64,000 bases of DNA from contig CAZIDZ010000010.1 of NCBI GenBank assembly GCA_964538455.1, positions 12,239-76,238 of the forward strand, read 5' to 3'. The DNA comes from an uncultured bacterium. Its GTDB lineage: Bacteria > Electryoneota > Electryoneia > Electryoneales > Electryoneaceae. The notes under the pieces were generated by a model, which saw only the letters and a program-made list of their open reading frames with translations, had not been told where the DNA came from and searched no databases. The translations under genes were made by a program, and so were the position numbers. Shown piece after piece: positions 1 through 64,000 of this stretch (positions within the stretch are counted from its first letter, which is position 1; each line of letters starts with the position of its first letter).

Positions 1-407
1 AGGCGTTGCGTGACGAGACCAAGGTAAAGTCCTACCTGTTTTCGATCGCGCACAACCTGATGGTCAACCACGTTCGCAAGCTGCAGCCGGATTCCGCTTC
101 GAGCCTGACGGGTGCGGACGGATCGAACCCGCTCGAACGAATGGTCGACGAGGGGACGGTTTCCCCCGAGCTGGAGGCCGAAGCGAACGACTTGAACGGG
201 GCCGTTGGAGCGGTCCTTGAAACCCTGCACGAGCGGTACCAGGTCGCGTTCCGGCTGGGAGTGATGGAAGGGCGGGCCTACAGCGACATCGCCAGGACAA
301 CCGGGTGGAACCTGGCGCAGGTGAAGATCAACGTCCACCGTGCCCGGCGGAAGGTGATCGACCACCTGAGAGACCGAGGATTTCTGGATGTGGAGTTAGA
401 GTCATGA
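1..407 (+). CDS. ECF-type sigma-70 factor, partial (5' end outside window)
   Basis: C-terminal sigma-70 region 4 helix-turn-helix (RLGVMEGRAYSDIARTTGWNLAQVKINVHRARRKV). The reading frame is open to the window start. The stop at 405-407 overlaps the next gene's ATG (ATGA). Confidence 0.8.
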   Translation, partial: ALRDETKVKSYLFSIAHNLMVNHVRKLQPDSASSLTGADGSNPLERMVDEGTVSPELEAEANDLNGAVGAVLETLHERYQVAFRLGVMEGRAYSDIARTTGWNLAQVKINVHRARRKVIDHLRDRGFLDVELES

Positions 408-1057
408 AGACTGAACAGCGCGAACGATTTGAAGCGGACCTTTCCGCGATCGTGGATGGCGAGCTGGACGGAGAACCGTTGCGGCGTGCGGTTGACGCTC
501 TGGCCGTTTCTCCCGAACTGCGCCGATTCTGGGCGGAGTCCCGTGAGCTTCAGACGAGCCTGCGCGCGGGCAAAGAGGACCGCGCGGGAGTCACGCCCCG
601 GGAAGGGCTCTGGGATGTGATCGAAGCGAAGGCAAAGCCTCCCGCACGGACCTTCGCACTCGGCCATGTTCCGACCCGCGCCTGGGCGGCGGCCGCAACG
701 ATTCTGATCGCAATCAGCCTGGCGCTCTCCGGCTTTCTGAAGGTGGACATTCCGGCTTTTCACAGTCCAGAGCGAACTGTCCAGCTGGCCGGCGATCCTG
801 GTTCGATGACAGAAGACCGTTTTCTTGAACTGACGACGGAGTTGCTCAAGGCTGACCCACGTTACCAGCGGAAGATGCTGGAGGTGATGCAGGTCGTGAA
901 TCAGCAGGCCTACGGATTTCAGACGGGTGAGCGGCAGGGACGCGGCGAACCACTGCGGGATCATGCCGCGGAACAGCCGCCCTCCAATACACAGACTGCG
1001 TCGACCCCGGCGCAGCCCACTGCCACTCGTGACAACGTTGAGCTAACGCTTTGGTAG
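404..1057 (+). CDS. anti-sigma factor (RseA-like N-terminal domain, single transmembrane helix)
   Basis: The start overlaps the sigma gene stop. The N-terminus FEADLSAIVDGELDGEPLRRAV...RRFWAESRELQ resembles anti-sigma N-domains. It has one hydrophobic helix (AWAAAATILIAISLALSGFL) and a Pro/Thr/Gln-rich C-terminus. Confidence 0.6.
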   Translation: MKTEQRERFEADLSAIVDGELDGEPLRRAVDALAVSPELRRFWAESRELQTSLRAGKEDRAGVTPREGLWDVIEAKAKPPARTFALGHVPTRAWAAAATILIAISLALSGFLKVDIPAFHSPERTVQLAGDPGSMTEDRFLELTTELLKADPRYQRKMLEVMQVVNQQAYGFQTGERQGRGEPLRDHAAEQPPSNTQTASTPAQPTATRDNVELTLW

Positions 1058-1096
1058 TTGATAGCACGGGGAGCGATTCCCCGCGAAAGGAGCAGA

Positions 1097-2572
1097 ATGA
1101 TGGTGCGCACACGCACGCTAACGGCGATCCTGGTTTCCACCGTGACTGCAGCCCTACTGCTGAGCGCCGCCCCGGCACAGGCAAAACATGACAGGCAGGG
1201 GTATATCTACGGAAAAGTGACCACGCGTTCGGGTAACGTCTACACGGGCCTGCTCCGTTGGGATACCGAGGAAGCGTTCTGGGATGATCTCTTCCACTCG
1301 TACAAGGAGACCCGCCCCTACACCGAGTCCATGGAGAAAATAGAGAGATCGGGAAGCGGGAATCGGCGCGACATGGAACAGCAACTGCGGGCGCTGGTAC
1401 GCGAGGAAGAGCGGCTTTCACGTGAAGAGGAAGCCCTCGCGGAGAAGGAAGAAAAAGCCAAGGACGAAGACACCCGTGCGACGTACTCAGATCGCCGATC
1501 GGAGAAGGCATCGGAGCGTTACAGCGTGAGTGAGGAACGTTCCGAACTGGAACGTCAACTCGCTCGCGCAAAAGTCGCAGAAATGGGGCGTAAGATTTCG
1601 GTCCTCGGCGGCGCGATCAAGATCAACGTTGGCGACTGGACCAGTTCGCGGATTTTAATCGCCCGTTTCGGCGACATCAAGAAGATTACGGTGATCGGCA
1701 GCGAGGACGCCGAACTGCTGATGAAGAGCGGGACGACGTACACGGTTTCCGGCTATTCAAACGACGTCGGCGGAACGATACGCATCCGTGACAACAGCAT
1801 TGGGGACATCGCCCTCGAATGGCGGAAAATCGACACGATCGAGTTCATGGACACGCCGAAAACGGTCAAGCCCGAGGGGTATCGTCTTTCGGGGACTGTG
1901 ACCGCGGACGGCGTCGACTACAGGGGGTACATCCAGTGGGACAGCGAGGAGTGCCTCTCCTCGGACAAACTTGACGGAGATTCGGACGATGGCAGACTCG
2001 CCATCGATTTCGGCAACATCCGCAGCATCGAGCGCAGGAGCCGCAGCAGTTCCTGGGTGACGCTGAAGGACGGCCGCAAGCTTTCACTCGAGGGCACGAA
2101 CGATGTAGACGGCTCGATCCGCGGAATCATGGTCGAGGACGAACGGTACGGCCGTCTCAAGGTGCCGTGGGAAGCGTTCGAGAAAGCTGTGTTCAACGAC
2201 CAGGGCGAGAGCGGCCGGGCCTACAGCGACTATGCGGGACAGCGCAGGCTGGAGGGCACGGTCAAGAACATGGACGGGCAAACGTACACCGGCAAACTCG
2301 TTTTCGACCTTGATGAAGGCGAGACCTGGGAAATCCTGAACGGTGACGTGTTCGACATCGAGTTCAACATCCCCTTCGATCTGGTCAAGGAGATTCAGCC
2401 GCGCAGCCGCAACAGCTCCACCGTCACGCTGACAACGGGCGAATCCCTTCGTCTCGAAGGCGGGCAGGATGTTTCCCAGGCGAACGATGGCATGCTGATC
2501 TTCGACAAAGGCGAGAAAGAAGATCCAACCTACGTCCCATGGGGTGAAGTGGAAACGATCACCTTCAAGTAG
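1097..2572 (+). CDS. secreted hypothetical protein with three ~130-aa internal repeats and an inserted charged coiled-coil
   Basis: RBS AAAGGAG lies 6 nt upstream of ATG 1097. The signal peptide is MMVRTRTLTAILVSTVTAALLLSAAPAQA. The repeated motif G.V...G..Y.G...WD.EE occurs three times (YIYGKVTTRSGNVYTGLLRWDTEE / RLSGTVTADGVDYRGYIQWDSEE / RLEGTVKNMDGQTYTGKLVFDLDEGE). There is an E/R/K-rich stretch of about 90 aa. Confidence 0.6.
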   Translation: MMVRTRTLTAILVSTVTAALLLSAAPAQAKHDRQGYIYGKVTTRSGNVYTGLLRWDTEEAFWDDLFHSYKETRPYTESMEKIERSGSGNRRDMEQQLRALVREEERLSREEEALAEKEEKAKDEDTRATYSDRRSEKASERYSVSEERSELERQLARAKVAEMGRKISVLGGAIKINVGDWTSSRILIARFGDIKKITVIGSEDAELLMKSGTTYTVSGYSNDVGGTIRIRDNSIGDIALEWRKIDTIEFMDTPKTVKPEGYRLSGTVTADGVDYRGYIQWDSEECLSSDKLDGDSDDGRLAIDFGNIRSIERRSRSSSWVTLKDGRKLSLEGTNDVDGSIRGIMVEDERYGRLKVPWEAFEKAVFNDQGESGRAYSDYAGQRRLEGTVKNMDGQTYTGKLVFDLDEGETWEILNGDVFDIEFNIPFDLVKEIQPRSRNSSTVTLTTGESLRLEGGQDVSQANDGMLIFDKGEKEDPTYVPWGEVETITFK

Positions 2573-2595
2573 CCGGAGCACCCTGGAGCCGGGGT

Positions 2596-3393
2596 GTGAT
2601 GGGGAAAGCCGGATATCCCGCAGGGGATATCCGGCTTTGGTTGTCGGGCCCATCTCTGTCGCAGTTGATGCGGGCTCACGGAAAGGGTACCTTTGAACAG
2701 GAGACCATGGATGCCTGCCGGGAGGCTATCATGGACACCATTCGCAGCGATCTCGTGCTGCTTGGCATCGACCCCCGCCGTCCACGTCTGCGCGGAAGTT
2801 ACCTCTCCTTTGCGCTTGCGGGCAGCTTGCTCATCGATTTGAATTCGAGCGAAAAGGTGCGGATCGGCGAAAAGGACATCGTCGAAAGGACCGATTCCTC
2901 GCCACCCGAAAACGAACTCGCCGCGGAAGCCCTGGCGCTCATCTACACAGCGAAGAAACCCAAGCCCGCCTCTCACTGGATCAGTGTGTTCGCGAGCCGC
3001 ATTCCGCACCTCGTGGAGCGGTCCGCCGATCCGCTCGTTTCAACAGGCATCCTCCGTATCAAACGGCGCCGCTGGCTGGGAGTGATTCCCTATCGAGTCT
3101 TCGAACTGATGGACAGGAGCCGCTGCGAGCGGCGCGTTGCCGACCTGCTCGACGTGCTTCGAGGGCGGCGCGACCCCGACCCCGAAACGATCCACCTGAT
3201 CCAGTTGGCCCACGCCGCCGGTTTGCTGATTTCCTGGCTGCCGAAGGACGAAAAGAAACAGCTGCTCAACCGACTAAAGCAATTCGGCCGCGACGAAACA
3301 GTGGGGAAGGCGGTTGATGCGGCGACAGCCGCGATCGCGGCTTCCGTAGCAACCACCGTTGCGATTACCGCTGTAACCGCCGGCACGGACTGA
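2596..3393 (+). CDS. GPP34/GOLPH3-like family protein (tentative)
   Basis: Pattern DLVLLGIDP...LSFALAGSLLIDL...ETIHLIQLAHAAGLL resembles the bacterial GPP34 family. The C-terminus is Ala/Thr/Val-rich. Assignment is by recall only. Confidence 0.4.
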   Translation: MMGKAGYPAGDIRLWLSGPSLSQLMRAHGKGTFEQETMDACREAIMDTIRSDLVLLGIDPRRPRLRGSYLSFALAGSLLIDLNSSEKVRIGEKDIVERTDSSPPENELAAEALALIYTAKKPKPASHWISVFASRIPHLVERSADPLVSTGILRIKRRRWLGVIPYRVFELMDRSRCERRVADLLDVLRGRRDPDPETIHLIQLAHAAGLLISWLPKDEKKQLLNRLKQFGRDETVGKAVDAATAAIAASVATTVAITAVTAGTD

Positions 3394-3490
3394 CGCCCAT
3401 TCCAGGCAGCAAAATGCACCAAGCGTCTAAACTGCGCCTGGTGCATCTTTCTACGGTCGAGCGACTCACGGGTGAAATAAAGACCGACTT

Positions 3491-3844
3491 TTACCCTTCT
3501 TCATCCTGAGTTTCCTCGTCGGGAGGAAGTGAAGGCAAGAGCAGGGTTCCACGCCTGTCTCCCCCCCGCCGCGGGACACGGTAACCCGGAGAGGATTCCG
3601 CGAGCTGGGATGCCTCTTTCTCTTCCCCCGGGAGAAAGGTGACAGCAACCGACTGACCCTCAGAAATCAACGCCTGCTCGAGTTGCCGTACTACATTCGA
3701 CACGAGATCCCAGATTCGCCAATACAACTCGAGAAGAGCGGCCGACTCCTTTTCCTTAAGAGCTAACTCATTGATACTATTTTCCATAACATGGAGAAGT
3801 CGCCGTGCCTCAATCGCTTCGTCCACAGCGCGTAGGAAACCCAT
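3491..3844 (-). CDS. small acidic hypothetical protein (117 aa)
   Basis: ATG (MGFLRAVDEAI...) is preceded by AGGAG. The C-terminus is acidic (DEETQDEEG). I chose this internal start over the longer track ORF 3491..4105. Confidence 0.35.
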   Translation of the reverse strand: MGFLRAVDEAIEARRLLHVMENSINELALKEKESAALLELYWRIWDLVSNVVRQLEQALISEGQSVAVTFLPGEEKEASQLAESSPGYRVPRRGGDRRGTLLLPSLPPDEETQDEEG

Positions 3845-4078
3845 GCGTACTCCTGTATCGAAAAATGGCTCACGTTTTTGTTCAGCGAATGCACTCTTGG
3901 GGCATGAATAAGATACGCGCTGAATCCCAAAAATCCAAAACGGAACGTGATTGTGCTCCGCTCGCACTTTCCTCCCGATCCCTTGCCGACAACAACCATT
4001 TTGTATATTCGAATTCCGCCAGGGAACCCTTCCTGTGGGAGACGAGCAACGAGACAGCAGGCGAATAATGAGGGTGCG

Positions 4079-5209
4079 ATGACGGCCAAAAACGCCAAAT
4101 CCCACTACAAACTCACCCAGTTTACACGGTGCGCCGGTTGAGCCAGCAAGCTTGATCCGGCGGTGCTGGATCGCCTGTTGACAAAACTGCCCCGGAACGA
4201 ACGGGTGGAAGTGATGGTGGATGCCTCGACACTGGACGATGCGGGAGTGTACCGTCTATCGGACGATCTCGCCCTCGTACAGACAGTGGATTTCTTTACC
4301 CCGATCGTGGATAACCCCTTCGACTACGGGAGGATCGCGGCGGCCAACAGTCTTTCGGACATCTACGCGATGGGAGCCGTTCCCCTGACCGCGCTGAACA
4401 TTCTCGCTTTTCCAGCAGACAAGCTCGACGAAGAGGCGCTTGCGGAAATATTTCTCGGCAGCCAGCAGATTTGTGAAGAGGCCGGGGTAGCCGTACTCGG
4501 CGGGCACTCGGTGACAGACAACGAATTGAAATTCGGGCTTGCGGTAACCGGTACAGTTCATCCGGATCGAATCCTTCGCAACGACGGCGCAAAACCGGGA
4601 GACGTCCTTATCCTGACGAAACCCCTTGGCACCGGCCTGATCGCCAACGCGCTGATGAACGGAGCTGCGGCAGAAGAATACATTGACGCCATGGTGCAGA
4701 GCATGACGCGGCTCAACCGTTTCGCTTCGGAACAGGCGCTGAAGGCAGCCGCCGACGCCGCCACCGACGTTACAGGTTTCGGGCTGTTCGGCCACGCGGG
4801 TGAAATGGCCAAGGCCTCGAACGTGAGCATCCTGTTCTGCGCAGAAACGTTGCCGCTGCTTCCCGGCGCGTTCGACATCGCGTCGAGCAAATCGTATTAC
4901 AGCGCGGGAGAAAGAAGAAACCAGGAGTTTTTGAAGGCGAACACGCTGGTCGAGGAGGATGTGGCGGAGCCTTTCCAGCGCATCGTGTCGGATCCCCAGA
5001 CATCCGGAGGCCTGCTGATCTCGCTGACGGCCGCCAGGGCGGATGCCCTGATTCGAGAGCTGGAAGCTCACGGTGAACCCGCCTGGCGCATCGGAATGGT
5101 AATCCCGGAGCAGAGCGATTACCGACTGCGGTTGATCGCCGGAGCTGAACGTGAAAGCTGGGAGAGACTGACCGAACTGGCCGCGAACGCGATGAAGGAG
5201 GATGCATGA
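4079..5209 (+). CDS. selD: selenide, water dikinase (selenophosphate synthetase), a selenoprotein with in-frame UGA-Sec at 4139-4141
   Basis: Joining track ORFs 3947..4141 and 4163..5209 in one frame gives MTAKNAKSHYKLTQFTRCAG-U-ASKLDPAVLDRLL. This aligns to the E. coli / H. influenzae SelD N-terminus RLTQYSHGAG(C/U)GCKISPKVL. Downstream is the typical SelD core VQTVDFFTPIVDNPFDYGRIAAANSLSDIYAMGAVP. The RBS is GAGGGTG. Confidence 0.85.
4143..4169 (+). promoter_or_regulatory. putative bacterial SECIS hairpin immediately 3' of the selD UGA
   Basis: CCAGCA-(15 nt)-UGCUGG stem-loop begins 2 nt after the UGA codon. Confidence 0.4.
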
Positions 5210-6213
5210 ATCACACTCCCGCCCGCATCCTGATCGCTGACGACGACCCGGCGACCCTGGACCTGCTCAACGAGATGATCAAGAATCTGGGGTACCAGCC
5301 GCAACTCGCCTCCAACGGTGAAGAGGCGCTGGAACTGCTGCGCGAGAGCCCTCCGGACCTGGTGCTCTCCGACGTAATGATGCCCCGGATGGACGGATTC
5401 GACCTCTGCAAGAAGATCAAGTCGGAACGTAACACACGGCTGATTCCGGTTGTACTGCTCACCGGGCTGGGCAGCACTGAAGACCGCGTGATGGGCATCG
5501 AAGCGGGCGCAGACGATTTTATCAGCAAGCCCTTTCATCTATCCGAACTTTCCGCCCGTGTCCATTCGCTGCTGAAACTGAAACAGTTCACCGACGACCT
5601 CGAACACGCCGAAGAGGTGATTTTCTCGCTCGCACTCGCGGTGGAGGCCAAAGACCCCTATACGCAGGGTCACTGCGCGCGCCTCTCTCATTACTCGGTC
5701 GTTCTCGGGCGGCGACTCGGATACGGGGAGGACGAGCTGCAATCGTTTCGCAGAGGCGGCATCCTTCACGACATCGGAAAAATCGGCATCCCGGAGACGA
5801 TCCTGCTGAAGCCGGGGCCTCTGTCCACCGAAGAGACGACCGTGATGCGCGCCCATCCGCTAAAGGGCGAAGAAATCTGCAAGCCGCTGCGGAGCCTGCA
5901 CAAAGCCCTCCCGATCATTCGCAATCACCATGAGCACTGTGATGGAAACGGATATCCGGACGGCCTCACGGGAGAACAAATCCCGATCGGAGCAAGAATC
6001 ATTGCGGCGGTCGATTACTTCGACGCGCTGGTCACCGATCGGCCGTATCGGCAGGCATTGTCCATCGACGAAGCCTTGAAGATGCTGCACGAGGCCGTAA
6101 ACTCCGGACACCTCGATCCACAGGTCGTACGGGAACTCGTCGTGATGATCAGCACGATCGGCGACTCCTGGGTGTCCCGCGTTAAAAACTCGATCCACTC
6201 GTTCCATGCCTGA
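5206..6213 (+). CDS. response regulator with HD-GYP phosphodiesterase output domain (RpfG-like)
   Basis: REC domain (ILIADDDP...LVLSDVMMP...ISKPF) followed by HD-GYP motifs (HDIGKIGIP, HHEHCDGNGYPDGL). The ATG overlaps the selD stop (ATGA). Confidence 0.85.
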   Translation: MNHTPARILIADDDPATLDLLNEMIKNLGYQPQLASNGEEALELLRESPPDLVLSDVMMPRMDGFDLCKKIKSERNTRLIPVVLLTGLGSTEDRVMGIEAGADDFISKPFHLSELSARVHSLLKLKQFTDDLEHAEEVIFSLALAVEAKDPYTQGHCARLSHYSVVLGRRLGYGEDELQSFRRGGILHDIGKIGIPETILLKPGPLSTEETTVMRAHPLKGEEICKPLRSLHKALPIIRNHHEHCDGNGYPDGLTGEQIPIGARIIAAVDYFDALVTDRPYRQALSIDEALKMLHEAVNSGHLDPQVVRELVVMISTIGDSWVSRVKNSIHSFHA

Positions 6214-7657
6214 ACCGAATTCCGCAAGTAGCCGTTCCGTCCGTGCCATTTTCGACATCGGCTCGAATGCCGTCAAGTTCACCGCGCTGTCGTTTTCCGG
6301 AAAAGAAACTCGCGAACTCTTTGACCTCGAACGGATCACCCGCTTGGCGGCCGGACTGCTCGAAGACGGGAATCTCGGTTCGGACTCGGTCGATCGAACC
6401 GTGGAAGCTGCAAACGAGCTCCTCGCGGAGACCGGATTTCACCCGCAGGACGCGGACGCTGTTGGCACCTGGATATTCAGGAACGCCGGCAACGCGAAGA
6501 ATGTCGCGAAAAGGTTTCGCGAGGAGACTGGTCTTCGACTGCGCATCTTCTCTGAATCCGAGGAGGCGAGCGCTGGTTTCGTTGCAGCACGGGGCGAATT
6601 TGGAGACGGCGGCCCGATCGCCACTCTGGATCACGGCGGCGGATCGACCGACCTGGCGTGGGGTTCGGGTCCTGTTCCGGCGCACACCCTCTCGCTTCCA
6701 ATCGGGGCACGCCGGCTTGCCCGCCGAATTCCCCTCAGCGATCCGCCCACTTTTGAAGAGATTAACCGTGTGCGCTACGAGGCGCGATCCGCGCTCGAGG
6801 AGATTGCTCCGTTGGAGGCGGAAACCCGCCTTGTTCTGATCGGTGGCGCGGCTGCCGCATTTTCCTTTCTCGCACGCCATTTCTGGCCCGGAAGCGGAGA
6901 ACGGGCTCAAACGCTGACCCCGGAAGCGCTGGATGTTCTGCTGCAGAAGCTCGGAAGAATGACCCTGTCGGAACGCAAGGAGGCGATGGCTCCGTGGCAC
7001 GAGGAGCGGGCAGATGTGATCGTTCATTCCGCCGCTGCGATGCGCGAGATCATCGGCGGCCTGGGGCAAGACACCGCTTATCTCTCACTACGCGGCGTCG
7101 GGCATGGCGTGCTGCTCAGCGACCGGCATGGAATCCCCCTCGACCTCGACGCGCCGAAGATCGTTCTGTCCCACACAGAGTTCCGCCCGTTGAATCGGTC
7201 CGGGCGCCGGGGCGAGGTCCTGTTCGCCCTCGTCCGTGACGACGGCTCAGTCTGGTTGCAGCGGAAGGTTTCCTACCCGGAGGGCGTTTTCCGGCTTCCC
7301 GGCGGGGGAATCGACAAAGGAGAGTCGCCAGCGGAAGCGGTGCTGCGTGAAATGGCCGAGGAGACAGGACTGGAGGACGCTCGGCCCCATATCATCGGCC
7401 GCATCACCTACCGGAAACCGGACAGCGCGGCGATCGATTTTCACAGCGACCTCTTCCTTGTGTTCAGTGGAGAATACGTTCCAACGACGAAGGATAAGCA
7501 CGAGGATGTCGCGGCGTGGCTCGCGTGTCCGCACCGGGAGCTACTGCAACACGAGAACAACTTGTTGCACTTGGATGAGCCGCGCAGCGTATGGGGCACA
7601 TTTCGCGCGGCGGCTCTTGCCTACCTGAGGACGGTCATGGCTCGCCACGTACTGTAG
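6206..7657 (+). CDS. Ppx/GppA-family phosphatase fused to a C-terminal Nudix hydrolase domain
   Basis: The N-terminus RAIFDIGSNAVKFTALS resembles the Ppx/GppA sugar-kinase-like fold. The C-terminus has a perfect Nudix box GGGIDKGESPAEAVLREMAEETGL (GX5EX7REUXEEXGU). The start overlaps the upstream stop. Confidence 0.7.
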   Translation: MPEPNSASSRSVRAIFDIGSNAVKFTALSFSGKETRELFDLERITRLAAGLLEDGNLGSDSVDRTVEAANELLAETGFHPQDADAVGTWIFRNAGNAKNVAKRFREETGLRLRIFSESEEASAGFVAARGEFGDGGPIATLDHGGGSTDLAWGSGPVPAHTLSLPIGARRLARRIPLSDPPTFEEINRVRYEARSALEEIAPLEAETRLVLIGGAAAAFSFLARHFWPGSGERAQTLTPEALDVLLQKLGRMTLSERKEAMAPWHEERADVIVHSAAAMREIIGGLGQDTAYLSLRGVGHGVLLSDRHGIPLDLDAPKIVLSHTEFRPLNRSGRRGEVLFALVRDDGSVWLQRKVSYPEGVFRLPGGGIDKGESPAEAVLREMAEETGLEDARPHIIGRITYRKPDSAAIDFHSDLFLVFSGEYVPTTKDKHEDVAAWLACPHRELLQHENNLLHLDEPRSVWGTFRAAALAYLRTVMARHVL

Positions 7658-7745
7658 CGAGGGTACACGCCTCTCAGACCGGCGAGTGTGGATGAAGCCC
7701 ACCCGCCAGCGAACGCTCCCATCTGGACTAGCCTGCCTTCACCAA

Positions 7746-9665
7746 TCATTTCGCGAGCACCAGGCAATTCGCCGGATCCGTTTCCGCCAGCAGCAGGGCT
7801 CGAAGCGCCGGCCATTGTTCCGGCGTGTAAACGCGTGAAACCAGCAGCAGAGTCTTGCGGAGTGTCACGGTGTCCCCATCCCGGCTGATCTCGAGGCGGA
7901 ACGAACCGGCGTCATTGGTGAGATGGACGGGTTCGGGCTGGTAGACGATGGACTTCCCCGCGAGAGTCAGCTCGACGCCGACGGTCTGCTCGACCGGGCT
8001 CTGCAGATAGACCGGCGTTCCTCTGTTTTCTTCGTACAGGCGAACGTCACCTTTGAGGAGATCGAGGATCCCCCACTCGGGTTCACCCGTCCTGATCGGT
8101 GTTCGGCCGTACGCGTCGCTGTCCGGAAGGGGAGCGGTCATCTCGAATCCCGCGGCAATGGTGAAGACATCGAAGGTGGTTGTGTAGTAGCCGCCGATCT
8201 CCGCGCCGTCAATCACTCCGCCGACGATATCGCTCAGCGTTTCCCGCCCCTTCTCCTCGCCACGATCCATGCCATCGTAAGGATTCAGCGTCCAGTACCC
8301 GGTGATATGCCCCTCGCCGATTAGCTTGCGCTCCCCGTTCTCCTTCAGGGAGATCATCACCTCGAGCCGCGCCGTTTCCCCTTCGGCGACACCACGCATT
8401 TCCGGGGTTTCCGCACGTCCGACAATCCAAAGCGATCGGCCGAGGACAGTTGACAGCCCTGTGGTCAATTTTCCGGACTGCGGGTTATAGTACGCCTCCA
8501 CGCCTTCGCCGCTGATCCAGAGGGCTACCGGCTCCATGCGCCCCAGCGTGGCCACCCCTTCATTCATGTCGACGGCCGACCGTCCCCGGAAAACCGGCCA
8601 GGTTTGCATTCCGGCCTCTTCCGCCAGGGCGGCGACGAGTACTGCGCGATCGAGTCCGCAGCCATGGGCGCTCGCCCAGGTTTCGGCGGGGTTCCGCGGC
8701 GCGGGCCAGAACCATTTGTCGTCGTACGAAACCGGCGCCACTGTTCGGTTTACGAAGTCGTTGATTTTCCGCGCGCGATCCAGTAATTCTGTGCTTCCGG
8801 CAACGATCTGCCTGACGCTGTCTTTCAGCACCTTGTCCAGCGACATTGCCTCGCGAAATGTCGTTTCCAGATCACGTCCGAGAGCACTCCAGTTTTCCCA
8901 GGTCGACCAAGAGAGGTGCGGCAGGTAAGCAGCGGGATCGCTGGTTTCGGGATCGGGTCTCGCCGGCAGCGGCCCCATCTTCCACGACCAGCGCTCGAGC
9001 CCACGTTCGGGATCGCTGCTCTGTCTGGGCTCGGGAACCCCGTCAGACGCTTTCAGCACCGGGGTGATCGCCCGAGGCATTTCGAGAATGAACCAGGACC
9101 AGACGATCGGTTCCTCATCCTGAAAGATGTACACGCCTTCCGCTCCACGGCGGAACGGTTCCTTGTCCTCAATGGTGTACGCGCATTCGAGAATGCACGG
9201 CAGCTCGACTCCATCGTGCAACAGCATCTTCTCGTGGATGTTGGTATAGGCCGGTGCCACTGCAAGTTTGAATGGGGTGGTTTCGACGATCGCGGTCTGA
9301 CGGTGCTGAATCCAGCGCTGCTCGCTCTCGCGCCAGACGCGGAGGGCATGAACGGTCATTTTCTGGCGCTTACTGTCGTAAGGGATCCGCAAATCGGCGT
9401 ACTTCTCGATTGCGCGGTCGGAGTTGATGCGGACGATCCGATGCACCAACAGCGAGCGCCTGCCGTCCGGAAGAATCGTTTCGCGATAGCCGGACAGGAG
9501 CACCACGGCGTCTTCAGCGGCCATGTCGAACGTGGTGTCCGCGATGGAGAGCATTTCACCGATGTCCATGCGTCCGCTATAGGTCATCGGTTCGGCGTGT
9601 GCACCGGCGACGGCCAGCGCCAACACCAACGAGGCAACGAAGGATCTCCGCAGAGCGTTCATCAC
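7746..9665 (-). CDS. secreted DUF3857/transglutaminase-like family protein (paralog 2)
   Basis: Signal peptide MMNALRRSFVASLVLALAVAGAHA. DUF3857-like N-region and a Cys-containing transglutaminase-like core (SAHGCGLDRAVLVAALAEEAG). The start overlaps the upstream paralog stop. Confidence 0.55.
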   Translation of the reverse strand: MMNALRRSFVASLVLALAVAGAHAEPMTYSGRMDIGEMLSIADTTFDMAAEDAVVLLSGYRETILPDGRRSLLVHRIVRINSDRAIEKYADLRIPYDSKRQKMTVHALRVWRESEQRWIQHRQTAIVETTPFKLAVAPAYTNIHEKMLLHDGVELPCILECAYTIEDKEPFRRGAEGVYIFQDEEPIVWSWFILEMPRAITPVLKASDGVPEPRQSSDPERGLERWSWKMGPLPARPDPETSDPAAYLPHLSWSTWENWSALGRDLETTFREAMSLDKVLKDSVRQIVAGSTELLDRARKINDFVNRTVAPVSYDDKWFWPAPRNPAETWASAHGCGLDRAVLVAALAEEAGMQTWPVFRGRSAVDMNEGVATLGRMEPVALWISGEGVEAYYNPQSGKLTTGLSTVLGRSLWIVGRAETPEMRGVAEGETARLEVMISLKENGERKLIGEGHITGYWTLNPYDGMDRGEEKGRETLSDIVGGVIDGAEIGGYYTTTFDVFTIAAGFEMTAPLPDSDAYGRTPIRTGEPEWGILDLLKGDVRLYEENRGTPVYLQSPVEQTVGVELTLAGKSIVYQPEPVHLTNDAGSFRLEISRDGDTVTLRKTLLLVSRVYTPEQWPALRALLLAETDPANCLVLAK

Positions 9666-11719
9666 GCACCTCCCTTCGTCACTCGAATCACCCGATCGGC
9701 CCAGGCATCCATCTGTTTCATCGCCTCGCGGAAGCCTTCATAGCCGGACGGGGGAATCTGACGCCGCCGTATCTCCGCCTTCGTGGTGATCACCAAGGCC
9801 TTTTTCTTCATCGAAGCGTCCGCATCGAAGAAGGCGTACACGGCATCCACCTTCTTCGCATTGATATTCCGGGGAAGCTTGTATCCACGGGGAAGCTGAA
9901 TCGTTTCACGTATGTCCAGCTTCTGCGTATAGTAGAGGAATACGTCAGTTTTTCGTTCCGGCTCCCATGTCACCGAATTGGCCCGGAAGAACAGCGGGTG
10001 GTGGCGCACTACGTTCACCAGGGGTGAGTGGAATTCCAACCCGTCTCCCACGGTCATCGCGAATTGAGGAATGCGGTAGCGAATGACCAGCCACATATTT
10101 CCGGTGAAATCGTCCGGCGCTCGGTGGGAAACATCGGCGATCTCTACGCGGTCGCTAATCTCCGACAGTGTTTTCAGGAGGTACTCCCGCAGCTCCCGCC
10201 GGGGCCGCTGATACACGACGCGGCGCAGGCGGCTGTCCGCCGCACCCGCGGCATCAAAACGAATCGTGCCTGTCAGCGTACCATCATCCGACAAACTGGC
10301 GTCATGCGCGACAGTCAACGGGGATTCCCCGGGAGGGCTGTACCGGATCTCTTTCAGCTTCACCCCGTCCGGCGTTCCGATCACATACTGCTGCTCGGCT
10401 TCGAGCTTGCTCCAGATGTCGTTGTTGAAAGGAACCCAGGTGGGGTCGAGCATCACAAAGCGGTCCTGCTGCTTCAGCGCGACAACGCAGTGGTTGAACT
10501 GATCCGCAGGAATGTCCTCGATGCGGCTGCCCGCCATGGTCATCGCGGGGTAAGATTCGAGTCCGGCAGCGCGCAGAAAGGTCACCGACATCGACGCGAT
10601 ATCCTTGCAGACTCCGCTGCGGTACTCGAAAAGCATGTCCGAGGGGTGCAGCGTGAAGCCCTCGCCCTCTCCCATAGTCTGGCCGCTGTAACGGACATTC
10701 TGGGCGACCCAATGGTTCAGGGCTTCCGCCTTCTGGATGTCCGTTCCTTTTTCCACCCCCGCGTCCTGTAGAATCTGCTGCGCTTTCGCCCGGATGGCAT
10801 CGCTGACCTGGAATTGATTCTTGTTCACATCCCAGAACCACCGGCTTTTCGCCTTCCAACTTTCGGCTGTCGTCATCACGACCTTGGGGACGTAATCCGG
10901 TTTGTCCGGCTGGCGCACCTCGTGAGGGCGCGCCTCCATGTTGAACGTCCACCAGGAGTAGATGGTGCTGTCAGGAGTGTAGCTGGTTCTCGCGAAAATC
11001 GCCCCGTTGTAGATCTCGCTGTTCAATCGCTTGTCTTTGGGCAAGGTCAGGGTGTAGCGTTTTTCGACGATTGGGACGTCCGCCTGGAACAGGACGATGT
11101 CAAAGTATTCCCCCGCCATTGGCGGGATATACCTGTCATCATCCGGACTGGCGATTTTCTGCAGAGCGCTCGGACTATCAAAGGCGTCATCCGCGAGCAG
11201 TGCGTAATTGTAGCCTTTGCGCATCGCCCGCACCTCGATCCCATCCCCGATCTGCAGACGTGGCAGTTGGAGCAACTTTATCCTGTCGCTCCAGTAAATC
11301 ATCGACTGGGGAGCGGGAAGGTCGAGCAGACTCTCGAGAGGAACGGGAATTCGTTTTCCGTCGCGGATGATGTTGACGCCGACCACTTTGACAAAGCTGC
11401 TGCGCGGGTCGTAATTCCAGCGAAGGGTCGCGAGTTTTACCGCCCCCTCCTCCGTCAGGACCTTGTAGAGTGTGTAAAGATCGACATAGGTGACACCGCT
11501 CTCCGTCACCCGGCTCACCTGGTCGTCGAAGACAATCAGGTGGTCAGTATCAGGGAAGTCCTCAGCGCTTCCCGCCGCCGCGATCCGTGTCAGTGCATTG
11601 ACCGGAGGGGGAGTTCCCGGAGGGGTGGGTCGATCCGCCTCGAGTTGAGCATACGCCGGCAACGCCAGCAGGATCAGGAGTGTTGCCGGTCCGAACCGTC
11701 TCAGCAGCATTCTTCCCAT
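9662..11719 (-). CDS. DUF3857 domain / transglutaminase-like cysteine peptidase domain protein (paralog 1)
   Basis: Transglutaminase-like core SGVCKDIASMSVTFLRAAGLESYPAMTMAG...HCVVAL...DPTWVP. The likely start is MGRMLLRRFGPATLLILLALPAYAQ (signal peptide), rather than the longer track start at 12232. Confidence 0.6.
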   Translation of the reverse strand: MGRMLLRRFGPATLLILLALPAYAQLEADRPTPPGTPPPVNALTRIAAAGSAEDFPDTDHLIVFDDQVSRVTESGVTYVDLYTLYKVLTEEGAVKLATLRWNYDPRSSFVKVVGVNIIRDGKRIPVPLESLLDLPAPQSMIYWSDRIKLLQLPRLQIGDGIEVRAMRKGYNYALLADDAFDSPSALQKIASPDDDRYIPPMAGEYFDIVLFQADVPIVEKRYTLTLPKDKRLNSEIYNGAIFARTSYTPDSTIYSWWTFNMEARPHEVRQPDKPDYVPKVVMTTAESWKAKSRWFWDVNKNQFQVSDAIRAKAQQILQDAGVEKGTDIQKAEALNHWVAQNVRYSGQTMGEGEGFTLHPSDMLFEYRSGVCKDIASMSVTFLRAAGLESYPAMTMAGSRIEDIPADQFNHCVVALKQQDRFVMLDPTWVPFNNDIWSKLEAEQQYVIGTPDGVKLKEIRYSPPGESPLTVAHDASLSDDGTLTGTIRFDAAGAADSRLRRVVYQRPRRELREYLLKTLSEISDRVEIADVSHRAPDDFTGNMWLVIRYRIPQFAMTVGDGLEFHSPLVNVVRHHPLFFRANSVTWEPERKTDVFLYYTQKLDIRETIQLPRGYKLPRNINAKKVDAVYAFFDADASMKKKALVITTKAEIRRRQIPPSGYEGFREAMKQMDAWADRVIRVTKGGA

Positions 11720-12140
11720 TGCCTTGTTCCCTTCAGCCAGTCGAGGAGGATGATCGGCGTCCCAGCCACTGTGAGAACATCCGGTGCGGCAAGGTAGGCT
11801 CCCCGAAGGGAAGTGGGCAAGTTGGAGCCGCACCCAGTTCAAACCGACCTCTGCCATCCGTTGTATATTTGGAAAACACAAAGTGATACTTGAATCGAGC
11901 AGGTGTTGAGACGGAATAGAATCCTCACAAGCCGGGGAAAGGTTTTTCGGACATACAAGACTCTTTCTTGTCAGGAATTGAGCGAGTAATTTGACCATTC
12001 CTAAACCTACCATGGAGTCTTCGGATTGGATGCGACCCGAGATTCCAAGAGCGTACATTCGCCCGCGAAAGGGCACGGACTCCGAAAGCTCCGGGGCGAA
12101 AAGGGAGCTATCCCGGCGCACATGAACGGAAACTGCTGAG

Positions 12141-13037
12141 ATGAACTGGTCCTGGTTGAAGAAACTGTTCGGGCACGAAGAACAGGTTGTGCTCGCGCTC
12201 TCCGGAGGAGGGGCTCGCGGGCTTGCCCACATCGGAGTTCTGAAAGAGCTCGACCGGGTGGGTCTGAAACCCGGTCTTGTGACCGGGACTTCAATCGGCG
12301 CTGTTGTCGGTGCGCTCTATTGCCTTCACGGCGGCGCAGAAAAGCTCGAGCAGGTGGCACACGACCTGGTTCATTCGGAGTTGTTTGCAAAATTCGACCT
12401 CGATGAGATGCTCGAAGACGAAGATGAACATCACGACAGTTTCGAGGAGTTCGGCACGCGGGTGCGAAAGATCTACACGTTGAGCAAAATGATCCGCCGG
12501 GAATCGGTGGTAGAGCGCGGTTTGATGGAAGACGTGATGAAGGAATTGTACGGCGACGCTACGTTCGATCAGCTCGAGATCCCTTTCGCCGCGGTCGCAA
12601 CCGACCTGATCTCCGGCGAAGACATCACTCTGCGCACCGGCTTTCTGGCGACCGCGGTTCAGGCGAGCGCATCCATCCCGGGCGTGTTTCCGCCGGTACG
12701 GTTCGACGGATACGCGTTGGTTGATGGCGGGATCACGCGGAACGTGCCTATCCCGGAACCAGGGGAATCGTTGAATTCCAAGGTGATTGTCGTGGACGTC
12801 ATGCGCGGACTCTACGACGAGGGACCGTTCAAGTACGGTCTCGACATCCTCGCGCGCACGGACTGGATCACCCAGATTCACCTGAATCGCTTTTTCCTCG
12901 ACAGGGCGGATCTTGTGATCGTACCCGACGTCCGAAACGTCCATTGGGCGGATTTCAAGCGGCTTAACGAACTGGTTCTCGCCGGCCGCGAAGCGCTACT
13001 CGACAAGCTGGATGAAGTGAAGGAAACGTTCGAGTAG
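12141..13037 (+). CDS. patatin-like phospholipase
   Basis: GGGARG oxyanion motif, GTSIG nucleophile elbow, DGG catalytic Asp motif. Confidence 0.85.
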   Translation: MNWSWLKKLFGHEEQVVLALSGGGARGLAHIGVLKELDRVGLKPGLVTGTSIGAVVGALYCLHGGAEKLEQVAHDLVHSELFAKFDLDEMLEDEDEHHDSFEEFGTRVRKIYTLSKMIRRESVVERGLMEDVMKELYGDATFDQLEIPFAAVATDLISGEDITLRTGFLATAVQASASIPGVFPPVRFDGYALVDGGITRNVPIPEPGESLNSKVIVVDVMRGLYDEGPFKYGLDILARTDWITQIHLNRFFLDRADLVIVPDVRNVHWADFKRLNELVLAGREALLDKLDEVKETFE

Positions 13038-13147
13038 AACGGCAAAGCGCCCAAGATCCGGCACGAACGTTGGCCTGATTTTTCAACCACCGGCACCGGC
13101 CTGCCATGGATCAAACGGGCAATCCCGGCGGCGAAACTGAAACGGGA

Positions 13148-14134
13148 TCAGGCCTCGCTGATGGTTTCCGTCTGCTGCTTTAAAGTCAAAGCCTGACGCT
13201 GGCGATGCCGTCTGTCGTCAAACACTCCAGCCACTCCGAGCAGCACCAGAGCCGCTCCAGCCAGGGTGTTCACGGTCAGCGGTTCATGCAGCAGCAGCCA
13301 TCCGAGAAAAACCGCGATCACCGGATTGACGTACGCATAGGTGGAAACGATCGATGTCGGGAGCAATTTCAGCACTTTCATGAATGAGGTGAAGGCGATC
13401 AACGACCCGGCGACGATCAGGTAAGCCAACCCGCCCCATGCCGCAGGTTCCGGCCTGTGCCATTTTTCGCCTGCCAGCAGCACCATCAACACGAATCCCC
13501 CAAGCCCGATCAACTGCTGCCAACCGGCGATCGCCATCGAGCCAAGTTTCACGGGACGCCGCGCCATCAGCACCATCCCCATTCCCCAGAACATGGGGGC
13601 TGCCAGCAACGCGATCACACTCAGCGCGTCCGCATGCCGTCCCCCCTGAATCTCCGGGTAGGTGAGCACGCCGAGCCCCGAAAAACCGACCAGCAAGGCT
13701 CCAATGAGACGCACGCTGGGAGTTCTACGGTCGAGAATCGCTTCGTACAACGCGGTCCAAATCGGGAGCGCACCGACAATCAATGCGGCATATCCGGAAT
13801 CCGCGCGCTGTTCGCCCCAATTGACAAGGCCGTTGCCGCCGATCCAAAGCAGCAGGCCCGAAATCACCAGCGTCACGAATTCGCCACGGCCTGGCCGAAC
13901 GCGGACGCCACGCAGCCGAGCCCCCACCAACAGGATCAAGCTGGCAGGAAGCAGACGCATCGCCCCGAGGGTGAATGGCTCGAACCCGTTCCCCTCCCGC
14001 ACCGCGACACGAATCGCCAGGTAGGTGCTTCCCCAGATGAGATAAATCACAAGCAGATGGAAAAGACCGACCAGGGGCAGGTCTCCGCCTGCCGTACCTC
14101 GATGTGGATTGCTTTGGCTTTGATTCATGGACAA
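13148..14134 (-). CDS. EamA/DMT-family transporter
   Basis: About 10 transmembrane helices and EamA-like duplicated topology (LIWGSTYLAIRVA...). Confidence 0.7.
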   Translation of the reverse strand: MSMNQSQSNPHRGTAGGDLPLVGLFHLLVIYLIWGSTYLAIRVAVREGNGFEPFTLGAMRLLPASLILLVGARLRGVRVRPGRGEFVTLVISGLLLWIGGNGLVNWGEQRADSGYAALIVGALPIWTALYEAILDRRTPSVRLIGALLVGFSGLGVLTYPEIQGGRHADALSVIALLAAPMFWGMGMVLMARRPVKLGSMAIAGWQQLIGLGGFVLMVLLAGEKWHRPEPAAWGGLAYLIVAGSLIAFTSFMKVLKLLPTSIVSTYAYVNPVIAVFLGWLLLHEPLTVNTLAGAALVLLGVAGVFDDRRHRQRQALTLKQQTETISEA

Positions 14135-14285
14135 CTCCAGGGAATCGGCTCAACGAGGCGGAATCTACACTCCTCGGATTCGCCATTCGTCCGGATTTTT
14201 TCGCTTACACTCTCCGGCTCTCCCAAAGGGTTTGCCGTATATTTCACAGGATCTTACGTTGAACCGATTAAGAGACAGGTTTTGG

Positions 14286-15818
14286 ATGGAGGACCCGATG
14301 GCCGACCCTCGTACGATCTACGACAAATTGAAACAACGGATGGCGGAGGTTGCCGAGCTGGAGACCATCCGCTGGGTGCTCGAATGGGACGAACAAACGG
14401 AGATGCAGTCCGCAGGTGCATCATGGCGGGGACGCCAGGCGGCGCTGATCGATGGGCTCGCCCATGAGCGAGCTACGGACCCCAAGATCGGGGAGCTGAT
14501 TTCAGAGCTTGAAAATACAGGAGATGCACTCGGGGAAGCCGACAATCCAGAGCGTGTCAACATCCGTGAATGGCGCAGAGATTACGACCGCCGCGTGAAA
14601 CTCCCGAAGAGCCTCGTCGAGGAGATGACGCGCACCGCAGTAGAAGGCCGCGCGGCGTGGGTTGAGGCCAGGAAAAACAAGACCTTCTCAACGTTTGCCC
14701 CGTGGCTGTCAAAGAGTTTCAAACTCGCCCGCAAAGCCGCCGACCTCTACGGCCATAACGGCGAACCGTACGATGCGCTGCTCGAAGGGTACGAGCCCGG
14801 TATCACCAGCAAACAAGCGTCTGAGATGCTGCGGGATCTCCGCCAGCGGCTGGTGCCGCTGATCGAAGCCGTCGCCAACGCCAAACGACGACCCAAGCGC
14901 AAGCATCTCCAAGGCAATTTTCCGCTCGCGACACAGCAGGCGTTCAACGCCGAGGTGGCCACCTGGATCGGCTATGATTTGACACGGGGCGGCATCGGCG
15001 AAACCGTCCACCCCTTTTGCATCACACTCGGCCCCGACGATATCCGTTTTGGCACTCGATACCGCGAAAACGACTTCAGCGATGCCTTGACCAGTTCGCT
15101 TCACGAGGCGGGGCATGGGATCTACGAACAGGGGCTGCTCCGCGAGCACTTTGGCACGCCGCTCGGCACGGCAGTCTCGCTCGGCGTTCACGAATCCCAG
15201 TCCCGGATGTGGGAAAACCGGATCGGACGCAGTCACGCATTCTGGGAGATCTGGCTTCCGCGCGCGGGCAATCACTTTCCCGAACTGGTGAAGCGCAAGG
15301 TCGACGACGTCCACTTTGCCATCAACGACATCCAACCCAGCCTGATCCGCGTGGAGGCGGATGAACTGACTTACAACCTGCACATCCTGATCCGTTTCGA
15401 ATTGGAGATTGCGTTGTTGAGCGGCGATCTGGCCGTGAACGATCTCCCCGGCGCCTGGAACGAAAAGGTCAGGGAGTACCTCGGAATCGAGGTGCCCGAC
15501 GATACTCAGGGCTGCCTCCAGGACATCCACTGGTCGGTGGGACTGATCGGTTACTTCCCCACCTACGCGCTCGGCAACATTTACTCAGCACAATTCGTTG
15601 AGGCCGCGGAAAAGGATCTCGGCGGCTTCGAGGACATCCTGCGCAAGGAACAGCCGCTGGTCATTCGCGACTGGTTCAACGAGAAAATCCACAGCCAGGG
15701 ACGGCGGTACATGCCGTCCGAGCTTGTGGAAAAGGTAAGCGGCAGACCGCCATCCGCCGAGGCATTGACCGCCTACCTGAGCGGAAAAGTGAAGGATCTT
15801 TACGGGGCGTCTGTCTGA
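14286..15818 (+). CDS. M32 family carboxypeptidase (Taq-like metallocarboxypeptidase)
   Basis: HEAGHGIYEQG HExxH motif, HESQSRMWEN, DIHWS...GYFPTYALGN. The start is chosen at MEDPMADPRTIYDKL. Confidence 0.85.
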   Translation: MEDPMADPRTIYDKLKQRMAEVAELETIRWVLEWDEQTEMQSAGASWRGRQAALIDGLAHERATDPKIGELISELENTGDALGEADNPERVNIREWRRDYDRRVKLPKSLVEEMTRTAVEGRAAWVEARKNKTFSTFAPWLSKSFKLARKAADLYGHNGEPYDALLEGYEPGITSKQASEMLRDLRQRLVPLIEAVANAKRRPKRKHLQGNFPLATQQAFNAEVATWIGYDLTRGGIGETVHPFCITLGPDDIRFGTRYRENDFSDALTSSLHEAGHGIYEQGLLREHFGTPLGTAVSLGVHESQSRMWENRIGRSHAFWEIWLPRAGNHFPELVKRKVDDVHFAINDIQPSLIRVEADELTYNLHILIRFELEIALLSGDLAVNDLPGAWNEKVREYLGIEVPDDTQGCLQDIHWSVGLIGYFPTYALGNIYSAQFVEAAEKDLGGFEDILRKEQPLVIRDWFNEKIHSQGRRYMPSELVEKVSGRPPSAEALTAYLSGKVKDLYGASV

Positions 15819-15869
15819 AGTGACAGAGCCTTCAACACGCAGGCCCCTTCCGCCGAACCGCGGACGGGG

Positions 15870-16469
15870 CTATTTCTTTTTCGCGATGCGTTTGCGCAGA
15901 TGGAAGGGAAGGGCAACCCGGTGCACGCTCGGCGGAAAAACGCCTTCGCGGACGAAACGAACATCTTCGGCGGAATAAAATGCGTTCGGATTGTATGCAT
16001 GGATCAACTGCACGACGCCTTCGAGGTCGTGCCTCTGAAGCAGCATGAAGAGGATTTTGACCGGACCCCGTGCCCCCTCCGCATCCACGCTGGTGAGCCC
16101 GTAATTCAATTCGCGCAGCTTGTTGGCGAGTTCGGTTGCATCGGTGTGGGTGATGATCCGCAGGATGACCATCCCGATTGCGAGCTTGCTTTCGATCCAG
16201 ATGCCCACCCAGGTGCCCGCCGCAAAACCGCCTGCATAGGCCACGTAATAGTACCATTCGTTAAGATTTTTCATTATCTGGCCGACCGCGACGATCCAGA
16301 TCAGCACCTCGAAAAATCCGAGAATCGGCGCCACTGCCCGCATTCCGCGGGAGACAAAAATGACCCGAATCGTCCCGATCGAAACATCCATGATGCGGGC
16401 GAAGAAAATGGCCGCTGGGAGCAACACCAATGAAAATAGAGTGCTGCCTGTTGCCGCGAGTTCAATCAT
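15870..16469 (-). CDS. DUF2179/UPF0316-like small membrane protein
   Basis: Three N-terminal transmembrane helices plus a C-terminal soluble domain. Family assignment is by recall. Confidence 0.4.
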   Translation of the reverse strand: MIELAATGSTLFSLVLLPAAIFFARIMDVSIGTIRVIFVSRGMRAVAPILGFFEVLIWIVAVGQIMKNLNEWYYYVAYAGGFAAGTWVGIWIESKLAIGMVILRIITHTDATELANKLRELNYGLTSVDAEGARGPVKILFMLLQRHDLEGVVQLIHAYNPNAFYSAEDVRFVREGVFPPSVHRVALPFHLRKRIAKKK

Positions 16470-16585
16470 GGGACAGCTTCTTTTCTTTTTTCAGAACTGC
16501 ACCGGGGCCGTAAGAAACAGCCGCAAGCCGCCAGCGTCAAGGAATGCTCTCTTCGAGGGCTCCACGAAAGGGCGCGGACGCGCCC

Positions 16586-17452
16586 TCATTCCTCATCGTC
16601 CTGTTTCAGTCCCCGGAGGTGAACGACCAGCATCAGGAACCCGACAACGAACAGCAGTCCGAAGAGAACCACCTGCGCCGGTGAAGCTGGAGTTCCCGCC
16701 TTCTGCATGAACGCGATCATCGCCAGAATCGCGAGCAGCAGCGTAGCCACTTTTACAAGAATCACCGAGGCGATCAGGTAACCGGCCGGGTGGTTGCGCC
16801 AGAGCAGGACGCCGGAGGTCAGGGCGAGGGGCACGACGATGCCCAGATCCATCACCTGAATCGTCAGGTTCCCGCCGTTCTCCTCGAGCACGGATTGCGG
16901 CAGGCTGCCCGAGAAGGTGGCAGGCAGGATGATCGATCCCAGCCACATGATGCCGACCAGCGCTCCGGCAACGATCATGTACGCAGCAACGACCTTGCGC
17001 GGATAGGTTTCGTCGTATCGACCCGCCAGCTCCTTCGCGTCGATGGATGAAAAACCTACAATCAGCGCGGCGAGGGACATGGAAAAGATGGCGACGACGA
17101 CGAGCCACAGCCGGTTGAACGGAAGCAACATCGCGTAACTGAGATACGTATAAGCGAAGTAGGCGAGCTGGCCGAGGAGCAGGATGTCCCCCCGCTGCGA
17201 ACCCCGGAACGACAGGATCAGCGCGCCGAAGGTGACCGGGACGGCAAAGACGAGTGTCACCAGGTCCTGGCCGACCGCCTGCGCCTCCAGAGAACGGGGT
17301 ACTGCTCCGTAGAACCCCTGGACGAATAACCCGGTAAGCGTCGCCCAGACCGCAAACGGAATCACGGCCATCGCGAGAAGGTAGATCGTCCTCGGCAGCC
17401 TTCCCATCATCTTCCACACCCTTTCCTGCACGCTTTGACGGGCAAGATACAA
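16586..17452 (-). CDS. integral membrane protein, hypothetical (about 8 TM)
   Basis: Highly hydrophobic. A hairpin overlaps its stop codon (about 16569-16586). Confidence 0.5.
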   Translation of the reverse strand: MYLARQSVQERVWKMMGRLPRTIYLLAMAVIPFAVWATLTGLFVQGFYGAVPRSLEAQAVGQDLVTLVFAVPVTFGALILSFRGSQRGDILLLGQLAYFAYTYLSYAMLLPFNRLWLVVVAIFSMSLAALIVGFSSIDAKELAGRYDETYPRKVVAAYMIVAGALVGIMWLGSIILPATFSGSLPQSVLEENGGNLTIQVMDLGIVVPLALTSGVLLWRNHPAGYLIASVILVKVATLLLAILAMIAFMQKAGTPASPAQVVLFGLLFVVGFLMLVVHLRGLKQDDEE

Positions 17453-17474
17453 GAAAAAGAGTGCGGATTTATGC

Positions 17475-17528
17475 CAAAAGTGACAGTTACTTTTGAAGAC
17501 TTCGGTTCAAAAGAAACTGTCACTTTTG
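17475..17528. promoter_or_regulatory. 23-bp near-perfect inverted repeat (22/23) with 8-bp spacer
   Basis: CAAAAGTGACAGTTACTTTTGAA-gacttcgg-TTCAAAAGAAACTGTCACTTTTG. It lies between the HD-GYP gene stop and the membrane-protein start. There is no U-tract on either strand. Confidence 0.45.
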
Positions 17529-17545
17529 AGCAATTTGACACTGCA

Positions 17546-18727
17546 TCAGATAATCAATTCGAGATGAGCCTCTTCCTCGCTTTTCAAATCGACCTCTTCG
17601 GGGTCGATCGCGTGGCCCTGGGCATCGAGCGTAATCAGGACAATCGGTTTCGCATACTCGTGCGGATTGGCTTCCTTGATGTAACCGCGCGCACCATCCC
17701 ATTTGCCTGATGTGGTGGCCTTAATCCTGACCTCACTGCCCTGCGGGAAAAACTGGACGACCTTGGTCAGAGCACGGAGTACGTGCGGGTTGAAAACCGT
17801 TCCGGCTCCCTGCACCATCTCCGACACCGCGGCCTGGGGCGTATGGTGTTTGCCGTCGAACTCCCCCGAGAGGTAATTGTCGTACATATTGGCGACGGCG
17901 ACGATTTCAGCGTGGCGGAAGATCCGTGTCGGATCCACTTCAACCGTTTTCAACGGGGCGATATTGTCTCCTTTGAGCCCCTGTGGGAAACCCTTGCCAT
18001 CAGGGCGCTCGTGGTGCTGCAGGATGGTCGTCTGCTCGACATAGCTGTGCGGGTCCGACCCCTTGAGGATCAGCATTCCATAGGTGGGGTGTTCCCGAAG
18101 CAGCCACTTCTCCTGGAAGGAAAGCATGAAATCCTGCTTTCCGACCAGCTGCGGGAAGACTGTCTTGCCGATGTCGTGCAGCAACGACGCCGAACCGAGC
18201 AGTTTCAGCTCCTTGTACTCGTAGTTGAACTGCTGGCCGAGTAGAACGGCGAGCACGGCTGTGTCGATCGCGTGCTCGATCTCTTTTCCGGTCATGGTTT
18301 TCAGCGGCAGGCTGATGAGCAGGGAGACGTTGTTGTCGAGCAATTCCTCGACGATGCCCGAAACCGCCTTGTTCACCTCGCCCACGGGAAGGATTTTTTT
18401 CAGCGAAGGGTCGTCCGCAAGGCGATGTTTGAGATGCAGGGGGCTGGTGTGGACCCGGTCGAGCGATTTGGCCACCTCGCCGTAGGACTCGTGCAACCGT
18501 TTCGTTGCCGCCGAGCGAACCACTTCGGAGATCACATCGAGGGGCTTGATGTCCTTGGTGGCTTCGTCGAACAGGTAGAGGTTGTAATAGCCGTGCTTCT
18601 TCAGCAGGCGGAGCATATCGTCGGTAAGCTCGTACCCGGCCGCCAGCATCAGCTCTCCCTTCTCGCTGAAAAGGGATTTGCCGAGCACGTCGCCGACCTT
18701 CACCTGATCAAGCTTGATGCTCTTCAT
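17546..18727 (-). CDS. HD-GYP domain phosphodiesterase with N-terminal sensory domain
   Basis: LHDIGKTVFPQ and HHERPDGKGFPQGL motifs. Confidence 0.8.
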   Translation of the reverse strand: MKSIKLDQVKVGDVLGKSLFSEKGELMLAAGYELTDDMLRLLKKHGYYNLYLFDEATKDIKPLDVISEVVRSAATKRLHESYGEVAKSLDRVHTSPLHLKHRLADDPSLKKILPVGEVNKAVSGIVEELLDNNVSLLISLPLKTMTGKEIEHAIDTAVLAVLLGQQFNYEYKELKLLGSASLLHDIGKTVFPQLVGKQDFMLSFQEKWLLREHPTYGMLILKGSDPHSYVEQTTILQHHERPDGKGFPQGLKGDNIAPLKTVEVDPTRIFRHAEIVAVANMYDNYLSGEFDGKHHTPQAAVSEMVQGAGTVFNPHVLRALTKVVQFFPQGSEVRIKATTSGKWDGARGYIKEANPHEYAKPIVLITLDAQGHAIDPEEVDLKSEEEAHLELII

Positions 18728-18981
18728 TGCACCCCGTTACCGACCATACTTCTACTCTAGGAATACCTGATAGAAACCGACATTCCCCGCATGATTCGGA
18801 AAAAGACGCAGCTTCTTCAGCGAACTCAATATACAATAACGGGTTGTAAATTTGCTCCCGCTGGGGAATAGAGCAGAAAAAAGCCCAATAGCGAGAAAAG
18901 GGCCGGAAAATCGAACCGGTTCGGCACACATCCCGCTTTCAAGCAGCGGCGGGTATCTTTTGGGGCGACTGTAGACGGCAA

Positions 18982-19178
18982 CCCGGATTTTTAAATCCGG
19001 GATCCTCAAGGACGAAGTGTCTCTTTTTCCCGGAATCAAGATTCCGGGCTACGATTTTTACTCAGACATAACAACTGTGAAACCCGGGTTGACGAGCAAC
19101 CCGGGCCACCCGACAGATTCCGGGCTACACGCCCGTGCTGTTGAAAAGAAAACCCGATCGCCTTATCAACGACCGGGT
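18982..19178. repeat. cluster of four CCCGG-core stem-loops plus one half-site copy
   Basis: cccggat-ttttaa-atccggg (18982-19001). cccggaat-caag-attccggg (19029-19048). cccgggtt-gacgagc-aacccggg (19083-19105). Direct copy of agattccgggctac at about 19115. acccgatcg-N9-cgaccgggt (19152-19178). Confidence 0.45.
19143..19178 (-). terminator. rho-independent terminator of rplQ / alpha operon
   Basis: On the minus strand, hairpin ACCCGGUCG...CGAUCGGGU is followed by UUUCUUUUC, about 29 nt after the rplQ stop. Confidence 0.5.
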
Positions 19179-19206
19179 CGGATAGATCAAATTATGCGTG
19201 GGAAGG

Positions 19207-20034
19207 TTATTTCTTCTTCCCTTTGGTACCGGATTTCGAAGCGTCCGCCTTGGGCTTCGTTGACTTCTTTGCAGCGGAACCGGTCTTCGGCTTGGCGGAT
19301 TTCGGGGCGGCTTTTGGCTTGGCCGCTTTCTCCTTGGCGGGAGCCTCCGCCTTGGCCTTTTTCTCCGTCTTCTTCCCGGCGGAGGGCTTGGCAGCCTTGC
19401 CGGCTTTTTCGTCCTTCTTCGCGGCGGCTTTCTTCGCAGCGGGCTTCTTCGGGGCAGGTTTCTTCTTCGTGGCAGCCTTTTTCGGAGCGGCTTTCTTTGG
19501 CTTCTCCCCGGCCTTCTTCTCCGGCTTCGGCTCCGCAGGCTCTGCTACGGCTGGCTCCGTCCCGGCTGCTTCGGCGGCTTCTTCCTCTTCCGCGGCCTCA
19601 GCGGCCTTCTCCTCGGCCTGCTTCGGCTTGGCGGTCTTCTTCGCGGCGGGCTTGCGCTTCTTCTTGGTCTCATCCGCGGCAAAGCCGACCAGCTCGAGGA
19701 TCGCCATTTCGGCGCCGTCGCCGTGACGGTTGTCGAGCTTGACAATCCGCGTGTAGCCGCCGTTGCGGTCACGGAACTTCGGGCCGATTTTCTCGAAGAG
19801 TTCCTTAACGGTATCCCGGCTGCGCAGCTTCGAAAGCACGTGGCGGCGCGCGGCAACGTCACCCCTGCGCGCAAAGGTGATGATCCGCTCGGCGAAACGG
19901 CGTGCGGCGCGCGCCTTGGGCAGCGTTGTGATAATCTTCTTGTGGGTGACCAGCGCTGTGGTCAGGTTCGCCAGCAACGCCTTGCGGTGTGCCGGCGTGC
20001 GGTTAAGCCCCACATTGTTTTTGCGGTGACGCAC
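19207..20034 (-). CDS. rplQ: 50S ribosomal protein L17 with about 150-aa Lys/Ala/Pro-rich C-terminal extension
   Basis: N-terminal 120 aa are canonical L17 (MRHRKNNVGLNRTPAHRKALLANL...GYTRIVKL). The C-terminal tail has histone-H1-like KPAAKK/AAKK repeats. Confidence 0.85.
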   Translation of the reverse strand: MRHRKNNVGLNRTPAHRKALLANLTTALVTHKKIITTLPKARAARRFAERIITFARRGDVAARRHVLSKLRSRDTVKELFEKIGPKFRDRNGGYTRIVKLDNRHGDGAEMAILELVGFAADETKKKRKPAAKKTAKPKQAEEKAAEAAEEEEAAEAAGTEPAVAEPAEPKPEKKAGEKPKKAAPKKAATKKKPAPKKPAAKKAAAKKDEKAGKAAKPSAGKKTEKKAKAEAPAKEKAAKPKAAPKSAKPKTGSAAKKSTKPKADASKSGTKGKKK

Positions 20035-20111
20035 GGTTCAACTCCTTGCGTGCTCCGGCGATCCGGCTGAAACATCATCGTTTCGTCCGGCCGCCAAAGC
20101 TTCAACCGGGA

Positions 20112-21110
20112 TCAGGCGCTGGCCTCGGACCCCAGGTACTTGTCCACGTCCATGCCGAACTCGAGACCCTTGCCCTCGAGCTTTTCCTGAAGCTCGACGT
20201 AGGATTTGCGGCCGAAATTCTTGAAGTTCAGCAGCTCATCCTCGGTGTGCTTGACGAGATCGGCCACGGACTTAATCGCCGCGTCCTTGAGGCAGTTGGC
20301 GCTGCGTACGGAGAGCTCGAGGCTCTCAACGGGCTGCTTCAGCAGCTTACGGATTCGCAGCACCTCCTCGTCGATCTCCTGCTCGGGTTCTTCCTCGGCC
20401 GTCTGGTCGAGGTTGATGAAGAGCTGGATGTGATCGCGGAGGATCTTCGCCGCCTGGCTGAGCGCGTCGTCCGGCGTAATGCTGCCGTCGGTCCAGATCT
20501 CGAGGTTCAGCTTTTCATAGTCCGTGCGCTGACCAACGCGCGTGTTCTCGACGCTGAAGGTGACATTGCGCACCGGGCTGAAGATGCTGTCGATCGGGAT
20601 CGTACCGATGGACATGTTGGCCTCGCGGTTCTCGTCGGCGGTGAAATAGCCGCGCCCGCGCTTGATCGTCAGCTCAATCGAGAAGCTTGCCTCCTCGGTG
20701 AGCGTGGCGATGTGGTGTTCGGGGTTGAGGACCTCGAAATCGGTGTTGCCCTTTTGCAGGTCCGCGGCGGTAAACTCGCCGACGCCCTTGAACGAGAGGG
20801 TCACCTTGTTCGGCCGCTTGTTGAGCAGCTTGAGGCGAACCTCCTTGAGGTTGAGCACGATTTCGGCGGCATCCTCGATCACGCCGGGGATGGTCGAAAA
20901 TTCGTGCAGCACCGCGGGCTCGGCCTCGATGCGCACGGCACTGATCGCAGCTCCCTGAAGGGAGGCGAGCAGCACGCGGCGCAGGCTGTTGCCAATGGTC
21001 ACACCAAAACCACGCTCGAGCGGGTGGACGAAGAACTTGCCGTACGTGGCACAGTAGGTACCCTCGTCCAGCTCGATGATTTCCGGCATCTGAAAGTTCA
21101 GGGTGCTCAT
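20112..21110 (-). CDS. rpoA: DNA-directed RNA polymerase subunit alpha
   Basis: MSTLNFQMPEIIELDE...GNSLRRVLLASLQGAA. Confidence 0.95.
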   Translation of the reverse strand: MSTLNFQMPEIIELDEGTYCATYGKFFVHPLERGFGVTIGNSLRRVLLASLQGAAISAVRIEAEPAVLHEFSTIPGVIEDAAEIVLNLKEVRLKLLNKRPNKVTLSFKGVGEFTAADLQKGNTDFEVLNPEHHIATLTEEASFSIELTIKRGRGYFTADENREANMSIGTIPIDSIFSPVRNVTFSVENTRVGQRTDYEKLNLEIWTDGSITPDDALSQAAKILRDHIQLFINLDQTAEEEPEQEIDEEVLRIRKLLKQPVESLELSVRSANCLKDAAIKSVADLVKHTEDELLNFKNFGRKSYVELQEKLEGKGLEFGMDVDKYLGSEASA

Positions 21111-21137
21111 TCAGGTTCTCCCTGAAGCGAATGAACG

Positions 21138-21767
21138 TTACTTCGAGTACAACTCGACGACGGCCTGCTCGTTGACGTCGAGCGGGATGTCCGTACGTGC
21201 GGGCAACTGGGTCATGCGTCCCTCGAGCTTCGCTTTGTCGAGCTCGAGGTGCTGAGCCAGCTTGCCCTCCTTGACACGGCGCAGGCTGTCATGGATAACC
21301 GACGTCCGCCGGCTCTGGGGCTTGACCCGGACGACGTCGCCGGGATTGACCAGGAAGCTTGGGATGTCGACGATGTGGTCGTTGACCGTGAAATGACGGT
21401 GCCGCACGAGTTGACGCGCTGCTCGAAGACTCGGCGCGAACCCGAGGCGATAAACCACGTTATCGAGGCGTCGCTCGAGCATCTGCAACAGGTTTTCACC
21501 AGTGATGCCCTTCTGGCGGTTCGCCTCTTCGTAGTAGTTGCGGAACTGCGCTTCGAGCACGCCGTAGATGCGACGGATCTTCTGCTTCTCCCGCAACTGG
21601 ATGCCGTACTCGCTGCGTTTGCGGCGGCGTCCCTGGCCATGCTGGCCGGGGGCGAACTCCTTGCGCTCGAACGAGCATTTCGGTCCGTAGCAACGTTCGC
21701 CCTTGAGGTACAGTTTTTGACCCTCGCGGCGGCAAAGCTTGCAGACCGGGCCAGTGTAACGAGCCAT
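21138..21767 (-). CDS. rpsD: 30S ribosomal protein S4
   Basis: MARYTGPVCKLCRREGQKLYLKGERCYGPKC. Start refined from the track ORF. Confidence 0.95.
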   Translation of the reverse strand: MARYTGPVCKLCRREGQKLYLKGERCYGPKCSFERKEFAPGQHGQGRRRKRSEYGIQLREKQKIRRIYGVLEAQFRNYYEEANRQKGITGENLLQMLERRLDNVVYRLGFAPSLRAARQLVRHRHFTVNDHIVDIPSFLVNPGDVVRVKPQSRRTSVIHDSLRRVKEGKLAQHLELDKAKLEGRMTQLPARTDIPLDVNEQAVVELYSK

Positions 21768-21941
21768 GCTGTATCCTGCCTTTCGTTGTGAGGGGACAGT
21801 TCCGACGGGTCGGAACACCCGTTTACAATCCCGACGGGTCGGGACCTTCCTCCGGATCGGGCGCCCTCATGTCTGTCCTCACCCCCTGCCCATCGTGGGG
21901 GCCTTCCGCTTTTCGCGGGAGGGAACGAGATTGAATCCCAG

Positions 21942-22328
21942 TTATACCCGGCGCCGTTTTTTCGGACGGCACCCGTTGTGAGGAATCGGGGTGACGTCCC
22001 GGATCGCCGTAATCAACAAACCTGCGGTGGCGAGTGCGCGAATCGCGGATTCGCGCCCGGCACCCGGACCCTTGACCAACACCTGGACGCGGCGCATGCC
22101 GAGGTCCATCGCCAGTTTTGCCGCGTTCGTCGCGGCCTGAGTCGCGGCGAACGGCGTGTTCTTTCGCGAACCCTTCAAACCGACACGGCCGGCCGAGGAC
22201 CAGGAGACCACGTTGCCGTACTGGTCGGTGAGCGTCACGATCGTATTGTTAAACGATGACTTGACGTAGGCCAGACCGTTGGCGTCAACCTTTTCTTTCT
22301 TCTTTCCGCGCTTTTTGGGAGCGGCCAT
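21942..22328 (-). CDS. rpsK: 30S ribosomal protein S11
   Basis: [16 protein letters not shown]... Confidence 0.95.
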
Positions 22329-22355
22329 CGCTGACTGTCCTTTCCGTACAGCTCC

Positions 22356-22724
22356 TTACTTCTTCCTGTTCACCGGGCCACGTTTGCGGCCTTTTCGCGT
22401 GCGCGAATTGTTCTTGGTGTTCTGCCCGCGCACGGGAAGACCACGGCGGTGACGCAGACCGCGATAGCAGCCGATGTCCATCAGACGCTTGATATTCATC
22501 TGGACTTCGGTGCGGAGCGGACCTTCAACCTTGTGGTTCGCGTTGATTTCCTCGCGAATCAGGCGCACCTGTTCATCGGTAAGATCGCGCACCTTGATTC
22601 CGCCGTCCACGCCCGTCGCCTGACAAATCTGGCTCGCCCTGGTGCGGCCGATGCCGTAGATGTAGGTCAGGGCGATGTCCGCCCGTTTTTCGTTGGGAAG
22701 GTCGATCCCTGCAATTCGTGCCAT
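22356..22724 (-). CDS. rpsM: 30S ribosomal protein S13
   Basis: [10 protein letters not shown]... Confidence 0.95.
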
Positions 22725-22728
22725 GATT

Positions 22729-22845
22729 TTACCCCTGACGCTGCTTGTGCTTGGGGTTCTTGCTGCAGATCACACGCACGACACCACGCCTGCGGATGAT
22801 CTTGCAGTGCTCACAAATCTTTTTCACTGACGTGCGGACCTTCAT
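22729..22845 (-). CDS. rpmJ: 50S ribosomal protein L36 (38 aa; absent from the track because it is under 60 aa)
   Basis: Minus-strand translation gives [38 protein letters not shown]. Confidence 0.9.
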
Positions 22846-22883
22846 CGTACTCGTCCTTTCCGCCCTTCGCGTGACAAGCCGTG

Positions 22884-23102
22884 CTACTTGTAGCGATAGA
22901 CAATCCGCCCGCGCGAAAGGTCGTAAGGCGAAAGCTCCACCGTCACCTTGTCGCCGGGAAGGATGCGAATATAATGCATCCTCATCTTGCCCGAAATATG
23001 AGAAAGCACCCGGTGCCCCCCCTCGAGCTCAACCAGAAAGGTCGCGTTCGGGAGTGTTTCCACGATCGTACCGTCCATCTTGATCGCTTCTTCTTTCGCC
23101 AC
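22884..23102 (-). CDS. infA: translation initiation factor IF-1
   Basis: [53 protein letters not shown]. Confidence 0.95.
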
Positions 23103-23114
23103 AGGGGCTTCCTC

Positions 23115-23891
23115 TCAGTTAGCGTCCGGCGTCAACACCCGCGGGCCGTCCGCCAGGATCGCGATCATGTGTTCAAAATGTGCGCTGGGCTGGTTGTCCG
23201 CAGTGACAATCGTCCAGCCGTCGTCCAACACCTTCACTTCGAAGGTGCCCATGTTGACCATCGGTTCCACGCAGAGGACCATGCCCTCGCGCAATTTCAG
23301 GCCGCGGCCCGCCTTGCCGTAGTTGGGCACCTGCGGCTGTTCCCAGAGCTCCTGCCCAATGCCGTGGCCCACCAGCTCCCGGACCACCGAAAAACCCCTT
23401 GCCTCCACGTAGCTCTGGACCGCATGGCCGATGTCCCCGAGAAAATTTCCGGGGAGCATCACCTTCACCGCTTCCTGAAGCGCCTCCCAGGTTGCGGCGA
23501 CGAGCTCCCGCTTCCGCTCGTCGGCATCGTCGCCGACGATATAGGTGCGGGCGGCATCACCGTACCAGCCGCTTTTCGTCCGCACCCCGATGTCCACCGA
23601 AAGGATCTGTCCCGCTTTCAGCGGCTCATCTTTCGGAAAACCGTGCACCACCTGCTCGTCCGGCGACATGCAGGTGATCGACGGGAAGGGCACTGCTCCC
23701 GAAGGACCGGCGAGTCCCTTCCAGGCGGGTTTCGCACCCGCTTTCAGCACATGGTTTTCAACCGCATCGTCGATTTCACGCGTGGTGATTCCGGTCTTCA
23801 CCATTTCCCGCGCGAGAGCGTGACACTCCATGACCAGCGCTCCTGCACGGGCGAGCTGCTCGATCTGCTCGGGGGTTTTGACCCGAATCAT
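23115..23891 (-). CDS. map: methionine aminopeptidase type I
   Basis: M24 pita-bread fold motifs. Confidence 0.9.
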   Translation of the reverse strand: MIRVKTPEQIEQLARAGALVMECHALAREMVKTGITTREIDDAVENHVLKAGAKPAWKGLAGPSGAVPFPSITCMSPDEQVVHGFPKDEPLKAGQILSVDIGVRTKSGWYGDAARTYIVGDDADERKRELVAATWEALQEAVKVMLPGNFLGDIGHAVQSYVEARGFSVVRELVGHGIGQELWEQPQVPNYGKAGRGLKLREGMVLCVEPMVNMGTFEVKVLDDGWTIVTADNQPSAHFEHMIAILADGPRVLTPDAN

Positions 23892-23913
23892 TCAAGTTCT
23901 CCACCCGGACGCT

Positions 23914-24558
23914 TCAGGCGTCCAGAACGTCCTTGATCTCCGCCTCGACGGCTTTCACACCCTGATCGCCGTCGATCGCCGTCAGGAGGCCTCGTTGCCG
24001 ATAATAGTCGGCAAGCGGCTCCGTTTGCGCGTGGTAAACACGCAGCCTGTTCGCGATCACCTCCGGCCGGTCATCCTTGCGCAACTCCAGCCCTTCGCGT
24101 CCGCAATTGTCGCAGACGTTCTCGACCTTCGGCGGCGCGGACAGCAAATTGTACACGGCACCGCAGACGGGGCAGCTCCGGCGCGCGGAGATACGGTTGA
24201 TAACCGTCTTGTCCGCAACCACGAGTTCGAGCACGCGGTCAAGCTTCTTGCCCATCTGATCCAGCAGGCGGTCCAGCCCTTCCGCCTGGGCGATGGTTCT
24301 CGGAAATCCGTCAAAGATCACGCATCGTTCACCCTGTTCGGCCAACCACTCGCCGACCAACCCGAGGACGATACTGTCCGGCACCAGATCACCGACATCC
24401 ATGTATTTCTTTGCGGACCTTCCCAGTTCGGTTCGCTCCCGGATTGCCGTTCGCAACAGGTCCCCGGTCGACAACTGAACAGCCTCCAGGCGTTTGATCA
24501 GAAACTGTGCCTGCGTGCCCTTGCCCACCCCCGGAGGGCCAAGCAGGATGATCCGCAT
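23914..24558 (-). CDS. adk: adenylate kinase
   Basis: MRIILLGPPGVGKGTQAQ P-loop. Start refined. Confidence 0.9.
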   Translation of the reverse strand: MRIILLGPPGVGKGTQAQFLIKRLEAVQLSTGDLLRTAIRERTELGRSAKKYMDVGDLVPDSIVLGLVGEWLAEQGERCVIFDGFPRTIAQAEGLDRLLDQMGKKLDRVLELVVADKTVINRISARRSCPVCGAVYNLLSAPPKVENVCDNCGREGLELRKDDRPEVIANRLRVYHAQTEPLADYYRQRGLLTAIDGDQGVKAVEAEIKDVLDA

Positions 24559-24609
24559 CCGCGCTCCCCTTTTGCTGGTTGCACTCGCCAGTCCCACAGC
24601 GGAACGAGG

Positions 24610-25935
24610 CTACATCCTCCGGCGGCCCTTCAGCCGTCCCGATTTCATCAGCCCGTCATAATGCCGCATCAGCAAGTGGCTGTCTATCTGCTGGAGCGTG
24701 TCGAGCGCGACGCCGACGACGATCAGCAGCGATGTTCCGCCGTACAAGCTGTACAGGTTCGCGCCGATATTGGTAAACTTTCCGAGCAGCGTCGGGAAGA
24801 TCGCGATCAGCGCCAGGAAGATCGACCCCGGCAGGGTGATCTTCGTCAAAATGTTGTCAAGAAACTCGGCCGTTTTCTTACCCGGCTTCACACCCGGGAT
24901 CAGCCCGCCATACTTCTTCAGGTTGTTCGACACGTCCACCGGGTTGAACGCGATGGCCGTGTAGAAATACGTGAAGAAGATGATCAACAGCGAATAGAAG
25001 AACATGTAAATATAGCTGTTATAGCGAAATGCGCTGTTCAGCCAGTCCTGAAACCCGCCCGCGGGGAGGAATGTCGACACCGTCTGCGGCAGAAACATAA
25101 TCGTCTGCGCAAAGATGATCGGCATCACACCCGCCGTGTTCACACGAAGCGGAATGTGCGTCGACTGCCCGCCGTACATTTTCCGGCCGACGACACGTTT
25201 GGTGTACGTCACCGGAATTTTTCTCTGTCCCTGGGTCAGGGCCACCACCGCGGCCGTGGTCAGGAACAGGATCGCAACCAGGGCGAGCTCCATGAACATG
25301 GACCGCACACCCTGCTGCATCAGCTGAAACTCGTCGAGAAACGCGTAGGGGAAACGGTCGATGATCCCGATGAAAATGATCAAGCTGATCCCGTTCCCGA
25401 TGCCGCGCTCATCAATCTGCTCGCCGAGCCACATGATGAAGATCGTCCCCGCCGTCAGGGTGATCATCACCAGGAAATAAAACCCAAGCCCCGGGTTCGG
25501 CACCACGCGGGCCGAACCGATCTGAATCCCGGACAGGAACGCCGTGACGCCGATAGACTGGAGCGCGGCGATGCCCACTGTCCCATACCGCGTCAACTGC
25601 GTGATCTTCTTTCGCCCCTCTTCCCCCTGCTCCTGCAAGCGGTGGAAATAGGGCACCACCGACGCGAGCAGCTGAATGATGATCGACGCGGAGATGTAGG
25701 GCATGATGCCCTCCGCGAAGATCGTCGCGCGGGAGAGGTTTCCTCCAGCGAACAGGTCATAGAGGCCGAACAGTGTGTTCGCCCGCTGCTGGAAGAACTG
25801 TCCGAGCACGCTCGCGTCGATCCCGGGTACGGGGATATGCCCCCCGAGCCGGTAGATCACGAAGATGCCAAGCGTGAAAATGATCCGCTTACGCAGCTCC
25901 GGGATTTTGAAGATATTGCGAAGCTTTTCAAGCAT
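24610..25935 (-). CDS. secY: preprotein translocase subunit SecY
   Basis: 10-TM SecY. Confidence 0.95.
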   Translation of the reverse strand: MLEKLRNIFKIPELRKRIIFTLGIFVIYRLGGHIPVPGIDASVLGQFFQQRANTLFGLYDLFAGGNLSRATIFAEGIMPYISASIIIQLLASVVPYFHRLQEQGEEGRKKITQLTRYGTVGIAALQSIGVTAFLSGIQIGSARVVPNPGLGFYFLVMITLTAGTIFIMWLGEQIDERGIGNGISLIIFIGIIDRFPYAFLDEFQLMQQGVRSMFMELALVAILFLTTAAVVALTQGQRKIPVTYTKRVVGRKMYGGQSTHIPLRVNTAGVMPIIFAQTIMFLPQTVSTFLPAGGFQDWLNSAFRYNSYIYMFFYSLLIIFFTYFYTAIAFNPVDVSNNLKKYGGLIPGVKPGKKTAEFLDNILTKITLPGSIFLALIAIFPTLLGKFTNIGANLYSLYGGTSLLIVVGVALDTLQQIDSHLLMRHYDGLMKSGRLKGRRRM

Positions 25936-25956
25936 CTCGGGTCCCCGTCTGACGCC

Positions 25957-26469
25957 TTACCCGGCGTCCTGCTCCACGCGCTTTTCCTTTTTCACCAGCT
26001 TGCCACGTTTTTTCGGCGCGGGGGCTGGCAGGTTCACCTTACCGCCGGCCTTCTCGACCTTTTCGACCGCGGCCTTGCTCGCCGCCGTCACCGTGATCGT
26101 GTACGCCTTGTCCAACTCACCGACACCCAGCAGCTTGACCGGCTTGTTCACATCGCGGATCAAGCCCTGCGCGGCGAGGACTTCGGGAGTAACCTCCGTA
26201 ACCTTTCCAAGCCGGGCGAGGTCGCGAAGGTTGATTTCCTGAACCTGTTCGCGCCAGATGTTGGTAAATCCACGCTTCGGAAGCCGGCGGTGGATCGGCA
26301 TCTGGCCGCCCTCAAATCCCGCTTTACGCTTATAGCCGCTGCGGCTCTGCTGGCCCTTGTGGCCGCGTCCGGCGGTTCTTCCGATCCCGCTGCCGGGACC
26401 TCGTCCACGGCGTTTCTTGCTGTGCGTGGAGCCCGGTTTGGGGCTCAAGTTGCTCAGTTCTTTCGGCAT
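25957..26469 (-). CDS. rplO: 50S ribosomal protein L15
   Basis: [25 protein letters not shown]. Confidence 0.9.
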
Positions 26470-26559
26470 GACTCGGTTGCCCTTTTCGCCGTTGCCTGCT
26501 ATCCTGGCCGCCTCCGAGATACGCGAACTGCATCCCCGGAGCGTGAACGGCCACCCTGA

Positions 26560-26763
26560 TTATCCTTCGACGCTCTCGACCTTGATCAGGTGGGAGATTT
26601 TGTTCACCATCCCACGAATCGTCGGCGAGTCGTCATGAACGACACTCTGGTTCAGCCTGTGAAGGCCCAGCGCCCTGACGACGCGGTCCTGGTTCTGCTT
26701 GCGGCCGATCGTGCTGCGCACCCAGGTGATGCGGAGCCGGCCGGATTTCTTCTTCGCGCTCAC
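26560..26763 (-). CDS. rpmD: 50S ribosomal protein L30
   Basis: [25 protein letters not shown]. Confidence 0.85.
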
Positions 26764-27290
26764 AGGTCAAGCACCTCCTTGACCGTCTTGCCCCGCTTGT
26801 AGGCGACGTGTTCGACGCTCTCCATCGTTTCCAGCGCCTGAAAGGTCGCCTTAACGAGATTGTGCGGGTTGCGGCTGCCCAGGCTTTTTGTCAGCACGTC
26901 TCGCACGCCCAGCGCCTCGAGCACAGCGCGCACCGCACCGCCGGCGATCACACCGGTACCGGGGGCGGCGGGCTTGATCATCACTTTCGCCGCGCCGTAG
27001 CGGCCAACGATTTCATGCGGCAGCGTGTTGCCAACAACCGGATAACGTTTCATCGAACGCTTCGCGATTTCGCCGCCCTTGGTGATCGCTTCCGTGACTT
27101 CCCGGGCGCGGCCAAGGCCCTGTCCCACACGGCCTTTGCCATCCCCAATCACAACGATCGCGGTGAAGGTGAAGTTGCGGCCGCCTTTAACAACCTTGGC
27201 GACGCGGGCGATGTTGACAACCTTTTCAATCAGCCCAAGGTCGGCCGCGGCGGGGGCACGGTCTTCGTTTCTGCTGCTACGTCGGTTCAC
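26760..27290 (-). CDS. rpsE: 30S ribosomal protein S5
   Basis: [23 protein letters not shown]. Confidence 0.95.
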
Positions 27291-27703
27291 AGTTCAAGTC
27301 CCCCTTTCCGGGCACCTTCCGCGATGGCGCGAACACGGCCGTGGTAGCGAAGGCCGTTGCGATCGAAGACAACCGTCTTGATCCCCTTTTCCTTCGCTTT
27401 CGCGGCGACCGCCTGGCCGAGCCTGTACGCTTCTGCAACACGGCGTGACATCGGCAGCCTCTTGCCTTCGATTTCGAAGTTTTCGCCGTCCTCCGGCAAT
27501 TCAAATGCTTCCAGCTTTTCGGTGCGCGTGCTCACCCCGAACAGCGTCTGGCCCTGGTCGTCGTCCACCAGCGAAACCGCCATGTACTTCAGCGACCGGT
27601 TGACCACCAAGCGGGGACGCTCGCTGGTGCCGCTGACCCGCTTGCGGACTCTCATTTTGCGGCGCTGATGCGCCCGCTTGCTCTTTTCGAGTTTCGTCGC
27701 CAT
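27287..27703 (-). CDS. rplR: 50S ribosomal protein L18
   Basis: Conserved position and composition. Confidence 0.9.
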
Positions 27704-27706
27704 GAG

Positions 27707-28291
27707 TTACTTTGCCGCCTTTCCAGCCTTCCGGCGGACCTGTTCGTTGTTGTAGCGAATGCCTTTGCCCTTATAGGGTTCCGGCGGCCGGATCAGACGG
27801 ATGCGCGCCGCGACCTGGCCGACAAGCGCCTTGTTGTATCCCGATACACGAATCGCGACGTTCTGGTTTTCCGCCTGCTTGACGATCCCGGCTTCGACCC
27901 ACTGGCTCGGCTGCAGCACCTCGAACTTGATTCCCGGGGGCGCTCCCAACCAGACCGGATGGCTGAAACCAATCCGTAGGTAAAGACCGTTGCCCTTGAT
28001 CTCTGCCGAGTAACCGATCCCGATCACCACCAGCGTCTTCCGGTACCCCTTGCTCACGCCTTCGACCATGTTGGCCAGCAGGGAACGGCTGAGGCCATGC
28101 TGGGCACGGTGCAGTTTATTGTCCTGCAGGCGCTCGACAAACAGCGTCGCATCGTCTTTCCTGATCGACACCTCCGGACGGAAGGTGTGCGTCAACTCGC
28201 CGAGCGGTCCCTTGACGGCAACCGTCTGGCCGTCAATCGAAACGTCCACCTTTTCAGGTATCTTGATCGGCATTTTCCCGATTCGGGACAT
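27707..28291 (-). CDS. rplF: 50S ribosomal protein L6
   Basis: MSRIGKMPIKIPEKVDV. Confidence 0.95.
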   Translation of the reverse strand: MSRIGKMPIKIPEKVDVSIDGQTVAVKGPLGELTHTFRPEVSIRKDDATLFVERLQDNKLHRAQHGLSRSLLANMVEGVSKGYRKTLVVIGIGYSAEIKGNGLYLRIGFSHPVWLGAPPGIKFEVLQPSQWVEAGIVKQAENQNVAIRVSGYNKALVGQVAARIRLIRPPEPYKGKGIRYNNEQVRRKAGKAAK

Positions 28292-28344
28292 TCTATCCTC
28301 CGCGGTCTCCCTCCATCCCGAAGCGTCGGGACGGGGTTCCCAGC

Positions 28345-28746
28345 CTACCAGACGTACATCAACACTTCACCGCCGACCTGCTCGGCTTTCGCGCGCTGTC
28401 CGGTAAGCACACCCTTGGGGGTGGAGAGCAGCGCAACGCCCATGCCGTTGCGAACGCGCGGAACATCCCGGTAGCCGATGTACTGGCGCATGCCAGGGGA
28501 TGAGATCCGCTTCAGGCCGGTGATCGCGCTCCGGCCGTTTTTGTCGTACTTGAGGAAGATGCGCAGGAAGCCCTGCTTGTCGTCCTCGATGTTGATGTAG
28601 TCGCGAAGGTACCCTTCGTCCACAAGGACCTTCGTAATCTCGCGTTTGATCTTCGATCCGGGGATGTCAACCTTCGGATGCCGCACCATCATGGCGTTGC
28701 GAATCCGGGTCAGATAATCCGCAATCGGATCCTGGAGCTTTGACAC
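28345..28746 (-). CDS. rpsH: 30S ribosomal protein S8
   Basis: [13 protein letters not shown]. Confidence 0.95.
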
Positions 28747-28849
28747 GGTCCGTATCCTTTCTTTTCAGGACGCAACCACGCCCTTAGGGCCTTTCGCCGC
28801 ACCGGGGCTCAAGCCCGGCTGCTCGCCGGCGAACCGGCCGAACGATTGC

Positions 28850-29035
28850 CTACCAGCTTGACTTCGATACACCCGGAATCATCCCCTGCAGGGACAGCTC
28901 CCGGAAACAGATGCGGCAGACACCATACTTGCGGATGTAACCGCGCGGACGTCCGCACCGGCTGCAGCGGTGGTATTTGCGCACCTTGAACCTCGGCTCC
29001 CTCTTCGCTTTCGCGATCAGCGCCTTTTTCGCCAT
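28850..29035 (-). CDS. rpsZ: 30S ribosomal protein S14 type Z (zinc-binding, 61 aa)
   Basis: [48 protein letters not shown] (CxxC...CxxC). Start refined. Confidence 0.9.
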
Positions 29036-29051
29036 GAATCTCTCCCAGCTC

Positions 29052-29720
29052 TCAGGCCGTTGCCGCCTGGACAGCGCCCTGGCGCCTGCGGAACGGACAG
29101 CCCAACTCCTCCAGCAGCGCAAACGCCTGTTCATCGTTGGGCGCCGTGGTCACAAAGGTGATGTCCATCCCGTGAATCTTCTCGACCTTGTCGTAATCGA
29201 TCTCGGGGAACACGATCTGTTCCCTGATGCCGATCGTATAATTCCCGCGTCCGTCGAAACTCTTGTCCGGCAGGCCACGGAAGTCACGGACACGCGGGAT
29301 CGCCAGGTTGAAAAGCTTGTCGACGAATTCGTACATCTGCCAGCGGCGCAGGGTGACACGGGCTCCCACCTGCATTCCAGCGCGAAGCTTGAAGTTGCTG
29401 ATCGACTTTTTCGCGCGGGTGACGATCGGCTTCTGGCCGGTGATCGTCGCAAGTTCATCCAGCACGCTGTCCAACAGCTTCTGGTCCTGGTGCGCTTCGC
29501 CAATGCCGACGTTGAGGATCACCTTTTCCAGCCGTGGCACCTCCAGCACGTTCTTCAAGCCGAACCGTTTCATCAGCGACGGGACGATCTGCTCCTTGAA
29601 TTGCTTCAGCAGGCGCGGTTCATAATCCGCAGGCATCTGAGCGACCTCAGCCGCCTCCGCGGTTTTACCCTTCCCGGCCTTCGCGGCGCCCTTGGCTGTT
29701 TCTTTCTCTTTTTTCGCCAC
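29052..29720 (-). CDS. rplE: 50S ribosomal protein L5 (GTG start, with 28-aa Lys/Ala-rich N-terminal extension; alternative ATG at about 29636)
   Basis: [48 protein letters not shown] precedes the GTG. Confidence 0.9.
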
Positions 29721-29729
29721 AACTCACCT

Positions 29730-30089
29730 CTATCCGAGCGTTTCGCCGGAGGTTTTCGCCACCCGGACCCGGCGCTGCTTTCCGCCTTCGCCTTCGACCA
29801 TCTTGTGACCGATGCGGGTCGGTTTTCCCGACTTGGGGTCAATGACCATCACGTTGGAAACGTGGATCTTGCCCTCGCGCTCCACGATACCGCCCTGGGG
29901 GACTTTCTGGTTCGGCTTCGTGTGGCGTTTGATAAAATGCACGCCCTCGACGATCACGCGATCTTCCCTGGGGAAAACCTTGAGCACCTTGCCATGCTTG
30001 CCGCGGTCGTTGCCGCCAACGATCACGACTTCGTCGCCCTTGCGCACCTTGAGCTGGTGCCTTGGGACCGTTTTCTTTCGCCGGATCAC
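29730..30089 (-). CDS. rplX: 50S ribosomal protein L24
   Basis: [25 protein letters not shown]. Confidence 0.9.
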
Positions 30090-30454
30090 AGAACCTCCGG
30101 AGCCAGGCTGACAATCTTCATGTATTCCTTTTCGCGGAGCTCGCGGGCCACCGGGCCGAAGATGCGCGTGCCCTTCGGTTCGTGGCGTTCGTCAAGAATC
30201 ACTGCCGCGTTGTCGTCGAAGCGGATGTAGGTGCCATCCTTGCGACGGACCGCCTTTTTGGTGCGCACGACCACCGCCGTCTGCACGGAGCCTTTTTTCA
30301 CGGCGCTGTTCGGAATCGCGGATTTGACACTGACGACGATGACGTCACCGAGCGAAGCGTAATGGTGCCGGGTTCCGCCGAGAATGCGGAAGCACTTAAC
30401 CTTCTTCGCGCCAGTGTTGTCCGCGACGTTGAGCAGCGTCTCTGTCTGGATCAT
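30086..30454 (-). CDS. rplN: 50S ribosomal protein L14
   Basis: [19 protein letters not shown]. Confidence 0.95.
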
Positions 30455-30479
30455 GATGCCCTCTACGGATCAACGCCGC

Positions 30480-30737
30480 TTACACGGCCTTCTTAACGAT
30501 CTCGATCACCCGCCAGCGCTTGCTGCGCGACATCGGGCGCGCTTCCATCAACCGCACCATATCGCCGGTGTGGCACTCGTTAGCCTCATCGTGCGCATGG
30601 TACTTTTTAGATTTCGTCACGAATTTCCTGTACAACGGGTGACGAAGCCGCCGCTCGACGACCACCGTCACCGTCTTTTCCATCTTGTCGGAAACCACCG
30701 TCCCCATGACGGTTTTCCTGTGACCACGCTCGCTCAC
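30480..30737 (-). CDS. rpsQ: 30S ribosomal protein S17
   Basis: Conserved S17. Confidence 0.9.
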
Positions 30738-30746
30738 AGATCCTCC

Positions 30747-30977
30747 TTACGCCTCACCCTGGGACGCGGCAGCGCCGGCTTCCGCCAACTCGCGCTCGTG
30801 AATCAGGGTAAGAATGCGCGACACCGCCTTGCGCTGAATGCGCACCTGGATCGGGCTTTCAAGCTGGCCACTGCCGTTCTGAAAACGCAGGTTCGCCAGC
30901 TCCTCCTCCGCGTCGGCCAAACGGGCCTTCAACTCGTCCAGCGAAAGGCCGCGAAGCTCTTCGATGTTCCGGGCCAT
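30747..30977 (-). CDS. rpmC: 50S ribosomal protein L29
   Basis: LRGLSLDELKARLADAEEELANLRFQ. Confidence 0.85.
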   Translation of the reverse strand: MARNIEELRGLSLDELKARLADAEEELANLRFQNGSGQLESPIQVRIQRKAVSRILTLIHERELAEAGAAASQGEA

Positions 30978-30981
30978 TGTG

Positions 30982-31395
30982 CTATCCTTCCAGACGCGTC
31001 ACGATTTTCGTTCTCACGGGCAGTTTGTGCATCGCCCGCTCCAGGGCTTCCTTAGCGAGACCCGGCTCGACACCGCCGAGTTCGAACATCACCCGCCCCG
31101 GGCGCACCACCGCCACCCAGAACTCAGGCGTGCCCTTTCCCTTGCCCATCCGGACCTCGGCGGGCTTTTTTGTCACCGGCTTGTCCGGAAAAATCCGGAT
31201 CCAGACCTTGCCGCCGCGTTTGACGTGGCGAGTCATCGCCACACGTGCCGCCTCGATCTGCCGCGCTGTGATCCAGCCCGGTTCCAGGGTCATGATGCCA
31301 AAGTCACCGAAGGAGACTTCGTTCCCACGGTAGGACAGACCCCTCATCCGGCCTTTCTGAACCTTGCGGTGTTTAACTCGCTTGGGTGCAAGCAT
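30982..31395 (-). CDS. rplP: 50S ribosomal protein L16
   Basis: [19 protein letters not shown]. Confidence 0.95.
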
Positions 31396-31448
31396 GCTTC
31401 CACTCTCGCGCTATCGTTCCGCCGGATCCATTCCGGCGCGCGTTGTCG

Positions 31449-32111
31449 TCAGTTGGCCTTGGTGGCGTTTCCGCCCATCTGGCCCTTGCCCAGAATCTCG
31501 CCCTTGCAGATCCACACCTTGACGCCGATCGTGCCGTAGGTGGTTTTCGCCACGTCCTGGGCGTAATCGATGTCGGCGCGCAGGGTGTGCAGCGGGATGC
31601 GGCCTTCCTTGTACATTTCGGTGCGGCTCATTTCGGCGCCGCCGAGACGCCCGGCGGTCATCACCTTAATGCCCTCCGCGCCCATCCTCATCGCCGCCTG
31701 AATCGCCTTCTTCATCGCCCGGCGGAAACTCACGCGGCCTCGGAGCTGGTGCGCGATCGATTCCGCCACGAGGGCGGCTTCGATTTCGGGGCGCTTGATT
31801 TCAAAGATGTTCAACTGAACATCCTTGCCCGTGAGCTGCGCCAATTCGGCCTTCAGCTTGTCCACCTCGCTGCCTTTTCGCCCGATCACGATGCCGGGGC
31901 GCGCCGTGTGGATCGAGATCGTCACCAGCTTCGGCGTGCGCTCGATCTCGACGCGCGACACTCCAGCGTTCTGCAGACGCTTGGAGAGGTAGCGACGCAG
32001 CATCAGGTCTTCCTGGAGTTTGGCCGCCGTGCTTTTTTCATCAAACCAGTTGGAGGACCACGTTTTGTTGACCTTCAACCGGAACCCGATGGGATGAACC
32101 TTCTGACCCAT
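31449..32111 (-). CDS. rpsC: 30S ribosomal protein S3
   Basis: [12 protein letters not shown] (start refined), KH domain. Confidence 0.95.
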
Positions 32112-32133
32112 GATTTCCTCGCTCGATCCGCGC

Positions 32134-32472
32134 CTACGTCCTGACAACCAGCGTCATGTGGCTGGTACGCTTGTTGATCCTGGTGGCGCGGCCCATGGCG
32201 CGCGCCCGCCAGCGGCGCAGGGTAGGACCCTCATCCACCCGCACCTCGGCGATCACAGCTTCGTTGACGTTGACACCTCTGGCCTCTTCCTGGCCCATCA
32301 GGTTGGTCAACGCGCTGCGCAACAGCTTTTCGAGGTGGTGTGCGGCCCGCTTCGGACTGTGCGTCAACACACCCTGAGCCTGGCCGGCCTTCATCCCGCG
32401 GATCATATCCGCAACCAGCCTCGCCTTGCGCGGCGCAATCCGTACGTAACGGGCTGTCGCTTTCGCTTCCAT
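32134..32472 (-). CDS. rplV: 50S ribosomal protein L22
   Basis: [19 protein letters not shown] (start refined). Confidence 0.9.
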
Positions 32473-32488
32473 TCCGATCCGCCCTCGC

Positions 32489-32779
32489 TTACTTGATCTT
32501 GCCGGCCTTTTCCGTCTTCCTGGTCCCGGCGTGGCTACGGAAGGTGCGGGTCGGGGCGAACTCACCCAACTTGTGACCGACCATGTTTTCCGTCACGAAC
32601 ACCGGGATATGCTTGTGCCCGTTGTGCACCGCCAGAGTGAGACCGACGAACTCCGGGCTGATGGTGCTGCGGCGGGACCAGGTCTTGATGACCTTCTTGT
32701 CCCCCGTCTGCTGAGCCACCTGGATCTTCTTCATCAGGTGCTCATCGATGAACGGTCCCTTTTTGATCGACCGGGCCAT
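32489..32779 (-). CDS. rpsS: 30S ribosomal protein S19
   Basis: [15 protein letters not shown]. Confidence 0.95.
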
Positions 32780-32798
32780 AGCGTCCTCTATCCGTTCC

Positions 32799-33629
32799 TT
32801 ACTTCTGGTTGCGCCGTTTGATGATGTACTTGTCTGACTTCTTCGTCCCGACCCGGGTCTTGTACCCCTTGGTCGGCTTACCCCACGGTGTGCAGGGGTG
32901 CCGTCCTCCGGAACTGCGTCCTTCGCCGCCGCCCATGGGGTGATCCACCGGGTTCATGACCACGCCGCGGACATGCGGGCGGCGACCCAACCAGCGGCTC
33001 TTTCCCGCCTTGCCGAAGGACTGGTTTTCGTGCTGCTCGTTGCCCACCGAACCGATTGTCGCGAGGCACCCCTGGGGCACCTGGCGCATCTCTCCGCTCG
33101 GCAACTTGAGCACAGCCATCCCCGCATCGCGGGCCATCAATCGAACGCTGGCTCCCGCGCTGCGCGCCAACTGGCCGCCTCGTCCCGGCTGCATCTCGAC
33201 ATTGTGCACTTCCGTGCCCAGCGGTATGAATTCGAGGGGCATCGCGTTTCCGGCCCGAATCTCGACCTGCTCGCGCCCGCTGGCCAACTGGTCTCCCACC
33301 TTCAAACCCTTCGGCGAGAGGATATACCGCTTTTCCCCATCCGCGTAGACGAGCAGTGCGATGTTCGCGCTGCGGTTGGGATCGTACTCGATTGTGGCGA
33401 CCTGCGCCGGCACACCGAATTTGTCACGGTGGAAGTCGATGCGACGGTACTTCCGCTTGTGACCGCCCCCCCGCTGCCAGATGGTGACACGGCCGAAGTT
33501 GTTCCGGCCGCCACTCTTGGACAGAGGTTCGAGAAGGCTTTTCTCCGGTTGAACCTTGCTCAGTTCGGACTTGTCAAGGTTTGTGCGGAAACGTTGTCCC
33601 GGTGTTACCGGATTGTATTTCTTCAACAT
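32799..33629 (-). CDS. rplB: 50S ribosomal protein L2
   Basis: Conserved L2. Confidence 0.95.
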
Positions 33630-33695
33630 GGTTCCCTCGCGGCGGTGTCACTGACATCGCCGTCCGCCGTTCGCGGCTTGCGCGGCGGGCGAACG

Positions 33696-33992
33696 CTAGA
33701 CGTTTTCGAACAATTCGAGTTTCTGTCCCTCGGCCAAAGTCACAAAGGCCTTCTTGCGAGCGGCACGGTAGCCGGCGAAGCGGCCCATCCGTTTGAGTTT
33801 GCCCCGGACGCTCGTCGTCCGGACCCCCTCGACCTTCACTTCGAAGATCGTCTCCACCGCCCGCTTGATCTCGACCTTGTTCGCGTCGCGCGGCACCTCG
33901 AAGGCGTAGGTATTCAGCCTTTCGGTCATCCGCACGGCCTTTTCGGTCATCAGCGGCCGCTTAAGCAGCTTTCTCAGACGCGCGCTTTCCAC
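33696..33992 (-). CDS. rplW: 50S ribosomal protein L23 (32-nt overlap with rplD if the full-length start is used)
   Basis: The N-terminus ARLRKLLKRPLMTEKA aligns to E. coli L23 ERLLKVLRAPHVSEKA. Confidence 0.85.
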   Translation of the reverse strand: MESARLRKLLKRPLMTEKAVRMTERLNTYAFEVPRDANKVEIKRAVETIFEVKVEGVRTTSVRGKLKRMGRFAGYRAARKKAFVTLAEGQKLELFENV

Positions 33993-34614
33993 CTAGCACC
34001 TCGGAGATGGCGTTCAGGGCGCCCTGCTGGATCACGAGCACCCGGCTGTTCAACAGATCATAGGTCGACGCCTGCACACCCACCTGCACCGCGCAACGTT
34101 CCAGGTTGCGGGCGCTTTTCACCAGGTTGACGTCGTACTCTTTTGTCAGGATCAACACTTTCTGGTCCTGCAGTTCGAGCGACGCGAGCAGCGCGACGAC
34201 TTCCTTGGTTTTCGGACTTTCAAAATTGAAATCCTCGACGACGCGCACGGCCTCTTCCGCGGCCCTCGCCGAAAAAGCGCTGCGGCGGGCCAAGCGGTTC
34301 ATCTTCAGCGGCATCCTCATCACGTAGGGATGCGGCTGCGGGCCGAAAATGGTGCCTCCATGGCGCCAGATCGGGCTGCGCGTCGAACCCGCGCGCGCCG
34401 TGCCACGACCTTTCTGACGCCAGGGTTTCTTGCCACCGCCCGAGACCAGTTTTCGGTTCTTCGAAGCGTGGGTGCCCTGACGCATCCGGGCGCGCTGCAC
34501 CTTTACCGCCAGCCACATGGCGTGCTCGTTGGGCTCAATGCCGAACACCGAAGCATCCAATTCCGCCTTGGCGCCCGTCGGCTTGCCCTCGCGGCTGTAC
34601 ACAGGCAGCTTCAT
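33961..34614 (-). CDS. rplD: 50S ribosomal protein L4
   Basis: Conserved L4. Confidence 0.9.
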   Translation of the reverse strand: MKLPVYSREGKPTGAKAELDASVFGIEPNEHAMWLAVKVQRARMRQGTHASKNRKLVSGGGKKPWRQKGRGTARAGSTRSPIWRHGGTIFGPQPHPYVMRMPLKMNRLARRSAFSARAAEEAVRVVEDFNFESPKTKEVVALLASLELQDQKVLILTKEYDVNLVKSARNLERCAVQVGVQASTYDLLNSRVLVIQQGALNAISEVLGGKRASEKAA

Positions 34615-35243
34615 CGTTCACCTGAAATCTTATGCAGCTCGACAATCGAATTCCGGGCTCCCGGCACCGCACCTTTGACGAGCAGCAGATTCTTGTCGGT
34701 CACCACTTCAATCACTTCCAGGTTCTTCACCGACACTTTCGCATTACCGTACTGTCCGGGCAACCGCTGGCCCAGCCAGACACGGCCGGGCGAGGTGGTC
34801 GAACCGATTGACCCGGGCCCGCGGAAAGATTCATGAGTGCCGTGCGAACCCTTGTGGCCATGGAAATTGTGGCGCTTGATCACCCCCGCAAACCCACGGC
34901 CCTTGCTCGTTCCGCGCACGCTGACCCGGTCGCCTTCCGCGAAAATCTCCTCGACGTGGATCTCGCTTCCCGCGTCGCGCGCGGCCATTCCGCGGAACTC
35001 GCGCAGGACGCGATGGGGATTGACCCCCGCGCGTTTATAGTGGCCGGAGAGCGGCTTGTTCACCTGGCGCAGCGACTTCGCACCGTAGGCGAGCTGCAGG
35101 GCGTCGTACCCATCCTGCCCTTCCGCCGATTTCACCTGCACCACCGGGTTCGGCACGACCTCGATCACCGTGACAGGAATCTGCATTCCCTCGCGGTAGA
35201 CACTGGTCATCCCGATCTTGCGACCCAACAGTCCATCCGACAT
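34611..35243 (-). CDS. rplC: 50S ribosomal protein L3
   Basis: [16 protein letters not shown] (start refined). Confidence 0.9.
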
Positions 35244-35256
35244 CGTCAGGTCCCTT

Positions 35257-35565
35257 TCAGGTCTTGATCTCAATGTCCACGCCGGCGGGCAACTCGAGCT
35301 TCATCAGGGCATCGATCGTCTTCGACGTCGAGTTAAGGATGTCGATGAGACGCTTGTGCACCCGGGTCTCGAACTGCTCACGGGACTTTTTGTCAACATG
35401 CGGCCCGCGCAGCACCGTGTAGAACGTGCGCCGCGTAGGCAACGGAATCGGCCCGCTGATCACCGCCCCCGTACTCCGGGCAGTCTGAATGATCTTCTGG
35501 GTCGATTTGTCCAGCAGGTTGTGGTCATACGCTTTCAAGCGTATCCGGATATTCTGCCCGGCCAC
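35257..35565 (-). CDS. rpsJ: 30S ribosomal protein S10
   Basis: [16 protein letters not shown]. Confidence 0.95.
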
Positions 35566-35653
35566 GTGGACCTCCGGTAACTCGATTCTTTATCCATCCC
35601 GGTGCGACGCGGCCGATGCAGCCCGCTGCGCCGGGAAACCTTCACAGCAAAGG

Positions 35654-36844
<1,191 letters not shown>

Positions 36845-36869
36845 GATTCAACCCTCTTGCTGGGTTCCC

Positions 36870-38984
36870 TTAATAACCGCGAACCTTTTTGACCACCTCT
36901 TCCTGCACGCTCTGCGGGACGCGCAGATAATGGTCAAACTCCATCGTAAACAACGCCCGCCCCTGGGTCATCGACCGCAGTTCCGTCGCGTATCCAAACA
37001 TTTCCGAAAGCGGAACATCCGCACGCACGACTTGAGCGTCGCGGCGCGGGGCAATGCCATGAATTTTCGCACGCCTGCTGGACAGGTTCCCCATCACGTC
37101 CCCCACGTACTCCTCGGGGGTCACCACCTCGAGCTTCATGATCGGCTCGGTGATGTAAGGATCCGCCTTCTGGGCGGCGTCCTTGATCGCCATGCTGCCC
37201 GCGACGCGGAAGGCCATCTCGCTGGAGTCAACCTCGTGATAACTGCCGTCCACGAGCCGGACCTTCACATCATCCATCGGGTAGCCCGCCAACACTCCCG
37301 ATCCGAGGGCATCCTGAATTCCCAGCCGAACCGCGGGGATGTACTCTTTCGGGATCTTTCCGCCGACGATTTTGTCCTCGAAAACGTAGCCCGACCCCTG
37401 GGGAAGCGGCTCTACCTCGATAATCGCGTGTCCATACTGTCCATGCCCGCCGGACTGGCGGACAAAACGGCCTTCGCCCTTGGCCGCTTTGCCAAGGCTT
37501 TCCTTGTAGGCCACCTGGGGGTTGCCCACATTGGCCTGAACCTGGAATTCCCGCATCAGGCGGTCGATCAGGATTTCCAGGTGAAGCTCGCCCATGCCGC
37601 TGATTTGCGTCTGGCCCGCCTCCTCGTCGTACCGAACCATGAAGGTCGGATCCTCTTCCGCAAGCTTGAGCAGACTGTTAACCAGTTGGTCCTGGTCGGC
37701 CTTGGTCCTGGGCTCAATCGCGCGGGTGATGACCGGGGTGGGGAACTTCAACGACTCGAGAAGGATGGGATGGCTGATGTCCGAGAGAGTGTCGCCGGTG
37801 CGCACGTCCTTCATGCCGACGAGCGCGACAATACCGCCGCTGAAAACAACGTCCCGCTCTTCGCGCTTGTTCGCAAACATCTCAAGAATACGGCCAATCC
37901 GCTCTTTCCTTCCAGTTCGCTGGTTGACCACCATATCGCCCGTGTGCAGCACGCCCGAATAGACGCGGATATAGGTGAGGCGGCCAACATACGGATCGGT
38001 CACGATCTTGAAGGCCAGCGCGGCGAATGGCTCATTGTCGTTCTGGGGACGGCTGATCTTGTTTTCCGTGTGTGGCTGAATTCCATGCACGGGGCCGATT
38101 TCAAGCGGGCTCGGCAGGTAATGCACAATCGCGTCGAGGAGACGCTGCACACCCTTGTTCTTGTAGGAACTGCCACACAGAATCGGGACAATCTTCAGGT
38201 CGATCGTCGCTCTGCGAAGCGCAGCGCGGATTTTGTCGTCGGGGATTTCCTTGCCGTCGAGGAACATCTCCATCAGCCCGTCGTCATAGTCACTGATGGA
38301 TTCCAGCATTTTCTCGCGCCACTCGTGGGCCATTTCCCTGAGGTCGGGCGGAATCTCGCCCTCGTCGAATTTCAGGCCGTTCGTGTCCTCGTGGTACCAG
38401 ATTGCCTGGTTCGTGATCAGGTCCAGGAGGCCGTTGAACATTTCGCCCTGGCCCATCGGGATCTGCACGGGGATCGGAGTCGTCCCGAAGCGGTCACGGA
38501 TCATGTCTACGGCACGGTAGAAGTCGGCGCCGACTCGGTCCATCTTGTTGATGTAGCCGATACGGGGAACACCGTACTTGTCCGCCTGCCGCCAGACCGT
38601 CTCCGATTGGGGTTCAACGCCACCCACCGCGCAGAACAGCGCCACAGCTCCGTCGAGCACGCGCAGCGAACGCTCCACCTCGGCGGTGAAGTCGACGTGG
38701 CCCGGAGTGTCAATCAACGTCAACCGGTGATCGTTCCACTCGGTAGTGATGGACGCCGACGTGATGGTGATGCCGCGCTCTTTTTCCTGTTCCATCCAAT
38801 CGGTGGTTGCTGCGCCGTCATGCACCTCACCCATTCGGTGAAGGCGGCCTGTGTAGTACAGGATGCGTTCCGTGGTCGTCGTTTTGCCCGCGTCGATGTG
38901 AGCCATGATCCCGAAATTGCGGATCTTGTGCATCGGCCAGCGCCGTTCATCGACCGAGTTTTTCTTGTTCTTTCCGTTCGCCAT
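36870..38984 (-). CDS. fusA: elongation factor G
   Basis: [15 protein letters not shown]; 704 aa. Confidence 0.95.
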
Positions 38985-39122
38985 GCTCGTCTGCCGTCAT
39001 CCCGGGGCCACCCCGGTACCTTTCGTTCCGCTTTCGCTTGAGAAAGAGCCGAAACCGAACTCACGGCCGCCGCTCTTCCCCATCCGTTACTTAGCCGGGA
39101 AGCCGCGGCGCCGTGCCGCTGC

Positions 39123-39593
39123 TTACCAGCGGAAGTGCGCGAAGGCTTTGTTCGCCTCCGCCATCTTATGAGTATCTTCTTTCTTTTTAATCGTCGAACC
39201 TTCGCCGTTCGCACACGCCAACATCTCAGCGGCGAGCTTCTCCGCCATGTTGCGCCCCGGACGCGCCTTCGAAAACGTGATCAGCCAGCGGGTCGCCAAC
39301 GCCTGTCCGCGGTCCTGGCGCACCTCCACGGGAACCTGGTACGTGCTGCCGCCGACACGGCGGGATTTGACCTCGACCATCGGCTGAGCGTTGCGCAGCG
39401 CCTTCTCAAACGTCGCAACACCCTGTCCCTTGGACTTTTCGTCCATAATTTCGATGGCCTTGTACACAACGCCTTCCGCGACCGACTTCTTTCCCCGCTC
39501 CATCAGGTTGTTGATGAATTTGGCAACCTTGATCGAGTTGTATTTCGGATCGGGAAGAATCTCCCGCCTGACTGCGCGTTTCCGCCTGGCCAT
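39123..39593 (-). CDS. rpsG: 30S ribosomal protein S7
   Basis: Conserved S7. Confidence 0.95.
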   Translation of the reverse strand: MARRKRAVRREILPDPKYNSIKVAKFINNLMERGKKSVAEGVVYKAIEIMDEKSKGQGVATFEKALRNAQPMVEVKSRRVGGSTYQVPVEVRQDRGQALATRWLITFSKARPGRNMAEKLAAEMLACANGEGSTIKKKEDTHKMAEANKAFAHFRW

Positions 39594-39643
39594 ATCGTTC
39601 GTTCCTCAATCGCTGCCGTCCCGTCGCTCCGGGACCGGCGACG

Positions 39644-40018
39644 TTACTTCTTCGCCCGTTTTGTTCCGTACTTGCTGCGGCTTTGGTTGCGGTCCGCCAC
39701 CCCCGCGGCGTCCAGGGTGCCGCGGATGATGTGATAGCGCACGCCCGGCAAGTCCTTTACACGGCCGCCGCGAATCAGCACAATCGAGTGTTCCTGCAGA
39801 TTGTGCCCCTCGCCCGGGATGTACGCCGTCACCTCGATTCCATTCGAGAGGCGCACACGCGCCACCTTGCGAAGCGCCGAGTTCGGCTTCTTCGGAGTTG
39901 TGGTGTACACACGCGTGCAGACGCCACGCCGTTGCGGGCAATTCTGCAACGCCGGAGCACTCGTTTTCTTGACCTGCTTCGCACGGCCCTTGCGGACCAG
40001 CTGGTTTACCGTCGGCAT
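39644..40018 (-). CDS. rpsL: 30S ribosomal protein S12
   Basis: [12 protein letters not shown]... Confidence 0.95.
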
Positions 40019-40410
40019 TACGTCTCCATCAGCTACGACGTCGGGCGATGCAGCCTCGCCGCAAGCACCCCACCTTTTGCTCGATCGAACCGCGTCAAGA
40101 ACGCTCCGCGGTGGATCCTCAACAGCCGAATCCGGAATTGGAACCCGGCCGTTTCAAACCGCTCCATTCCATGATTTGGCCCCCTTTCAAAGCGCCCCTA
40201 AACCAATGTTTCCGTGGGGTCTACCTGCCTTTGAAAGGAGGCAAACAGCAACGAGCGGCACTCCCCGCACCGCTCGCTACGGTCATCCCCAAACTCTTCT
40301 GTTCCTGCATCCGAGTTCGCGAATCATCTGCCGGGCAGGGATTGGGGACCGACAGCGTTCACACCCCGGAATTTTAGTTCAGCAGGATGTCTTTGAAGCC
40401 CGGGAAGTAT

Positions 40411-40431
40411 AGGATAAAACTCCCCCGGAGT
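40411..40431 (-). terminator. putative rho-independent terminator after rpoC
   Basis: On the minus strand, ACUCC-GGG-GGAGU is followed by UUUUAU, 9 nt after the rpoC stop. Confidence 0.35.
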
Positions 40432-40439
40432 CAACACTT

Positions 40440-44837
<4,398 letters not shown>

Positions 44838-44937
44838 GGCAACCCTCCTTGAATGCTATCCAGGGCGGCCCGGCCGGTTGGCCGGCGCCGCGATCCCTGC
44901 CTTTATCCGTGCGGAGTGAACCGCACCTGGGACGCCA

Positions 44938-48723
<3,786 letters not shown>

Positions 48724-48834
48724 AGAAGCCTCCTGGGTATCTGCATGTGGTTAAGACACCAAAAAGCGGAGCCCTCCCTCGCGGGCGGTCCGCCGGGCAC
48801 TGCGCAGTGATCGGATCTGCCGCACGGGGCCAAC

Positions 48835-49218
48835 CTACTTCAACTCCACGGCGCCGCCGACTTCCTCGACCTTCTTCTTGATCTCTTCGGCTTCGTCCTT
48901 CAACACGCCTTCCTTGATCGGCTTCGGAGCGCCGTCAACGAGATCCTTGGCCTCTTTAAGGCCGAGACCCGTGATTTGACGGACAACCTTGATCACCTGA
49001 ATCTTGGAAGCGCCACCGTCCTTGAGCACGACGTCGAAGGAATCCTTCTCCTCGGCGGCTGCAGTTTCGCCACCGTTCGCCGGGGCGGCGGCCGCCATCG
49101 CTACGGGAGCCGCTGCAGTGACCCCGAACTCCTCCTCAAGGGCTTTCTTCAGCTCGACGAGTTCAAGGACTTTCATGTTCTTGATGGTTTCAATCAGCTG
49201 TTCCACCTGGACCTCCAA
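48835..49218 (-). CDS. rplL: 50S ribosomal protein L7/L12
   Basis: Ala-rich hinge and conserved C-terminal domain. Confidence 0.9.
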
Positions 49219-49281
49219 ATACGGCAGTTACCATGTTGTGTTCGATATCTCTGGCTCGGCCCGGAGGCCGTGCCCGGGCGT

Positions 49282-49842
49282 TTACTCTTCGCCCGCAGCC
49301 TGTTTCTTCTGGATGATCGCGTCGATGACGCCGACAAAACTCCGTAAAATCTCATGCAACACATTTACAAAACCGGAAAGTGGCGCCTGGATGCTTCCAA
49401 TGATCGTAGCGTAGATCAGCTCGATCGACGGGAGCTCCGTGATCACCTTCACCTTTTCCTTGTCGTAGAATTCCCCATCGACGAAGCCGCCCTTGAATTG
49501 CGGCTTTTTCTTCTCGTTTTTCTTCGCGAACTCCGCGACCACTTTCGCCGGCACCACCGGATCTTCGTACCCGATGGCAACCGCCGTCGGTCCCTCCAGG
49601 AGACCGGCGGAGATCACATCGATCCCCTTGTTGTGCAGGGCGATGTTGATCAGTGTGTTCTTGGCGACGACAAATTCGCTGTTCCCGGTTTCGAAGAATT
49701 TTCCGCGCAGTTCATTAATCTGCGCCACATTCAAGCCGCTGAAATCGGTGAAATACATCCCCTGGGCACGGCCGATTTTTTCTTCGAGTACGGCAACCGC
49801 CTCTTTCTTCGCCGGGTTCGCTTTCGCTTCGATGGCACCCAT
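49282..49842 (-). CDS. rplJ: 50S ribosomal protein L10
   Basis: Conserved position and sequence. Confidence 0.9.
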   Translation of the reverse strand: MGAIEAKANPAKKEAVAVLEEKIGRAQGMYFTDFSGLNVAQINELRGKFFETGNSEFVVAKNTLINIALHNKGIDVISAGLLEGPTAVAIGYEDPVVPAKVVAEFAKKNEKKKPQFKGGFVDGEFYDKEKVKVITELPSIELIYATIIGSIQAPLSGFVNVLHEILRSFVGVIDAIIQKKQAAGEE

Positions 49843-49891
49843 CGTTCTTTCCTCGCTGCGTCCGCGGAAATCGTTCGCGGAACCGGTCCGT

Positions 49892-50596
49892 CTACTTCAA
49901 CGCGTTCAGTGCATTCACTCGATCGATCTTGACACCCGGGCTCATCGTCGAGGACACCGTGATCTTCTGGACGTAGGTTCCCTTTACCGACGCCGGGCGC
50001 ATCCTGACAATCGTCCTCAGCACCTCGTTGACATTTTCCCGGAGCTGCTCGGTCCCGAAGGAGGATTTGCCGACGCCGACATGGACAATGCCATAGCGGT
50101 CCACACGGAAGTCGATGCGACCCGCTTTGACCTCCTTCACCGCTTCCGCGACGTCAAAGGTGACTGTGCCGGTTTTCGGGTTTGGCATCAGCCCGCGCGG
50201 CCCGAGCACCTTGCCGAGCTTTCCGACCTCACGCATGGCGTCGGGGGTGGCGACGACGACATCGAAGTCGAACCACCCACCGTTGATCTTCTCGATCAGA
50301 TCGTCATAGCCGACGTGATCGGCTCCCGCCTCGCGCGCCTCGACCTGCTTTTCGCCGGGAGTCAGCACCAGCACGCGCACGGTCTTGCCCGTACCGTGAG
50401 GCAGGGTGATCGTGCCGCGGATCATCTGGTCCGCCTTCCGGGGATCCACGCCGAGGTTGACGGTGAGCTCGACCGTCTCGTCGAACTTGCCCTTCGAAGC
50501 GAAATCCTTGACGAGGCCAAGGCTTTCATCGAGCTGGTATTCGCGGACACGGTCGATCTGTGCGATCGCATCCTTCCAGCGACGGCTTCGTTTCAT
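49892..50596 (-). CDS. rplA: 50S ribosomal protein L1
   Basis: Conserved L1. Confidence 0.95.
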
Positions 50597-50599
50597 CGT

Positions 50600-51025
50600 T
50601 TACTGCTCCACCGTGACTCCCATCGACCGAGCCGTTCCCGCGATGATGTTCATCGCCGCCTCGACCGTATGGGCGTTCAAATCTCTCATCTTCAATTCGG
50701 CGATCTCACGAACCTGTTTCGAGGTGATCCTGCCGACCTTTTCGCGGTTCGACTCGCCTGATCCTTTTTCGATCTTCGCCGCCCGCTTGATCAGGTAGCT
50801 GGCCGGCGGGGTCTTGGTGATGAACGTGAAGGAATGGTCCTGGTAGACCGTCACTTCCACCGGGATCAAGACGCTCGGCTGGTCCTGCGTCTTGGCGTTG
50901 AACGCCTTGCAGAACTCCATGATGTTCACACCCTTCGGACCGAGCGCTGTGCCCACCGGGGGCGCAGGAGTCGCCTGTCCGCCGGGGATCACAAGCTTTG
51001 CCAGACCGATGACCTTCTTCGCCAT
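50600..51025 (-). CDS. rplK: 50S ribosomal protein L11
   Basis: Conserved L11. Confidence 0.95.
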
Positions 51026-51032
51026 GACTTCC

Positions 51033-51572
51033 TCACGACTCGGTAAAATCCGTGGTCACCTGGAGAAAATCCACTTCGACCGGCGTTTCGCGACCGAAGA
51101 TGGACACCAGGACCTTCAGCTTCCGTTTCTCGGCGTTGATCTCCTTGATCGTCCCCTGGAAGTCACGGAACGGACCGTCGGTGATCTTCACCACATCGTC
51201 CACGTCAAACGGAATTTCCACCGTCTGCGTGTCCGCTTTTTCTTCAACCCTGCCGAAGATGCGGTCCACCTCGTGGGGCTGAATCGGCTCGGGCTCCTGG
51301 CCCGTGCCGCCGATGAAACCGATCACACCGGGCGTATTGGTCACCAGGTGCTGAGTCTCGTTGTTCAGCTCCATTTCGATCAGCAGGTAGCCGGGGAAGA
51401 AGTTGCGGCGCTTGACCCGCTTCTTCCCCGCCCGCATTTCGACGATCTCTTCACTCGGAATCAGGATCCGGCCGATCAGCTCCTGGTAGCCGAGGCGTTC
51501 CACCTCGCGCTCCAGGTATTCCTTCACCCGGTTTTCCTGACTCGTGAAGACGTGTGTGACGTACCACTCCAT
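51033..51572 (-). CDS. nusG: transcription termination/antitermination factor NusG
   Basis: NGN and KOW domains. Confidence 0.9.
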
Positions 51573-51584
51573 GGACGCTTCGAC

Positions 51585-51767
51585 TCAGATGATGAAGTTG
51601 ATCACACGGGAGATGATGAAATCCGCCGAGAAGATGAACAGGGCCAGGATCAGCGAGAGCAAGAGGGTGATCATGGTTGATTCCATGAGTTCCTCACGTC
51701 CCGGCCAGTTGACCTTGGCCATCTCCACCCGGACCCCCCGCAGATAGTTGGCAATCTTCCTGAACAT
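51585..51767 (-). CDS. secE: preprotein translocase subunit SecE
   Basis: 60 aa, single TM, conserved position before nusG. Confidence 0.8.
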   Translation of the reverse strand: MFRKIANYLRGVRVEMAKVNWPGREELMESTMITLLLSLILALFIFSADFIISRVINFII

Positions 51768-51854
51768 CGCTCATCCCATGTGTCGAACCACGCGGCGCAT
51801 TCACGTCCGGCGTGGGACCTGTCCTGACCGCTGGGGATTCTTGCCCAGCCCTTG

Positions 51855-51927
51855 CAGGACACGAGGGACTCGAACCCCCAACCCCCGGTTTTGGAGACCG
51901 GTGCTCTACCAATTGAGCTAGTGTCCT
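51855..51927 (-). tRNA. tRNA-Trp (anticodon CCA)
   Basis: AGGACACTAGCTCAATTGGTAGAGCACCGGTCTCCAAAACCGGGGGTTGGGGGTTCGAGTCCCTCGTGTCCTG; near-identical to E. coli tRNA-Trp. Confidence 0.9.
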
Positions 51928-52034
51928 GCGGCTCCCGTTGCCGGAAGCCCGCCCGCGTTTCCGCGGGCAAAGCTCAAATCCGCCCGTCTCCCTGCGGTGA
52001 CACTTAAAGAACGGAAGTCCCCTTTCCGCATTTG

Positions 52035-52202
52035 TCAGCGGGTCTCCCGGTGCGTTGTGTGACGGCCGCAAGACGGGCAGAATTTTTTGACTTCAAGACG
52101 CTCTGGGTGGATTCGCCGGTTTTTCGAGACGGTGTAGTTTCTGCTGCGACACTCGACGCACGCCAGCACCACCTTGTCACGCTTACCCGCTCCGGCCGCC
52201 AT
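52035..52202 (-). CDS. rpmG: 50S ribosomal protein L33 (55 aa; not in track)
   Basis: Minus-strand translation gives [55 protein letters not shown]. Confidence 0.85.
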
Positions 52203-52306
52203 CGCTCTTCATCCGTGATGCGGTTTCCACTCCCCCCGGCAGTACGCCGTACGGGGAGCCAATCCTCTGCGCCGAAGCTCCGGCCCCAGGAGAACGTCTT
52301 CGCCGC

Positions 52307-53497
<1,191 letters not shown>

Positions 53498-53563
53498 GAA
53501 CCAAGCCTCCTAGGTGGACCGGAGCCAGGCTCCGGCGTTCCTCGTTGTTCGCGTTTCTCCCTG

Positions 53564-53636
<73 letters not shown>

Positions 53637-53871
53637 GAACCTGACGTTCGACGCTGTGCTGCCCCAAGGCTTTCTCCGCCTACCGGCGGATTCGCGAAGC
53701 GGCAAGATCTGGCATGTGACACCGTGCTATCTCAAAGCGTCACCCGCTCGCAGCGGATTCACGGGCAGCCATAACAAAGAGCGCAACTCCCGATCGAACA
53801 GCCGGGAATACAACTTTCAGTGAACTGCAACGACATCGTTCGCGGGCACTCTTTCGAATCCGCCCACGTTG

Positions 53872-53944
53872 AGCGGGAGACGGGACTCGAACCCGCTACA
53901 TCCAGCTTGGAAGGCTGGTGCTCTACCAGGTGAGCTACTCCCGC
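53872..53944 (-). tRNA. tRNA-Gly (anticodon TCC)
   Basis: GCGGGAGTAGCTCACCTGGTAGAGCACCAGCCTTCCAAGCTGGATGTAGCGGGTTCGAGTCCCGTCTCCCGCT. Confidence 0.9.
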
Positions 53945-54091
53945 AAGCCGGAAGTCCGGCGCCAAGGGCGGCCTGGAGTGCTTCGCACTCGCGCCGCGAA
54001 CACAACAGAACCTTCCAAACTCTCCGCCAAGCCTCGGCCTTTCGCCGTACTGTGCAAGCCTTGCCACGACACTCGGCTCCAGCAACTCCGC

Positions 54092-54177
54092 TGGTGGGGG
54101 GGGTAGGATTCGAACCTACGAAGGCGTCCGCCGGCAGATTTACAGTCTGCTCCCTTTGACCGCTCGGGAACCCCCCC
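54092..54177 (-). tRNA. tRNA-Tyr (anticodon GTA), long variable arm, genomically encoded CCA
   Basis: GGGGGGGTTCCCGAGCGGTCAAAGGGAGCAGACTGTAAATCTGCCGGCGGACGCCTTCGTAGGTTCGAATCCTACCCCCCCACCA. Confidence 0.9.
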
Positions 54178-54354
54178 GATCGGATCATTCGCTTGCAAAG
54201 AGCAACCCTGAAAACACACAAAATGTGACCACGTTTAGAAGACCAGGTGGCTGGCACTCCGCCTATGCTGGGGCGAAGGCCTCCCTGCTCCACGTCACGC
54301 GTCACTTCCTCCAGCCAGCGGTGGTCCGGACCCGAAGCCCGTACCCGCCAGCCG

Positions 54355-54427
54355 AGCCGGCGAAGGGACTCGAACCCTTGACCACCGGATTACAAATCCG
54401 GAGCTCTACCAACTGAGCTACACCGGC
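54355..54427 (-). tRNA. tRNA-Thr (anticodon TGT)
   Basis: GCCGGTGTAGCTCAGTTGGTAGAGCTCCGGATTTGTAATCCGGTGGTCAAGGGTTCGAGTCCCTTCGCCGGCT. Confidence 0.9.
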
Positions 54428-54655
54428 AGTCAGTGGGCACCGCAACTTGACTATAAACCGATGGTTGTGCACGTTGCGGCCCCGTAAAACCCGTAGCCTG
54501 TTACTATACGCCCTCGATCCTTTCGAGTCAAGGGTGTTTTCGCTATCGGCTCCCAACAGGGAATACAGGTGACAAGCGGGTTTTTCCCCGTTTCACCTGC
54601 GCGAGGAAGCGCATGATACAGCCGTGTGCCCAGGGATGACAAAAGGACGGATCCG

Positions 54656-55207
54656 TTACTTCGTCTCCGCGAGCAGGGGAAGGATCATCGCTGACCAGGC
54701 CGTTTTGTCCTGCACGCCAATGTGGGTGTAGCGCACCACCCCGTCCGGACCGACGAGATAGCTTGTCGGGATTACGCCACGGTCCGACGCCGGAAGCAGT
54801 TGCTGCCAGACGTTGTACACGTCATTGTCCACGATCGCGATGGGATAGTTCACCGTGTTCATTGCCATCCACTTGCGGACGACGGACTCGCCACCCCGAT
54901 CTACAGATAGCCCGACAATGGCCAGTCCCCGATCTCCATATTCCTTTTGAAGTTCCACAAAATCAGGAATTTCCGCGCGGCAAGGACCGCACCATGTCGC
55001 CCAGAAGTTGACGAGCACCGTTTTGCCTCTTAATTTTTCGAGAGAAAGTGGATTCCCTTGCATATCAGTGAGCGTAAATCCTGGTGCTTCTTGAGTTTGC
55101 GGCTGTTCCTGCTGACCGTCCGCGCCAATCCACGGCTGCACGCTGAAGAGGATCGCAAGCCCCAGGCTGAGCACCGCTCCAATCGCGTAAAGTGTTTGTT
55201 TTCTCAA
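54656..55207 (-). CDS. TlpA/ResA-like periplasmic thiol-disulfide oxidoreductase
   Basis: VLVNFWATWCGPCRAEIP thioredoxin-fold CxxC motif, N-terminal membrane anchor. Confidence 0.8.
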   Translation of the reverse strand: MRKQTLYAIGAVLSLGLAILFSVQPWIGADGQQEQPQTQEAPGFTLTDMQGNPLSLEKLRGKTVLVNFWATWCGPCRAEIPDFVELQKEYGDRGLAIVGLSVDRGGESVVRKWMAMNTVNYPIAIVDNDVYNVWQQLLPASDRGVIPTSYLVGPDGVVRYTHIGVQDKTAWSAMILPLLAETK

Positions 55208-55210
55208 TTC

Positions 55211-55534
55211 TTATCCCTGTTCAAGGTGGTCGTCGAAACGCTCGATGAGCTTCTGCTTGGAGACGAGGCCGGTGATCTGCTCGCGAACCTGACCGTCACG
55301 GAAGAAGAGAACGCGCGGAACGGACAGCACCCTGTACTTCTGGGCGGTCACAGGGGCTTCGCCAACGTCCAGCTTGCGCACCTTCACCCGGTCGCCATAC
55401 TGCTGCGCCAACTCCTCGAGCATCGGATCGAGCTTCTTGCAGGGCCCGCACCATGTCGCGCCGAAATCCACGATCACCAGGCCGTCTGCGTTGGTCACTT
55501 CCTGATCAAACGTCGCGTCGTTCACCGTCTCCAT
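55211..55534 (-). CDS. trxA: thioredoxin (107 aa)
   Basis: METVNDATFDQEV...IVDFGATWCGPCKKLDP. Start refined from the 357-aa track ORF. Confidence 0.85.
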   Translation of the reverse strand: METVNDATFDQEVTNADGLVIVDFGATWCGPCKKLDPMLEELAQQYGDRVKVRKLDVGEAPVTAQKYRVLSVPRVLFFRDGQVREQITGLVSKQKLIERFDDHLEQG

Positions 55535-55617
55535 GCCCATCTCCGCGTCAGTGAGTGAAAAAGCCAATGCCTGAACGTGTATTGTCAAAATCACAGGCAA
55601 GCTACAAACAACCGCTG

Positions 55618-57519
55618 TTACCCCGCATGCTTCGCCAACCAGGAAACAACCTCTTCGGGCGCTTTGTAGGAGGTGAACCGGGCGCGCTCGACCCCGTCCG
55701 GTCCGAGGATCAGCACGGTGGGCAATCCACCTACGCCGTACTGTTTTCGCAACGCTTCTTTTTCTGGAGTGGCGCGTGTGTAGTCGAGCTTCAGCGGGAT
55801 GTAGCCCTTTGCCGCCGCCATCACTGCCGCCTGATTCCAGACCTTGTGCTCGAGTTCGACGCAGACGCCGCACCAGTCGGCGTAGAAATCGATCAGCACC
55901 GGTTTGTTCTCGTCCATCGCCTTTTTCAGCGCCCCAGCGTGATCGTCGACGATCCAGGGGACTGCCGCCTTGTGCACGTCGGCCGCGCTGCCTTCGACAG
56001 CACCAGCGGCCACACCTGCGAGCTGAATGCCGTTGACTCTCGCGAAACCCAGCAGGAAATAGAACGCCCCGGCGAGCACCAGCAGCAGGCCGAGTCCCTT
56101 GCCGTATCTGCCCGCGTTCGACAGCTCCTCCCAGCGTCGCGCGGCACCGATGAACAGGCCAACGAAGAGAACGAACGCTCCGAGCAGGACTGTGAACAGG
56201 TCCGCCGGAATCAACAGCCGGATATAATAAAGGGCGACAGCGAAAATCACGATTCCCAGCCCTTTCTTGACCGTCTCCATCCACTCCCCCGCCTTGGGAA
56301 GCGCGGTGAGCGCACCTGCGAAGGTGCCAATCACGATAAACAGCACGCCCAATCCGAGGGCGAAGGTAGCCATCAGTGCGAAACCGAGAATAAGGTTGCC
56401 AGTGTTGCCGATCCAGCTCAACAGCACCAGCAGCGGCGGTCCGGCGCAGGGTGCGGCGACGATTCCGGTGACGCCGCCAATCAAAACGGCACCGATCAGT
56501 CCCTTGCGCTCCCCACCGGTAAGCTTGCCCTGGATCGCCGCGGGAACGGTGATATCAAACGCTCCCAGCATCGACGCGCCCAAAGCCACGAAGATCGCGA
56601 CGATTACCCAGAGGACGACCGGATTCTGCATGAACGCGCCGAACAATGAGCCGGTGGCCCCGGCGATCACCCCCAGGATCGAGTAGGTGATGACCAGCCC
56701 GAGGACAAAAAAGACGCTGAGAATGAAACCCTTGAACCGGCTCCCCCCCGCACCGGACCCGACAAAGCCGATGATGATCGGGATCATCGGGTAGACGCAG
56801 GGAGTGAAGCTGATCAGAATGCCCGCCAGAAAGACGAGCAGGAACGCCGCGATCGATCCCCGCTGCAGCGCCGCGGTGAGCCTGTCCTCCAGCCGCGCCT
56901 GATTCGCCGGAACAACGGTCGAGGTTTCAGCGCCGGTCGCCGTTTCAAGTGCGGTTCCGCCGAAGATCGTATTTGCACTGGGGATCGGCGTCGAACCAGG
57001 CTCCAGCACAGTCAATGCGGTTGAGAGATCGGCGCCGTTGGGGAGGAAACAGACCTCGGGCTCCGACTCGCGGCAGAGCTGCCAGTTGAGCCTCACCGGG
57101 ATCGCATACTCGCCCGGTTTCACCGAGGCACTCACGTGGAGCAGCAGTTTTATCGCTACGGTGCCGCGATAGTTCTCCTCACCTTTTTCGACTTCCCCCA
57201 GAGGATATTCGGTCGAGGCGATGGTGATGCCCTGCGGCAGCTTTGGATCAACGGAAAAGAGTCCGAAGGATTTGTCCGTGATGTGGTGGTTGTCCGGAAT
57301 GTCGAAGACTGCCGCGAGAGTGATCTCTCCGCCCGGCGCGACTCCTGACTGCGACCAGACGACGTCCGTGGGCACCGGCGGTTCGCCGACGTTCTGCGCG
57401 AGAAGAGGCACTGCGAAGAGCAGAGCGGAGCACAATAAAGGAATCATCACACTTCGCGGATTCGGCATGGATCCCTCTCCTTTTCCCTTCCTGGATTCTG
57501 ACCGGTGCAGGACTTTCAC
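55618..57519 (-). CDS. dsbD: thiol:disulfide interchange protein DsbD (transmembrane core plus C-terminal thioredoxin domain)
   Basis: CcdA/DsbD core with paired Cys (FTPCVYPMIP, AAPCAGPPL). The C-terminus has FYADWCGVCVELE. The start is probably at MPNPRSVMIPLL (about 57468). Confidence 0.85.
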   Translation of the reverse strand: MKVLHRSESRKGKGEGSMPNPRSVMIPLLCSALLFAVPLLAQNVGEPPVPTDVVWSQSGVAPGGEITLAAVFDIPDNHHITDKSFGLFSVDPKLPQGITIASTEYPLGEVEKGEENYRGTVAIKLLLHVSASVKPGEYAIPVRLNWQLCRESEPEVCFLPNGADLSTALTVLEPGSTPIPSANTIFGGTALETATGAETSTVVPANQARLEDRLTAALQRGSIAAFLLVFLAGILISFTPCVYPMIPIIIGFVGSGAGGSRFKGFILSVFFVLGLVITYSILGVIAGATGSLFGAFMQNPVVLWVIVAIFVALGASMLGAFDITVPAAIQGKLTGGERKGLIGAVLIGGVTGIVAAPCAGPPLLVLLSWIGNTGNLILGFALMATFALGLGVLFIVIGTFAGALTALPKAGEWMETVKKGLGIVIFAVALYYIRLLIPADLFTVLLGAFVLFVGLFIGAARRWEELSNAGRYGKGLGLLLVLAGAFYFLLGFARVNGIQLAGVAAGAVEGSAADVHKAAVPWIVDDHAGALKKAMDENKPVLIDFYADWCGVCVELEHKVWNQAAVMAAAKGYIPLKLDYTRATPEKEALRKQYGVGGLPTVLILGPDGVERARFTSYKAPEEVVSWLAKHAG

Positions 57520-58455
57520 CTATTTGGATTGCCCGACGTTCACTGTCTCTTCTACGATAAAAGCGCCGGGGTAGCCCAATGTTGCAAGGCGGTCGAGTCG
57601 CGAATTGGCATCCATCTTCGCCGTGAAATCACCGAGACGAACCTTGTACACACCATCCACTTCGACGATATAGGCGCGCAAACCGGTGCGCGCCTCCGCC
57701 TGTTTCGCCTCCTGCTCGGCAGCGGCTTGTGTGCTCACGCTCATCACCTGGATGCGAAAACCGGGCGCGGTGACAGGCGCCGGTGCGGCGGAGCTGGTAT
57801 CCGCCTTCAGCTGTTCGGAAGAAACCGCGGAGGTGTCGCTTTTTTCACCGCCCGGCCCCACGACAACAGGCGCCTGGACGACAAACGCATCGCTATACCC
57901 CTTGTCCCTGAGAACATCGCGCAGCGAGTCGGCGCTCTCCCGTTGGATGTAGTTGCCCACGAGGAGGATGTAATGATCTTCGAGGTAGCGGAGGTGCACA
58001 GGCAATCCCGGGAGCCGCATCTTCAGCTCGGCATCGGCCGCATTGACCACCTGCTTGTCCGTGTAGGAACCCACCTGGACCTTCCACCCTTTGCCCAGCT
58101 CCGGGGGTTCCTCGCCGGGAGCCTGCGGGCCGCCGTTGGGGATGAACCCCTCTTTGTTAAGGCTGTCAGGAGGAAGCGGATAGGCCTCTTCGGGGAGCGA
58201 GAGCTCATCGGTCGGAGTCGGCTCGATGACGGTCATGCCGTCGGGACGCGCGGGCGTCTGCGAAACCGCCGTTTCCGTGGTTGCGCCGGCTTGTGCGAGT
58301 GTATCCCCCGAAGCCGCTGCGGCTGAAGTGTCGGCCGGGAGCGGAGTCGCTGTCAACACCGGAATCTTCTGCTGCGAACCGACGAAGGGACGAATGCCCG
58401 CGCATCCGGATGCGATCAGCGCGGCAATAGTGACCAACAGAGCTATGTGCTTCAT
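57520..58455 (-). CDS. lipoprotein with two SPOR (peptidoglycan-binding) domains
   Basis: Lipobox LIASGC. Two SPOR-like repeats: WKVQVGSYTDKQ... and FRIQVMSVSTQAAA...YKVRLGDF. Confidence 0.65.
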   Translation of the reverse strand: MKHIALLVTIAALIASGCAGIRPFVGSQQKIPVLTATPLPADTSAAAASGDTLAQAGATTETAVSQTPARPDGMTVIEPTPTDELSLPEEAYPLPPDSLNKEGFIPNGGPQAPGEEPPELGKGWKVQVGSYTDKQVVNAADAELKMRLPGLPVHLRYLEDHYILLVGNYIQRESADSLRDVLRDKGYSDAFVVQAPVVVGPGGEKSDTSAVSSEQLKADTSSAAPAPVTAPGFRIQVMSVSTQAAAEQEAKQAEARTGLRAYIVEVDGVYKVRLGDFTAKMDANSRLDRLATLGYPGAFIVEETVNVGQSK

Positions 58456-58710
58456 AGGATTCTCCGCTGCAACGTGACCCCACTGGCACCGTTCGGCCGC
58501 CGGGGAGTTCCGGTTTTGGACAAACCTCGCGAGCGCACTCCACGGGGCGTTCCAATATGGGGGCGGGGTGCGGATTGGTCAAGGCCGTTGATCGCTCACG
58601 GCGCCGTCCGGCACGCGCTTTGTTCAACCCTTCACAAGTCCGTATATTGGCGTCCCGACGGGACTTTCCTGCGGTGGGGAAGGCGCCGGATTACCGAGGA
58701 GGAGTTCAGC

Positions 58711-59826
58711 ATGATCGTCGGAATTCCCCGTGAACGGTTCGTGGACGAACGTCGTGTGGGACTCGCTCCGGCCGGAGTCCGTTCACTCGTGGAACTTGGA
58801 GCGACGGTGTATGTGGAGGACGCGGCGGGGGCGGCTGCCGGGTGGAGCAATGATGAATATGAGCAGGCGGGCGGAACGATCGCCCACAGTCCCGAAGAGG
58901 TGTTCGGCCGCGCAGACCTTCTGATCAAAATGCTCACCCCTGATCTCGCAGAAAGCGAGATGATGCGCGAGGACCAGGTGATCCTCTCCTTTCTGCAACT
59001 CCCGCTCGCCCGCCGGGAAATGTTCCAGAACCTCGTCGATCGAGGGATGACTGCTGTCGCCCTTGAAAACATTGAAAACGAGAACGGACATCCGGTCCGG
59101 CGGGCAATGAGCGAGATCGCCGGGCCAATCGCGGTGCATGTTGCGGCGGACTACCTCAGCGCGGACCGCGGAGGACGCGGCGTTCTGATCGGCGGGGTGC
59201 CCGGCGTCCCGCCCGCGAGCGTCGGGATTATCGGCGCTGGAGTAGTCGGCACAGCCGCCGCTGAAACGGCGCTCAACCTCGGCGCAAGCGTGATCCTCGT
59301 CGATCACCGGATCGCACCGCTGCGGTACGCTCTCTATCATTTCGGAAAACGGCTCCAAACAAGCGTGCTCAACGAAACCAACGTTGAGAAACTCTGCCGC
59401 TTCGTTGACGTCCTGATCACCGCCGTACTGGTCGAAGACTATCCGACGCCCCACGTGGTCACCCGGGAACATGTCAAGATGATGAAACCGCGCAGCGTGA
59501 TCGTGGACGTCGCCATCGACCAGGGCGGAACGGTCGAGACCAGCCGCCCGACTACCCTCTCCAGTCCCACGTATGTGGAGGAAAACATCATCCACTACTG
59601 CGTCCCGAACATGGCGGCCAAGGTTCCGCGCACCGCGACACGGGCGTTCATGAACCAGGTGCTGCCGTTCGCGCGGAGAATCGTCAGGGGCGGCATCAAA
59701 CACGCCCTGCTCGAACACCCCTACCTGATCACCGGGCTCAACCTCTACGAGGGACATGTGACTCGTGAGGCAGTCGGCAAGGCGTTCGGCGTGGAGTGGG
59801 TGGAAGCCTCGGGGGTGGTGCGATGA
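58711..59826 (+). CDS. alanine dehydrogenase / PNT-alpha family NAD(P)-dependent dehydrogenase
   Basis: MIVGIPRE... (start at M89 of the track ORF); Rossmann motif GIIGAGVVGTAAA. Confidence 0.7.
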   Translation: MIVGIPRERFVDERRVGLAPAGVRSLVELGATVYVEDAAGAAAGWSNDEYEQAGGTIAHSPEEVFGRADLLIKMLTPDLAESEMMREDQVILSFLQLPLARREMFQNLVDRGMTAVALENIENENGHPVRRAMSEIAGPIAVHVAADYLSADRGGRGVLIGGVPGVPPASVGIIGAGVVGTAAAETALNLGASVILVDHRIAPLRYALYHFGKRLQTSVLNETNVEKLCRFVDVLITAVLVEDYPTPHVVTREHVKMMKPRSVIVDVAIDQGGTVETSRPTTLSSPTYVEENIIHYCVPNMAAKVPRTATRAFMNQVLPFARRIVRGGIKHALLEHPYLITGLNLYEGHVTREAVGKAFGVEWVEASGVVR

Positions 59827-61136
59827 AATGGCTCGAACGGTACCAGGCGAAACGGTGCACTCCCGCTGAAGCTGTGTCCGTCATCGAGAGCGGGAACCGT
59901 GTCGCCATCCAGCCCGGGTGCGCCGTTCCGAACCAGCTTGTCAACGCCATGGTCGCCCGCGCCGATCAGCTCAAAGATGTGGAGGTGGTGCACATCCTGA
60001 CGATGGGCGAGGCGCCTTACATGGACCCGAAATACGAGGGGATCTTCCGCCACCGTGCGCTGTTCATCGGCCACAACGCGCGCAAAGCGGTCGCCGAGGG
60101 GCGCGCCGACGCGATGGCAATCCACCTCGGCCAGGTCCCGAAACTCTTTTCTTCGGGCACGCTGCCAGTGAACGTCGCGCTGATCCACGTCAGTCCGCCC
60201 GACGAACACGGCTTCTGCTCCTTCGGCACCGACGTCGGCACGATCAAAGCGGCGGCGGACAACGCGAAACACGTCGTCGCACAGGTGAACCCGAAAATGC
60301 CACGCGCGCTCGGCGATTGCTTCATCCACGTCAACAAGCTGGACCGTGTCGTCGAGGCGGAGGAGGAACTCGTCGAGATGGCGCAGTTCGTGTTCGATCC
60401 GGACGACCCGACCACGAAGGTGCCGATGAAGATCGGCGAGAACATCGTCGAACTGATCGAGGACGGCTCGACGCTGCAGATGGGGATCGGCACCATTCCC
60501 GACGCCGTTCTCTACCACCTGCGCGAAAAACGGGACCTGGGGATTCATTCCGAGATGTTCAGCGACGGCGTCGTGGACCTTGTGGAAGAGGGGATCATCA
60601 CCAACGAGAAAAAGACGATCAATCGGAACAAGATCGTCGCCGGGTTCGTGCTCGGGACGAAAAAGACCTTCGACTTCATCGACAACAACCCGATCGCCGA
60701 GTTCCGCCCGACGGAATATGTCAACGACATCAACATCATCGCGCAGCACGACAACATGGTGGCGATCAACAGCGCGATCGAGGTGGACATCACCGGCCAG
60801 GTCTGCGCCGACAGCATCGGTCCGCGCCTGTTCAGCGGCTTCGGCGGGCAGGTGGATTTCATCCGCGGCGCGGCGATGTCCAACGGCGGCAAACCGATCA
60901 TCGCGATGCCGAGCACCGCGAAAGACGACACGATCAGCCGCATCGTCCCGCAACTGAAACCGGGAGCGGGCGTGGTCACAACCCGTGCGGATGTCCACTG
61001 GCTGGTCACCGAATACGGCGCGGTGAACCTGTACGGCAAGAGCTACCGCGAACGGGCGAAACTGCTGATCTCCATCGCCCACCCGAACTTCCGCGACGAG
61101 CTGGAGAAGTACGCGAAGGAACAGAACCTGCTTTAG
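59823..61136 (+). CDS. acetyl-CoA hydrolase/transferase family protein (4-hydroxybutyrate / succinyl-CoA:acetate CoA-transferase-like)
   Basis: MKWLERYQAKRCTPAEAVSVIESGNRVAI... family signature; ATGA overlap with the upstream stop. Confidence 0.8.
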   Translation: MKWLERYQAKRCTPAEAVSVIESGNRVAIQPGCAVPNQLVNAMVARADQLKDVEVVHILTMGEAPYMDPKYEGIFRHRALFIGHNARKAVAEGRADAMAIHLGQVPKLFSSGTLPVNVALIHVSPPDEHGFCSFGTDVGTIKAAADNAKHVVAQVNPKMPRALGDCFIHVNKLDRVVEAEEELVEMAQFVFDPDDPTTKVPMKIGENIVELIEDGSTLQMGIGTIPDAVLYHLREKRDLGIHSEMFSDGVVDLVEEGIITNEKKTINRNKIVAGFVLGTKKTFDFIDNNPIAEFRPTEYVNDINIIAQHDNMVAINSAIEVDITGQVCADSIGPRLFSGFGGQVDFIRGAAMSNGGKPIIAMPSTAKDDTISRIVPQLKPGAGVVTTRADVHWLVTEYGAVNLYGKSYRERAKLLISIAHPNFRDELEKYAKEQNLL

Positions 61137-61211
61137 ATGTCATTGCGAGCGAAGCGAAGCAATCTCGCTGTCGTCATCCTGAACGAAGTGAAGGACCTAT
61201 GTGTTAAACGT

Positions 61212-61240
61212 CCGGCAACTTGCCGGGCGTTTCTTTTGTT
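61212..61240 (+). terminator. rho-independent terminator
   Basis: CCGGCAACUUGCCGG hairpin followed by GCGUUUCUUUUGUU. It could end the CoA-transferase transcript and/or a small RNA encoded in 61137-61240. Confidence 0.55.
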
Positions 61241-61401
61241 GCATAACAAAAAGCGCCCCCGCCCGAAGGCGAGGACGACGGTTCCCCGAAGGGAGTGTCC
61301 TGCGAAGTCAAGCTTCTTATTGTGACAAGCAACGCAGGCACCGGTCAGTTTCACTACGAACTTATATTAGCAATTATCACTCGCTCATGCAAGGAGGTCG
61401 T

Positions 61402-64000
61402 ATGAAGTCAAAACAGACGATGACTCTCGGACTCGACTTGGGCACGAATTCAATCGGATGGGCTTTGATCGGAGAGGACGAATCCGGAGTCCCTAACAAG
61501 GTGATCGCCACCGGTGTACGGATTTTCCAGGAAGCTGTCGAAGCAAAAACCCGCGCTCCGAAAAACTGGGCGCGCCGGGAAGCCAGATCTGCCCGAAGAC
61601 GAAATGACCGCCGAAACCGCCGCAAACAAGCACTCAAGCTTCGTTTGCAAGCTGCGGGATTGCTCCCAAAACAGCCTGAAGCCTTTCAGGCGTCGATGCA
61701 GTCGGAAAATCCTTACCAGTTGCGCAAACAGGGATTGGAGAAAAAGCTAGAGCCCTACCAGATCGGGAGGGCGGTCTACCATCTGAACCAGCGACGCGGA
61801 TTCCTGAGCAACCGGAAGTCCTTGAAAAAGGAAGATGAAAAAGGCGCCGTCAAGGAAGGGATCAGTTCGCTGGCGAAGGAAATCGAAGATTCCGGGGCTC
61901 GCACGCTTGGCGAGTTTCTCGCGTCGCAGGCCAAGAAACGCGGGCGCTATACGGCGCGCGAAATGTTCAGCGATGAGTTTCGAGCCTTGATCACCGCTCA
62001 ACGGCGCTTTCACCCCAAATTGTTGTCGAGGGATCTCGAAGCCGACCTTTTCCGCATCATTTTTTTCCAGCGGCCGCTTAAGGTACAGAAATACCTCATC
62101 GGCCACTGCACCTTTGAAAACCATCGCCCTCGCGCCGCTATCGCCACTCTCGCCTTCCAGAAATTCCGCACGCAACAGGACTTGAACAACCTCGAAGTGC
62201 GCGATCCCGAAACACGTGAGTGGCGAAAGCTGACGATAGAAGAGCGCGCCATGCTTTACAAGACCCTGCAGGAACAGAAGGGACTCAAGTGGTCAAGCGC
62301 AAAGAAAAAAATCCACTTGCACGACAATGAACTGTTCAACCTCGAACAAGGCAAGAAAAGCGAATTGATCGGTAACCGCACAGCCTTTGACATCCAGAAA
62401 GCAATTGGAAAATCGACCTGGAAAGCGCTGTCCGAAGAACAAAGAGAACAACTTGTTACCGACCTGCTGACCATTGACCATGCGGCCGGATTCCTGCGGC
62501 GAATGCGGGAGCATTGGGGGTTCGACGAAGAAACCGCGCAGAAGCTCGCAGAGCTTGAGCTGGAAAACGGTTATGCCCGTCTTTCGATGAAAGCTCTTAA
62601 GAAAATCCTGCCGCATCTCGAACAGGGCTTGCGTTACGACGAAGCCTGCAAAGCCGCAGGCTACCACCACGCCCTGCACACCGCCTACGACAGCCCCGGC
62701 CGTCAGGTGCTCTCGGAGCCACCCAACCTGCGCAACCCGGTCGTTCAAAAAGCGCTGTGGGAAGTGCGCAAGGTGGTCAACAACCTGATCCGCGAATACG
62801 GCAAACCCGATGTGATCCGCATCGAGATGGCCCGCGAGATGAAAATGTCGCGGAAGCAGAAGCAAGAATACCAGGACAAGACAAAGAAGCTCGAGAACAA
62901 GCGCAAGCAGACTATTGAAATCCTTCAAAAGGAGTTCGGCATCCAGCAGCCCAGCCGCGCCGACATCGAGAAATTCCATCTCTGGGAGGAGTGCAACGAG
63001 ACCTGCCCCTACACAGGCCAGCCGATCTCGCGCCAGATGCTGTTCGGAACCGGAGAGGTGGATGTCGAGCACATCATTCCCTACTCCCGCTGCCTCGACG
63101 ACTCCTATATGAACAAATCCCTCTGCATCCACAAGGAAAACCGGGCCGTGAAACGCAACCAGACCCCCTATGAAGCATACCACGGCGATCCGGAAAAATT
63201 CGCGGCGATCCACCAGCGGCTGGTGACGATGAAATCCATGCCTCACGTGAAAAAACGCAAGTTCGACCAGAAAGATGTGAAACTCGACGAGTTCATCGAG
63301 CGGCAGCTCAACGACACACGCTACATCGCCGTAGAGGTCAAGGACTACCTGCGTCAGCTCGGATCCGACGTACAGGTGAGCAAGGGCCAGGCGACCGCGG
63401 CCTTGAGGAGGTCCTGGGATTTGAACCGCATCCTGGGAAGTGATCCCGGTGATAACGGCCCCGTCCAGAAATCACGGGCCGACCACCGTCACCACGCCGT
63501 CGACGCCGCCGTCATCGCCGTAACCACACGAGGCCTGCTCCAGTACCTCTCCCGGCAGTCGGCCACCAGTCCATCAGGAAGCGGATTGTGGAACCGCGAT
63601 TTCGACATCGTCCCGCCCTGGAAAGACTTTGCTAAAGACCTTCGGGCCAGCATCGAGAACATCGTCGTTTCCCACGCGCCACTGCGGAAACTGTCGGGTG
63701 CGCTTCACGAGGAGACGGTGTATGGCATCGCCGGTGTGGATGAGAAAAGTGGCAAGCTGATGGTTGTCTATCGCGTGCGACTGGACAACCCGATCACAGC
63801 GCCTCAGATCGAGAAAATCCGCGACGACGGCGTGAAAACTATCGTCAAAGAACGGATCACCCAGGTCGCCGCTAATCCGGATAAACCAACTCCCGCGGAG
63901 TTGAAACAGGCCTTCGCCACACCGCTCTACCACAAGGACGGCAAAACTCCCATCGAGACCGTCCGCATCGAACAGCAGGTCTCTGCTGATTCCTTTTTCG
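61402..64000 (+). CDS. cas9: CRISPR-associated endonuclease Cas9, type II (compact, II-C-like), 3'-truncated by the window edge
   Basis: RBS AAGGAGG lies 4 nt upstream of the ATG. Continuous ORF of at least 866 codons to the window end, translated by hand. RuvC-I: MTLGLDLGTNSIGWALI. Arg-rich bridge helix: RSARRRNDRRNRRKQALKLR. RuvC-II: PDVIRIEMAREM. HNH: EVDVEHIIPYSRCLDDSYMNKSLCIHKENRAVKRNQTPYEAY. RuvC-III: ADHRHHAVDAAVIAV. Confidence 0.9.
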   Translation, partial: MKSKQTMTLGLDLGTNSIGWALIGEDESGVPNKVIATGVRIFQEAVEAKTRAPKNWARREARSARRRNDRRNRRKQALKLRLQAAGLLPKQPEAFQASMQSENPYQLRKQGLEKKLEPYQIGRAVYHLNQRRGFLSNRKSLKKEDEKGAVKEGISSLAKEIEDSGARTLGEFLASQAKKRGRYTAREMFSDEFRALITAQRRFHPKLLSRDLEADLFRIIFFQRPLKVQKYLIGHCTFENHRPRAAIATLAFQKFRTQQDLNNLEVRDPETREWRKLTIEERAMLYKTLQEQKGLKWSSAKKKIHLHDNELFNLEQGKKSELIGNRTAFDIQKAIGKSTWKALSEEQREQLVTDLLTIDHAAGFLRRMREHWGFDEETAQKLAELELENGYARLSMKALKKILPHLEQGLRYDEACKAAGYHHALHTAYDSPGRQVLSEPPNLRNPVVQKALWEVRKVVNNLIREYGKPDVIRIEMAREMKMSRKQKQEYQDKTKKLENKRKQTIEILQKEFGIQQPSRADIEKFHLWEECNETCPYTGQPISRQMLFGTGEVDVEHIIPYSRCLDDSYMNKSLCIHKENRAVKRNQTPYEAYHGDPEKFAAIHQRLVTMKSMPHVKKRKFDQKDVKLDEFIERQLNDTRYIAVEVKDYLRQLGSDVQVSKGQATAALRRSWDLNRILGSDPGDNGPVQKSRADHRHHAVDAAVIAVTTRGLLQYLSRQSATSPSGSGLWNRDFDIVPPWKDFAKDLRASIENIVVSHAPLRKLSGALHEETVYGIAGVDEKSGKLMVVYRVRLDNPITAPQIEKIRDDGVKTIVKERITQVAANPDKPTPAELKQAFATPLYHKDGKTPIETVRIEQQVSADSFF

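What the first reader, a model, noticed from the sequence alone, without database searches (positions are those of the whole stretch)
61402..64000. Unlisted, apparently intact type II Cas9 at the window edge, embedded in housekeeping context
The supplied ORF track has no + strand ORF here because the frame never hits a stop before position 64000. Only antisense artefacts (62293..63246 and 63574..63933, minus strand) are listed. Hand translation from ATG 61402 gives every Cas9 hallmark in canonical order: RuvC-I LGLDLGTNSIGWA with the catalytic Asp, the Arg-rich bridge helix, RuvC-II IEMARE, an HNH motif with the His/Asn pair, and RuvC-III HHAVDAA. This predicts a nuclease-active, compact (II-C-like) Cas9. 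It lies immediately downstream of a CoA-transferase gene, with no cas1/cas2/csn2 upstream. The adaptation module, the array and the PAM-interacting domain must therefore lie beyond the window or be absent. A stand-alone or minimal cas9 locus next to core metabolism in a high-GC, apparently uncultivated lineage is the best candidate here for a novel effector variant.
Basis: partly seen in the sequence, partly recalled or inferred. Interest (0 to 1): 0.75.

Follow-up and report, generated by a model that had tools for sequence, protein, structure and literature searches.

The report
Ordinary type II-C Cas9 with tracrRNA
The window ends inside a genuine, apparently active Cas9 gene of the common type II-C kind, with its guide-partner RNA (tracrRNA) encoded just upstream; relatives carry the full CRISPR locus at the same chromosomal spot, so this is a new ortholog rather than a new kind of system.

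Summary
From ATG 61402 the + frame stays open for 866 codons to the window edge. It matches the Cas9 equivalog model TIGR01865 (E 7.5e-211). A database protein that is 100% identical over those 866 residues is 1007 aa long and matches the model end to end. All catalytic residues are present: D12, E475, H698 and D701 (RuvC); H557 and N580 (HNH). The closest solved structures are type II-C Cas9s.

It has a 37-nt anti-repeat, three hairpins and a terminator.

The "stand-alone, novel effector" reading is not supported. The 86-87% and 58% identical orthologs sit in the same thioredoxin-DsbD-SPOR-AlaDH-CoA-transferase neighbourhood. There cas9 is followed by cas1, cas2 and a 36-nt-repeat array that pairs with this anti-repeat. 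Three more distant relatives have the same layout. More than 5,500 homologs exist, and about 1000 aa is the usual size for this clade.

One point is open. No Cas1 or Cas2 is on record for the 76,792-nt source contig, so loss of the adaptation module in this strain cannot be excluded (about 30%). No spacer target was found, so the PAM is unknown.

Verdict: new member of a known kind, low interest.

The parts
61402..64000 (+). cas9 coding sequence, residues 1-866 of 1007. It is cut by the window edge. The predicted stop is at about 64423-64425, outside the window.
   Evidence: Open frame. TIGR01865 703 bits, Pfam RuvC_III/HNH_4/Cas9_a. The 100% identical 1007-aa record P0001 matches TIGR01865 at residues 8-1000 against model positions 2-1069 of 1070.
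61391..61397 (+). Shine-Dalgarno sequence AAGGAGG, 4 nt before the cas9 ATG
   Evidence: Read directly from the sequence. Conserved in L001, L006, L008 and L009.
61248..61355 (-). Predicted tracrRNA gene (about 108 nt, transcribed away from cas9), consisting of an anti-repeat, three hairpins and a terminator
   Evidence: Nearly invariant across orthologs whose flanks diverge. Its position 47-69 nt upstream of cas9 on the minus strand is conserved in 8 loci, and each anti-repeat co-varies with its own repeat. Tail consensus structure. Tail fold -29.5 kcal/mol, z only -1.6. No Rfam family matches.
61319..61355 (-). Anti-repeat, AGTGAAACTGACCGGTGCCTGCGTTGCTTGTCACAAT
   Evidence: The 22-nt core is unique in the window, with 0 matches expected by chance. 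It pairs with the crRNA-sense repeat of the 86-87% ortholog (GTTGTGACTTGCGGGCAGGCACCGGTCAGTTTCACT) at -62.1 kcal/mol: 22 perfect pairs, one bulge, then 12 more pairs. The same-sense control gives -18.3.
61254..61277 (-). Intrinsic terminator hairpin of the tracrRNA (10-bp stem, then CTTTTTGTT)
   Evidence: Terminator scan. The stem sequence differs among the window, L001 and L008 but pairing is kept.
61364..61372 (-). Possible extended -10 promoter element, TGCTAATAT, 8 nt upstream of the anti-repeat (inferred only)
   Evidence: TGnTAATAT is conserved in all five close sequences. The generic sigma-70 scan found no two-hexamer promoter here, so this is an inference, not a tool hit.
61206..61240 (+). 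Intrinsic terminator of the upstream CoA-transferase gene. It marks the left limit of the CRISPR-Cas locus.
   Evidence: Terminator scan: 12-bp stem followed by CTTTTGTT.

Best explanation
The region holds the 5' 86% of a type II-C cas9 gene together with its tracrRNA gene. These form the effector module of an Nme/Cje-style CRISPR-Cas9 locus inserted downstream of a CoA-transferase gene.

Proposed mechanism (inferred from family knowledge unless marked as shown):
- The tracrRNA is transcribed on the minus strand, starting about 47 nt upstream of the cas9 ATG.
- Its 37-nt anti-repeat pairs with the 36-nt repeat of crRNAs. (Shown in silico against the ortholog's repeat.)
- The array is transcribed antisense to the cas operon, so that crRNAs read 5'-spacer-GUUGUGACUUGC...-3'.
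- Cas9 (1007 aa) binds this duplex through its Arg-rich bridge helix and REC lobe. It recognises a still unknown PAM with its C-terminal domain and unwinds the target.
- It cuts the target strand with HNH (H557, N580) and the other strand with RuvC (D12, E475, H698, D701). (The residues are shown to be present; activity is inferred.)

In the two closest relatives, at the same chromosomal site, cas9 is followed by cas1 (overlapping by 8 nt), cas2, a bidirectional terminator and an array of 36-nt repeats with 30-nt spacers. The same most probably follows here beyond position 64000, but this is not shown.
For: Identity as Cas9:
- establish the open frame and the family matches.
- The best PDB matches are the II-C enzymes 9ar4/8uza (E about 1e-86) and 6jdq/6jdv (E about 1e-80). 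II-A enzymes score E 1e-33 to 1e-16.
- Catalytic residues map onto Nme1Cas9 D16, H588 and N611.
- The protein aligns end to end with its 1004-aa ortholog at 86% identity, without a frameshift.

tracrRNA:
- In L013 the repeat changes G>T and T>C are mirrored in its anti-repeat.

Locus architecture in relatives:
- L008/L009 carry at least 44 repeats.
- L013/L014 share the same synteny.
- L015, L016 and L017 have the same gene order.
- L010 comes from the same metagenome as the 99.8% identical L006. It carries a partial cas1 (85% identical to the L008 Cas1) and cas2 (94%).

Literature (PMC3737331):
- Anti-repeats lie mostly upstream of cas9 in type II-C.
- The degenerate-terminal-repeat rule mispredicts orientation in those species. 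Here too the degenerate repeat is at the cas-distal end.
Against: - The window stops at residue 866, and the source contig could not be retrieved.
- No Cas1 or Cas2 on the 76,792-nt contig is on record, although 4 of 4 other window proteins and Cas9 itself are.
- The window's own repeat is therefore unseen, and pairing was tested against the ortholog's repeat.
- No promoter passed the generic scan.
- The tracr tail's fold energy is not exceptional (z -1.6).
- No Rfam family matches.
- No protospacer was found, so the PAM and targets are unknown.
- There are no expression data.
Confidence: 0.9

Rival explanations
1. Minimal or stand-alone locus. In this particular strain cas9 and the tracrRNA remain, but cas1 and cas2 (and perhaps the array) have been lost or disrupted. 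Cas9 would then work only with pre-existing spacers, or have no guide at all.
For: Searches with the ortholog's Cas1, with its N-terminal 90 aa and with Cas2 returned no protein from a 76,792-nt NCBI contig. The Cas2 90% cluster has no NCBI member. The control shows that the database does hold this contig's proteins: 4 of 4 tested, plus Cas9. Up to 12.8 kb of contig may lie beyond the window.
Against: All seven relatives examined have cas1-cas2 directly after cas9. A cas1-cas2 fragment at the expected divergence co-occurs with a 99.8% identical copy of the window's cas9 5' end in one metagenome. Cut genes appear not to be stored for un-annotated assemblies: L010's cut Cas1 is also missing. A contig that ends inside cas1 would therefore give the same negative result. 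Assemblies break repeatedly in this locus (L001, L006, L010, L011). Cas9 and the tracrRNA are fully intact, which argues for a system still in use.
Confidence: 0.3
2. It is not a Cas9 but an IscB-like or other HNH-RuvC nuclease, or it is a catalytically dead Cas9 relic.
For: None beyond the shared RuvC and HNH domains.
Against: It has a REC lobe (Cas9_a, E 4e-12) and an end-to-end equivalog match at 730 bits against a cutoff of 100. Its length is 1007 aa. All catalytic residues are present. The Cas9d model scores below its cutoff, 149 against 375.
Confidence: 0.01
3. The minus-strand element upstream of cas9 is not a tracrRNA. It would be a decayed orphan CRISPR repeat or merely a terminator, and the real tracrRNA would lie elsewhere, for example next to the array.
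For: There are no expression data, no Rfam match, no promoter hit and a modest fold z-score. Orphan degenerate repeats do occur in this lineage (L008 7875-7910, L011 7349-7384).
Against: The whole 108-nt unit is nearly invariant while its flanks diverge. The same position, strand and three-hairpin tail recur in 8 loci whose Cas9 identity to this protein falls as low as 39%. Each anti-repeat tracks its own repeat. The unit ends in a scanned terminator. No other anti-repeat-like sequence was found in the relatives' loci outside the arrays, except the + strand orphan, which has the wrong sense to pair.
Confidence: 0.05

Closest known systems
Neisseria meningitidis Nme1Cas9/Nme2Cas9 type II-C system (PDB 6jdq, 6jdv; species names from my own knowledge, since the tool gives only 'Cas9')
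   Same: Same domain order. Alignment runs over residues 8-718 (E about 1e-80). D12, H557 and N580 align with D16, H588 and N611. The tracrRNA is upstream of cas9, relatives have cas9-cas1-cas2-array without csn2 or cas4, repeats are 36 nt and spacers 30 nt, and crRNAs run antisense to the cas operon (PMC3737331).
   Different: It is about 75 aa shorter (1007 against 1082). The C-terminal PAM-interacting region barely aligns (second stretch E 2.4), so the PAM is expected to differ. The 3' end of the repeat reads TTCACT rather than Nme's TACAAT -10 box, so repeat-embedded promoters are doubtful here. Some relatives do have TACAAT.
Geobacillus GeoCas9/ThermoCas9-type II-C Cas9 (PDB 8uza, 8uzb, 8jtj, 9ar4; names from my own knowledge)
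   Same: These are the best-scoring solved structures (E 2e-86 to 6e-83). They align across RuvC-I, the bridge helix, REC, RuvC-II, HNH, RuvC-III and part of the WED/PI region, up to residue 843.
   Different: The match is split into separate stretches with a poorly aligned REC segment (about 313-373). The protein is about 80 aa shorter. The host is an environmental, roughly 60% GC uncultured lineage rather than a Firmicute.
Uncharacterised environmental II-C Cas9 clade (MAG proteins named Candidatus Kuenenia, Sulfuricella, Gallionella, Planctomycetota, Deltaproteobacteria)
   Same: Identity is 49-58% over 97-100% of the query, lengths are 973-1054 aa and the Pfam architecture is the same. These loci share the gene order, the 36-nt repeats ending ...CACAAC on the cas strand, and a minus-strand tracrRNA 47-69 nt upstream of cas9.
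   Different: Apart from the 86-87% orthologs, the nearest member is only 58% identical. The repeat and anti-repeat sequences are lineage-specific.

Membership tests
Cas9 (type II CRISPR effector, TIGR01865 cas_Csn1) | Full-length match to the curated equivalog model above its cutoff | tested here: met
   Window part: 703 bits against a cutoff of 100, model positions 2-884 of 1070. Full-length P0001: 729.6 bits, model positions 2-1069 of 1070.
Cas9 (type II CRISPR effector, TIGR01865 cas_Csn1) | Split RuvC domain (motifs I, II, III) with an inserted HNH domain, and all catalytic residues present | tested here: met
   D12, E475, H698 and D701; D554, H557 and N580. They align to the catalytic positions of Nme1Cas9 and of the Geobacillus-type enzyme. 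Pfam RuvC_III and HNH_4 match.
Cas9 (type II CRISPR effector, TIGR01865 cas_Csn1) | Arg-rich bridge helix and alpha-helical REC lobe (distinguishes Cas9 from IscB) | tested here: met
   RREARSARRRNDRRNRRK at 58-75. Pfam Cas9_a at 229-405, E 4e-12.
Cas9 (type II CRISPR effector, TIGR01865 cas_Csn1) | Cognate tracrRNA with an anti-repeat complementary to the CRISPR repeat | tested here: met
   Minus strand 61355-61248. The duplex with the ortholog's repeat is -62.1 kcal/mol. The element is conserved and co-varies in 8 loci. Caveat: the window's own repeat is unseen.
Cas9 (type II CRISPR effector, TIGR01865 cas_Csn1) | RNA-guided, PAM-dependent double-strand DNA cleavage | not testable with these tools
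   This needs biochemistry. Searches for protospacers found none, so no PAM could be inferred.
Subtype II-C | Locus contains cas9, cas1 and cas2 only, with no csn2 (II-A) and no cas4 (II-B) | tested here: inconclusive
   Met in all relatives: L008, L009, L013, L014, L015, L016 and L017. For the window itself there is no csn2, cas4, cas1 or cas2 upstream. The downstream part is outside the window, and no Cas1 or Cas2 is on record for the source contig.
Subtype II-C | Cas9 sequence groups with II-C enzymes rather than II-A, II-B or II-D | tested here: met
   The 14 best PDB sequences score E 1e-73 to 1e-86; I recognise the leading ones as II-C enzymes from my own knowledge. The Sa/St1/Sp-type II-A enzymes score 1e-33 to 1e-16. 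The Cas9d model scores below its cutoff. No formal phylogeny was built.
Subtype II-C | Adjacent CRISPR array | tested here: inconclusive
   There is no array in the window. Arrays are present after cas2 in all relatives whose contig reaches that far.

The most novel reading that the evidence does not exclude
In this strain the locus has been reduced to cas9 plus tracrRNA, with or without an array, and lacks cas1/cas2, while sister strains at the same chromosomal site keep the full module. That would be a recent, naturally occurring 'effector-only' type II-C locus with a fully intact nuclease. It could be used for non-adaptive functions, or it could rely on adaptation genes elsewhere in the genome.
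Probability: 0.3. Interest if true: 0.3.

Novelty: new member of a known kind. Interest (0 to 1): 0.2.

Why it matters
It adds one more intact, roughly 1000-aa type II-C Cas9 ortholog, with a confidently predicted tracrRNA and repeat (and therefore an sgRNA design), from an uncultured ~60% GC lineage. Such orthologs are of routine interest as possible compact genome-editing enzymes with a new PAM. They do not change understanding of CRISPR biology. The case also shows that a 'lone cas9 next to metabolism genes' at a window edge is an artefact of where the window was cut. In this lineage the site downstream of the CoA-transferase gene is a conserved home of a complete locus.

Tried and rejected
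1. Retrieving the source contig failed.
- The genome contigs and metagenome-contig scans returned only relatives or short fragments.
- The look-up of encoding contigs has no record for P0001.
- For the window's CoA-transferase it returned only a Logan contig and a JGI contig.

2. I first read L011 as a strain variant lacking the CRISPR locus, because its DNA departs from the window right after the CoA-transferase stop. I rejected this. Its tail is homologous to the longer intergenic segment of L008, which precedes the tracrRNA there.

3. Testing for Cas1 and Cas2 on the source contig through the protein database gave a negative result. The positive control worked. The outcome stays ambiguous because cut genes seem not to be stored.

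4. PAM and target inference failed.
- The L008 array matched nothing in the phage and plasmid collections.
- Five spacers matched nothing in IMG/VR.
- 86 spacers gave only 15-16-nt chance matches against the window and all loci.

5. Rfam found nothing for the tracrRNA at gathering or permissive thresholds.

6. The generic promoter scan found no sigma-70 site in 61000-61600.

7. Structure prediction was not run, because the sequence evidence was already decisive.
Full report
**1. The observation**

Translating window 61402-64000 on the + strand gives 866 codons with no stop. The mechanical ORF list leaves this frame out only because ORFs that run off the source are not reported. Neither has a Pfam match, so they look like antisense artefacts of a GC-rich gene.

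A strong Shine-Dalgarno sequence (AAGGAGG, 61391-61397) lies 4 nt before the ATG.

**2. What the protein is**

The 866-aa fragment matches the NCBIfam Cas9 equivalog TIGR01865 at E 7.5e-211 (703 bits, cutoff 100). It also matches Pfam RuvC_III, HNH_4 and the Cas9 alpha-helical lobe, and the PADLOC Cas9 models.

A 1007-aa protein, P0001, is 100% identical over all 866 residues. It is on record from an NCBI contig of 76,792 nt. It aligns to TIGR01865 from model position 2 to 1069 of 1070. The gene is therefore complete in the source, with 141 residues beyond the window, and its C-terminal PAM-interacting region is present.

The best solved structures are the Geobacillus-type enzymes (9ar4, 8uza, 8uzb, 8jtj; E about 1e-83 to 1e-86) and the Neisseria enzymes (6jdq, 6jdv; E about 1e-80). 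Type II-A enzymes score 1e-33 or worse. The species names for these PDB entries are from my own knowledge.

In those alignments D12, H557 and N580 fall on Nme1Cas9 D16, H588 and N611. IEMARE (E475) and HHAVD (H698, D701) match RuvC-II and RuvC-III. The Cas9d model scores far below its cutoff.

This is an intact, presumably nuclease-active type II-C Cas9. It is not IscB and not a relic.

**3.

The 265-nt spacer between the CoA-transferase stop (61136) and cas9 contains two elements.
- A + strand terminator for the upstream gene (61206-61240).
- On the minus strand, a 108-nt unit (61355 to 61248) that ends in a 10-bp terminator hairpin plus a T-run.

The first 37 nt of this unit are AGTGAAACTGACCGGTGCCTGCGTTGCTTGTCACAAT. 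The 22-nt core is unique in the window, with no match expected by chance.

In the 86-87% ortholog locus L008, the CRISPR repeat on the cas strand is AGTGAAACTGACCGGTGCCTGCCCGCAAGTCACAAC. Its reverse complement, GUUGUGACUUGCGGGCAGGCACCGGUCAGUUUCACU, pairs with the window's anti-repeat at -62.1 kcal/mol. The duplex has 22 perfect pairs, a one-base bulge, then 12 more pairs around a 2x2 mismatch. A same-sense control gives -18.3.

The whole unit is almost invariant among the window, L001, L006, L008 and L009, while the flanking DNA diverges. The terminator stem changes sequence but keeps its pairing.

I examined eight loci whose Cas9s are 39-100% identical to this one. In every one, the same kind of unit lies on the minus strand 47-69 nt upstream of the cas9 ATG. 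Each anti-repeat tracks its own repeat. In L013, for example, ACTGACC>ACTTACC and GTCAC>GCCAC/ACCAC changes occur on both partners. The tail keeps a GAAG/CUUC stem, a CCCC/GGGG stem and a terminator.

A conserved TGnTAATAT (61372-61364, minus strand) sits 8 nt upstream of the anti-repeat and may be an extended -10 promoter. That is an inference: the generic scan found no promoter. Rfam has no matching family, and the tail's fold energy alone is unremarkable (z -1.6). The case for the tracrRNA therefore rests on comparative evidence.

The orientation implies that crRNAs are transcribed antisense to the cas operon. This was shown experimentally for N. meningitidis and C. jejuni. In those species, as here, the degenerate repeat sits at the 'wrong' end (PMC3737331).

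**4. The surroundings and the 'stand-alone' claim**

The window upstream of cas9 reads AhpC-like, thioredoxin, DsbD, SPOR protein, alanine dehydrogenase, acetyl-CoA hydrolase/transferase.

Exactly this neighbourhood precedes cas9 in L008/L009 (Cas9 86-87% identical) and in L013/L014 (58% identical). There cas9 is followed by:
- cas1, overlapping cas9 by 8 nt;
- cas2;
- a bidirectional terminator;
- an array of 36-nt repeats and 30-nt spacers, with at least 44 repeats in L008.

More distant relatives in other genomic contexts (MAGs named Kuenenia and Sulfuricella, and one unnamed metagenome contig) have the same cas9-cas1-cas2-array order. The 'housekeeping context' is thus a conserved chromosomal site of a complete type II-C locus.

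JGI metagenome 3300031257 contains L006, which is 99.8% identical to window 58391-61671. It also contains L010, a 1,076-nt contig with the 3' two-thirds of cas1 (85% identical to the L008 Cas1), cas2 (94%) and the pre-array terminator. That is the divergence expected for the window lineage.

**5. The unresolved point**

I could not read the source contig beyond position 64000.

Searches of the protein collection used the ortholog's Cas1, a chimera of its N-terminal 90 residues plus Cas2, and the Cas2 cluster membership. None found a Cas1 or Cas2 from a 76,792-nt NCBI contig. A control showed that four of four other window proteins, as well as Cas9, are recorded with that contig.

Two explanations remain.
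- The contig ends inside cas1. Cut genes appear not to be stored: L010's cut Cas1 is missing as well. Assemblies also break repeatedly in this locus (L001 at Cas9 residue 830, L006 at residue 90, L010 inside cas1, L011 before the tracrRNA).
- This strain lacks intact cas1 and cas2.

I put the second explanation at about 30%. Even if true, it would be a reduced version of a known system.

**6. Mechanism**

Shown here:
- an intact Cas9 with all catalytic residues;
- a conserved, terminator-ended anti-repeat RNA gene;
- in-silico pairing with the ortholog's repeat;
- a complete adaptation module and array in syntenic relatives.

Inferred from established knowledge of type II-C systems:
- The tracrRNA pairs with crRNA repeats and Cas9 binds the duplex.
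- A PAM 3' of the protospacer is read by the C-terminal domain.
- HNH cuts the target strand and RuvC cuts the non-target strand.

How crRNAs are made is uncertain. The relatives' repeats end in -10-like boxes: TGGTACAAT in L015, TACAAT in L016, TATATT in L017 and TACACT in L002. This resembles the repeat-embedded promoters of Neisseria. The window lineage has TTCACT, which is a poor -10.

The PAM and the targets are unknown. The L008 array matched nothing in the phage or plasmid collections, five spacers matched nothing in IMG/VR, and no spacer matches the window.

**7. Comparison, novelty and verdict**

Membership in Cas9 is met on every sequence-level criterion. Subtype II-C is met by sequence affinity and by the relatives' locus composition. 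It is formally inconclusive for this contig's downstream part.

The protein has more than 5,500 homologs at E<=1e-50. The 120 best are 49-58% identical (apart from two 87% orthologs) and 973-1054 aa long, leaving aside three shorter, apparently truncated entries of 802-921 aa. At 1007 aa it is neither unusually compact nor an outlier.

It is a new member of a known kind. It is useful at most as one more candidate editing enzyme with a ready sgRNA design. Interest is 0.2.

Noticed in passing
L008 7875-7910, L009 7939-7974, L011 7349-7384 (absent from the window and L001): A solitary degenerate CRISPR repeat (5-6 mismatches, same strand sense as the array) lies between the CoA-transferase gene and the tracrRNA. 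It is preceded by a conserved terminator-like hairpin and followed by a partly conserved 'spacer' (xACAGCCTGCATCA). These loci carry a roughly 486-nt intergenic segment where the window has 116 nt (61128-61243). It could be an array remnant or an orphan crRNA-like regulator. No target for its spacer was found in the loci or the window.
   Followed up: partly
window 61138-61200; L013 about 5700-5800 (two copies); L008 12478-12500: A palindromic, MITE-like element (GTCATTGCGAGCGAAGCGAAGCAATCTC...GTCATCCTGAACGAAGTGAAGGACC) sits exactly where the window/L001 and L008/L011 intergenic forms diverge. Related copies flank the CRISPR loci of relatives. There is only one copy in the 64-kb window.
   Followed up: partly
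L008 and L013 compared with the window (cas9, cas1, cas2): At the same syntenic site, Cas9 has diverged much faster than the adaptation proteins. Cas9 is 58% identical (window vs the L013 Cas9), against Cas1 84% and Cas2 88% (L008 vs L013 lineage). This is consistent with strong diversifying pressure on the effector.
   Followed up: no
source contig beyond window 64000: No Cas1 or Cas2 is recorded for the 76,792-nt contig, although Cas9 and 4 of 4 other window proteins are. Independent assemblies break inside or next to this locus (L001, L006, L010, L011), which suggests strain-level heterogeneity here.
   Followed up: partly
L015, L016, L017, L002 repeats: In crRNA sense the relatives' repeats end in -10-like boxes (TGGTACAAT, TACAAT, TATATT, TACACT). 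This is like the repeat-embedded promoters described for Neisseria and Campylobacter. The window lineage's repeat ends in TTCACT.
   Followed up: no
window 51855-54427 (minus strand) and 52307-53497 (minus strand): Five tRNA genes lie around an EF-Tu (tuf) gene, four on one side and one on the other. This is an ordinary tRNA-tuf arrangement.
   Followed up: no
window 19415-19497 and 24783-24824: Short tandem repeats (period 15/33, about 2-5 copies; period 21, 2 copies) reported by Tandem Repeats Finder. They probably lie inside coding sequence. Not examined.
   Followed up: no
window 60500-63000: GC falls from about 0.62-0.63 in the flanking genes to 0.54-0.55 over the first half of cas9. This is compatible with an origin by horizontal transfer, even though the site is conserved in the lineage.
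   Followed up: no
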